In this document: positions 1 to 64,000 of the stretch, in pieces | Layout: the number at the start of each line of letters is the position of its first letter | Numbering within the stretch: position 1 is the first letter of the stretch | Source: Oikopleura dioica | Taxonomy: Eukaryota > Animalia > Chordata | DNA: 64,000 nucleotides | Assembly (NCBI GenBank): GCA_907165135.1 | Contig: OU015566.1 | Span: 9,796,001 to 9,860,000, forward strand | Reading direction: 5' to 3' | Notes under the pieces: model-generated | The model's database searches: none | What the model was told of the DNA's origin: nothing | Seen by the model: only the letters and a program-made list of their open reading frames with translations | Position numbers and translations under genes: made by a program

Positions 1-5
1 CGTTT

Positions 6-1342
6 TTGATTTCTCAAGAAGTGACTAATCGCTTGCTTATAAAAGAGTTTTATAATGCAAAAATAAAAGCGAGTACTGAAATTCTTGAAGACGATCAAGT
101 CAAACGACTTGTTGAAGAAAAGACGGATGCATTCCTCAACAGAAAGGAGAAAGGGAAGGCCATCGATCGAATTTCCGGCTCCACGCGCTTCCGGAAATTA
201 ATCTATGGAGTTCAGCGTCTCCTTTTGAGCGAAGATAGCCTAAACAACCTCTTTTCTATCAACCACCCTCAACGCCATCTTCTCGCTGAGTGTCCAGTCC
301 CAGATCTGCAGTTTGCGCGATCAATCAACCCTCTTCTTATCGAAATTCATCGCAGTATCAATATTCTCGAGTCTGACTCGCTTGCCTGCGGATCAGCGTA
401 CTACAAGCAAATCGAACGAATAATGATTGAGTGCGTCAATCGAATCACAATCAGTCGGACCGAGGAATCCAGATTTGCGAAGGCTGTGCTCATCAGTGTG
501 GTGGAACAGGTTACAAAAAAGCGGATTGATATGAATGGAAACGATGTCCCATGTCAAGTACCCCTTCGTTTTACCAACAAAGACTTGGCAAGCATTTACC
601 TGGCACCCGACTCTACATCGATAGCGATGAATTTTCATCCAGTCGTCGCCAAAATGAAAGATTCCCGAGTCCCCTTCATCTCCAAAATAATGGTATGTAT
701 TTATCTTCATGCCAAAAAAAAAAAAATAATTCAGAAAGTACTCGTCGACGGAACCAAGGATTGGCTCGAAAAAGCGAAGAACTGGATCACAGAGGTTGAT
801 CGAACAATGGAAGACGACGAGCTGACAGATGAACAGTTGTTACAGCTCCTTGAAGCTGGCGTTAATAATGTTCAATGTGACAGCCAAAATAACGCTGTTG
901 GCCCACTTAGTCACCGCCGCGGACTAGGAAAGCCAAAAGAAATCCGTTCCAAGATCGAAGAAGAGATTGCTCAGTACGACGAAGTAAATGATACTGATAT
1001 AGAAGCGCGTAAGTAATTTTCATCATTAATCTACTTTATTTGAAATTAGACAAGAAGTATTGCGCAATGAAGAAGGTTGCGGAAGATGATATTGTTGGAG
1101 AGTTCTGGCGGCGATACGCTGAAACCTTGCCAAGATTGAGCAGAATCGGATTAATGGTTCGGTTTTTTTGAGTTCAAAAATAAAGCATTTCTTAGCTTCA
1201 TCACTCTTCCGTCTCAAGTTCAAGCCTGGAGCGAGCCTTCAGTTTCACGACATTGATGCGATCTATTCGACGCCACAAACTTGCTGCCAGCACAATCCTA
1301 GACATTGCCCTTGGATCTACAGAAATAAACTTTGAAGAATAA
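6..1342 (+). CDS. hAT-family transposase, 5'-truncated by window edge, intron-containing
   Basis: ORF 6-1016 has a hAT-like 'STRFRKLIYGVQRLL' (cf. TRWNS..ML.RLL) and 'INILESDS'. Splicing GT-AG introns 1009-1049 and 1157-1195 gives 'EFWRRYAETLPRLSRIGLMLHHSSVSSSSLERAFS...RRHKL', the hAT C-terminal dimerisation domain with the catalytic ER.FS Glu. A further in-frame 42-nt GTATGT..TTCAG intron is likely at 693-734. Stop at 1340-1342. Confidence 0.8.
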
Positions 1343-1387
1343 GTATTGTTTGTTTGTTTTTTTTTGAATTTGCTAGCTGGAAAATAT

Positions 1388-1559
1388 TGGAAATCCAATG
1401 GAATCGGGGCATATTGGGAATTGGGAAAAGTTGGAATTTCGGAAGAACTTGGAATTGGATTTTAGTTGGGAATTGGGCGAAAATTGGATTGGATTGGATT
1501 TTGGATGGATAGACCCGGTTAGAAATTTTTTGGATGGAATTTGGATGGATAGACCCCTA
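1388..1559. repeat. Degenerate TTGGA/TTGGG subterminal repeat array of the hAT element
   Basis: Many TTGGA(A/T) units; TTGGATGGATAGACCC occurs twice (1501-1516, 1541-1556). Confidence 0.7.
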
Positions 1560-1576
1560 TTTTTTGTCCAAAATAG

Positions 1577-1791
1577 CCACTCTGATCGAAGGTACTAATT
1601 CTGACTGATTGTCGCCCAATCTAATTCTTAATTTTTCAGACGGTAAAGAACTTCAAACTTACTTCCGAACACTTCGTCAACTAGCCAAATTTTACAAAAT
1701 GAATCACTTGTCATCAACAATGGACTGGATTCTCGGGAGTGGAGGTCGAAAGTCCGCAGCTGTCAAAATCGACCGAAACATTCTCAATTAG
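1577..1791 (+). CDS. Last two exons of an unidentified host gene (hAT element lies in the preceding intron)
   Basis: Exons 1577-1591 and 1640-1791 joined by a GT-AG intron read in frame as TLIEDGKELQTYFRTLRQLAKFYKMNHLSSTMDWILGSGG...NILN*. Confidence 0.5.
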
Positions 1792-2377
1792 TTTCAAATT
1801 CTGTTCACAGCCAGTTATCTGCCTTATTATTTTAATGAAAAACTTTGCTGGCGTCTCATTTATTCACTGCCAGTATTTACTTATAAATGAAACTTCACAT
1901 TCCAAAGCTTCTATTTGAAACCTTTTCCTTGTAGAAAAATGTATAAATGAGCCAAGCAAGAGCTTTGATAAAGAAATATCTCGATAAGTTTCATCCAGGC
2001 TTTCGTCACCGGCTTGAAACTGACCACAACGTTCAGGGTTTTTTAAATAACTAGTCTTATTTTGACTGCATAGAATAGATTGAAAAATCAACCCTATTGA
2101 AAGAAGCTGTCAAATTTTCAAAATCTGCCTTGATTCCAAAACGTCATGAGCAGAAGAGTTCGTCTTTACCGGCGCCCTTGCTCAGATCTATCGTCAGAAT
2201 AAACTTCATTGTCTCCCCTCCTTGGCGATACCGTAGCTACAAGAACTTTTATTTATCATATGCTTCTGCGGCGAATAGACGGATCGACTTTAGCTGTTCT
2301 AGCGATATTATTCAAAATTATGTTACATTCAAAGGGCCTAAAAGAGCAACGAAGAATTTATCTGATGGAAAAAATAG

Positions 2378-3908
2378 GATAGGATCAAACTCGTCATAAA
2401 CGCAGTCATCGTCCCTATCAATTTTGATGATCCTCTAATGAGCGTTGTAATTTACGAGAATAGATTTTCTTATGGAACTGAATGGCGCTGGAGAACGGTT
2501 TATATGAAGACTCAACTATGGGAGATCCTTTTCTGCCTTGTTGTCTTACTACCTCAAAGTAAAGCTTTTTTATTGATCGCTTTACAAGCTGTTTTTTAAA
2601 GGTTTGAACCTGTTACAAATTGCTGAAGAGAATAAAATGCTGTCGAATGCGAACTGGTCGGAATACTTCAAAACTCAACCGGGCTATTTATTCTCAGTCC
2701 TGATCCCTGGATTCGACTGGTTGCTCGATTCTTTGACGGCTTTCTGGTTGAGTTTTTGGAATTTGCACTTGAACGATGTCAAACCAAAGTACAAGAATAA
2801 ATTCTCATGGGATCAACTCTTGAGAATAAATACAGTAAACATGTCAGATGAAAATTCTCAACACTTGTACGGTAATCAAACGATTCCGGCCCCATTACTG
2901 TTTCAACTGAACAAGCTTCTTTTGTCCTTCGTACCCTTGCTGATTCTCATCAAACATAACAGATTCAAGGAGCCAGTAAAGATTCAAGAGCTCAACTGTA
3001 AATCAAATGTTGTGCATAAAATAGTGCTCTCCAATAACTTCGCAAAAATCGAGCACTTTAATTCTCCTGTAAAAAGTGTCTTGTCTCCGTTTTTGAATCA
3101 ACGAACTATCTTTGTGCAAAAAGTTAAAAATGCCCTGGATAAAGGGCGCCTTCTAAAAACTCACGAGACCGCGAATTTTCGCGAAGGTAAACTGCCAATT
3201 ACTTTTCCAAAAAGCAAAGCTGGCTATTTAAAACTAACTACTGAAGTCGACCCGATTGGGCAACTATTCAAGTCTCCAACTAAAATTGCAAATGTTAACC
3301 TGTCCAAACTTCAAGTTAAATCCGTCGACGACGATTTTAAAGAGATCCTCGTTGCACTCTCAAACCGAAAAGTTTCTGCCAAAGGCGACTTTGAAATGAC
3401 TGTTGATTATTATCGCCCAAGTTTGCGGAATTTTTATATTGAAAAGCTGGTCCAAAATGGCTTTGGTGACATTTTCATCGCTCTTGATAAAATGAAGAAA
3501 GATTCTCTTTTATTAAATGACTCGGAAGAGCGGGTGGAGGAATTAAAAGCTCTTGGATCAAGATTCAAGCTGTTGAAAACTTGGGAAGATGAAGATCACT
3601 ATGTCGAAAAGTTCGACGATTTATTTTCAAAAACCCTCGGTCAAGATTTCGATTACCTCATTCAAGAGCTTTCTAAAATTTCAGAAGTCACGGAATCCGA
3701 TCTTAAGTACTTTTCAAACTCTATCCATGCTTTTGAAGCCTATTTCAGACTCGAACGAATCCTTAATCGCATAAGTTTAGAAGTTTTCAATCCTGCCAAT
3801 TGGAGGCAATTAAAAATATCTAGCAACAGTCATGTTAATCTCAATACTCTGCCACTTTTAAATGCTGTTGATCCAGCCCTTGGTCTCAGTAAAATTTTGA
3901 AACATTAA
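2378..3908 (+). CDS. Uncharacterised protein (true start unresolved, probably further upstream)
   Basis: Long open exon 2602-3908 (434 aa) joined through GT-AG intron 2559-2601 to an upstream open exon. No family motif recognised. Confidence 0.55.
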
Positions 3909-3946
3909 AAGAAACATCAAGTTTCAATCATGTTTTTGATTTGAGA

Positions 3947-6900
3947 ATGGTCTGGTTGAAGGAAGAAATTGCCTCGAAAAAGATTCTTGTCGTCGGAGCA
4001 GGTGGAATCGGATGCGAACTCTTGAAAAACTTGATTCTTGCAGGTTAATAAGTTTCAATTCTACTTTTAGCTAACTATTTTTTCAAGGCTTTTCTAATCT
4101 TACTGTAATCGATTTGGACACAATTGACGTTTCTAATCTCAACCGACAGTTTCTCTTCCAAAAGCAACATGTCGGCAAATCAAAATCGCTCATCGCAAAA
4201 GAGTCAGTCATGAAATTAACTCATGAGGGCCGCGAAGTCACCATCGATGCTCGAATGTGTTCCATTTTTCTTCCCGAGTTCAGGGCGGTTTTCAAAATGA
4301 AATTACTGGTAGTTTGATAGTTCAAATAACGCATGTTATGATCTTGTTTTCTAAAAACCTGGCATCAGCGTCCCGTGGATAAAACAATTTTCAATTATTC
4401 TCAATGCTCTTTGAAGGGATCCTAGCTTCTGCTGAATCTCCCACTTCTAGCGTAGTTTGCCTGCTCTCTATATCTGGACGAGTGAAGAAAACGAGTAAAG
4501 TATCTTTGACGTCTGTATTTCGAGCTGGAGTAAAATAGAGGTTAATTCACGAACTGCGTGAATTACCGAATTGAGAGAAATACACGGCGGCGACCGAGCA
4601 AAGCTCGATCTAGATAAGCAAGTGACCTTAGGGGACGAGGGAGTCTAACGAATCTAAGATCCCAATACCCCCCATGAGACTGAAACGTCCTCTAAGGCCA
4701 AAGTGTGTGATTTTTGCAGGAGTATAAGCGTAAGATGAGTAACATGGCAGGTTCGAAACGTCGAGGCAGTCTGATTCGCGTTAAAAAACCCTTTTTTGGG
4801 AAAAAGCTTGAATCAGATGCGAAGTTTTCGTGATGTCCGAGCGGTGATGACATGAAGGAGTAGCTGCACATGTAGAAGAACTCAAAATACGTCGGCGACG
4901 GTAAACTGTGATAATTTCCGTACCTTTTCAGGCCCCGGTCGATGAATAGGGGACCTGAGTGGGGCAGTACTTGCGCTTAGTCGTATGACTGACCCGAGTT
5001 TGTGCCGATGTTTAGAGGTTCGACGGGCCTCGTTTCACGGTGTGCTCGTTTTGTATGTTTCGGGAGATGAGCTGCTCCAACTTCGGTTAAAGTCGCATTC
5101 GGATCGGCGCCGGCTGAGTATTGACGATCTGGTGAAGACTTTGGACGGGTTCTTTTCTTGCTGTTTTCAGTTGCTGAGCCCTCAACTACTGTTGAATTTT
5201 GTTTATCGACTGACATATGGCTATTGTCGGGCGCAGCAACCTCCGAAATCACTGTAGCATCAGCTGACATGTCCTCGGCAGTTTCATAAAGAGTACCACC
5301 AGAGTACCAGCGATCTGACGGCTCGGCTGGAGCTACCGACGAGTCCAAAATAGATGTAGCGGTTGTATCTCCCAGATTTTCCATGTCCAATCGGCGTCTA
5401 CTTTCCAAAATAGGTGATAGAGATGATCTTGGCGGTTTTTCCATAGCAACCATCGGAGTCGACGCGACCTGAGAAGATTTCCTCCCCCCATGCGACTTCG
5501 ACCCGGACTTTTCCATCGGTTTGGAAGTAGGAACAGGCGATTTTTGTGGGACTTTCGACTTAACGATTTCGGTTAAATGTGGGAATACGTACTCGGCCTC
5601 GTAGTAATCAATCCAGCGTAAGTCGTGATTTCGTTCTGCGGCGTGAACCACGTGTTCTCGATGGATGAAATCACGTTGTCCTTTTTTATCTTCGACCATG
5701 ACGACCCAGTCGTTGCTCGAAACGGCTTTCAGGGGACCTACCCAGCGTTCCTTCTTGCTTTTAGCGTCGGTCAGGTTTTCTCGCTTAATGTACACGACAG
5801 CGCCAGCGGGGATTGGTCTCGGCTTAGGCTCGTTTTTCAGCCTGTGCTCCATGGCTCGGTCAGCAGCTTCCATCGCAGTTTTCACAATGGCTTCCGCCGA
5901 TTTCGCTAAAGCTCCAACATTGAGACCAAACACCTGAGGTGTTTCCGCTGTCATTTCTGCGCCAGTAGAGTGGGTGAAAGTACTTTTTCGGCCAAACCAA
6001 ACTTCTCGCGGTGAAATTTTCGTGCTTTTGTTTTTCACACTATTGAGCGCGCGCATCACGTGGGGAACGCAGTCGGCCCAAGTTTTTCGACCGGAAGATG
6101 AGTTGACCATGCAGAATAGACTGTTTTTGATAGTCCGATTCGCTCTTTCTGCGAAAGCGTTTGATTGAGGGTGAAATGCGGTACTTATTGTATGTTTTAT
6201 CTGGTTAAGCTTACACATTTCGTCAATCACGCTTGCGCAGAAGTGGGTACCTCTGTCACTGTGTAGATGTTTCGGCAAGAAATCCATGGGAAGGAAGACC
6301 TTGTAGATGAGCGCTTTTGCAGCGCAGATAGCAGTGTCGGACCGCGTCGGAATGCACCAAGTGTAGCGAGAGAAAGTGTCCGCCACCACCAAATAATACT
6401 TGAATCCGCCAGCGGGAGGCATACAAGCGAAATCGATCTGAATCGATTCGCCAGCTGTTTTTCCACGACGAAGGGTTCCAAGTGGCGGTTTGGTACGAGT
6501 TCCAGCAGATCCTTTTCTGCGTAGGCAAGGGACGCAGCTGTGGACGTAGTTAGAAACATCGTCTTGAAATGAAGGCCACCAAACGTCCTCTAATCGCTCT
6601 AAAGTCCGCGGCTCGCCCAGATGACCGGACAAGTCGTGAGCTAGAAAGAGAAAGTGACTTTTTACCGCTTCCGGTACCACCGCCCGCGCGCCAGATTTGA
6701 ATTGACACATCAAGCACCCGGTAGTGTTATCCAGGAACAGAGCTTTTTCCATCTTGAGTAGAGACGATTGTCGGTGGTCGGAGTCCTTCACCAGCGATTT
6801 TATGTCCAGTGGCTCCTTACCAGATTCCAGAAAAGTGATGATTGCACTCAGAGCAGAGTCCTCCCTTTGATAGTCCAGAATGTTATTATAATTCGCTGAC

Positions 6901-9900
6901 ACCAACGGAATCTCCATTGGCGCCGCGATAGCCTTGACGTTTACCTTATGTATCTTCACCTCTGATAAAGTGATTTTCTCCGGAAACTGATTTTCGTTCC
7001 AGAAAGGGACGAAGACACGTACTGGTGAATTCTTGTCGATTTCGTACTCGCGACCAACGGGAAACTCAGAGTCGTATCCAAGTGATTTGTCGTCCTCGCC
7101 AGGTCTGCGGCTCATAAAATCGGCGAATTGATTTTCTGATCCCTTGATGTAGACAATGTGAAAATCGAATTCTTCCAATCGGCTTTGCCATCGGCTTATT
7201 TTAGAATTCTTGAACTTCTTTTTGTGTAGGAAGATCAAAGATCTGTGGTCTGTGTGAATCTGAAAGAATCTACCTTTCAGGAGCTTTTCCAGTCGCTCGC
7301 AGCACCAGACAATGCTAAACATTTCCTTTTCTGAAGTGTTCCATTTTCTTTCAGCTTTGTTGAAGGTGTGGGAAATCGCGCTTACTAGGTGCACTCTCCC
7401 GCCATACTCTTGTAGCAGAACACCACCCGCTGCGTACAGGCTCGCGTCTGTGTAGAGGTGAAAAGACTCGTCAAAGTTAGGAAAGCTTATGACAGGAGTC
7501 TCGGAGAGTCGTCGTTGAATTTCCTTGAGCGCCAAATCCGCTTCTTTGGTCCACTTGAAACAATTTGTTTCGTTCGCCGAATTTCGAACATCGTTTATGG
7601 GTTTCATTCTGCTCGAGAAGCAACCGGATGAAATAGCTTCGCCCATTTTTGTTTCTAGAAAACCTCGGATCCAATTCAATGACCCGATTAATGAAGCTAA
7701 CTCCTTTTGGGAGCGTGGGGGTTTCATCTGACGAAGGGCGGAGACTTGCGCAGGGTCCGGTTTGATTCCTTCTTCGTTGATGATTCGGCCCAAAAAGTGA
7801 GCTTCTGATTGTAGGAAAGAGCACTTTTCGCCCTTGAGTTTAGCGTTAAACTTGCGGAGCGCGATGAATAGGTTTCGGAGAGTGTTGTAATAGCAGCTGA
7901 AAGACTTCCCAAAACATACTATGTCATCGATATAAGAAAGCATCTTCTTCCTGGTGGGGCTTGAGTCGAGAATCGTGTTTACGACGCGCGAGAATATATT
8001 CCCCGAGCATCGATAACCGAAAGGTAATCTGCAGAAGGCGTAAGATTTCCCACCCCACTGGAAGGAAGTCTTATACCTATCGCTTTTCTTAATAGGGCAC
8101 TGCCAATATCCGCTCCGCAAATCAACTGTGGCGAAATACTTGTTGCCCGGTCCAATGTTCGCGATCGTATCCTCCATGCTCGGAAGATGATATGGGTCGG
8201 ATTTGTCGGAGAGGCATTTGTTCAAGCTGTTCTTGTAGTTGATGCAGAAGCGCATTTCCCCAGATTTCTTAGGGATTGGCAGAACGGGGCTATTAAACCC
8301 TTTCTGGTCCTTGATCTCTTCTATTATTTTCGTATCGAGCAGTTCGGAGATGTGATCAGTGACCTGGCCATGAAAAGCTTGCGGAATAGGGTGTTGACTG
8401 ATGTTTCGACTCGTACCATCAGTCGGGATTTCGATCTCGAATGGGAATTCACCCATTTTTGACCGTCGCAGCCGAATCTGTCGTCGAAATCCAAACACAG
8501 CTCGGCGACCACCTTCTTTTGCCCCGGGTCGGCGTTTGCTGGTAGGGTAATTCCGAGTTTTTGCTTCGCTAGCTGAATGGGGCACCTGGCTGCGTTCTTG
8601 TTAGGTGCGTCCAGCTTTGGGACTTTTGGTGGCGGTTGAGTGCGGGATCGATCGCTATCCTTGACCGCTGATCTAGTAGTCAAGTATTTCTTGATTTTGG
8701 TCCGCTTCACTCCGTCCAGCTTCACCACTTGAGTCTCAGTTTGTGTGAAGGCTTCGTTGTAGCAAAATGAGAGAGTACGATTCTTATTGTCGACTGTGAA
8801 GCTGTCCGTCATCGCATTCTCTAGTATATCGCGGCCCAGTAGACTTGGGTATTTACTGCCTGGCATGATGGTGAGATTCAAGGAGAATGCAGGGCCACCA
8901 TTGAATGATAAGCGGCAGGGAAGGATACCCCTCGGCTGCTCGGCGGGGATATTTGGGCTGAAACCGGTGACCTTGAAGGGGCAGGGCTTCAGCATCTGGA
9001 GAAATTTGTCGGGAACGTAAGCAGCGGACAGACAGGAGGACTCGGCTCCGCTGTCGACTTCCATCGATACGTCAAAACTTTTAGAGCCCGTAATGATGGT
9101 AGCCGAAGCGAAATAAGCCTTTCCTGGTCGCTTCTTCTTCACTGTGTAAAAGTGAACATCGAATGGTTGGAAATCTTCGACGTTCTTAGTCGTATTAATC
9201 TTCTTGGATTCTGGTTGTTTATCGTCTTTCCCATCCTTAGAATCGGTGCTGGCGCGCTTAGCATTCTTCTTCTTTTTGTTCTTATTTCTGTTGAAGTGCT
9301 GGGAGACGGTCGCGCTGTCAACTCGATTCTGTCTTGTGGATTGGGCGAGACGGCAGAGTTCGTTGATATCGTAAACTTTTGATAGGCTTGGAAGGATTGC
9401 GTTGAAAACGTCTGGTTCTTCTTTCCTAAGATTCAAGTACAGCATCATCGTCGAGAATATGTCGAATATTTCATCGACCCCGGCGTCGGCTGACTTCTCT
9501 TGTCGGTAAGAGTTCAAAGTCGCTTGCTTCGCCTCGTTCATCTTTTGCAAGACGTTGGCGGTGTAGTGTGCAAACGGCTTCGAATGGTCGTATTCGACGT
9601 CGAAAACTTCGCTTAGCTTCAGTAAGTAGTGACTCTTCGCGGCGAATGATTTCTCTAGCAGCGCCTTGGCCGATTTCCAGTCTTGACAATTCAGAAATTC
9701 GGTTCCAAGTGAGCGTTCGATGTTCAAGTCGAAGTGGCTGTACACTGCTGCGATGAAAGGCTGTTCACGTGAAGGTCTGTCGCGGACGTAGGCGCGGTGA
9801 TAAATGTCGGCTCTGCCCAAGAAGGTGTTGAAAGATGTGTTGCATGCGGCGTCCAGCTTCGGCAAGTCTTGGACGTGACGAGACCAGGTAGTGGCCACCC

Positions 9901-12900
9901 ATGCTTCTTCTCTCATTGTAGCATTCGTAGATTCTTTTCCTTGATCGAGCTCGCAGGTAAGAAGCGTTGTACTGAGCTGTTCTAATTTTACTCTGCTTTC
10001 TGTGATCAAGGGCTCTAGGCTTGGCTTAAGTGATTCGTCATTTCGCACTTGTTCTTCGAGGTAGTTTACTCGATCGTTTATGCTTCTTATTTCGGTGACG
10101 GTTTCTAGCAGTGATTTGTTCGCCGCCATAGCTCGAAATATATCGGCAGTAAGGGTTTATGGGCCTTGGATTACCTTTCAGGCCCTCAGAAAATACTGCG
10201 ACTAAAAGTCGCAATATGATGAGCTGAGGTGCCTTTTGCGCAAACGCCCGACGATTTCTCTGTCCAGCGATTGTCGAAATTTCAAGGTCTGGTCCAAGGG
10301 TCGATTCTTCGTAAACTTCTCTCGATTTTTGGTGAAAAGTGGCGAAAGAATTCTGTTTTTCTGAGTATTTTAGGTTTTCCCCGGCGTGCGTGCGTGGTTG
10401 CGTGGGCGCGACTTTCGGCGCGTGGGTCGTGGTGGCGCTCGTGTGGTGGCGCTCGCTCGGGGTGGTGTTGGTGTGGTGCGGCGCGGAAAATTCTCTGAGT
10501 GGAGTTTCTCCGGCGGCGCGGTGGCGGTTGGTGATTCGGTTCCCCTCGACTCCGCTGACGGCCAATCAGCGTCCAAGTTGCGAAACTTCGGTTGTCGATG
10601 GCGGAAAATTTACCTTTTCTCCAACGGGACTACTCTGATACCACTGAAGGGATCCTAGCTTCTGCTGAATCTCCCACTTCTAGCGTAGTTTGCCTGCTCT
10701 CTATATCTGGACGAGTGAAGAAAACGAGTAAAGTATCTTTGACGTCTGTATTTCGAGCTGGAGTAAAATAGAGGTTAATTCACGAACTGCGTGAATTACC
10801 GAATTGAGAGAAATACACGGCGGCGACCGAGCAAAGCTCGATCTAGATAAGCAAGTGACCTTAGGGGACGAGGGAGTCTAACGAATCTAAGATCCCAATA
10901 TCTTGATAATGTATCGGCGCGCAATCATGTTAACAGGCTTGCACTCGCTGCTGACATCCCCCTTGTCGAATCTGGCACGGCTGGTTATTCTGGCGAGAGC
11001 TCAGTTATCAAAAAGGGGCTGAGCCCTTGTTACGAATGCTCGGTAACAACCAGGCTAGAAGATTCTATTTTCTTACCCATTTCTAGGAGCGCCCACGAAA
11101 CAAGACGTACCCTGGGTGCACCATCAGAAATACACCTTCAGAGCCAATTCACTGTATTGTTTGGGCTAAGTTCTTGTTCAGCCAGCTTTTCGGGGAACCA
11201 GACGATGAACAAGAAGTTTCACCAGACGCAGCCGACCCAGAACTTGCGGTAAGTCGACGTTCTCAGCGATAAAGGCGTAAATTATTATTAGAATGGGGAA
11301 AGCAGTGAAAATAGCGAAAACAAAGGGAACATCAAGCGAATCAATACGACAGTCTGGGCGGAAGAAAACGATTGGGATCCAAAACTTTATTCAACAAGTT
11401 TTTCAAAGAAGACATCAACTCTTTGCTGTCGATGAGCAAGCTTTGGGAAAAGGAAGGACGGAAGAAGCCTTCTGCGTTGGACTATGACGAGATCGTAAGC
11501 TTCATCAAAAGTATATTCAATCTTTATCTTATATTTCCGCAATTCTAATTGAATTAATTTATTACAAATCATCTTAGGTTGGCTGTGGAGATGGCCACGC
11601 TACCGGAAGTAAGATGCAGCTCAGAACTTTGAAAGAAAACGTAGCGGCTTGGCATAAAGCTGTCACAGATGTCAAGGTAACATTATTTTTCTTAAGTGTC
11701 CCAAATCAATCCAACTTCATTTCTCAGGAACGGCGAAAAAGAGATGGCCATCTTTCGTGGGACAAGGATGACACGGATGCAATGATGTTTGTCGCCGCTG
11801 CAGCGAACATCAGGTGCGGCATCTTCCAGATTGAACAAAAAACGGAATGGAAAGTGAAGGAGATGGCGGGTAACATCATTCCAGGTATTCGGCGCCTAAA
11901 TTCTGCAGAAAATAATCCTCATTTCTCAAGCGATTGCGACGGCAAACGCAGTAATTGCCGCTATCGTCTGCCTTCAAGCCGTAAAGGTGTTGAAAAACAA
12001 CATCAAAAAGACTCGAGAAGTATCTCTTCGTGTACAGCCAACACAACATTACATTCTCGCAGCTTCAACATTTGCCGATCGAAACGATAACTGTGTCGTC
12101 TGCGCGGAAAAGCCTACAGTCACAATCACGCTTGATACAAAAAAAGTAAAGTCGATTATGCTCGAAACTCGGGTTTTATTTGATCCTTTAGTTCACACTG
12201 AAAGATTTCCGCGAAAAAGTCTGCCAGAAAAAGCTGTCAATGCATGAGCCCGATGTGGAGATGGACGGAAACATCATCCTTTCCTCGGACGAAGATGATT
12301 TGGACGAGAACTTCTTGAAAAAGACTCTCAGCGAAGTTGGCGTGAATCATGGGGCTATTTTGACCGCGGAAGACTTTCAACAGGTATACATTTATTATCT
12401 TTACGAGTTTAAACGAAATTGAAGGAGTTCAAATTGGAGATCCACATCGAACACGCGGAGGAACTCCCCGAGATCGATGGACAAAACGACCAAGAGTTCC
12501 GAATCTCTGGCCAGGAAAAAGCGACTGCAACAATTACTGCCCAAGCCGAAGAAGTGGCAATTGGCAAGAAAAGAGCGCTTTCCTCACAAACGGAAAGCGA
12601 ACCCGCCGCGAAAGTTCAAAAGATCAGTAAGTCCACGGCCAATTTCAATAAGGAATAGAAATTCCAAATCCTAACTCCCCATGTTTTTGTGCTCGTTAGA
12701 AAGAGCGTAAAAAGTTTCGTCAGAAAAAAATAGTTTTAGGGGCTGAGTCATCATTAATGACGTCATGGTGGCTGGTTGAAGTTCCAAAAGTCCCAAACGT
12801 TGGGTCCCCTCTCATTTTTTTTCTAGAAATGGAAAATTTGAGTTCAATATATCAAAATGATCGCCTTGACCTACTCTAGGTGAAGAGCTATATATGAAAG

Positions 12901-13376
12901 ATCCAACTCTAGAAAAAAATTTTTTTTTCGATTTTTTCAAAATTTTTTCTGAAAGATATAGCTCTTCACCTAGAGTGGGTCAAGGCGATCATTTTCCTGT
13001 ATTTAACTCAAATTTTCCATTTGTGGAAAAAAAATGAGAGGGGACCCAACCTTTGGGCTTTTGGAACTTCAACCAGCCGCCATGACGTCATTTGTGATGA
13101 CTCAGCCTCTAGAAATATTTTTTTCTGACGTAACTTTTTACGCTCTTTAGAACTATCATAAATACATGGGAGGTAAAGATTTGGAATTTCTATTCCTTAT
13201 TGAAATTGGCCCACGCCTTTTTGATACCATGTCCTTTTATAAATAATTGAATTTATAAAACGATGTCGATAATAAGTATTGCAGTCTTACTAATACTTAT
13301 TTGTATCAACTAAGGATCATCTTGTTTAGTGGATCATTTAGATCTCGACGACGATGACGATCTCATCTGCCTCTAG
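3947..13376 (+). CDS. UBA2: SUMO-activating enzyme subunit 2, interrupted in a coding exon by an LTR retrotransposon
   Basis: Motifs: [17 protein letters not shown]; [16 protein letters not shown]; IILNAL|[12 protein letters not shown] split by the insertion; ESGTAGY; CYEC; [22 protein letters not shown] with the catalytic Cys; [15 protein letters not shown]. Final exon 13330-13376 encodes (M)[14 protein letters not shown], like the acidic SAE2 tail. Confidence 0.95.
4412..4667 (-). repeat. 3' LTR
   Basis: Identical by eye to 10645-10900. Element-strand termini TATTGGGATC...GATCCCTTCA. Confidence 0.97.
4668..4675 (-). other. Polypurine tract
   Basis: ATGGGGGG on the element strand directly abuts the 3' LTR. 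Confidence 0.75.
4977..8585 (-). CDS. Retrotransposon Pol (RT, RNase H, integrase with long tail), -1 frame relative to gag-PR
   Basis: RT: [18 protein letters not shown]. RNase H: LYTDAS, EMFSIVW, HTDHRSL. Integrase: H-x4-H..C-x2-C, IQIDF, HSDRG, FAERANR, W.GP motif. Confidence 0.95.
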   Translation of the reverse strand: MPHSASEAKTRNYPTSKRRPGAKEGGRRAVFGFRRQIRLRRSKMGEFPFEIEIPTDGTSRNISQHPIPQAFHGQVTDHISELLDTKIIEEIKDQKGFNSPVLPIPKKSGEMRFCINYKNSLNKCLSDKSDPYHLPSMEDTIANIGPGNKYFATVDLRSGYWQCPIKKSDRYKTSFQWGGKSYAFCRLPFGYRCSGNIFSRVVNTILDSSPTRKKMLSYIDDIVCFGKSFSCYYNTLRNLFIALRKFNAKLKGEKCSFLQSEAHFLGRIINEEGIKPDPAQVSALRQMKPPRSQKELASLIGSLNWIRGFLETKMGEAISSGCFSSRMKPINDVRNSANETNCFKWTKEADLALKEIQRRLSETPVISFPNFDESFHLYTDASLYAAGGVLLQEYGGRVHLVSAISHTFNKAERKWNTSEKEMFSIVWCCERLEKLLKGRFFQIHTDHRSLIFLHKKKFKNSKISRWQSRLEEFDFHIVYIKGSENQFADFMSRRPGEDDKSLGYDSEFPVGREYEIDKNSPVRVFVPFWNENQFPEKITLSEVKIHKVNVKAIAAPMEIPLVSANYNNILDYQREDSALSAIITFLESGKEPLDIKSLVKDSDHRQSSLLKMEKALFLDNTTGCLMCQFKSGARAVVPEAVKSHFLFLAHDLSGHLGEPRTLERLEDVWWPSFQDDVSNYVHSCVPCLRRKGSAGTRTKPPLGTLRRGKTAGESIQIDFACMPPAGGFKYYLVVADTFSRYTWCIPTRSDTAICAAKALIYKVFLPMDFLPKHLHSDRGTHFCASVIDEMCKLNQIKHTISTAFHPQSNAFAERANRTIKNSLFCMVNSSSGRKTWADCVPHVMRALNSVKNKSTKISPREVWFGRKSTFTHSTGAEMTAETPQVFGLNVGALAKSAEAIVKTAMEAADRAMEHRLKNEPKPRPIPAGAVVYIKRENLTDAKSKKERWVGPLKAVSSNDWVVMVEDKKGQRDFIHREHVVHAAERNHDLRWIDYYEAEYVFPHLTEIVKSKVPQKSPVPTSKPMEKSGSKSHGGRKSSQVASTPMVAMEKPPRSSLSPILESRRRLDMENLGDTTATSILDSSVAPAEPSDRWYSGGTLYETAEDMSADATVISEVAAPDNSHMSVDKQNSTVVEGSATENSKKRTRPKSSPDRQYSAGADPNATLTEVGAAHLPKHTKRAHRETRPVEPLNIGTNSGQSYD
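8324..10129 (-). CDS. Retrotransposon Gag + aspartic protease
   Basis: 601-aa ORF with coiled-coil N-terminus and helical capsid-like region, a basic stretch (no CCHC knuckle seen), protease VDSGAE and SLLGRDIL. Confidence 0.9.
   Translation of the reverse strand: MAANKSLLETVTEIRSINDRVNYLEEQVRNDESLKPSLEPLITESRVKLEQLSTTLLTCELDQGKESTNATMREEAWVATTWSRHVQDLPKLDAACNTSFNTFLGRADIYHRAYVRDRPSREQPFIAAVYSHFDLNIERSLGTEFLNCQDWKSAKALLEKSFAAKSHYLLKLSEVFDVEYDHSKPFAHYTANVLQKMNEAKQATLNSYRQEKSADAGVDEIFDIFSTMMLYLNLRKEEPDVFNAILPSLSKVYDINELCRLAQSTRQNRVDSATVSQHFNRNKNKKKKNAKRASTDSKDGKDDKQPESKKINTTKNVEDFQPFDVHFYTVKKKRPGKAYFASATIITGSKSFDVSMEVDSGAESSCLSAAYVPDKFLQMLKPCPFKVTGFSPNIPAEQPRGILPCRLSFNGGPAFSLNLTIMPGSKYPSLLGRDILENAMTDSFTVDNKNRTLSFCYNEAFTQTETQVVKLDGVKRTKIKKYLTTRSAVKDSDRSRTQPPPKVPKLDAPNKNAARCPIQLAKQKLGITLPANADPGQKKVVAELCLDFDDRFGCDGQKWVNSHSRSKSRLMVRVETSVNTLFRKLFMARSLITSPNCSIRK
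10632..10643 (-). other. Primer-binding site
   Basis: TGGTATCAGAGT one base after the 5' LTR; complementary to a tRNA 3' CCA end. Confidence 0.85.
10645..10900 (-). repeat. 5' LTR
   Basis: Identical by eye to 4412-4667. Confidence 0.97.
12637..13211. mobile_element. 575-bp foldback MITE (PIF/Harbinger-like) in last UBA2 intron
   Basis: Imperfect inverted arms of ~255 bp (GGCCAATTTCAATAAGGAATAGAAATTCCAAATC... / ...GATTTGGAATTTCTATTCCTTATTGAAATTGGCC) flanked by a 3-bp CAC duplication (12634-12636 / 13212-13214). No coding capacity. Confidence 0.85.
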
Positions 13377-13597
13377 AAAATAAGGGTCTTTGAAAAAGCC
13401 GTTTAAAGACTCTTTCCAACTAGGTTTCTTTGTACACTTATATTTCAAAAAGTCACCACATGTATTGATCTTTCCCCTCTTTTTTGAAAGAAGACACTGC
13501 CCTGTCCTTTATTCCTTCATGTTTACTTGAAAAGTTCTGATTAGGAAAATTTTGTTAATTAAACAGAATCTGAAAATTCTCATTTTGATAATCAGAA

Positions 13598-16160
13598 ATG
13601 GATAATGAAATCGAACCAATGCCGGATCTCCATGAAATCATGATGTCGGACGAGTGGACTTCAGATGAATCCGGTGAATCTCTTCAGAGACGACCTCGGA
13701 AGAGGAGAAAAGTTATGCGCAATCGGGGACTTGAAAGTCCCCAAGGGGAGAAAAACTCCAGCATGCGCAAACTTTGCAAGAATAAAATGATATCCAGTTT
13801 CTCACATTTCCGAAGCGAGGGGATCTTGACTGACGTCGTGATTGTTGTTCCTGGATCTCCAGAAATAAACGCTCATAAAATTGTCCTAGCCGCTGCTAGT
13901 CCATTTTGAAACAATGTTCAAGGTAGGAGAAGTCTGAAAGAGGCTATGTGAACATAAATGTTAGTCTGGGATGCGCGAATCTACCTCAAACCGAGTTGAA
14001 ATGCCGGAAATTAACTACGAAACAGCTCTTTTGCTCGTTGAATTTGCCTATTGCGGCAAATATGAAATCAACACCGACAATGCCCAGAATTTGCTGGAAG
14101 CCGCTGACTGCTACCAGTTTCAGATGCTCAAAGAAAACTGCGAATCGTTTCTTCTTAATACAATTGAACTGTCTAACTGCTTCGTCCTCATGAAAATTGC
14201 CGAAGTTAGGTGTCTACCTCGTCTATCTGCTGCTGCTTTATCATTTGCTCTCAAAAACTTTGAATCAATCGCCAAGAGCAAGTCTTTTAAAGAGCTCTCA
14301 TTCACAGGTGTTGTTTATCGTGGTCTTCGTTATTCCTTTGTTTCTAGCGCTTGAAAGCTATCTGTCCGATGATGAACTGGTCTGCGGTCAAGAAGAGGCT
14401 GTATACAACGCGATTCTGACTTGGCTCCAATCTGATAAAAATGATCGCTCCAAATACGCATCAAAATTACTGAAATGCGTTCGACTCGGTCGCATCAACC
14501 CGCGTTTCATCTGGGATGTCATCGAGAAAGAATCTCTCTTCTCTGATGCTGACTGTCTACAATACATTCACTTTGCTAGCAAGTTCAAAATGCTTGGCAG
14601 TTCTGATCGTTCCAGTGAATTTGACGCAATCGGAAGGCCCCGAACATGCTCAGGTGAGCCGTGCAACAAAGTTGATACTCATCCGTATTTTTAGGCATTA
14701 CGCAAGCGATAGTCTTCGTAGGAGGCATTTCCGGTAACCAGAAACTGAACGAAGTTTTTGCGCTCATAAAGCCGCATGTTGTCCTTCATGATTTCACAGC
14801 AAAGCCGAAGTATGTTACACTGCCCAATATTTCAACGGACCATCTTCGACTTCACAGTTACTCGGTCTGTGAGAGCGACAATAATATTTACATCACTGGT
14901 GGACATTGTAGCATTGGAAATCAAGGATCCACGAGTGATCTCGTTTCCACTTATCAAGCTGGAGCCCATGACTGGAGCACACTACCAAAGATGCTTTCTG
15001 CTCGAGGTAAATTGCTCGCTCTTCGTTTGAAACTAAATTCTCCTTTAGAAAGACATGGAAGTGCTTTTGTCGATGGCATGCTTTATGTAGTTGGCGGTCT
15101 CATGGCTGGCAAGCAGAAAAAGCGTCCTTCTGTCCTTTCAAAAGTTGAAAAATATGATCCGAAATATATGCAGTGGTCAAAAGTAGCCGACCTTCCGAAA
15201 AAGTGCTACTCTCCTGGTGTCATCAGGTAGTTTTCTTAGTAAAGAATAAGTTGCCAATCAACTTCTTTTTTTAGCTACAAAGGAAAATTACACGTAATCG
15301 GCGGCGTATCGATGGTTGAAACCGCGGGTCCAAGACTCAATCAAACGGCGGCTTCGACTTCGGCTTCGAACATATCCATGCAAGATCCGACTTCGACTGG
15401 AAGCGTGACTAATTCAGTTGTCGGTGTGAATGCGGCTCAAGGATCGGCTCCTGGGACGTCTGGTACAGCAACTGGTGCTCAGACTCAACCATCGACTCCA
15501 AAGACTACGTCAACGAAAGCCGAACTTGAGTTCGTTCAAATATACTGCCCGAGAAAAGACGAATGGATAACTCGTAATATTGGACGTAAGCTGGCTAGAC
15601 TTGCATGCGCTTTGTACAAGGACTATGTTTACATCGTCTCCAACAATGTAAGTTCTAGTCTTCTTTTTGTTTCACTTCGGGTCTAGAGCAAGTCGATCTT
15701 CCGATACTGCCCGAACGAATACGTACTCGAGGAATGGCTCGTAATTGACAGAGAATTCCGCAAACTAGAATTCGCTGGTTTCGTTGCATATGGGGGCAAA
15801 TTGATTATAACTGGTGGCCAACGCGGTGATGACACTCTCAAGTGAGTTCCCAACAATCGACACTTATTCATTTCTTGTTATAGCCACGTCACAGTAATCG
15901 AGATCGAAACAAAGAAGATCGTCGGCACAACATTCGAATTACCGAAAGCAATGTGTATGCATGGATGTGTTCTCATCGAGCAACACTTGAAGACGCTTGA
16001 GAGCGCTTATAAAGAGAAAAATCATCGAGTTTCTTTGGTCGACCTTCCGCCAGGCTGGGAACTCAACTCGTCTGGACATCCACGTTATGTTGGAGGGCGA
16101 GGGCATGTGATTTTTAGGCGAAGGGAGGGCGAGATGGCCAATCCCGTCCTGAATCCATAG
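13598..16160 (+). CDS. BTB-BACK-Kelch (KLHL-family) protein; apparent frameshift at 13904-13907
   Basis: BTB (LTDVVIVV, AHKIVLAAASP, MRES, LLVEFAYCG, LLEAADCYQ), BACK (EEAVYNAILTWL, LLKCVRL) and Kelch repeats (YITGG, YVVGG, VEKYDP). Confidence 0.9.
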
Positions 16161-16371
16161 TTCACTCTTTTCAATCTTTAACTCATCGCAAGTTCAAGTT
16201 GCAAACATTCACTTTTCTCTTTTGCACTCACTGATAAGAAAAAACAAACAAAAAAGACACTCAGTTAATATTCTCTTCGAAACACTGCTTACTTCATTGC
16301 TCATTGAAACTTTCTCATTTTCATTTCACAGCTTCAAAAAAGTCATAGTTTTGAATTCGGTGATCTGAAGA

Positions 16372-17744
16372 ATGTTTGACACTGTTTGCGTCGGAGCAGG
16401 ACTCATTGGAGGTGTCCAAGCTGCTCTTCTTCGTAGGTCTCGACATCTACCCCGCCCGAAGGTTTTGCTCACTGATGGAGCTCGAAGACCAACATTTAAA
16501 TCCACCTTGACTAAGAATATCAGACAAATCGCTGTCAATCCCGGCTCCAGACAACTCTTGCAAGACGTTGGAGCCTGGGATAAGCTTGGAAATAGCCCCT
16601 GGGCTGTGCACAAAATAACGGTTTGGGATGCGATGGGCCACGGAGGACTAGAATTCGAATCAAAGCACGAGGAAAACCCTATTTTTCACATGACAGAAGT
16701 GCCAGCTATATCAGCCGCGGGAGTCGACGCAGCTGACGATGCTGGGGTCGAACTCATGTTTGAAAGCAAGCTGCAAAATATCATTGTTCCTAATAGATTC
16801 AACCAGACAATTCAAGATACGGATTATGTCCATTTTGAAATCAAAGAGGAAAAATACGAAACGAGGCTTTTACTTGGATGTGATGGAGCTAACTCTTCTG
16901 GTGAGTAAAGATGATGCGTGCTTTTCTTTTATTCCGTATTTCAGTGAGAAAAGCTGCCGGTCTTAGTTCGCTCTCGAAGAACTATGATCAGCGAGGCTTC
17001 GTGTGTACTGTTAGAGCTGAAAATGTAGGCGACAATCGAACTGCTTTCCAGCGATTTCTCCCTTCTGGTGACGTTATTGCATTATTACCATGTGAAGAAG
17101 ATCAGTTGAGTATTGTCTGGAGCTGCGCTTCAAGCAAAGCAAAGATGCTGGAAAAGCTCGAAGAGGCTGACTTGATCGCAAAGATTAATGAAGTTCTCGT
17201 CATCGACCGAACCCCATCACTAATAAAACAGATTCACGGGAGTCTATCATTTATTCCAAAGTCGATTGGATTGAAGACAGAAATGACTGTAGATCCGCCG
17301 CGAATAACTGAAATCTTGAGTCCGACCGGCTCGTTTCCTCTTGGCTCAGCGTTGGCGACGAATATGGTAGCACCAAGGACTGCCATTCTTGGAGATGCTG
17401 CTCATAGAGTTCATCCCTTTGCTGGCCAAGGGGCCAATATGGGGTGGAGGGATGTTGAGTTGCTGACTGACTCTCTTGAGCGCGCACACTTGTCTGGAAT
17501 CGACTACACAAGGTGGGCGGATTGCGTCAAACTCGATTCTGACTCCATTTTTAGCCATTTATCTCTTTCGAAATATGAAAAAGTAGCTCTCATCGAACAC
17601 GCTGCATTTATGTCTGGCTTGGAAGGACTAAAACAACTTTATAAAACTAACAGTACCCCTTTTGTTCTCGCTAGAAATGTCGGAACAATGTTTGTCAATA
17701 ATAATTCTGCTCTCAAGGATATTTTCATTTCTCGTGCTTCATAA
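16372..17744 (+). CDS. COQ6: Ubiquinone biosynthesis monooxygenase
   Basis: VGAGLIGG FAD motif, LLLGCDGANS, AFQRFLPSG.IALLP, ILGDAAHRVHPFAGQGANMG. Confidence 0.9.
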
Positions 17745-17822
17745 AAAATGTCTTCGTTTCAATCTATTCTGCACAAAAGCGTAATAATCTATTCGTTCAT
17801 TCTAGACTGTGAGGACTTCTTT

Positions 17823-18949
17823 ATGAATAAACAAAAAGTAAAACAGTTGTTCAAAGCTATTCAAAATCATGATGATACTCGACTTCAAGGTTTTATTGAC
17901 GAATTTGGACCAGAGGTCAGTTCAAAGCCCTTGAAAAACGTTTTACATCAATTAAGGTACTTCTTACGGTTCACAAAACATCAACCCTTTTCCCCATCCA
18001 CATGGCTGCGCAAGAAAACAACCTTTACTGCCTTGAATTGCTTCTGAAAAACTCCATTACTCTCAATTCAACTGATACCGATGGCAAACACGCGTTCCAC
18101 TACGCCGCTTCATGTGGCCATCTTCCCTTTCTTGAAAGGCTCTTCTCTTCCTGTCCAAATCAAATTGACGCTCTCAAGAAATCTGACTGGACGCCGTTGA
18201 TGATGGCCTGCACGAAGCCAGGAAATCTGGAAGTCGTTAGATTTTTGGTTGATAATGGAGCGAGGATGGATTTGGTCAATAAAGATGGCTGGAATGCTGT
18301 TTTTCTCGCTGGACGAACCGGCGACCTGGAAATCTTCAAATTTTTAGTTGAAAAATTCCCAAAAGGACTCGAGCAAATATCCAAAAACGGTCGTTACACA
18401 ATCAACACAATCCTGCAGCACGGGCACGTAGATCTCTTGTCATTCCTTCTTTCTTTGCGAGAAAAAGCAACTCTTGAATCAATTCAACGCGCCTCGGCCA
18501 TTCTCGACGCAGCAATTTGCCCCAACACTCAAATATTCTCGATTTTATCTAGGCACATTCCCGCGGGGAACGAGGATTGGTCAAGAATAAACAAAGCGGG
18601 ATTTACGCCACTGCACCTCGCCGCCCAGGTTACTCATCGCAAAACTAGCATGACGAATACTAGAACTTTTAGAAAGGAAATTCGCAAAACGCTCAGTACT
18701 TGCTTGAACTTGGCGCGGATATCAATGTGAGGAGCCAATGCCCTGCTTCGCTGACCCCGCTTCATGCCGCTTATCAAGAGAATCAGAAGGATATGATCTC
18801 TTTTTTAAAACATAATGGTGCTCTTGAAGGGAAAGGGTTTTCGAAGTGTCGCTTTTTATATAACTTGAATCAAAAACTCCCTCTAAGTCGCGGATAATTT
18901 TGGAAGACTGCCCATTGACTGTTTAAAACGTCCCAAATCGTTGCACTGA
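17823..18949 (+). CDS. ANKRD16: Ankyrin repeat domain-containing protein 16-like
   Basis: 'DALKKSDWTPLMMACTK' and 'NKDGWN' match ANKRD16 repeats. Several exons; start approximate (an upstream ATG exists at 17748). Confidence 0.8.
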
Positions 18950-18999
18950 CAGAATTTAGATACTCACCACTTTCTTTGTTCAGATAGATCGATTGTAAG

Positions 19000-19383
19000 A
19001 TGGTTCTCGCTCGACGAATTGCTCTTATTCCCCGACGACGATTTGGAACTGGTCCCGGTACCTTCACCAATCAGGGCATCAAGGTACCTTGGCTTTTCAA
19101 TTCCGCTTTCCAATTTTTAGAACTACGCCACCCTCGAGCGACAGGACGGAGCTTTGAACGTCTTCAAGGAATGGACCGAGACCTTCCGAGCCCTCCCACG
19201 ATGGCTCCGACGATTCAACGAATCCTGGTGGAAGTGGGTCCCCGGTAAGCACTCCTGAATTTCTTCAACGTCCTTACTTCTCTCGTAGCTTGCTACGTCA
19301 TGTTCTACTGGACAGAATGGGCGCACAAGTTCAACCACCACGCCAAGCGAAAGAACCCCGAAGAGTTCGCCAACGACGAGTAA
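19000..19383 (+). CDS. UQCRQ: Cytochrome b-c1 complex subunit 8
   Basis: Three exons give ...LPRWLRRFNESWWKWVPACYVMFYWTEWAHKFNHHAKRKNPEEFANDE*, matching the QCR8 'RR..ES...VP' and 'KRKNP..(F/Y).ND' signature. Confidence 0.85.
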
Positions 19384-19569
19384 ATATGTCGCCTCCTGCA
19401 TCGATCACCTACAAGTTCGACTCTTCTGTTTACAGAAATTATTTATTGAACTGAAATCTAAAAATCAAATATAAACCTCGCAAAAATAAACGGTTATCAG
19501 TTTAGATTAAGAGCTTTAATCAACAGTTAGCCGTCAATCAGTCGAATCGCTCTTTTTTCACAGCCTAAG

Positions 19570-21097
19570 ATGGCAGAGGTTGAACAGGAATGTTACTTAG
19601 ATTCTAAAGGCCATTTCATTGTTGCTGAAATGATAAGACAGGGCAAAAGCTAGTAACAAGAATGAGCTAAGAAAATCCCTCGACCAATTTTGCTCCTTAA
19701 AAATCGACGACTCCAATACAGAAAATATTCCAGGTAGTCTTCCGGATCACTTTTGGTCGCGAGCTCAAATTTTTAGATGATCTTCAAGTTGTGATCGACA
19801 AAATTTCATCAAATGGCGACATGCCTTTCGAGCTCGAATGGTCTCAAGTTAGTCGCATTATTCGACAGAGAATACTGTATTGCGTCGCATTTATGAGCGA
19901 GAAAGTAAGTGATGATCTTTTTTCAGTTAATTATAAGATTTTCAAAGAGAAAGTACGAAGGTCCGCTCGAGGAGTACGAAAATACGCTGAAAATTATTCT
20001 CAAAAGAATAGAAATCTTCGTTATGGGTTCATTATCTAATCGAAAGCTAAAAAAGCCAGGAGTTCAATATTAAACCCGCAAAAGACGAGCCACCTTTCAC
20101 TATTCAGCGCGTCTGCGAACTTCTTGTAGCTCCAGACAAGCATTACAAAAACACCGACAAATACATGCGAGCTCTTCAGAAAAATCTCCTCGTTGTCTCT
20201 GGTAAAATAACGCTATTTCGGCAATACATAATTTTTAATCAGGCTGGCGTAAATTTGCAGAAGAAGAGGTCCCAGACACAGAGCCGGAAAAAGAAAGCTG
20301 CCAAGAAGAAGAGAGTCAAGCTGAGCCTGATTCTACCTCAGAGCCTTCTACTCCAGCGCCTCATCGAGCTGTTTCTATCACACATGATGTCTCTTATCCC
20401 GAAGAAACAGCTGCTGAAAATGCCTCCCCTGACTCGACAACCATCGAAGAAAAGCCCGAAGGTCCTTTTTTCGTGAGAATCTGTCATTTTAACGCCTTTC
20501 AGAGCGATCGTTCCTCGAGAGGCCGAAAAAGAAATTGGCAGACGACGAGGATGAAGGTAAACTCAAGCGCTCGTACTTCTGTATTCAATATTAATTTCAA
20601 GACGCATTCGATCAGTTGGTGAAATCAAACGCCTCGCCATCGCGGAAAGTGGCGCTTGGAACATCAAAAATTCAAATCAACGTTGGCGCCGATTTCGCAA
20701 AAGACGTCAAGGCCGAGGCAGAGGCGAGTCCTGAGCAGCCAGTTCCTGATTTAGAAAATGTGCCGCAAGAGGAGGCCACCGCTAAAGATATCAAAGAAGA
20801 AGGAGGAGAGCCAGAGGAAAAGTCAACAGAGACGATGGTTGTTGGAGAGGCAGGAGATGCTCCTGCTAATTCAGTAATGAAGGAAAGTAGCGAGGCGATT
20901 CCTATGGAAGACGTTAAAGGTGAGACCGCAATGTATTGATATTTTTGTATCTATACATATCTATAGAAGAAGAAGTCACTGAGGAAAAAGAACGCAAGAG
21001 AAAACGCCCCTCACTGTCGGAAGAAAAGCAAGAGGAAAAAGACTTGGACGAACTAGAGCAACCAGCAACCCCACAGAAAGTACAAAAAACGGAGTAA
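19570..21097 (+). CDS. PPP4R2: Protein phosphatase 4 regulatory subunit 2
   Basis: PFTIQRVCELLVAPDKHYKNTDKYMRALQKNLLVVS, followed by a long acidic tail. Confidence 0.85.
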
Positions 21098-21784
21098 AGC
21101 CAATCTCATTGAGTCTGAGCCCCTATCCTTGACTTGCTACTCTTCTTCTAGCCTAATTGAAAATTTTACGTTACCGATTTTAACGATTTATCAGCTGGAC
21201 CCCGGATAATTTTATTTTCACTCTCAAAACAGGTTTTCTTTATCACTCAAAAGATAGTAAATTGGCTATTTACTGTCACTGCCACTACAAACGACAAATA
21301 TATGGAAGAGCTTAACCACTTAAAGAATAGATTAAAATAAAAAATCCTCTCGAAGATAATTTAGTCAAAACTGTGCCAGGGACATGTACTTTCCTTCTTA
21401 AAGCTCGAGTTCAAGAGCTGCAAATTTATATTCTGAAATTACGCGTCAAAAAAGCAGAAATTACAAATAATGAGTTCAAGTTTCTTTTACTGCTCAACTC
21501 TCTGGACATATCTTATCCTCTTCTACAGCAGCTTTAGTCCAATCCGTTCATCGAGTCCTTTCGTAAAAAAAAATTACATCAACAGCCGTTTCCCTTATTT
21601 TCTTCCAGTATGTTTTTTATAAAGATCAAGACGATACGGTCTTGATATTTGATATCCTGCCATGTAGTTAATTTCTTGTAACTTTGAACTGAATTATGAT
21701 GGCACTAATGAGCTCCATTCTAAAGTACATTTTTTGCCTCTTTTCATAAATCGCTTTAATCTAATTCTATATAAAGTATTTCAG

Positions 21785-22934
21785 ATGACAGGGGCCTTAG
21801 CTTTCGAGTACACAAATAAAGATTTGTGTGTTGCAAAAATCGATCAGCTCTGGGAGGATCAGTGGAAAAGGGTTGAGTCTGACGGCCTTCTACGCTACGA
21901 GCAGCCAAGAGAAAATCCAAACTGCAATCTTGTTCAATCAAAAGAAGGCTTCGAATTCGCGTTTCAATATCTCCTCAATCGTGGTTCCAAAAGGTACAAA
22001 AAACTTTTACTTAATCTTTAAACTCATTTATTCATCAGACGCGCGCGCGTTCAATTTTCATCAGTAAATGAGCCGTTCTCAAACGAGCGATTTCACTTTG
22101 GCAAGATTAATTCTTCTGAAATCCTCTTCACGCTGAAACCAATTCATCGACCAGATTCATCAGCGACGGCGATCGCCAACGTGTCCCCAATTGAATGGGG
22201 TCACTTTCTGCTCGTCCCTAATTTGGAAAAGAATCTGATGCAGAAAATAACGAGAGGTACGCGCTTGAGATAATTGGTGATGTTGTCAAACAAATGTCTA
22301 AAAGAAAATAGAAGCGATGGTTTTGGCCTTTGAAACTTTTTTCCTCGTCGGCAAAAAACATTTTCGGGTTAGTAGCTGCTTTCATAGCTCTTTTTTTTAT
22401 AAGCCGTTTAGATGATGTACAATTCTCTCCTCGGCTGGGCTTCTGTCAATCACTTGCACTTTCATTGCTACGAGTTCGACGAACAACTCGTTCTAGACAA
22501 CCTAAAATTGGTCCTTCTTTGCGCTGATGTTTTCAAAACGAACCCTTCCTATCCCCTTCCTGCCTTTGTCCTCAAGTTTGACAAGTCGACTTACGAATAT
22601 GTGGCGATAAAAGTAACCCATATCACCGATCTTCTTCATTCCCGCAAAGTCGCCCATAATATGGTTATAACAGCGGGCAGATGCTACATTTTCCCGAGAA
22701 AGAATGCTGATACTTCTGTTGTATCCCAATGTGTGGATCCAGCATGCGTCGAACTCTCCGGACAGTTTCCCTGCAAGGTTAGGCTACACTTCTTTCTAAG
22801 CTTTAAAATTTTTCAAGGCAGAGGAAGAATGGAAGAATCTAACCCCAGGGAAGGCTGTGGAGATGATTCGTTCAGTTCGAATCGAAGCAGACGTCTTTTC
22901 ACGTGTCGAGCAAGATATTGTCGAACTCAGGTAA
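21785..22934 (+). CDS. GDPGP1: GDP-D-glucose phosphorylase 1-like, paralogue A
   Basis: EPF..ERFHFGKI, NVSPIEWGHFLLVP, YNSLLGWASVNHLHFH (HIT-like motif), PACVELSG. Confidence 0.85.
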
Positions 22935-22959
22935 TCTCCTGTCACGCGCAGATCAGCGG

Positions 22960-24137
22960 ATGAACATATTCTTCAGTCTCGCACAGAACGCGTTTATCTA
23001 CTCCGCCGTAGATTTCGTGACAGAGCGAGAGGAAGAACCGCTCGTCGATTTTGGCCTTGTGCGGCTGTCGCCTCTTGACGAACGGCTAATCCAGTCTTTT
23101 GATGCCGCCGATAAAGCAGGTGTTATGAGGTTGAGTAGCAATATAGACGTGTAAAAACCGACAATTAGATATTCTCAAGAGAAGGGCTGTAATCCAATGC
23201 GCGAGTTAAAAACGTCTAAAGGTCTCAGCATTGTGGCCGAATTTAACCATCACCGCGGGTTCAACAAACGCGCGCGCGTCGAAGTGCCCACCATCAATCA
23301 ACCCTTTGACCGGGAGAAATTCAACTTCAACAAAATCGCCCCGAATGAAATATTGTTTCGCTTTCGCTCCTCACTGAATGGGAGGGGAATTGGGGATCAT
23401 CTCGCCATTGTCAACATCTCGCCGATCAATTGGTGCCATTGTTTGTACGTGATAGAGCCTGAGAAGTGTCTCCCGCAGAGAATAACCATGGAAGCTGTCA
23501 GGGTTGGTTTTGACTTGATGAGAATGACGAGAGCGAAGGGATTCAGGTAGAAAAAACACTCCTTCTTTGCTTAACCTTTTCTAGAGTAATGTTCAACTCT
23601 CTCTGGGCCTGGGCCTCCGTCAACCACCTCCACCTCCACTCGATGCTAGTCGATAAGCCCTTCGGCATGGACACATGTCCGAGTTTATCCTGGGGATCAT
23701 CCGAAACATCGCGCGTCCGAAAACTCGCTGATTGCTCGCACTTACCCGGTTATGTGTTCAACTTTCCAGTAAGGAATTCAGATGATCAGGAAGAGATCCT
23801 CGAAGAGATTGTCAAAGAATTCGATCAAGCAATCGAATTCTTTCACGAGAACGAGATTCCTTACAACTGCACATGGGCGCGAGGAACAGATACAGGCGAG
23901 CAAGAGAAGAACGCAGATTATATAAGACTGTTTCTCTGGCCAAGAGCTAGTGCAGCCGGTTGGGAACCACATCCCGCTTTTGACAATGCTTGCGCAGAAC
24001 TGGAAGGCTTTCTACCGATCAAAGTCAAGGAAGAGTTCGATGCGCTAACTGGTGATAGTGCTGAAGCTTTGATTCACCGCGCAAAACTTGATGAAAAAAC
24101 GACTATTCTTGTCGAAGAATTTATGAAAAAATTATAG
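22960..24137 (+). CDS. GDPGP1: GDP-D-glucose phosphorylase 1-like, paralogue B
   Basis: QPFDREKFNFNKI, NISPINWCH, FNSLWAWASVNHLHLH, NACAELEG. Confidence 0.85.
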
Positions 24138-24371
24138 CCAATTAAGTGTTCAATTATCCAATTCTAGCATTTATTCTGACTTCTGTACTCAAACTGGTGC
24201 TATCAAATATGCCTCTGTATTTATTCTACTCATTATATCTTCAAAATTAGCTTATCAAGCGTAACGGATGGGTAAATATGTAATCTGAGTCCGTCTTTAC
24301 GGAACACTTCACATTTAAGCCCATCGAAATGTCGCTCTTCCTCTCCCCAGCTAGAGATTTTTTAGATTGTC

Positions 24372-25187
24372 ATGGAATCGGACCCATTACTAGCCTTGGC
24401 TGAGGATGCCCGAACCTTTGGAAACTGCCACAAACGCACGCCACGATCAGCACCATCTTCGGGCGAGGTGCTAGCCACGATGGCGCAGCATTTCAAAACT
24501 GCCCTCGAGCGAGCGCGCCAGCAAATTCACCTCTCGAATCAGCAGAACAGAGTATTGGTCAACGAGGCCAAGACCAAAGACAGAATCATCCATGCCGAGC
24601 AATTAACTAGTAATAGACTACTAGAGGTAATACCTTTTCTTGATTCTCCTGACTTATATGACGGCTTCAAGGACAAAAAGAGCCTTTTGCTGAGCCTGGC
24701 TGAATCACGCGAGCAAATCCTGGCGCTGGAAGCCAGAGTACAGTCCCTCGAAAGCGCCCTTGAAAAGAGCGAAACAAAGAGGACCAAGAACTCGAGTGAA
24801 TCCCATCACACCCCAACCAATGCCAAGCCAAAAACGAATCAACCAAGAGAATCAGAGAAAGGAGACGGCGCTCCTCCACTACCACCAAAGACGATCACCA
24901 AGAAAAAGTCGATGAAGGGATCGTCCGATCAGATTAATAGGTAACTGCTCGCGAGCTTTGGCAATCGATTTGAAGTTTTTATTTTGGTAAGAAAAAAATC
25001 CTTGATGATTTTATGCTTGGTGAAATTATCTTATATGCGGTGGAAGTGCTCTTAAAACTTTCAAAAAACTCACACTGATATTTTTAGACCAAGACAACAT
25101 TCAACATTGTCATCCTCCAATTCAAGAGCTGCTCCCGAGTTACCTGAAAAACGGCGAAGTGCAAATTCAATACGGCCAAAATCATAA
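24372..25187 (+). CDS. Uncharacterised coiled-coil protein with PPLPPK motif
   Basis: 190-codon first exon with heptad character, GT-AG intron, short last exon. Confidence 0.55.
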
Positions 25188-25559
25188 CCCCCATTTTAGC
25201 CATTTTTTTCTTTTCTCCCTTTTCCAATTCTACACAAAGTAATAAAAAAACCGCCGCTCATTCCTATATTTTATTTTTACACCCTTCAACTACCCTGAAG
25301 AGAGCCCTGCCCTAATACTATTTTCTCTGAATCCGAGCGCAAGCTTTTAAAAATTTCTATTTTTCCCTTTTCGACAGCTTTTTTCGTTCCGATCAAGTTG
25401 TTCCTTCGTATTTAAAATTTTAATGATTGATAATTTTGTTATTTTGGTGATTCGTCTTTTCTTCTTCTATTATTTACTGTACAGTTTTTACTGTTCCCTA
25501 CTTACAGATCATTTTTACCAAACAAAAAAATCTCTAAATGTAAATAAAATTTACTTTAG

Positions 25560-28500
25560 AAAGACACAAAAATACCAAAAAGACTTGAACCATGTCGATT
25601 CCGACTGCGGCATGGTTTGGTTTTGAGTTACAAAAGAGTAAATTTCTTTGCAGGTTGTTGCAGGCAGCAGTACAGACAATTTTGTAACTTTGAAAAGGCA
25701 TAAATTCCGAAAAGAAGATGGGGCTCGTTTTCGCGAGGATCTGCGCGCTCTTGGATACGACAACCCATCTTTTATGATAAAAAATGAGAAGCAAATCAAG
25801 CTTCTTATAGAAAGCTTATTGCAGGATAAAATTGAAAGCAAGAGACAAGTGACATTCATCCTCTCCAACTTCTTCTGGGAGCAGCATTCAGAGGAAAATA
25901 ACAAGGGCGGCTTTGGCTTCTTTTCGACGAAGGATGAATTCAAGGGATCGCCATTTGAAATGCTCATGGAATCGCTTCTCGCGTATATTTATTTGAGAGA
26001 TAAGACCGCTGAAATCACACTTGGAGGAATCTCGTCGAAGAAAAGTGAAAACGGAGACGCCGAATTCGCCGACTTCTTCAACTGGGAAACACCAAAAGAC
26101 ACCACGAAAAACCGTCGATCATCCATTCTCAAGGCTTCTTCGAACCAAACGACTCCAAGACGAGATGAAGACTCAGATTCGCCTGTTGGAGTAGTTTCAC
26201 CTGAGCAAGAACTTATTCCACCGAAGAAATCTACGTCTGGATTCAGCTTGGCTTCGAGCTTCTTCAAGTCAAAAAGCTCGCTTGGAACGCAAAATCAGCA
26301 ATATGATAAGCTTGAACTTTCAGTTTATCCGCCTGGCATTCCTGCTATTTTGTCGCAGAATCTTTTCACTGTCCATCAAAAGTATAAAAATCCCAGCGTG
26401 AGGAAACTTTTGCTGAAGAAGTTGAATTCTGTCTGCAGAGAGCATATCTACGACAAGGATTCAGACTGGATATTTATTGATATTCTCGTAACTAAGGATC
26501 GGTTCGTTGTTTTATAACATGTTTGGTAAATTTCAGCAAAAGAACTGATGAAAGGGACGCACTCATTATGCGAACATAAAGCTTCAAATCTTCCCGAGTA
26601 TGATGAAGTTGGAGCAGTTTTTGCAACTCGTTGATCCTGAATTTATGCCGAAAAAGCTCAACGCGACATTCGATGAGGCTTTGGCAAATTTGATCTTTTT
26701 CAACGATTCCGATACGATCGCCCTGTATCTATTCCAGGATGACTACCCGACAGAACAAGGAATGAGGCTGAGAAGTTCTTTTTTGAATTAACATTTATTT
26801 ACAACGGTGGTGAATTTTAAGGCTAGATCAAGTTGAAAGTCTGCTTTGAAACAGCAAAAGATCGTCGTCGGTTGACATTTCTTGTGAGAATCTGCAAGTT
26901 TCTCAGTTCTTCCAAATCATCAGCAAGTTGATTTCGCGCTTGTTTGAGCTGCCAGGCCTCGTTCTTGAGCGTTTCGAGCTCGTGTTTCTTCGATTTCTTC
27001 TCAATAGTACTGGAAAACTTTGGTACTTTGAAGGTGACTTCGTCGAACTCTAAATCCATCAACTCGACATTTCTGCGCCAGAGCTCGCTGTCGTCAATGA
27101 CACTCGTGTAAATAGAAGCCATGCTACGGCGACGATGCTTTCTGGTATCGCATTGATTCGCAGATTTCTTTGACGGAAGCTCCAGGGACTTGAACAAGCG
27201 TTTGAATAATTTTTTCTTCATAGAGAACTTCATTTTTCCAATTTCTTTCTTTTCGTTTGTTTGAATGTTTTGATACTTCTGGAAAATCTCGTCCCTTTTT
27301 ATGCATCCACGCGCCACCGAGCGGTGCACCTGCCGTAGGCGCGTGTGTGGCCATCCGTGTCCGATTTATCTCCCGCCGCGCGTGCCCAGATCCTCTTCCA
27401 TGATCTTTATCAGCAAGGGCATCTTGTAATTTCCTCAATAATAATCAGTGTTAGCCTTCATGTAGAAATAACAATCGTATCTCGGATACAGCAAAAACTT
27501 CATGGGCTGCAATGCTATCCGTTTGACAAGTCCAATGCAGTTAATCCTGATAATGTTATCAGAAGATGGAGGGAAACTGTTAATTACCTTCTTCACCAGG
27601 TAGATCCATTACAAATCTGAAGGGGTACCAAATTCCACATTCAGGACCGCATCAGCCCAACGGCCCACACGAACTTGGCCCTTGAAGTTGAAAAAGAAGC
27701 TCAGAAACAAAAATCGCTATCAAAGACAATCGAAGGCCAGGAGCAAACGATTGAGGAGCTCAATGCAAACATTGACAAACTCAGCGAGGAGAAAGAGCAG
27801 CTTGAAAAAACAATCACCGAGAAAGATGAGCAAATTGAAAAATACGCCGCCCAACTCAAGTTTTATGAGGATAAACTAGGGTTCACCAGACAAGATCGTA
27901 CAGTTAGAGGTCAATAATTGCTTGAGTTCTCGAATATTCTGGAAATCAAGGAAGAGAATAAATATTTGACCTCTCGAAAAGTCCCGGTCAGTCAAAAAGT
28001 TGCTGAGAAAATCGAACGAGAAAATCCCGTTTCTGATCCAAACAATCCAATAGGCAGGGGATAAGTGAAACTAATCTGTCTACTTATTCGCTTGATCTTT
28101 AGTCAGATCTAAAGTATCTCGACTTGAGATAAAACTGACAATTTAACTTCCCCGTAAAATCGAACACCCACTAGATGAAAAGCGGCTCTGGCTGCAAGCT
28201 CAGCATGCGGAAAATTTGGACGTCAAGTACCTCGAGCAGCGGATCATAGCATTTACGAACACCGAAATACGTTTACGGACTGAGCTCGATAATTACCAAA
28301 AGAGAGAAGTAGTATTCAAAAATGCGATCGAAGATCTCGAAGCAGATATGGGTCAGGGTCATTATCGCCTGAGATTCTGTTCGACCCAGATTACTGAACT
28401 TATCCATCTGTATCTCCCCAATCCGATCAGTTGATCATTCTGCCCTAGAATTATTCGAGGAAGTGTTTCTCTTCGAGAAATATTTTCCCTGACCCAGAAA

Positions 28501-30030
28501 AACAGCAAAAACGGCTGCAGAAAATCGATCACTCAAACTAGAGCTGCGAAAGATAATCCACAATAGAGCCGCCGAGCAGTTGGCTATCACGGATACAAAG
28601 AAAATTGACAAAAAGACGGCCAAGGCCATTGAGAAAGCCGAGGAAGTTCTCATCAGATTGACAGAAGAACGGCTAGAGACGACTTTGTCGTTTGAGACTG
28701 ACGAAGAGAAACAGAAGAGACTTGATAAAGAAAGGAAGGGGGCTCTAAAGATGTGAATCAATATCGTAAAAGACAGAAGGGACAAGAGGCTATATGCAAA
28801 GCTATGAAAACAGCACGTGCAGTGCGTAACCATAATCATTTCAATCGTATTTGCTCTATCATCGTGGCACAGTGAGAGCCTTGTCAGAGAACAAGAAGAA
28901 GAGTCAGAAGAGTACTTGAACAAACTATCTGTATTTGCCGCGGATAAATTCAAAACACTGACGAAAAAGTTTCATGATCAAGTCAAAACTCTTGAAAATG
29001 CACTTGAAGTTGCAGAGAACAGCCGAACGGAAGGGGTCAAGAAAGCGTCCTTTTTGCAGTTGAAAATTGAGCAGCTGGAAGCGCTGAGTAAAGAGAAGGA
29101 TTTGAGACTGGATGAAGCTCAGGAAGATTTGAATGAGTTAGAGGAAGTTAATATGAAAGATCGAAATAAGGCAGCGGTTGATCTTTATAAATTGAAAGTG
29201 AAATTGAAAGACTTTTTGCTGATGACTTAACCCGTGACAGTACAAAAACACTCTAGAAACGTATATTCGTGACATTTCAAAATCCGTTGTTGCCGGAAAA
29301 GCGAACTCGAGAGAACTTTTGGTTGAAATCATGGACCGTATGCGGCGAGATTATGAAAAGACGAAATTGGACGAGCTCAATCAGACGAAGATGATGAACA
29401 AAAAGCTTTCTCTCGCTATTGAAAAATTCAAAAATCTCGCCTACAAGGTGATTGCAGTCAATTTGCATGTAGAAAAGACGTTGCTTGATTTGAAATGGGA
29501 GAAGGAGACTGATTTGAGAGCTGATTTCCCGAGACTCGCCGATTTGGTAACGCTGCGAAAAGAGATAAAAGAAGATGAGATTTTGGAAAAATTGGATCAG
29601 TTTCAGGACTATTTGAATACATATCACGAGCGACTGTTAGCTGCAAAAAAAGAAACGGAGAAAATAAGAGAAGATAATGCTCGGAGTGAGGAGGAGATTT
29701 GTCGGTTGAAGTCCAATTATCTTCATTTAGTTGTAAGCTCCAAGTGTTTTTTTGATACAGCGACCAGGGATAATGATTTTCGGCGTTTTCTTATCATATG
29801 AAGCTATGAGTTTACTTCCTTGTGGATTTCCTTTGGTCCTTTGGCCGACTAAAGGATCTCCGAAGAAACCATTTGCGGTCTCGTAAGCCATTGTCCGCGA
29901 CATGAATAATGCTTCGAAGAGACAATTCTGCTGAAGTATTCAGGCGTTTTTAGCGCGGCCGTAAATCTATTTCAGCAATGAACTTTTTTCTGTAAATACC
30001 GCATCGCCATTACTGTCAACCAAAAACTAA
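25560..30030 (+). CDS. Large multi-exon protein with extended C-terminal coiled coil (start unresolved; may be more than one gene)
   Basis: Chain of open exons (25648-26517, 26600-26758, 27339-27599, 27675-, 28216-, 28817-, 29319-29704, 29976-30030) with E/K/L-rich heptads. Confidence 0.55.
26823..27233 (-). CDS. Intron-nested antisense gene, 136 aa, basic N-terminus and C-terminal coiled coil
   Basis: ATG at 27233 (MKFSMKKKLFKRLF...). Lies wholly inside host intron 26759-27338, with an AATAAA on the - strand just after the stop. Confidence 0.55.
   Translation of the reverse strand: MKFSMKKKLFKRLFKSLELPSKKSANQCDTRKHRRRSMASIYTSVIDDSELWRRNVELMDLEFDEVTFKVPKFSSTIEKKSKKHELETLKNEAWQLKQARNQLADDLEELRNLQILTRNVNRRRSFAVSKQTFNLI
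29727..29903 (-). CDS. Intron-nested antisense small ORF, 58 aa
   Basis: MSRTMAYETANGFFGDPLVGQRTKGNPQGSKLIASYDKKTPKIIIPGRCIKKTLGAYN* fills most of host intron 29705-29975. It is below the ORF-track cutoff. Confidence 0.4.
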   Translation of the reverse strand: MSRTMAYETANGFFGDPLVGQRTKGNPQGSKLIASYDKKTPKIIIPGRCIKKTLGAYN

Positions 30031-30880
30031 CACCAGCAGGGAAGAAAACTGTATTTCGAAACTGGCTTTTGACACTTGAGAAATTGAAACTTGAAAACAA
30101 CACAGGAAGAGTCCATTTATAACAATCATAAATTTCATGCTAACTGAAATTTTCACAGCTTGTTTAACATTTTTATTGTCGGAAAACAACGTCATGCGTG
30201 GTCATAGAAAAACTTTATTAATGTGTTTGATATTTAACAAGTTGTCATAGTAATTGAACTGCACGCTGAATCTTGTCGCTACCTACTCTTCCCAAGTTAC
30301 ACTACTCCAAAGCCAATTGACAATTGTCCAAAATTATAAACTCTTGGGCACTTAGATTCGGGTTCCAAAACAATTTTATTCAACGAGAGAGTAATATTTG
30401 CCAAATAAAAACTATTCTAAAACTGGCGGAAGCGCTTTTGACATTCTTGACTTTGATCATTTCTCGTTCAGACAAAAACAGAAAAAGAAGTTCTCCAACT
30501 CAAAACAGAAATGGTAGAGAAAGACACAACTATTCAAGCTACTGGTTCAAAAATATCGAAAACTGCTTCGGGTTAAATTAAGAATTGATTGATTTTGAAC
30601 CTGTATGACCAGAGCTCCGTGACTATATCGGCATTCAAATGCGCCGTCTGAGAGGCTACTTCAACTAAACTTTCAACTTTATCGCCACAGAAACCTCTTA
30701 TTCACTTTAAACTCGTTAGCACTCTCAGCCAAAAACACCACTAGTAGAGGATCACTAGAAGTTCTTTATTTTTATACTTGCCAGATTATTTTTCATAAAA
30801 AACCATGAAAACTCAATTGACCTTCATTTTTTAGAAAAATGTTCGACTGATTCAGTTAGAGAAAATTTCAATCAGAAAAA

Positions 30881-32628
30881 ATGGAGAAAGAGAAAGACTC
30901 ATTTTTTGGAACCGAGAGTCCTCGATCTGAAATCAGCGAAGACGCATATTCATCAGGTAAAAACGCCTTCTCTAGAATAATCGCCTGCTTTTTAACAACA
31001 ATTGAAAAGTGTTCCAGGTTCTCAAGCTAGTAAAAAAAGAAGTATGACTAAAATATTCCGAAAGGTGTTTAGAAAGTGCCGGATAACTTCTAGTAAAGAT
31101 AAATACTATCGCGCAGGTGATCAAGTCAAACAAGTCCATTTATTCGGTTCCTTTACCGTTTCTTTTATCGCCTCAATTTTGAATAACAACAGTTTGTTTC
31201 AAGACGATGCGAGTACGATTTCTGCCGCTTCAAGTCGCAGCAGGTCAAATTCCGAGAGCTCCGTGACCTCCGTCAGTTCAAAATCGAGCGCAGCCTCCGA
31301 TGCTTCTTCTGTTTCCAAGGCAAGCTCAAAGAGCAACAACTCGAACAAATCCAGCGCGAGCGAAGCAGGCGAAACAGCCAGTCTTGTCCAACACTCGGCA
31401 AGTGAGAAAGGCTCTACTGCCAGCTTGATCGACCACAGCTCCGTTGATCTTCCACCGTTGAGTAAGTTTTCTTTTGAAAAAATAGAGAAAGAATGTCCAA
31501 TTTTTGGAGAGCGGGAACAAAAGGAGAATCCGGGTGGAGTGTTGACTTTATATTATTAAGACTCGGCGAGAAGTGAAAAATCCAATTCTGAATCCGTGGC
31601 CACTTCCGTCAGTTCAGTCCGCGAAGTTGCCGCCGCTGGTGATTCCGGCGAAAACTCGGTGCTCAAGGAGAGATCAATGACTCCAGTTGAAGAGGTCGAA
31701 CCGGTCAAAGAAGTTACCATCACGTGAGTTCGGATCAAAAAGCTCGTTTGAAGTTTGTTTATTAGAAAACCTGTGCGACCAAAAAGTGCTCATCCTTCCC
31801 GCGCCCGGCGGACTTCGACCACTTCTTCAACGAAATCCGTAAACCTTCCGATGAAAACTGATAGATCGTTAGATACCGAGCAGCATCGACAACGGATGCT
31901 GCTCAGCACTGGCAAATCCTCGAAGGTGGTGATTCACCCTTCATTAATTCACTAACCCTTCTTGATTGCATCCCTTTATCATCTGTTCCCCCTAACTTGT
32001 ACCTTTAGGATGTGAGCCACTTACTGGAAGCAGTTCTTGTCATGGACCAAAAAGAATCTCAAATGCAAAACAAGCCAAGCAACTTTACTCAGCCGCGCAT
32101 GCCATCGGCGAAAACAAGGTCCAACTACAAGCAGAACGAGAGACAAAGAGAGATTCAAAAAGAAAATGCTCGTCTTTTAGCCGTAAGATCTATTCCTTGA
32201 TTCAAAACCTAATTCAGTTCAGGAATTGACGAAAAATCGACGACCTCAATCAGCAACTTCTCTTAGTGGAAGGTGAGCAAGATGCTTTTTTCGATTAGTA
32301 ATTACGGTGATAGATCCACCCGTTCCGCGCGTTCCATCAACTCTGCCTTTTCTACCGCCTCCAGTACGAGCAGATACAGTACCAACTTCACCCCGATCGC
32401 GCGAAACTACCACTCCAAAATCAACAGAGATCGCGAAGCAAAGCGAATCGACCAGGAGAACTTGGTAAGATCACAAGAACAGTCATCTGATTACTCCTGT
32501 TTCAGGCATTTCTGAGAAGATTGAACGCGGTAAAAGCGAGTCCGCACATACGAAGCTCTAGAAACGCTGTTACATCTGCCCCTGCGTTAAGATCGCGCCC
32601 GAAAAGCATGAGACCAACGGTAAATTAA
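30881..32628 (+). CDS. CFAP97: CFAP97/hemingway-family cilia/flagella-associated protein
   Basis: Ser-rich N-terminus, then RQREIQKENARLL and INRDREAKRIDQENL|AFLRRLNAVK, typical of the KIAA1430 domain. Last exon uncertain. Confidence 0.65.
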
Positions 32629-33372
32629 GATTACACTCATTTTTCCTGACAAATCACGAATTGGCGATCTTCTCTAGAATTCCTTTAATTATTGACCCCA
32701 ATTTTTTCAACCCACACAGTTAATCCGTGGAAAGTAACTAAAAACCTTATTTTAATCAAATAGCCTGAGAAAGAAATTCTAGTGATTTTAAAAATCGCGA
32801 AATCGCGCTTTGTTTTTCGCGTTCAAAGCGTAGGCGAGCGCGCCCACTCTCGAAAAATTAGTAACGCAGAGCCGGGAATTCTGTCTTTTCTTTCCGATTT
32901 CGTTCTTACAGTAATAATCAGAACAGTTATTAGAGAGTTGGTCAAAATTGTAGAGATTTGAGAAGAAACAGACGTGATTTTTCAGGAAAAATGATCTACG
33001 AAAAACTACCTCCCTAAAGCGTTTAACTCCATGGTAATTTTATTTAAAAAAATATAATAAGAAAAAGGAAAGTTCAACTCTGACTGTAACTGTTTCCGTA
33101 GGTAGTGAATACTTGGCAAGATGGCTGGTAAAGAATTAATCCCAATAAAAAAATAAAGATCGTCCAAGAATTTCATGTATTCCGTTTCTGCTCTTTTCCA
33201 CCAACTTTTTATTTTATTACGAGAACCAGAATTTCAAAAAGAAAAAATCTACTGCAAATATATTTTATTAAAAAAACACTGTTTTTGATAAATTTTCTAC
33301 AAAACTCAAGCAGCTTCAGATCAATCTATCTCTTTTCTATTTTTAGATTTTCGAATTTGAATAGTTTAAAAA

Positions 33373-33895
33373 ATGAGCTTCGCGCAGAAGTTGTTGGACG
33401 GAAAGGTCTTCGGACGAGCTCTCCACGGAGGCCAGCGAGTCACCCGAAAGACTCTTAACTCTCTTGTCGGAAAGGAAAACGGTTCGCAATTCAGTAGATT
33501 CAGATTGTGATGCCGATGTTTTGTATTTAATATTTTGCATTTGGCGATTTTTTAAAACAAATCAAACTTGCTTTCAATTGTGTCAAATTTGCTTTCAATT
33601 GTGAACCTGGTAAAAGAACAACTTCGCCTGGCAGGAACTCCGACCCCCAAGCGCCTCCGAGCTCTCCTCTGGTCTCCAGAGCATCCTCCGTGCTCCCACC
33701 AACCTTGCTTCCGGCAAGCTCAGTAAGTCCTCCTCCTCATTACCCTAACTTTAACCCTAACCCTCTCTTTTAGACATCTCCGGAATGACCACCACTGAAG
33801 CCGCTCAGTACTCGCTCGTCTTCTTCGAGATCTACTGCTGGTTCATCGTTGGCGAGTGCATCGGCAAGGGCGGCATCGTCGGCTACTGGGTCTAA
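33373..33895 (+). CDS. ATP5MG: Mitochondrial ATP synthase subunit g
   Basis: Exons 33373-33474, 33617-33722, 33773-33895: ...FAWQELRPPSASEL...EIYCWFIVGECIGKGGIVGYWV*. First intron is GA-AG. Confidence 0.9.
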
Positions 33896-34247
33896 GAAAC
33901 ACAAGCACGAACGAAACATCCTGTGTCCTCGCGGCCCATGGGAACATGTAATTCCAAGAAAAAACATTAAAAAATCCTTTCCTGCTTGACAAGCCATTAT
34001 TTATTGAATACCCCGGTTCAACCAAATAAAAAACAACTCCTTCATCACTTCTCTTTCTTTGTCTAAAAACCAGTCGGTTATAATGAGTCATAGAAACCAG
34101 CAATATACAGGCACACTTGAATTCGCCCTTGGGGTCATCGTTATCCACAAGATGACGTAACATTATGTCATCCCATTTAAAAAATCGCATGTTTTCTATT
34201 TCTTGAGCTTTCAGTCATATTTTTTGTAAGAGATAAATAACGCTAGA

Positions 34248-35118
34248 ATGACGTCGAAAGAGGATATTCTGAAAGAGCTGCCCGCTGATGTTCTCAACGC
34301 AAAAGTAACTGCGGAGGACTTGCTCAAATTCTCCCCTGTGCTTCGTAAGTTTTCCCCTTGACTTCCTTGAGTCTGAACGAATTTTAGAGCAGGAGCAGCA
34401 GAAACATTTACAGAGGCAGCAACAATCTGCCGGTGAAATCGAGCTTGATGACCGTCCAAGAACCGGAATCTTCGAATATGCAAAGAAAAATCCCTTCGCG
34501 ATTGGTGGCATCTTCGGCGCTGTTTACTGCTTTTGCAAGGGTGTTTCCAACACTCATCAACAAGGTACCTTTTCGCCCTTTAACTTTTATTAAACGCCCA
34601 AACTAGGATCGCACAAGGCCGATATGAAGTGGATGCAGGGTCGTCTTTACTGGCAGTCGTTTGCTATCATCTCCATGCTTGGTGGCCATTATTACTACTC
34701 GATGAAACACATGGAAAAACTCGAAGTAAAACGAATTGCTTATGAAAAAGAGCGGGATATTGTGTGCCAAAGCGCGCAGATTTGCCCCGAGGTTTACGAA
34801 GAAATGAAATACAGGTATCTTTCTTTGTCTTATTCTCATTCATACTGATTCTTTAGAGAGTCCGTTGAGAGAAATTACGGCGGAAGTGATATGCTCCCTC
34901 TTCAAGAATTGAAGCGACGAAAGCAGGTTTGTTTTTTCAGCCTATTTCCTTCCCTAAAAAGTGCCTAGGTCGACCAAGAATTTGCTGCTAGAGGCGAAAC
35001 CGTCTATCTCAGCCCAGAAAAACGCATCGCCATAGAAAATTCCGCTATCGGGGCTTCTCTTTCTTCAACTGACTTCATGCGCTTGGGTATTCGAACCCCA
35101 TCCATTGGGTCGCTTTGA
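34248..35118 (+). CDS. HIG1-domain (HIGD/Rcf1-like) mitochondrial membrane protein
   Basis: KKNPFAIGGIFGAVYCF...MKWMQGRLYWQSFAIISML, two hydrophobic helices; long charged C-terminal extension. Confidence 0.7.
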
Positions 35119-35215
35119 CTGTATTCGAGTGTTATTCCTTATTCATGTTCTTTTTGTACAGATAATAAAACCTTGACCCAACTACCGAAATTCGGTAACC
35201 GAATGATTTTAAAAC

Positions 35216-38200
35216 ATGAGTTTGATTCAGATGTGGTCTTATGGGGAGGTCTTACTGCCCCTTCCAGATACATCTCGCAGGATAGATATCCGTGACGGAT
35301 CCCCTCCAACAGACCAAGTCAAATACGTTCAAAAATGTGGCGGGTTGGATCTTTCCAACGGATCGTCGCTTCTCTGGCGCAACGACGATAACAAATTAGA
35401 ACTCATCCAGTTTCACCCTCAAGAACAAGGCCTGAATGAGTCAGTAACGATCGCCTTCCCAAGAAATGTTCAAGTATTGCCTTCTGTTGCGCTGTATGAA
35501 ACTAAAAAGAAGGCTGTTTTGATGGTAATTGCTTCTCAAGCCTCCCTCCATTTAGGTAAAGAATAAATGCGTTTCAATTTCTTAACCTTTCCTAGTGACA
35601 CTTACTCCTCTTACCGAGCACCACTCAATCCTGGGCGACTTGACAGCTTCTGATTTCAAGCGTGCCTGCTTCCCATTCAAATCTTCCATTCCAGTCACTT
35701 TCTGCGACACCATCATCCATGCCAACAAAGGCCTTCTCTTCATCTCCTCCAAAACATCAAGTCCAACCGTGATCTGCATTTCTGCCTCCAACCCTCAAAC
35801 GCCGGAAACACTCGAGCTCAAATCGACCGGGCTTCTCGGCCGACTTTGGAACTCGAACTCTGAAGCCAACAGATCAAAGGCCGTTCATTTTGCTCTTACG
35901 AACGGGCAGCTTTCAATGCTCTCAATAACCGCTGACAATCAATTGCGAATCTGGTCAAGTACCGGCGAATGCCTCTTTACTGGAGTCCTCCAAGAACTAC
36001 TCGACTACGATGGCGATGTGGAGATGGATGTGAAAAGCAGCGACTCTAAGGAGCTTTTCATTTTCGTCAAGGCTCGCGGAAACATCTTCAAATACCGCCT
36101 TTCTGATGACAAAAGACAGCCACTAACTTTGATGCAAGATTTTGGCGCGCCTAACAATGGCCTCATCAACAATTTCAATTGTGAGACTGGCAATGTCTGG
36201 ATTGTGATGAAAGAAGAGACCGAAAATGGGTCCCACACTTCTGTGAAAGCATTTGACGACTTTAGAGTCGTTGATCTTTCCCCTTCGCAGTCGCCAGAAG
36301 AATATGTCGAGTGCAAGCCACATGAAGAGATTCCACGAATGGTACTTCAAACAAGCACTATCATGCCCAGTGCTCTCAGACGCGCCCTTGCTGGAAAAGC
36401 ATTCGACGCTGTTCCAGAGCACATTACTCAAAAATACGTTCAATCCTTCTTGGCAAACGAAGCAAGACACGAAGGCGTTTCTCAGGAAGAATACTTTGCT
36501 GAGTTTTACGATACGGTCTTGGAATACAACGAGCGCGCACTGGCTATTACAGGCGTTGTCGGCGGACAACTTGGTCGACTGATGATCCTGAGAAGAAATG
36601 CTGTTGGTTTTATCAGGCCTTTGACTCAAGTTGAGGCCATTTGCGCTGGTCTTGAACCAGAGAGCTCTGGGCTGGATTTGTCAGAAGAAGCGGGAGATAT
36701 TCTTTCTTCACTGATTCCAGTCTTCAATGAGATTGTCGCGAATTCGGACGTCATGGAGCTTGTTTCCTTTCGATTGCGCAACGGAGAGTGTCCTCTAACA
36801 GTAGCTCAAGAGCTCCGAGAAGAAATAGCAGCGCTTATAACAGAATCCGACCGAAAAGAAGATCTTGAGTATCAGATTAGTAACATGGCGAAGGAGTTGT
36901 CGAGGAAAACCACGGATGAACGAATGGACAACGTTTTTACAGCGGTCTTTGGCGAGCTCGTTCGACTTATTGAGGTCCCTCAATTTAGTGAAGAGCTTGA
37001 ATTTGGTTCAAGTTCTAGCCACGCTGAAGTGGAAAAATACCATCTTCTGGCTTCAACCACCAGGTCTATTGGCCACAATCTTTTCACTCTCGCTCAATTA
37101 GGGCTTGTTCTTGTGGATAACTTGGTATCAAAGTACAATTACCGGGAACTCGTGAGTGTGACAGAAGCATTCGCAGATATTGTGAGCAACTTGGTCACCT
37201 TGGATTGGGTTTCATCGGCACGAAGTGTGACTAAATCAAGAGGAGCAAGAAGTGATATGAACTTTACTTCGGGAACTCGACTTGGGGATACTTTCTCTTC
37301 GTTTTCTATGAATGCATCTACGACGATTTTCGAGTCTTCAGTTCCTTCAGAATCTCAGGAATAGATCTTATTCCTAAAGAATTTACGTACTGCTTTAGCA
37401 GATAATGATCTAAATACAGCTCTTAGAAGGGTGGCTCGCCATGGGTGGCATCGAACAAATTGATGCTATTCTCATAAGCCCAAATATCGAAGCTCTCGGA
37501 GTTGAAGAGAATAACCTCCTCGGTCAAGTTTTCGCAATCGTCAGACTTCTTTCAATCTCAAACGAGCGAATGAGCCTGCCCATCTTCCTCCTCGAAACTG
37601 GCCAATATGATCTGCTCAAGAAGTGGGTCCGCCTGAACAAATACGTTACTTCGGACAGAATCTCTGTGGTCAACTACTTCGAAGGAATCTGTATGATGCA
37701 GGACGATTCCGTCGACGAAGCAGTTCATCACTTCATGAGTAAGTATTTTAAAAGATGTATTGCAGGATGAAAATGTAAAGAGCAGTTAAGACGTAGAGCC
37801 CAACGATTAACTTTGAGTAGATGTATTCCACAAGTGCTCGGATGTCTTCAGTCGGGATATCAAAAAATGTTCCTTCTTTTTAGGGATGATGATTTGTTTC
37901 AGATTAATACGGGAAAAATAGGGTCCCCATTCCTAATTTTTTGATCATATTATCGCCCCATCCAGACACAGCTGGAGCGTCATCTTGAATATATTCTTCA
38001 TTATCGTAGTCTTAAAAGTTTTAAATCCACAGTCGCTAGAATTATAAACCTGGGTGGTATAAGGGATCGTTTCTGTTAGCCCCGGAAGGGCCAGGAGCTG
38101 CACGACGAACAGATCTTCTCGATGAAGTTCTTCTTGTCAACGGTGGACTTCTTGTTGATACGGGTGGAGTTCTTCTGCTTATAAGTACAGGCGGAGTCTT

Positions 38201-40205
38201 TCTAGCAGAAGACTGTCTTCTACTGACGGGCGGAGTCCTAGCGGATAATTTCGGGAGCACGATTTCGGGAACGTAAATATCTTGTTCATAAAGAGCGTCG
38301 TAGATTCTACTCGTTCTCAGAACAGAGTCACAGTCTGTCTGAAAACCATCAGTTTCTACGTCCGCGTCCATTTCCTCGCTTGGCGAGAGCTCCGAGTATG
38401 TTCCATTGTCATTTTCAAGAATCCAGTCGAGGTCACTGTCTATCGTGTATCGCTTCGTCACTTCGGATCGATTTAATTATTCTTATGATCTTCAAGTTTG
38501 TACCTTTTTTGAAGCTCATTTTTTAAAACTAATTTTTTAACTTCAGTCAACAATTTACAGTCAAAGAGCTTCTAGAAGCAACAAATAACCGTTCAATTTC
38601 AGCTGCTGCAACGAATCTACACAAACAAGACTTCTTCACAAAGTACCTGCTCAAGGACTTGCCCAACTCAACGCAGCCAATTCTCACTACATCACTATTT
38701 TTACATGTTGCCGAAAAGTTCAAAGAAAACACATCCTTTTGCCGACAAATTTTGGAAGTAGCGGTCGAGCGAATTGATCAGGATGACGACAGACAGAGCC
38801 AATTATGGAACAAGGTAACTTCTCACCCATATCATTGAGCTAGTTTTTATATCCAGGTTTTCAAATTACGACTTCAAGACGAAGATTACACTGGTGCTTA
38901 CCGTGCCATGATTTCCAACACTGACATAGACTCGCAAAAGAACTGCCTTAGAACATTCGTACTTCATCTATCTGATTCTGGCGACTTTGGACCTCTCGTA
39001 AACGTAAGGTCTTTTCCCTCTTCTCCCCTCAACCCATTTTCAGTCAGAATACAGCGGGCTGGAAAGTGAAATAGCACCCATTCTTGAAAACCGAGCATTG
39101 GCTGTTTCTCCCGACGATACTCGATATTTCGACCTTCTTTACGCCTTTTTAACCGTTCGGGAAAACTACAGAGGGGCTGCTAGAGCGAAATATTTGCAGT
39201 CTCAGCACATTGCTTCTGGATACGAAACTCTTGAACAGCTAGAGACTCGTGAAGCTTCCTTGCTAATTGGCATCAATTCGCTTTATTTAGTCCGCGTAAG
39301 TCAACCCACGAGCGATCTTGTAATAAGCCGCTTATTTACTTCAGAAAGAAGATCAGTGGGTTGCCACAGCTTCAATGAACGGCGTTCCCTGCCCAGTTAA
39401 ATCGCCCAAACGAACACACGAGGGTGGCATGCGAGTGCCACTTTGCAAGGATACTGTGGTCACGAGCTTGGCGGATATGGAGAATGAATGCTTGCTCGTT
39501 CAAGCCCGCCTTTCGTTGAAAATGGACGATATCGGTACTTTCTAACAGGACTATTCTCTCTTTTTAACTGAAAAATTTGTAGATACGGCTGGATTAGACG
39601 CTGCAGAAGTAGCGTCTTTGATGGCGAAACAAGGAATGTACACCGAAGCTGGAAACTTGCTCAAGGCTTTCAAGGAGCCAGCAGATGTAGCCGTCAAAAT
39701 CTTGGCGAGCTCATATGCATGCAACATTTCACGGCCCGAAGCGGAAGGGTTGGAAATGCAGCTAATCGGTAATCCTTCATTTTATCGATTTTTTTTTAAG
39801 AAAATAATTTTAGATTTGATAGAGGAATTCGAGTTGGGTGCAAATAGCACTCGACTTTATTACATCGCTTCCGAGGAAATTCTGAAAATTGGTCAGATGA
39901 TCCCGCCAATTATGCTTGAAAATTACCGTGAACGTGATGCCACGGAGCTGGTTCGCCAAATGGCCAAATATGGCGAGTTGGACGAAGCCATCGACGGGGC
40001 CTGCTTCATTTTGGAAAAAGCGCAAACTCTCCTCGAGCGGAAAAAGTCGCTCGATGGCTTTTGGCTGCCAACGAATTTGATAGAGCAGCTGAACTCGTTC
40101 GCGAAGCTGCACAATCACGAACTCCACGAATTGCTCCAAAAGAGGATGGATGGATTTCTTCAGATATTAGAAAACAGTGTCAGGCAAAATGTTAACGCTA
40201 ATTAG
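35216..40205 (+). CDS. NUP160: Nucleoporin Nup160
   Basis: Large propeller-then-helical protein. RYFDLLYAFLTVRENYRGAA, SLLIGINSLYLV and FWLPTNLIEQL match the Nup160 C-terminus. Confidence 0.85.
38042..38519 (-). CDS. Antisense gene nested in a NUP160 intron, 144 aa, acidic N-half and Arg/TP-rich C-half
   Basis: Exon 1 38519-38504 (ATGAGCTTCAAAAAAG) + 43-nt GT-AG intron + exon 2 38460-38042 join in frame: MSFKKVTKRYTIDSDLDW... Confidence 0.65.
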
Positions 40206-40366
40206 GAAAATTTTATTCTGCTCTCGACTGCCACATGATACAACAAAAAGATTCATGAATAAAACGAGTGTCAAAAACTTAAATGATTAAAATCAATCAA
40301 AAACCTAGAATGCAAGTTTCGGACTTTTGATTTGATATCGGCGTTTCCTTGTTATTTATCATTTAT

Positions 40367-40916
40367 TTAAAATAAGAGGTATGAAAAAGGGGTTATCGAA
40401 AAGGGTTTTATATAAACAGTGGTGAGATCATTTTCGAAATGTTCAAAAGTCGTTGCGATTCGGGCGGCGGGAAGGAAGACTTTTGTAGCCTCGCTGACTT
40501 CGGGAAAAGGCTTTGCCGCGCCGGGTGTTTTTCGGAGTAGCGGCGGTGGAGCGTGAGTTGTGCTCGCCAGGGACGTCGACGGGAACTTCTGTCGGGATAA
40601 ATTCTTGCTGTTTTTGGGCAGTTTGTTCTCCTCTAAAATGAAGGGTTAGCGAACACGCTTAGTGTAAGTGGGATTACCTTCTTCTGCGCTCCTTTTGACT
40701 TTTCCTAAATTTTGCCATTCCAAAAGTTTTCACCACTCCCTTTTGGTCAAAAGTAGGACTCTTCATCGCTGCTGGTGCAGTCTCAGTGGAATAGTTAGCT
40801 GAGGTTACTTTTTGGGGAGGATAATAAGTCGGGAGCCGCGTTACTCTTCGGATTTGAACTGCGTGAACATCTTCCTTCGTCATTGGCGCTCCGAAGCAGA
40901 ACCAGTTCGATTTCAT
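40367..40916 (-). CDS. Hypothetical basic, Pro/Thr-rich protein (two exons)
   Basis: ATG 40916. A GT-AG intron (40677 to ~40632) joins to an open second exon, RGEQTAQKQQEFIRQKFP... No family recognised. Confidence 0.4.
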
Positions 40917-42628
40917 ATTGCAGTTGCACTGAAGAAAATCTCTAGTTGAAATTCTAGCTCTTTTAGAAAATCCGAGTTCCGAGTTTTCTGGCGTCTTTCA
41001 AAAGTTTTCGCCTGAATGATTTCGGAGTGCCCCAGGCTGAGGTTGTAAAAAGGCTAAGATTTTTTAATGAAAAAAGAGGCCTGGGAAGATTTTATAAAGG
41101 ATTTTAAAGCAGGTGCACCCAGAAGATGGCGACGCTACTACTAAGGTGACCGAATTGATAAGGATCATAAAGTCAGACAGGTGCGGTAATCTCAAGATTG
41201 GCACACTTCTGAGGAATTTTTAGGAATGAATCTAGGCCAGACGGAAGTTGCCGCAACGTTCTCTGAAGTTTTAGATTTCTTACGATGTTTTCTATGAACC
41301 CCATTTTCAGTCGCTCTTTTCAATTTATTTGTGAGTAAAAAATTAATGCATACTCAAAGATAGAGTTACTTTGCTATCGCAATAATTATATATCGTAAAA
41401 ACGTCATTATTATGTTTCTCTACTTATCGAAAAGGCTGAGCTTATATTTATACCATTTTTTCTGAATCTCAAGCTTTCAAATCATCTAATTCTGATGATT
41501 CTCAGAGGATTTTCTTTCAAACATGACTTAAACTAACACCCTTATTCAGAAAAGCTCGTTAAAATACACACACGTACACTCGTAAATGTTGGTTCTTTTT
41601 ACGCAAAAAAAATAAATAATTTGCTCGTCTTCTCTATTTGCCTTTGTATTTTAAACTGTCCGAAAATTTTGTCCAACTTCTCTCTCTCCGGCTACTGAGG
41701 CTGGAACAATGCCTCCCCGGGTATTCATACAAGTGGGATTTACTCACAGTTTGCCGGGAATAAAAGTCTTCTAAGGGAACGTTATCTCTGACAAATCCGC
41801 CGTCGCAGCCGTTATTTTGATAACAAGAAATCTAATCTAATTAGCGTCTTTCTCAAGGAAAAAGACGGCCGAAGAAAAATGGGATAAAATTGCCGCTGAA
41901 ATTGCGTTAGAATAAATATTTAACTGATTACGTCGGCCGAAGTGGCCATTGTATAAGACCTTGTCTTGTGATGCGCTTTATAAGAAAAGCTCCCATTCTG
42001 AAGGGCTTATTCATCTTGGACTAGATTGAAGCACGCCCTTGGGGGAACTTACTCAGACATTAAAAATTCTTGTGACTCAAATTGAAGCTGATTTTTATAT
42101 TATTTAAAATAAAAGTAGTACCTTTTTGGAGTTCTCTATTTCTGAGTGTGAGCTAATAAAAGCCAGATTGACAATCCTCCTGACCTGATCTGGCTCAAAA
42201 TCTATCAAAAAATCGAAAGCAACAATAAATCAAAGTCTGTGAGACGGGTCCCTAGCCTTTTTCTACAGCGTTATCTTCTGTTGGCTCGTTAGTTGGATCG
42301 AATCCATGTTAATATTGGAAAACACTTATCGCAATTCTTGTGACTCAGATGTCGTCTAGATTCTCATCCCTCCTTATTCTCCAGTGGAAACCTTTTTTGA
42401 AATTAGCTTGAAAAATAAAAGACTGGGTCATTATTTGGTTTTCTTGGGTGAGTAAACGTTGCGCTCTATTCTCTTACGTTTATGCATTTTTTTCATGAGT
42501 CTTGAAAAAGTTTCCTGTCGTTGATTTTCACGAGAGAAATGGAGCGTTTTGAGTTGTAAGATCGATTTTGTAGCGTAAATTAAGACAGAAAAATGATCGA
42601 AATTTTCAGGGGCGAAAATATTCCGAAG

Positions 42629-43954
42629 ATGAACCATTTATCTCGAGTTGCTGTCATCGGCGCAGGCGCTGGAGGACTTTGTACGGCTTCTCGATTCAAG
42701 CAGCTTGGGATTGAGAAGATCAAAATCTTTGAATCGGCTAGTCGACTTGGAGGAACTTGGCGATATGTTGACGATCCAAATGATGACCCCTGCAGCTCCA
42801 TGTACAAAAATCTACTTACAAATCTTCCGACAAAAGTGAGCTCCTCATTTTTCTTCTTGAAACTATTTTTAGGTCATGAATTATCCCGACTTTCCATTCC
42901 CAGAAGATACAGATGCATTTCCTTCGCACACTGTCATCTTAAAATACCTCAAAGACTACGCAAAACGGCAGAATCTCTCTGAACATATTTCTTTCAACGA
43001 TCCAGTAGAAAGCTGTTCATTTGAGAAGAAAGAATGCACCTGGAAAGTCAATGAAGAGAGCTTCGACTTCGTTGTTGTTGCGAATGGTCATTACACGAAG
43101 CCGTCTATTCCTGATATTTTCAAGAGTTCAAGCTTTCAAGGGCAAATAATGCATACTCATTATTATCGTAAAGCCGAAAGTTTAGCGAGGAAGAATGTTC
43201 TTGTCATCGGACAAGGTCCTTCTGGGCAAGATATTTCTCTTGGTAAGTTCTTATGTGAAATTCTGAGTTTGAGCTCATTGTTAAAGATCTCCTCGGAATC
43301 GCAAACTCCGTTGCTCTTCTTGGACGGTCAGAAATAAAGGGAACTCCAGACTCGTTGAGAAAATTCATCGGTTGGGCTAAAGAAGTCAAACCAAATGGTG
43401 TCCTTACGAACAATGGAGACCTAATCGAGTGTGATTATATTCTGCTAGCAAGCGGGTACTGCTTCGATTTTCCGTTTTTGGAAGAAAATGTAATCGAGTA
43501 CTCGCCATGCAGGAAGAAAATTCAACCACTGTATAAACAAATTATCCACTCTCACTTTCCATCATTGGCGTTTATTGGCATCCCTTGTACTATTGTTCCG
43601 TTTCCTCTGATGGATTGCCAAGGTACCTTCAAAAGCGGTAAAAATTCATTACAATAAATTTTAGCACAATGGCTGGGCCAAGTTTGGAAAGGAAATGTAA
43701 CTCTGCCGCCGACAGAAGAAAGGCTCAAACAAGCGGCAATTATCCCTGGCATTGGAAGGCCCGAGATTGACCGCCATTTCCATAAAATGTCAAATGCCCA
43801 GTGGAAATATGACGATGACCTTGCTAACGAAGCAAATTTTGAACCGATTCCAAGGAGTATTCAAGACTTGTATACTCAAGTTTGGGGTGTTCGATCGGAA
43901 AAAGGCCCTGCGGTGTTTCGAAATGTCCAATATAAAGATTACTACGATTACTGA
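42629..43954 (+). CDS. Flavin-containing monooxygenase (short, no C-terminal membrane anchor)
   Basis: VAVIGAGAGG (FAD), GGTWRY, SMYKNLLTN, ANGHY, FQGQIMHTHYY (FMO motif), VIGQGPSG (NADPH), SGYCFDFPFL. Confidence 0.92.
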
Positions 43955-44012
43955 TTCTACATTTTCTGTACTTTTGATTAAAAATATAGCATAATTAATT
44001 AACTAAATGAAG

Positions 44013-44026
44013 AATAAAGCTTTATT
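44013..44026. terminator. Bidirectional polyadenylation signal
   Basis: Perfect palindrome AATAAAGCTTTATT between the convergent FMO (stop 43954) and GMPPA (stop 44051). Confidence 0.6.
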
Positions 44027-44050
44027 GCACTTGAGTTTGATCAATGATCA

Positions 44051-45633
44051 TCATAGTACGATTTGGTTTGAAATATTGTAGTTCAGTTTCTTAGCAGGCA
44101 TAACGATCGAGTTTCGGACTACAAGCTCGTCAGCGAGGAAGGTATTCTTGCCCAGAATTGTTGACGAGGGAATGAGTCGACCGGAAGAGTCGAATAGGCG
44201 GTCAGATTCTAATCTGGCGAATGGTTTATCTTGATGAATGTTAGAAGATTTATGAGCGCGATTTTTACCTGGATTTACGGCGGGCGGGGTCCCTTCAATT
44301 CGGCACCATTTTCCAATTTCGGAGTTCCATCCAATTACCGAGTCCATTATCAAGGTGTGTTCTGAATATTACTGTGAAGCAATCAAGTGTAAAAAGCATA
44401 TAAAACAATGCCCCGCCTTAAAAATCATTATTGAAATTTCAAGAAATGTAACGCAAGATTAACAGGATCTTCACTCGTGGCTCCGAGGTACCTTTTATGT
44501 GACAATCTTCCAATACAATTGAATTCTTAATTCTTGTTCCTTTTTCAACAACTGCACCGGCTCCAATCGTTACATTCGGGCCTAGTTTAGCTCCAGCATC
44601 GACAGTAGCAGTTGGATGAATAAAAACATCGCCGATGATGTTTTCGCCAGTTGAGAGGTTATTCATTCCAAGCAGGAAAAGAGATGAGGCAGAAATGGCA
44701 GAGGCAGCGGATTTGATTTGCACAAAAGGAGAAGTAGAAAGGAGACCAAAGAGCTCTTCGGAAGCACAAAGGGTAGGAAAAACATCGCGCTCGAGGGAAA
44801 TGGGGCCGTGTGAAGAGGTTTTCTTGTAGATTGTCTATCAAAAAGTCAAAATATAAATCGAACAAGAAAGACGCTCACCTTGAGGACTTCAAAAATAGAC
44901 GTAGAAAACGCATAGATACCACAGCTAATTGTAGAAGTAACGCAATTTTCCGGCTTCTCGACGTAGTGCTCAACAACACCGGTTTCTTCGTTATTTCGGA
45001 TAAAGATATTTCCATATTGTTTTGAAGACTCCATCTCAGAATTCACGCACAAGACTGTCGAATGTTTACCTCCTTCTTTATGCACCTTTTATTATAATTT
45101 TAAGAAGAAAGGGCAAAACTAAGTCGGTACCTTTTCGAGTTTATCAAGGGGGAAGAGTGAGCAAACATCGCAATTCATAAAGAAAATTGTACCATCTTCT
45201 CTTAGATTCTTTTGAATCTGATCTCTGAAGTGAAACAACCCTCCGGATGTGGACAAAGGTTCAAACTCGTAGAGATATCGTAGCGAAACATTTTCATCTT
45301 TACTCGTCTGCCTGATGAACTTCTCCATCTCGTCGACTAAAAAAGTGAGTATTCACGAAGGTGAATCGATGTCTGCATATTTACCGGGATAAAATCCGAG
45401 GAGAAAGATTTCTGAGCATCCTGCCTTTTTGCAAGACCTTATCTGCTGCTGCAGTAAAGGAATCCCCCCAATTGGGAAGAGAGGCTTGGGAAGATCGATC
45501 GAGAGAGGGCGAAATCTTTTTCGGGGCTCAAAAACTTGTCAGTAATAAGAATTTTTGTGCTGATAATTGACCCTTGACTTGTTCCTTTATTAGGCCCACC
45601 GAGTAAAATGACGGCAACTGATTTTTCTGACAT
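44051..45633 (-). CDS. GMPPA: Mannose-1-phosphate guanylyltransferase regulatory subunit alpha
   Basis: AVILLGGPNKG..FRPLSIDLPKPLFPIGG, MNCDVCS, HYVEKP..CVTSTISCGIY, VFIHPTATV, KLGPNV, NSIVMPAK.L.....NQIVL. Confidence 0.92.
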
Positions 45634-45782
45634 TTTCTCTTTTTTAAAAATTCCTCGACAATAAGCGCTGGGAGAAGGCGGTTACGTAAGAGCGCGTGGG
45701 CTACGTGGAGGATGTTGAATGAGCACAGCACCTCAATGGGAGTTTGAGAACATGGAAGACTCACTTCTGCATTTACTGTATT

Positions 45783-46145
45783 TTATTGAAAGAGGAAGAT
45801 AATCAGAATCAGAAAGGAAGCTGGAAGAGTGATTTTTGCATCTGCAGTTGTTGTACAGTTGCCTTCGCAGTAATAAGTGGTTGTAGTTGTTGTTTTCTTA
45901 GTGGTTTTCTTGGTTGTTGTTGTTTTCTTCGTGGTTGTTGTTTTCTTCGTCGTTGTCTTGTTGGTTGTCTTCTTCGTAGTATTAGGCTTATTCGTCGGCT
46001 TTGGTTTTGGTTTGCTCGTTTTTCTCGGCGCTTTTGGTGTTGCACTAGGAATCTCCTCTGCATTTTGAACTTCAATGAGCCACGGTTCGTTGTGTTCTAC
46101 TGCCTGGCAGGACAGAATGGCAAAGTAGAGAAGAAGATTCCGCAT
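45783..46145 (-). CDS. Small secreted/GPI-type Lys-Thr-rich mucin-like protein (120 aa, intronless)
   Basis: Signal peptide MRNLLLYFAILSCQA, KTTT repeats, YYCEGNC, hydrophobic terminal LPASFLILIIFLFQ*. Confidence 0.75.
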   Translation of the reverse strand: MRNLLLYFAILSCQAVEHNEPWLIEVQNAEEIPSATPKAPRKTSKPKPKPTNKPNTTKKTTNKTTTKKTTTTKKTTTTKKTTKKTTTTTTYYCEGNCTTTADAKITLPASFLILIIFLFQ

Positions 46146-46795
46146 TTGATTTTTTCTGTTCAGTATGGACTCAGAATGCTCTCAGTGGGTGCAAAAGACA
46201 AATTAATACTTGTGATTTGTTTGCAGAAGCTATCGTAGGAACGGAAAGTCGTCTGGAAACAAGGTGACTCAAACGACTGTAAATAAAATTTTGCGAAAAT
46301 GAACTTATTAACTTTTGGAATCAATGCGATTTGCGTATTTTTTTCTTGAGAAGACGGAATAAGAGATATTAAAATTTACAAAGTTGTTTATTGAAAAAAC
46401 AGAATATTTCAAGCTTTGTTAATTTAATATGAATTTTTGTTAAATCAGATTCTATTAAAATTAATAAGCAAAAGATGAATAACTCGCTGTTTTAAACAGC
46501 AAGTTCGGCTCTAGAATTTAGAGACGGCGAAACGCAATTGTGTACCTATCAGCTCGAAAATGTTTGTTAGTGCATTTTTTACGTTTCAAAATTTACTTTA
46601 TTTTTTATGTCTCTCGCTTGAAAAAACTTTTTTTTTCTGTTTTTGTATGTACAGTTAATTACAGTGGAATTTTCGCTAGCGTTTTGGGGACATGAAGCGT
46701 ATTGGGTTTGTACAAATGGAGAGGATTTTGCTGAGTATTGATGTTGTTGTTGTGTAGTGCTTGCTGTTGCTTCTTGTTTTGTTGTTGTTTCTGTT

Positions 46796-49562
46796 TTAGA
46801 AATCGTTGTCCCAACCAGAAGTTTCATCGGGTGGACCAGAGCTATCCGCGGAGAAGTCGTCGAATTGCGATGTATCGGACGGTCCGGTTATGTTCGGCTA
46901 AAGCGAAAATGTAAAAAGCGGCCTCGCAATTATTCTTTGTAATGTTTACACTGTAAAAGTGAGTGACTGTACCTTAATTGGTGATTCCATCAAGCCATAT
47001 CGGAGCTTGCAAAAGTCGAAATCGCGTAAGAGATCGACCTCTCTAACTTCTTCGATCCCTTCTCTTGCTCCTAGTCGTCTTTCTGGGTCTGAATAATAAT
47101 TGTGAACTTTGCGTCTTGAATTGCTAATTGTCTACCTGGATGGCAGAGAAGACGAATGAGTTCGGCGGCATTCGGGCTGATCTGGCTGGGGAACTCGACA
47201 GCGCGAATTCCGCGGTTCGTCATTTCGTATGTCGCTTCATCCTAGAACAATGTTAATCTCCCCTTCTCTTGAGCGCATTTTTTAGAGCCTTTCAATTAAG
47301 AAAATCGCTATCTTACGGTGTTTCTCCGGAATGGAGATTTGCACGAAAGTAGCTCGAAAAGGAACACTCCGATCGACCAGAAATCGCTGCCAAAGCTGTG
47401 CGGTCGTTTATTTATCACTTCGGGGGCCATGTATCCTTAATAGCTTGTTAAGGACATGATAATGGTGGGTGTCGTTCAGACCTGGAGTTCCGCAGAACGT
47501 TCTCGTTATCGCATTCTTGCTACTCATGCGCTTGGCGAAACCGAAATCGGCGAGCTTGACGTAGCCGCGTTCGTCGATCAGCATGTTTTCTGGCTTGACA
47601 TCGCGATGTACGATCTGAAGGGTTTATTCAACACCTAAAACTCGCGGTTTGTTCTCTTACCAAAGATGAGTGAAGATAGTCCAGGGCCTCAAGAATACAG
47701 GAGACAGCAAATACGGATTTTGGTTCTTCGAGGGGACCACATCGTTTCATCAACGTAAATAGTTCTCCTCCAATCAATGCTTCTGTTAGGAGGTAGACGA
47801 ACTTGTTGTCCTTGAAGGTCTTGAAAAGCTTGAGGATGAAGGGCGAGTCGATCGAAAGGAGAATTTCGCGTTCAGCCTGAAAATCAATTTGAGTACTTTT
47901 GCAGAATATTTTCGTGTAATCCTAAAAGTCCATTTACAAAGTATCTTTCTTACCTTGACATGTCGTCGCTGACCCGCTTGAACTACACGATGTTTGTTGA
48001 TGCACTTTAGCGCGTAGTAATTGTTGTTGTTCCGCACAAGCTCAACGTGAGCATATCCACCGCGTCCGAGGATTTGGAGGCGCTCCAAGGAGTCGATTTC
48101 CAGCTCAGAGAGACGGACTTTGTTGAGTTTTGTGATGACTCGTGCAGTTGTAGTGTGCACGCCTGAAATAAAAAGTTATATTTTTTGCCTTCAAATTGAG
48201 GAAAAAATTCGATGATTTACCATCAAGAAGATGTCGAATTGCGGTTGGCGAAGAATTGTGGAAAATTTCAATTCCGAAAGTCGTCGGTCTGTTAACTGCT
48301 TTCTGATTTCGCTTGAAGGGGAACATGTGGTAAGCTTCATAATCGGCGATTTTCATCTGCCTCGATTCGGTAAAGAAGGAATGGTTTCGTCGTGGGTGCA
48401 AAACGTGGCTGTAGAGCGCCAGGAACTCTGGAATAAGACTTTCGTTCGTTGACTCCGTCAGAGAAGAGCGACGGTTTTTGTCCTGAATTGAAAATCTTCT
48501 CAGAGGTATTCTCGTAAATCTCATTTTTTCCTCGTTTCGGTTTCATTAAGATTAATATATTTTTCAAGCTTTTTCGAAAATTTAAATAAGGTAGTGTATT
48601 TTCTTCTTTTTTTGAAAATAGGTTTACGAGAGCAGAAGATTATATTCAAGTCATCTGATTTTATGGGCGTTTTATTCTCACACAGAATGATCTATCGTCA
48701 GAAATGGTGCTCTGAGTGCGTTTTACGAGGTTTAATGATAACCCGAGGAAAAATTAGGACTTTTTACTTGCGACCAAAGTCAGAAGGTTCAAAATTTATA
48801 ATTATATTTTTATTATTATAAATGATTTTTTGTTTTCTAACATTTTGTACCTGGTATCCAGAGTCGTGGCTATTGACAGAATCGCGTTTGGCCTTGTCAG
48901 CTTCTGATTGCCAACTCGTCCTACTCATCGTTGTCATCGAGCCCGCCATGGTCAGGTTTCGGGTTGAGTAGCTTGATGAGTCGTACAGCTGCGAGTTGGA
49001 GTACAATGCGAAGTCGAAATTTGAGCCGGCAGCTTGTGAGTCGGCTCCGGTAAGGCTAGAATATGTTTGAGTAATTTTGAACTTCTTTATCTGCCATCCA
49101 CTTATTTCGCCAAAATTCGAATATCATTGATATATTGATTATTTGATATATTATATCAACCTGTTAGGAAAGTCGCTGTAAAGAAAATTCTTTGTTTTTA
49201 AAATCATCTCTAAAGGTATGAAAAAATTTCAAAGAATCACTAAAAGGAAGTATGATTTTTACGGTCGGCTGTTCACATGAGCGGAAAAAAACCATGATCA
49301 ATTAATGTTTCCCTATGACCTTTTTTAAGTCATAAAAATCACTGGCGATTGGGATGATGTGGTGTGGCGAGCCGCTGCTTAATGCTTACCCTTGGATCTG
49401 TCGATCTGTTGAGTTGTGCGAGCTTAGGCTTCGTGAATTCGAGTCAGTGTCCGAGGTGTAGAGTCCGGAATCGACGCCAGAATCGATGGGGCGCGATGCA
49501 GCTCCATTCTTCTTTGGAGTTGAATTTCCGCTGATGTTTTCCTTTGCCGGCGCTTCCAGACG
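46796..49562 (-). CDS. AGC kinase of PKG (PRKG) type; 5' end not located
   Basis: [45 protein letters not shown], and the PKG-specific tail [12 protein letters not shown]. Confidence 0.85.
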
Positions 49563-50650
49563 TCTGAAATTAATTTTGATGACAATGGCTTCAATCGAAA
49601 ATGATCAAATCTTCCATTTCTTGACCCTGATTTAAAAAAATGATTTCTTATTCACTAAATTGTTTTAGATAGTTGTTTTCAGAAGGAAAGGGGCTGACCC
49701 AGTGTCGACCTTTTCACTGTGCCTGTTCTAGTAAGCCCTGCGGTCGAGCGTTCTTCTTATTTCACCAGTTCGCTGACTGAAGCCGAGCCCCACGCAATGA
49801 CTAGACCCTTTGCTCAAGGATCTTAAGTTCTTGTAGAAGACTCACGGGATGTTTTGGAGGGCACGTGCATTTGTTTTAGGCTCACCTACAAGCCCCAGGG
49901 AGGGGCCGTGACTAATGTCTATCCCATAACAATTTCATTCTTCGTAACAAGCAGTACCAAGGACTTAGAGAATGTCGATTTTACGCTAACAATGCAACTT
50001 ATTACTAAGTTAATTAATTACAAACTGATGGCAATAACAACTCTGACTCTTGATTACTTATTGCTTATGGCTTGTTGATTTGATCATTTCCAATCATAAC
50101 GGTCTATTTATCTGAAAAAAACGATTATTTTTTTCCGAAAAGATTTTTGAATCGATATTTATTTTTGTATTCAGTAGTTAATAGTAGCAAGATTACTTTC
50201 AACAAATTTATAATCAAAGTTTTTCTAGCCTAGATAAATACGAATAATCAATGTACTTTTGAATGAGTGTCTTTTTTATTGAAGTTTGATCGTTATTAAA
50301 TTGCCAATCTTTTGAAAATTTAAGAGGATATATGCTAGCATTTTTTCTGTTTTCGAACGCCAGAAGCAAAAATAATTCTCAGGTCAACTTAGAATAATAA
50401 TTTTTCTCAATAAATTATGGGCCGTAATTTTTCACCCCAACTCGATATATGGTTCAGTCCATTTTGATACCTGATGGTGTAGCCGTAATATTCGATTCCC
50501 ATCAAGCGTGTTTTTTTTCTTTAGGTTAGTCTCTACTTCAGTATAAAAAGGCTCTCAAAGGCCACTTATTTGTTAGTGCTTCTCTCTCGTTGTTTATTTC
50601 AAAAATTCTTTTCTTCAGTCAAAAAGTTTATAAAACGCAAAGAAGAGGGT

Positions 50651-51337
50651 CTAGAACATTAAGTGACTTGAGTTCGATTTGGTCTGTGAGGTATGGGTGC
50701 TGGTGCAGAAGACAGGCATGGTGCTGGTGGTGGAGGCGCCGCCTGGGGCATTCTACTTTACGCAATCAGATACGCAGCGAGTAGCGAGTTCGGGACCCTT
50801 TACGCGGGAATCGAAAAGCCCACGTGCGGCTATCTAATCTTGCGGAACTCACGTTCAACTGTAACCTGCCAAAATGATAGAGCACAAGTTCAGCAAGTTC
50901 AGCTTTTAGAGATCTAAGAGTTATCTAATTCAAGCGGGAGGCCGATCAAGAGATTTTCAAGAGAGAATCGTTTTTACGAAATATTCCAGAACAAACCGGA
51001 TTAGCCCAGCCAGAAATCACGTGACCCCCTAATATTTTGATCCGGATGTTTTCAGTTAATTTGAAGTACATCATATTATATGATTCATATACCATTGAGG
51101 TATTACAGAGTTTGTACAACAAACCCAAAACGCTCATTAAAAAACTTGGAATCAAGGAAGAGTAAAAACCTGCCCGCCTTTGTTCTTACCTATTCTGGTG
51201 GACATAATCATGCTCAAGCTCTGGCACATCATCAATCGACTCCCGTCGATATCTCCTATCCCTCTTTGGCATGCAGTTGGCCATTGAGAAGCATGTTCTC
51301 AACTGGCGGATGCGCCGCATATTCTCGTACGTTCTGA
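50651..51337 (-). CDS. Probable 3' exons of an unidentified gene
   Basis: Open exon RTYENMRRIRQLRTCFSM...HQNR ending in a GTAAG donor, further open segments to a stop near 50651, and a - strand AATAAA near 50595. Exon chain not resolved. Confidence 0.25.
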
Positions 51338-51399
51338 AAGTCATTTAAATCTTGAAGGGAACCTCTGTTCTCTGAATCTATTACATTCATCTATCAAAG

Positions 51400-54300
51400 G
51401 AAGAATCCGCGATTGGCGAAATGATGAATTTATTTATAAAGTTTTGAACGCTCGCCAAAAACAGCTCATTATACAAGTGGCAGTTCTAGCGCTAGAATTC
51501 GTTCGGCAAAGTTCAAATTTATAAATAACAAAGTGTATTTTTTCTATGAATTCGAAAAAAATACGCATTAATAAAACAGAATTCTTACCGTTGATGTAGT
51601 TTTTGTTCGTTTCTTTCTCGATACAAGGTTTCAACAAGAAAAAAAAAGCTCCCTCTACCCCCTTAAATTAGCATTCCTAGAAGGATCCTTATGCTTTAGA
51701 AACGTAATGCTAAAATCGACACGTTGAGCGAACCTTTTCTTTTTAGATTTTTTCTCCAAATCAAAAAATTCCGATTTGGGTGTACGAAAACCACACGAAA
51801 AAAATCTTGTTCTGACTATATCTGTCTCCACTACCCACTTCAATCGCACTGAAAATGTGTTACGTAAGGTGAAATTTCAAATTAGCAAGAATAAGAAGAG
51901 GATCGTTTCGTTACTGTTTGCCTAGTATCTGTAGTCACCTTATTTAAGAAGAAGTAGAAGAAGTGTTCGGTAGATGGTTTCTTTCACTTACCCGTTGAGA
52001 GCAAAAAAGCACCTCATTGTTTTGATGAAATTAAAAATAAACCCCAAAGCGTGAAAAAAAATATCTTCAAAAAAGAAGAAGCTTGCGAAAGCGGTAGCGT
52101 TTGTTACAACGAAAAAAGTTGTTTTATCGGCCTGACCCTCGTTGGGCTGTCTATCCTAATGTGTCCAAAGGAGAGGCGGTCCAAAGAAGATCCAAGGAGT
52201 CCAAGTTCAAAGAAAAATCCAGCGGCCAACAAGCTGTCTTTCCAGAATAACAATAAAAGATCCAAGTCCAAGTGAGTCTGTCCAGTTTGTCTTCAGTGCC
52301 AAGCTTAATGGATCTACAAAGTCTTACCAAAATAAAAGTTTTGTAAATTGACGAGTAATTTTTGATGTTTCAATTGCTTTGATCGTCAAACTAAGAAAAA
52401 GGATGAGTATTTTTTTATTCGAAAAAGTGATGCTACAACCTTCAGAAATGAATCGGCTTGGTTCGTATCGTTAACATCTTTGATTGGTTGAAAATCATAA
52501 AAAAAAGAAACGAACTTGAAAAAAAAAACTGAAATCAAGGAAGAGAACAACCGATTTTCAGATGTAACTTTTTCAAAAAAAATCTAGGTGCTATTTTTAA
52601 CCGTTTCTGTGTAGCTGGTTGCGCAGGTTGGTTGGTTTCTGGAAGATTTGGTTATTTTATTCGACATTTTAGGAGGCCATGAAGGAACCAAAAAGATTAT
52701 TTTCCTTCATGGCCAGAGAAATTATTTTTTGCTTGTCGAATTTAATCGACAGAAACCTTTTCGTCCTGAAATAGAATGGTTATAACAGTGAAATGGGTTA
52801 ATAAAGAGGTATAAAAGAATATGACACAAAACATTTTTACCGTTCAAATTGACAACAAGCTTTTCCATTTATTAGCTTTTCTAGCCCTTCTAGGGCCTCT
52901 TGAAATTTGGGAACTCGACAAAAATAGAGGCTACAGATACAATTTTTTTGTGATTTACCCCTGATTTCAGACCAAAAAGGGGCCGTGCAGCTCAAACGGA
53001 CGATTGATTCTGGATATCAAAGAGCAGTTCTTTCTAGTGGCAATGGCAGTTCATTCTTTTCTCACGAGATTTATGAAAGTTTTGCTGACGTTTCTCTTTG
53101 GCTGTCACACCATTTTATGCAAGTGATTTGAGATTTAACGGAGGATTTCAATTTAATCATCGGCGTCAAAAGGGCCTCCTTTGAATATATGCCTGTGAGA
53201 TCATTCTTCGAAATATAAAATTATTTTAAATTCAAATTTTAAAGAAGTGAGCAGAATTCGTTTACATCCGGTTACGAAAAAGTTTCTACTGCGGAGCGGA
53301 TTAAAAACTAACAAATGATAACAATGCCAAATAGGCTATTTGAAATAGCTAACTTCCACAATCTTTGCTTCGACATGCACTTCCTAGAATATCTTTATCG
53401 TTAACTTTTCTGAAAAGACTAACAATAAAATTTTATGTTCAGAACCAATAATGGAGATGGCAGGGATAAATGATTTTTTTTTTAATTTTCAAAATAAACA
53501 TAAGGAGCCCCTTATTTTTTCAAATGGAGAACATTTCCAATTCTTATGTCCTCTGAAGACCAAAAATAAAAATAAATAATACCTCATGCGTCTATCTCAA
53601 AGAGGAATCAGAAAATTTCGACAAAACACCATAACTGACAACGAAAGAGAACTTTTTTATATCAAAAATAACGTCAGTTGAAGGGATCATTTCAAGAAAT
53701 CAAATAAAGTACCTACTGTATCCTAAACAAGTTTCTATCAGAGAAATACTCAAAGAAACGTCGATTTATCTTCTTAATAGAAGAACGGTGAATACATATC
53801 GCTAGATTGTCTAATGTGGATAGCGTCATTACAGAAAACGAAATATGCTAAAAGTCCTAAGATAGGACAGGGAATGAGAACCACCTGCATAACCTGTAGA
53901 TAGAGCCTGGACTCTCTGAGCAAAGTGCATCGAAGAGAAAGATACCCTCATTCATAAACGCTAACAATCTCACGTTATGAGCGCACGTTTATCACCGTTA
54001 GTTGAGCAAGAAGCCCGGCGATAATGCTTTATCAAACTTGTGTAAGACAACATTGCGTGTCCGCCAATTTGCAGCGATTGCATGTTCTATTGAGTGATCT
54101 CGACACGAGCTTATTTAACGCCAACCGTATTATTGCACTATCAAGATAATGAACAAACTTTGATGCATAGAATGAGCGTTTTGATTTACGGTTAAATTCA
54201 AATAAAAGAAGAATGTACCAGAAAAATTCACGATGGAACGTGCATGCTACATTTCTGTAGACCTCAAAAATAAATTCTCCCCTGACATGGGTAGACACTT

Positions 54301-57300
54301 CAATAAACAGAACTGAATCAAGACTGCGGAAAGTCCTAACGGTATTAGCGAGACGAAAGCCGAAGTGCTGGGTTTGACACACCTGAGGACAGTTACTGAC
54401 GCAAGGCCCTTGCTCTAAACATTGTAATTTTCGCCGCTTGGATACATTTCTTTTTGTACTCGAAGAAGGTGCGTAATGTGGACCGACTTACTAGTCAAGC
54501 AATTCGGAACAAGAGAAAATTCGAAAAAGAATTTTTTCTCGCGTGATCTTTTTTTGTCATTTTTTTTTAAATCTTAGCTCGAGGTCTTAGCTGTCAAGAA
54601 TCAAAAATAGCACAAATCAATGTAACAACCGTGTTCGTTGCATGTTTTCAACGTTGAACGATTGTGTTATCAAGTTTGATAAGCGTAATCTTATCAAGGC
54701 ACGGTTTTTGCACTCAGAGTACGTGGATAAACGTCAACTTTGGGACATGACTTATCAGCTTATGTGACCTCAATTAGAGCAAATGTTACTCATTATTGAA
54801 AATTCAAAGATTTGGCAGAATTTATCTTAGTGTTTGAGGTCGAATGAGACAGAGATTAAGAAGAAACAGCATCGAATACTAAAGGTAATCTTCCGTCGGT
54901 TAGGGATTTCGATAAGGGCACTTATTAAGGGGCTGTAAAGAAATCAAATTAATCGAAATTAGCTCTGTGAAGCTAAAGAAGAAACCTATTAAGACTTTGG
55001 GATAGAGTTTTAACTGGAACACACAATTATAATCATAAATACAACCCCAGTGAATTATCATCGATTTCTGAAGGACTCAGTTGTATTGTCTGATAGTCTG
55101 ACGTGGAAAAAGCCATTTTTTGTCCCTAAAACAGACCAGAGCGGTTTGTTCATCCTTATTTTTAATCTCGAGGAATTATTTTTTTTGACAATCAAAAGAT
55201 ATTTATTTTCGCTCAAAATAAAGATCCGGCTTTGTACAAGTGTAGTTGATGAACATCTCCTTTCTGGAGATAGATTTGAGTATTCTGGCTAACTTTGATA
55301 TTTTGAAGTATTTTCTGTCCTAGAAAACGGTTATTTTGAACCTCACAAAATTGAATATGAAAAAACAAATTCCCGAAGACTAACGGCTAAATTTTTCAGA
55401 ACCTTTAGTTTGATTCTATTAGCCTTACTTCCTCCTTATTATTTTTTTCTCAACCGGCACTTAGGTTGAACAGGTTCGCCAATATTGCACGCAGACCAAG
55501 ACCGAGTCAATAAAATCGATGTCACTTCACTTTCAACCCTTCAAAAAAGGGTTGAGATATAAATTGGCAGGATCGAGACCTACATCAATCGAAAGAGCAT
55601 TTAAAGCTCTTTCAGAAAATATAATAACCTGGAAAAAAGTGGGGTGTGGAGGGGGTCATGTGACCAAAAAACTTAAACAGGCCGATTTTCAACACTTTGG
55701 GGCGATTTTTCTAGGTCATCACGTGACCTGACAATTTTGTCATAATACAATTTTTTGTTCCTTGGAACATGTTTAACCAGTCTACAAGGACAAAACCCTG
55801 AATATCACGTGTTAAAAAATGGAGCGTTTTTTAAGCGTGGAGCCTACTTATGGGTGCGGCACACAGATTGATGAGCTTTTCAAACAGATCTCTCATGCTT
55901 GTCCTGTTGCTGCTTGGCAGACGATTCTAGGCGACGTTGAACCTGACTGATATCAATGGCTCATCAAAAAACTACCTTATTCTTAACCACTCTATCGACG
56001 CTTCAAATTCAACCGAAGAAACCGACATCAAAGATCTTCAACTAGCAAAACTATGCAGCAAGTGGGCCAGAGATAGATTTTGATTATACCTTTCAGAAAT
56101 TCACAGCGGTCCTTACAGAAGCTCTCTTGCAACCGTAACTTTGCTCGATAATTTTGTCATTCCTCGTGGATAAAACCGACCACTAAGCTACAGCAACTAT
56201 ATTTTAGCTGAGTAATTGAGGCGCTTGAACTGTCAATTTCAACAGGAATTATAACGGTATGAGAAAACGACGGAACTTTTCATCTCGACTCAAGACTCAA
56301 GAGGATAATTACAGAAGGTCATTATGAACCCAGGAATGGGAGCGAAAAGCGCTCAAAGCATTTTTGAAAAAACTGGAACTTCAAATAAAAAAAATCGCTT
56401 AGAAAAAATTCACAGTTTCTCTAAAATTGATTAATCTAACTCACTTTTTGTCCTTTTTAAATTTTTCACTTTGCTTAAATTTTATCCACATTTTCGCATA
56501 AAAATGGAATTTGAGCGAACATTTTAAGACCTTCAGATAAAGTGCTCAATTTTTGGAAACTTTAAAACTCTCTTTTCTGAGGTAGACTAGAATTCGTCTT
56601 TGGATAACGTGAGGTATTAAATTATCGGCCCAAAAATTAGAATGTATGACAAGAACCCCGTGAATCCTTAATCGATACAGCTGCAGTGTTTTCGATCTTT
56701 GAACTAAGACTCGCTTAATTTTTTGATGGTGCTTATTTTCAAAGGATAATTTTCTACGAAATGAATTGAAAAATGGAATTGAAACAGCCCCTTAAAATTA
56801 GCCAGTTTTATAATAAAATATAAAGAAAATTAAAATTTTTTCACTTTTATTAAAAACAATTGAACGGTAAAATTCTCTGTGTCATACTCATCATTCAAAA
56901 AATAATGTACTTACGTGGCTAGAAGAATTGTTCAATCTGTTTTCAATTTCGCCTTTTTCCCCTTCCAGCAAGGAAAAAGGCTCAATATAGGTGTCAGAAA
57001 TTCTGGCCCATCATTAGCTCGAGAAATCAACGAAGATTTCATTGGGCTTCAGGACCAGCGAATTCCTTCTCGTCGAAATCCATTCTCCCCAGAAGCAGTA
57101 GAACTTTTGATTTAGGATACTCTACCTGTTCTGCTATAGTTAAATTTTAATTAAAATCTGATGGGTATTATAATTGCTCGGCTTAAGGAACGATACATAC
57201 AAGAAATGTTAGATTGACTAAGAATAGTATTAAAATGTTTTATCTTTGCTGTTGAGCTACTACAGTAATCTAGTCTCATACAAATGAGAGTCTCCTCGAA

Positions 57301-60300
57301 CCAATTTTCAACAACTTTTTGAGGCACTCGTGAATCAGTATTTTACAGGATTTGCGGATTAAAAGACCACGCTTACGTCGAAATAAGGTACAGTAGTTTC
57401 TACTGTGAGACTTTCATGACGGCGCAAGTGTACTTTTACTGCGTCAAATCCAGTAATATTGACTGGCGAATAGCATTCAAAAGCTGTGAACCCTTAATTT
57501 CTGTTTCTAATAGAATACTTTTTCGAGTATCAAATTGAATCTATCCGCGAAGAAGCCGACCAGTAGATATATTTTGATCGCTTATATAAAAGGTCTTTGC
57601 TGATGGTTGAGAGATTGGTGGTTTTTTAAAAAGAAGAAGATTGAGAAAAAGATTGCCATTCGAAAAATTATTCCGCCGAACGGTAGGGAAACCTTATCCG
57701 GTAATTCGTTTATCGCATTTTTACACGCTCAAGAATCTTGATGCACAAACATGGGATCTTTATTAGCAAGGATGAGGGTGATCGAAATACGTGAGATGCA
57801 TTAGACACGCAATATAGCTTTTTATGAACGAAAAAAGACACCAAAAAAAGAACGGTTTTGAAAAATGAAAATCGCGAAGAAAAAGTAAAAAATCAAAGTT
57901 TGCAAATTGCTCGAATTTGAATCAAATATCAAATGATCGGGCACTTGAAATTTTCAAATTTTCATCTGATGAAAAAATTTCGTTCTCATTGAAATCAAAG
58001 AACCTAATCTGGGTCGATGATGACTCCTCAGAATTGCTAACTAATGAAAACTTCGTACGGAAATCTCAGAATCAAAAGGCTGGACAGTTTTAGCTTTAAC
58101 AGAGTGAGTCCCATATTTTCTTCTTATAAATAAATTAAGACTTTTGTCAGGCTAAGGGTCGACTTTCTTAGCTAAAAGGAGACATGGGTAAAGAGAAAGA
58201 AGATACGGCGATTTCATGCCCTTTTATGTCTCTTATAAGATCTGCATTGTATCTAAATTGAGAACTCGGCGTGAAATGAACGAGACGGCGGCGACTGTTG
58301 ACTTAATTTACCCCGTTGTGTAGGCCCTTTCAGCCCTCGCCGCTGATAATACTCGGGTCCGGGTCTCCCGTCACTTCGCGGAAAAAAAGAAGACCGCTGC
58401 TGATTAGAATAGAAAAAAATTCAAAGCGAGATTCTAAACACTTTCTTTCTCCAACACCTTTTTTCGAAAAAAAAATCGCACAAAGAAAAATTCCTGGCTG
58501 ATTGATTACGCAGACTTTGCCAAACCTTAAAAAACGTTGGATGAGATTTCGAAAAATGTTTAAAAACAGTGGCTCGTTGCGACTTCTTTGTTTGTTCAAC
58601 AAACGTAATTGTTTGGTTTCGAAGATGACGTTGTGGTTAAAACGGGGAGAATCGACGCTCGAATTTATTCAAAATTGAAAATGAGAATTGAATTGCGACA
58701 ATTTTTCATGCAATCTGATTGGCCTACCGACCGTATGAGGGTCTCTGATTGATCTTAATTATACCTAAATTTTGGTCAAAATTGTCGTATTCTTATGGTG
58801 ATTCGTGCTTTCTTCCCGAAAAAGCAATAAAATATTAGCTTTAGTCTATAGAATACATGCTCTTATGAACACAACTTATGGGTCTTCATTTGAAATTCGT
58901 CCACGTACGATCTTTTGATTAGGAGAGATCTTATATCAGCGATTTCCCTTTTTATCCCCTTGGGATTGATCCAGCAAGTCTAGGATTAAAGAATGCGAGA
59001 ATTGGCTGAGTAGAGCGGAAGCGCTGGCACGTGGGCTCCGCATTATCCGAGAACAAGCTCCCTTTCCGCTAGAACAAGAGTACAAGCGACATGTCTAGAT
59101 ACCATTGCATAAGGTAAAAACACAATTTTGATAAATTATCGAGTATTTCGAAAAGAAAAGCGAACTGAAGTTTGCAATTTAATTTTTGAAAACCTGAGTC
59201 AGGTTTCAGAGCCTTACTCAGGTTTTCTCCAGAGATTGCCGGTTCAAGTAAATAAATTTTCGATTTAAATCAACCTTCTTTTGTTCCGATAGAACCTATT
59301 TTTGATCTAAAAATTCCTCGAAAAATGACCGACTCTATGAAATCATCGGTTAGAATGGCTCTTTCCAAAAGCGCAGGGGGTCAGAACTGTCACAAATTTG
59401 AAATTAAGTGAAATGTCCCCGTCAGAGCTGTGGTCAGAAGAGAAAGTCGCTTTGCAAAACTGTTCACGTTGCGTCACACTCGAATACATTCAGAATAATT
59501 ATTGAAATTATCCGTTTTGTTGATGATAGTCTTGACGACCTTGCTCAAAAAATCTTGGTCTTGATTATAACAAATGGGAAATCCACAAGATTTTTTTTCG
59601 AAAAATAAAGAAAAGATGAAATGAGCACGTTGATGGGCAGTTTTTGGGCCAACTTTGACGGGCAAGAATAAATATTTCTACTTTAAATTCGAAAAACGCA
59701 CTTGTTAATAGTAAGAACTAGGATGGATCTTAAACATAAGCATTCATGGACTTCGTTACCATTTACAGATACCCGGAATTCAAGCTCAAAGTAGGCCTCA
59801 GCGATGACTATACCCTAAAACTGCTTTTGTTAGAGGAGAAGGCATAAATCGACAAAAATGCTAGAGTTTTGATAATAATTTTGGTCAATTTTGGACCAAT
59901 CAGATATCCGCAATTGGGCAGGAAGTCAATCAGATTTACGAAAAGATCTCTCGAAATTCAACTTTTTCGTCGATTTGAACTACTAGGCGAAAAAACACGC
60001 ATAAAAAAATAGTTTCAAAGATTCAAAAAATTTTCAAAAAGCGACTTCAATGAATTTTCGAGACCAAACTTTTATGAACCGATTTGATTTTATCATTCTT
60101 AAATTGAAAGAATTTTCTTATAAAATCGACTTTTCCCCCTTTGAAATCGAAAATAAACGATGAATTATCGATATTACGGAGAACAATATTGTGTCTCTTT
60201 GTTCTTTATTTTGATTTTTTACAATCAGCCGAAATTAATTAAATTTGGATTATGTGAGCGTGGTGAAAACGCTTACCGGAAAGGATGATTTCTAAATATG

Positions 60301-63300
60301 TTTTTTCTGCTACGCGAGTGGCGCGCGTTTTTTGAGTAGTTGAATGTTAAGCGAACTAGTAATGTGGATCTGTTTAAGGATAAACGCCAGATTTAGAAAA
60401 GCGCAGTTTTGCCGGAAACAACTTTTTTCACTTGCTCAGGTTCACTTTTTCAATTCCCGCTTTTTTACAAAGCCTAAACATTTCTGAGCATTCCAAATAA
60501 GACGAAAGCTACAGACGACAAGCGTCGTTTTTTTTTGTAAAAATCTGTCGGAAAGAATGTTTCCTAGGTTAATTTTCATGAAAATTACGATCAAAAAAGG
60601 CGAAATTTAAAAAAAGGGGCCCAATTTTTTGGACCGGCAATCATTTTTTTGAATGATTCTGAACCGACTAAAAATTTTATGCGAATTTGGTGTAAAATTT
60701 GACAATAATTTTCGTTCAAATATTCGCTTTTCTAATCGAATCGAGCCATTATTCTTTTATTTTTTATGAAAAAAATGTGTCAATCTCAAGAAAAAAAAAT
60801 AAAAAAAAGAGAATATTTTGTTTTTAATTTTCTTCGCGATTTTTATTTCTCAAGGCAATCTTCTTAATTTTTCCAAATCTCTCTCTTTTTCTATCAAATT
60901 TCATTCTTTTTGACCGATATTCGTTATTTTTTCGTTTCTTTCTTTTTCGTAAATCTCTCAACCACGTTCCTGATGTAAAAAGCACGGAGTATCCAAAAAC
61001 ACGCAAAGATAAAAAATTTTAATCGAGCAAAAATAATAATGGCGATTTTTCGACTATTTTTTCGAGCTACCACGCTGAAGGAGGAGGCGCGCGAGAGTTC
61101 GTTTCGCGAAAGCTCCGAGGGCGCTCGTCAGCCACAGATTGGTATTTGCGCATCGACGCAAAATGCGCCGCGTTTGGCTTTTGCGCGGAAATGGCAGCAG
61201 AGAGCTTAGCTTTGAGAAGGCCTTTGTACAATATGTTTTTTTTAATTAACGTATCATTTTTAAATACGGTCATTATACACACTTGTTTTGTATATTGTAA
61301 GTTAATAGGTGTGCAGAATTCTGAGAAGATAATGACTGAAAATATTTCAGTTAATTAGCCATAATGAAACTGAATGTTGACTTCAAAATTAACTGACTTG
61401 CAAAATTAAAAATGATTTTGAGCTCTGTACTTTATTCTTAAAATAAATCTTTCGACGACGGGTTTCAGTTTTCTAGTAGAAAAATACTTGAGCCGCCTTC
61501 TTTTGCTCAAAACCGCAAATTCTAGAGCGAAAATTATAAAAAAGAAACTTGCGGCTTTCAGAAAAAAGACGGAAAAGCCGCGCTTTCAAGCTGCAAGTAC
61601 GCATTCTTACTCAGTTTTTAAGACATTCCAAAAGAGATAATTCTACTTCTACAAGCTCTTGATCATCAGCTGCCTTGGATTTATCCAATAAACTCTTGGA
61701 CGATTACGGCAGAGTTGTTTGTATTATCTGCTTTGTCAAAACTCGTGGCGAAGGGGCCGGCACTCAATCTGCAGCTTTGGCTCGAGATCATGCTCGGCCA
61801 GCAACGCAATTAGCCACTACTTACTGATGACACTGTGCAAACAACTCCTTCTTCATCCGTATCTTCTTTTCGTGCACAAAAAATTAACGGAGGTCTTCTA
61901 CGAAAATTCCGTTAAAGTGCTGGGGAGTGTGTCCGATCGGCTTTTTACATGGGTGGGATTGATCACAAATATCATCTCGTTTGAAATTGCGTCGTGAGTT
62001 AGACGACTCACGCTACAAATTGAAAAGATGTATGTTATTAAATTTCTAGTAGTAAAATCAACAGACGCCGTTGAACACACCCCACCTTTTTTACTGGATG
62101 TTTTCAATGTATCTTTCGAAATAAGCCACTTTTTGAAGAGAAAGACGGAAAACAACGACCGTCGCGATTGGCGAAAGTGTTTGTGAGAAGACGTGGGGGT
62201 CCTTAATTTGAGAATTAAAATTAGAAGAGGCTCAGAACGTGTTCTAATCCCTTTATACGCGTGAACGCACTCTGAGTGGATCAACACTCGGACTTATCTG
62301 AACACATTCAACAGCGTGGACGCTCCACCCTGTCACCCAACAACACGATCACAGATCAACCCGAACAAAGATATCTTTCTTCTCATGCACCCGTGTGTTG
62401 ACCCTTTTTCTTCGCCATTGTTACGTTTTACAGCATTTTCGCCGATAAAACACGCATCTGCAAGCAAAACTAATCAACCGTAATGCCCTGGTCAAGAAAA
62501 AGTGCCGAGTAGCGGAAAAGGGGGTATTGGTGAACCGCAGTAGGTCGAGCCAGCCGAAATCGAATTGAATTTCGCGTCAGCTAAGGCGTCAAATTGAAGC
62601 CGCAGAAGCTGGACCGTGCTGCTCCCTTGCGGTATTTCTAACCTTTCCTCACAAAAGAAAAACTAAGACCAAAAACCTTCCTCACTTGGTTTCCTCCGTG
62701 AACAGCTGGTTGCGTCCTGACTGTGAGAACGAGCAGAGGAACACGGTTTTTCGTGATTGAAAACGGGCGTCAAAACACGTCGGATCGCAGCTAAGTGCTC
62801 TATAAAGTTAATGTCAGGACAACCATACTTGTGGTGGCTTATCATTTTTACTTACATGTTAACTTTTAGACCAACTCAAAACAAGATAATCTAAATAGTT
62901 TCTTTCGGATTTAACCCAGAAAAAAACACACCAAAATCCTTCCCTCACTTCTTCCTTCACAACAGTATAAAAAGTTTATTCAACTATTGATGAGTCAAGA
63001 TAATTAACTTTCATAGAACCCGACATTGAGAAATAAAGACGTGAGTTCATCTTGAGTCGGATGAAAATTTAATATCAATTTATCCCTTTTCGGATTTATG
63101 CTCACTCAAATTTCATTCAAGAAATTTTTTCTCGAATTTGCCCAGTCAAGCTTTCTGGGGATCAACTCGGTTTGCAACTGAAGCGGAAGAATGACAGGAT
63201 CAGAAAATGTAAACTCGCAACAAATCATCTTTTCGTCAAAATTGAAACCACCGCCTGGTCGATTAGGGGCTGGCCGCCATTCGCGATCAAGAGATTATTC

Positions 63301-64000
63301 ACCCGTTGATCCGTCTGATGCGGATAACGTCGCTCAATTCGACCCTGTTCAATTCCACCATAAATACGATTCTTATCGCCTTGCTTATAAACTTTGATAA
63401 TCGCATTAGAAATTAAAAAAATCTTCACTCTGCATTTATCGGAGGAGGAGATTTTCAGCGAGTCGATTATTCGAAATTTTTTTCGTTTCCCTGATCGTAT
63501 CTTAGATTTTTTTTTCGCGTAACTTGTTGATGAAAATGAATTTTATTTACAAACAAAACCTGACTTGATAAATTGGGATCCGAACCTTCTACCAAAAACA
63601 TTTATATCGGTTGATTCTTGACAGATGTGTTAGATGTCATCTAAGATTCAATGACTCTATCGTTTGATTCGTGTTTTGGCTAATTGAAGAAGAATTGCTT
63701 GTTGTTGGCATCCAACTAATTCCAACCAGCAAAAGCATGGATTGTTGTATTAGAGAGTTGTACGTGGAGTTGGAAAAGAGTTAGTTACGCAATACGCCTT
63801 GTCCGGGAAACTGGCTTTTTACTGGCTTTGCGCTCGCGTCGGGTGACAGAACGCACCGAAACTCTAAACAATTCCGACGATTAACTCTAACTTGCTTAAA
63901 AATACAAATACTTGCGTTTAGAATTATTGTAAAGAACATGGCTCATCGTGATGCTAATCTGCCTTTTGATCACTTTTTGCTTGTTGGATAACTTCTTTTG
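51400..64000. other. AT-rich, gene-poor region (long intergenic/intronic DNA)
   Basis: Only short motif-less ORFs over ~12.6 kb, against roughly one gene per 2 kb elsewhere in the window. Confidence 0.6.

Follow-up and report, generated by a model that had tools for sequence, protein, structure and literature searches.

A young Ty3/gypsy-type retrotransposon splits the Mg-ATP-binding exon of UBA2 in an Oikopleura dioica reference genome and probably marks a heterozygous null allele

The OKI2018_I69 reference genome of Oikopleura dioica carries a Ty3/gypsy-type LTR retrotransposon of 6,489 bp (~6.5 kb) inside exon 3 of UBA2 (SAE2), on the minus strand and thus antisense to the gene. Judged by its reading frames, the allele as assembled appears unable to encode the enzyme. 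Most likely, the insertion is a null allele of UBA2 that was sheltered in a heterozygous animal and captured by a collapsed assembly.

Results

The window, the whole 64,000-nucleotide stretch of DNA that we analyzed, contains UBA2 as a series of exons (Table 1) that were searched separately rather than as one joined spliced model. Human SAE2 is the best solved relative of each exon, and the matches fall in the correct order; the exons between 11578 and 12658 align to SAE2 residues 335–392, 384–470 and 462–528. A scan of the organism's own genome places a ThiF match over exon 1 at C4:9799962-9800048, and PF14732, the UBA2-specific UbL domain, scores 73 bits at this locus, its only match in the genome. 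The gene has a ThiF-type adenylation domain, including the GxGxxG loop and the Asp of the NALDN motif, which aligns to human Asp117. Asp117 lies at the Mg2+ site in 1Y8Q, and the structure described by Lois and Lima in 2005 reportedly places it there. The likeness to human SAE2/UBA2 (PDB 1Y8Q, 3KYC and others) covers NALDN, the CYEC zinc site, the catalytic-cysteine segment, the UbL domain and the order of all exons, although in Oikopleura the variable 290–334 region and the tail are shorter, and the gene is here split by a retrotransposon.

Table 1. Features of UBA2 and of the element inserted in it (positions in the window)
Feature	Position	Strand	Remarks
UBA2 exon 1	3947..4043	+	start codon, GxGxxG nucleotide-binding loop; open frame from MVWLKEE; GT donor 4044
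UBA2 exon 2	4088..4283	+	human SAE2 residues 40-85, E 7e-16; ThiF Pfam match
UBA2 intron 2	4284..4368	+	85 nt, non-canonical GG...AG, TCAG repeat on both flanks
UBA2 exon 3, left half	4369..4411	+	ends ...NAL, then TGA in frame within LTR
Target-site duplication TCTT, left	4408..4411	.	sequence read
LTR, 3' in element orientation	4412..4667	-	100% identical to 10645-10900
Polypurine-tract-like G-run	4668..4675	-	just upstream of 3' LTR; minus-strand ...CATGGGGGG then LTR start TATTGGG
pol	4977..8585	-	RT (YIDD ~7923-7934), RNase H, integrase zinc finger and core
gag-protease	8324..10129	-	protease DSGA ~9044-9055
gag-pol frame break, single	8450..8460 (near 8455)	-	in T-run, between protease and RT
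Primer-binding-site-like sequence	10625..10643	-	begins TGGTATCAGAG, one base past 5' LTR
LTR, 5' in element orientation	10645..10900	-	256/256 identical to 4412-4667
Target-site duplication TCTT, right	10901..10904	.	sequence read
UBA2 exon 3, right half	10905..11042	+	begins at Mg-ATP Asp (DN...CYEC); SAE2 residues 116-161, E 5e-17; ThiF Pfam match
UBA2 exon 4	11087..11248	+	catalytic-cysteine segment IHCIVWAK conserved; SAE2 residues 164-216, E 5e-25
UBA2 exon 5	11292..11493	+	apparent 1-nt frame break in A-run 11381-11384; SAE2 residues 253-289 past break
Last UBA2 exons	11578..12658	+	end of SCCH, second half of adenylation domain, UbL 12192-12389, C-terminal tail, stop

The element occupies 4412–10900. 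The first-pass annotation had described a gypsy element with identical LTRs that splits the ATP/Mg-binding exon and whose removal restores the frame, and each part of this description was borne out. Deleting the element and one copy of TCTT gives AAT GCT CTT GAT AAT; the LTRs are direct repeats that match throughout; the halves of the exon flank the element, and their alignment puts the insertion point between the residues that correspond to Leu116 and Asp117 of human SAE2; and the gypsy label fits the order protease (DSGA upstream), RT, RNase H, integrase. The Pfam domains of pol are RVT_1 (104–267), RT_RNaseH (370–473), Integrase_H2C2 (637–692) and rve (712–806), while the gag-protease part yielded neither a Pfam match nor a CCHC knuckle. 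No env-like third gene is present, as just 310 bp lie between the end of pol at 4977 and the LTR at 4667. The base at 4572 is private to the UBA2 copy; since it is mirrored at 10805 and occurs in no other LTR scored, it points to a single reverse-transcription event rather than polishing noise.

Approximately 39 near-identical copies of the element are present in the genome, and a 16-mer spanning the junction of the LTR and the primer-binding-site-like sequence occurs 39 times. No tRNA gene was among the eight extra 16-mer matches inspected, all of which were further copies of the family. Eighteen of the ~39 copies were examined for duplications, LTRs and frames. Every one has a perfect 4-bp duplication, which indicates the work of an integrase rather than chance, and every one has an identical LTR pair, giving strong support to the earlier proposal that the family is or was recently active. 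In six of the 18, gag-pol is a single frame of 1726 codons; in the UBA2 copy it is divided into 610 + 1207 codons. When differences between copies were counted against column-wise majority states, the interior of the UBA2 copy proved to be a mosaic of two subtypes with homopolymer indels.

Could the element have been misplaced into UBA2 by mis-joined reads running through a 40-copy repeat? The Nanopore reads behind the assembly have a median length of just 840 bp (PMC8008620), the many near-identical copies would offer ample opportunity, and the mosaic interior and homopolymer indels are what mis-assigned reads or poor polishing might leave. However, the outer junctions are the halves of one exon bearing a perfect 4-bp duplication, which a mis-join does not make, both LTRs carry the base that is unique among those scored, and the flanks are found nowhere else in the assembly. 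We therefore regard such an artefact as highly improbable.

In five of the 18 copies, UBA2 and four others, the insertion site is reached by an open frame in which Pfam recognizes a domain. Taken together, the sites are at least as coding-like as sites picked at random, which suggests that selection has yet to filter these insertions. One copy splits a tRNA-binding-domain exon on an X-specific scaffold of the male from which the genome was built, so not every exon insertion is sheltered by a second allele.

A second UBA2, suggested by the first-pass annotation as one way to account for the interruption, is excluded for the OKI2018_I69 assembly. Neither another UBA2 nor an empty-site haplotig turned up when the assembly was searched in full with PF14732, the DNA of both flanks and the proteins of two exons; both flanks are single copy and the exon proteins match themselves alone. 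In the JGI metagenomes, there was no exact match to an empty-site allele of the Okinawa lineage, and a single diverged orthologue, contig L035, shows the ancestral uninterrupted exon. Intron 2 is missing from this orthologue: the BLASTN alignment of L035 with the window passes from 4283 straight to 4369. We rejected the idea that intron 2 is a repeated miniature transposon, since the genome contains it just once.

The remainder of UBA2 had been described as intact. This holds for all exons but exon 5, where, on three-frame reading, the conserved sequence jumps frame in a run of four A residues. The frame is continuous in the L035 orthologue of exon 5, and the break is probably an uncorrected Nanopore error. 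A real break would mean two lesions in the allele, contrary to expectation for a null allele of such recent origin. As it stands, the assembled gene has no uninterrupted frame, exon 3 being split and exon 5 apparently broken.

It could be argued from these two interruptions that both are real lesions of a decaying gene and that UBA2 is dispensable or already dead, owing to a second copy that went unassembled or to an older null allele. Against this, comparison with the orthologue of another O. dioica lineage over 179 codons revealed 80 codons with synonymous differences only and five with amino-acid changes, none of them in exon 3. To judge from these codons, UBA2 is under strong purifying selection that lasts to the present. 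Moreover, no exon contains further stops, the assembly holds no paralogue, and the exon-5 break sits in a homopolymer, where errors of this type are common across the repeats of this Nanopore assembly. We consider decay very unlikely.

Discussion

If an essential enzyme is interrupted in a reference genome, how did the animal live? OKI2018_I69 was built from a single outbred male, I69, taken from generation 47 of a culture, with heterozygosity of ~3.6%, and its 99-Mb draft was reduced to 64 Mb by HaploMerger2, which merged the haplotypes (PMC8008620). UBA2 and SUMO are absent from the supplement of that paper. Contig C4 (14,533,022 b), on which UBA2 lies, is identified by its length as autosome chr1, and a sex-linked, hemizygous UBA2 can be rejected on this ground. 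Because the locus is autosomal and the male was an outbred diploid, the interrupted sequence most likely represents the broken one of two alleles.

The element resembles the Tor elements, the Ty3/gypsy retrotransposons of Oikopleura (Henriet et al., 2015; PMC4402516), in its 4-bp duplication, near-identical LTRs, many young copies, open reading frames in several of these and occurrence in the same host species complex. It differs from them in lacking an env-like third frame and in having gag-pol as a single 1726-codon frame. However, although many Tor groups have env, some Tor elements do not (PMC4402516), and its absence thus does not exclude membership. The proteins nearest to the element are unnamed ones from O. 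dioica and others from marine metagenomes, at 56–59% identity; identity this low to the recorded proteins of Atlantic O. dioica indicates that the family belongs to the Okinawa lineage. Tor insertions are hemizygous, occur in <5% of animals and have never been found homozygous; their turnover is under strong purifying selection, with insertions on one haplotype only (PMC4402516). Since this is how Tor insertions occur, a heterozygous null is the best reading of the UBA2 insertion, and it agrees with all that could be checked: the autosomal location, the merged haplotypes of one male and the Tor precedent.

We infer both the heterozygosity and the loss of function of the allele, and the following course of events can be envisioned. 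An active Tor-like, env-less element of Ty3/gypsy type inserted very recently in the germline, in exon 3 of this autosomal gene with its single copy and in antisense orientation, and parted Leu116 from the Mg-ATP-binding Asp117. The UBA2 frame now meets a stop directly past NAL, which would make the allele null. The I69 male most likely also had an intact allele, which would have been discarded when the haplotypes were merged.

An alternative is that the insertion is homozygous or the sole allele and that UBA2 is rescued at the level of RNA, by a tolerant spliceosome that excises the greater part of the element through non-canonical splicing. Approximately 11% of the introns in this genome are non-canonical (PMC8008620), and UBA2 itself contains one, the GG-AG, lineage-specific intron 2, only 43 nt upstream of the insertion. 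In addition, two GA...AG pairs, which share a donor at 4413 and have their acceptors before 10852 and before 10873, would yield in-frame products that are free of stops and keep LDN. These products, however, would place 11 or 18 foreign residues within the core of the adenylation fold, just ahead of the Asp that binds Mg, and the intron would measure 6.4 kb compared with a median of 49 bp (PMC8008620). Exact removal of the element by splicing can be rejected, as not one of the five possible introns obeys the G...AG rule, leaving the RNA bypass that the first-pass annotation offered as an option without sequence support. As homozygous Tor insertions are also unreported (PMC4402516), rescue of this kind seems extremely unlikely. 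We give equally little credence to a male that had no intact UBA2 at all, in which the antisense element was spliced out by GA...AG, leaving a short insert, or in which maternal supply or another E1 sufficed.

Insertional null alleles caused by LTR retrotransposons are well known, for example from gypsy in Drosophila and IAP in mouse. The heterozygous null proposed here for UBA2 is like these in that a full-length element lies in a gene, is recent and polymorphic, and causes recessive loss of function. It differs in that the insertion lies within a coding exon, in the single-copy gene of an essential enzyme, and is visible only through a reference made from one wild-derived animal. What is known of SUMO activation is unchanged by it.

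Users of OKI2018_I69 should note that a private insertion breaks the UBA2 model, which is evidence neither of a lost gene nor of an unusual structure of the gene. Finally, we note that this env-less gypsy family appears to have spread very recently, making it a promising candidate for measuring the transposition rate and the recessive load in a very compact chordate genome.

Results

Exon-by-exon searches against solved structures returned human SAE2 as the top match for every piece of the interrupted gene, and the pieces, in order, cover SAE2 residues 40–85, 116–161, 164–216, 253–289, 335–392, 384–470 and 462–528. By these alignments, the gene halves flanking the element encode UBA2, the catalytic subunit of the SUMO E1. 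By alignment to human SAE2, the element splits the NALDN motif, separating Leu116 from Asp117, and the first codon past NAL, as assembled, is TGA. Asp117 lies at the Mg2+ site of SAE2 (structure 1Y8Q). As the first-pass annotation had reported, taking out 4412–10900 and one TCTT puts NALDN back in frame.

That annotation also described the rest of UBA2 as intact, which holds for every other exon but not for exon 5, where the conserved reading switches frame within an AAAA run. The UBA2 orthologue of L035, a marine-metagenome genomic contig from another O. dioica lineage (83% exon nucleotide identity), has no frame break at the matching position. Since homopolymer differences of a single base are frequent between near-identical element copies in this Nanopore assembly, the break is probably an uncorrected Nanopore homopolymer error and far less probably a second lesion of this allele.

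Because it is missing from the L035 orthologue and occurs once in the OKI2018_I69 assembly, UBA2 intron 2 is a recent lineage-specific gain, unless the other lineage lost it. The downstream neighbour of UBA2, of the Kelch-like family, looks ordinary.

Features of the UBA2 locus, other element copies and main assembly sequences
Feature	Position	Strand	Description
UBA2 intron 2	4284-4368		85 nt, non-canonical GG...AG, TCAG direct repeat on both sides
TCTT, left and right	4408-4411; 10901-10904		Abuts outer edge of each LTR
Element	4412-10900	minus	6,489 bp
LTRs	4412-4667; 10645-10900		Direct, 256 bp each
Private base	4572; 10805		One in each LTR
Mosaic, pol part	4668-8678		Matches main subfamily
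Mosaic, gag and leader part	8867-10613		Matches another subtype
pol frame	8585-4977	minus	1202 codons, overlaps 601-codon frame; Pfam order RVT_1, RT_RNaseH, Integrase_H2C2, rve
gag-protease-side frame	10129-8324	minus	601 codons; protease-like DSGA
gag-pol interruption	~8455		Within T-run
Exon-5 frame switch	11381-11384		AAAA run
UBA2-specific UbL domain	12192-12389		PF14732, Pfam profile match
Downstream neighbour	13598-14694		BTB and BACK domains
Copy L050	PAR ~7.39 Mb		7tm_2 receptor frame up to insertion
Copy L042	chr1 ~11.89 Mb		EML-type beta-propeller frame up to insertion
Copy L038	chr2 ~10.10 Mb		First residues of short-chain dehydrogenase domain at insertion
Copy L049	C2, X-specific scaffold ~59-65.5 kb		tRNA-binding (EMAPII-like) domain split mid-way; site L049:500/6987
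LTR fragments in L053	C1:6279000-6288900, at 6283777-6284383		Opposite orientations, within 600 bp
C1	17,092,476 b		PAR
C2	12,959,145 b		XSR
C3	2,916,375 b		YSR
C4	14,533,022 b		chr1
C5	16,158,756 b		chr2

Self-comparison of the window agreed with the earlier observation that the two LTRs are identical, with no base differing between the pair. The long reading frames between them all lie on the minus strand. Read on that strand, the LTR terminates in CA, TGGTATCAGAG... begins 1 base further, where the primer-binding site is expected, and a G-run immediately precedes the second LTR of the element. The element is a complete Ty3/gypsy-type LTR retrotransposon, antisense to UBA2, which leaves no space for an env gene and whose gag-pol frame is interrupted once.

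The LTR matches at least 42 genomic places, nearly all full-length and at 99–100% identity, and a 16-mer spanning the LTR/primer-site junction occurs 39 times genome-wide, giving ~39 internal-bearing copies; all eight extra 16-mer matches inspected were more copies of the family. In each of the 18 copies compared in detail the two LTRs are identical and the 4-bp duplication is perfect, and these duplications have no sequence in common. Ten form a subfamily whose members differ by 0–6 internal substitutions, and seven more lie within 1.3% of it. Six of the 18 carry a single 1726-codon frame. The closest proteins on record are from O. dioica and marine metagenomes (56–59% identity). Elsewhere, family LTR fragments in the stretch L053 suggest an insertion that was nested or rearranged.

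A single base is private to the UBA2 copy, and both of its LTRs carry it, as expected from a single reverse-transcription event. The rest of the copy is a mosaic, with a pol part of the main subfamily and a gag and leader part of a subtype known elsewhere from two or three copies; the mosaic could reflect template switching between co-packaged RNAs (retroviral-type recombination) or reads mis-assigned during assembly. That the element was mis-joined into UBA2 during assembly is highly improbable, as a mis-join does not make two halves of a single exon with a perfect duplication, nor a private base common to both LTRs.

Could the insertion be bypassed in the RNA, as the annotation had suggested? 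Five introns would excise the element exactly, but they start with T or C and end with A, C or T, and none is G…AG. Two GA…AG pairs would yield in-frame messages, but these add 11 or 18 foreign residues directly ahead of the Mg-binding Asp, and we regard bypass as extremely improbable.

Compared with L035 over 179 codons, UBA2 has 80 synonymous-only and 5 amino-acid-changing differences, and the split exon (61 codons) has no amino-acid change; UBA2 is clearly under constraint. The L035 exon, which carries no insertion, represents the ancestral state. We searched the OKI2018_I69 assembly (64,281,565 bases, 19 sequences) for the second UBA2 that the annotation had proposed. Across this assembly PF14732 matched the UBA2 locus only, the element flanks (612 bp left, 696 bp right) occurred once each with no further match, and two UBA2 exon proteins found only themselves. 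These searches indicate that the assembly contains no second UBA2. Other ThiF-domain loci are matched by neither the UBA2 exon proteins nor PF14732, so they are different E1-type enzymes. It is also very unlikely that UBA2 was dispensable or already dead: the exon-5 frame break is the only point in favor, but purifying selection is strong and the whole assembly lacks a paralogue.

Discussion

How, then, can a constrained gene carry this insertion? The sequenced animal was one male from culture generation 47, with wild founders and ~3.6% heterozygosity, and HaploMerger2 haplotype merging reduced a 99.3-Mb draft to 64.3 Mb, with "reference" and "allelic" sets as output (PMC8008620). As the window lies on C4, UBA2 is autosomal and was diploid in this animal. 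HaploMerger2 by default retains the longer allele, so insertion-bearing haplotypes would be favored in the reference. The most probable account, which we consider likely, is that an active family integrating near-randomly would have inactivated one UBA2 allele by one insertion, that the male carrying it would have had an intact second allele, and that merging would have retained the insertion-bearing haplotype and removed its partner. We infer both the loss of function of this allele and its heterozygosity; the insertion itself, the single UBA2 of the assembly, its autosomal position and the recent spread of the family are shown by the data.

The UBA2 insertion closely fits the published pattern of Tor elements, the known Oikopleura Ty3/gypsy retrotransposons, whose full-length copies have near-identical LTRs and 4–5 bp duplications, whose insertions occur on a single haplotype only, in <5% of animals, with no homozygote seen, and whose turnover the authors inferred to be under strong purifying selection (PMC4402516).

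Besides the UBA2 copy, 4 of 18 copies have a domain recognizable by Pfam in an open frame that extends to the insertion site. The split exon in L049 reads …LEQIECGE / DKPRTVISGLV… across the insertion. Because this exon lies on a scaffold hemizygous in the sequenced male, it lacks shelter from a second allele, showing that not every insertion of the family is sheltered in this way, unless the scaffold end is pseudo-autosomal; the split gene may tolerate its insertion. Open frames of at least 100 codons span 13 of 18 insertion sites, compared with 48% of random sites drawn from the window. In a genome so densely packed with genes, the insertion sites thus look at least as coding as random ones, implying that selection has so far had too little time to purge the insertions.
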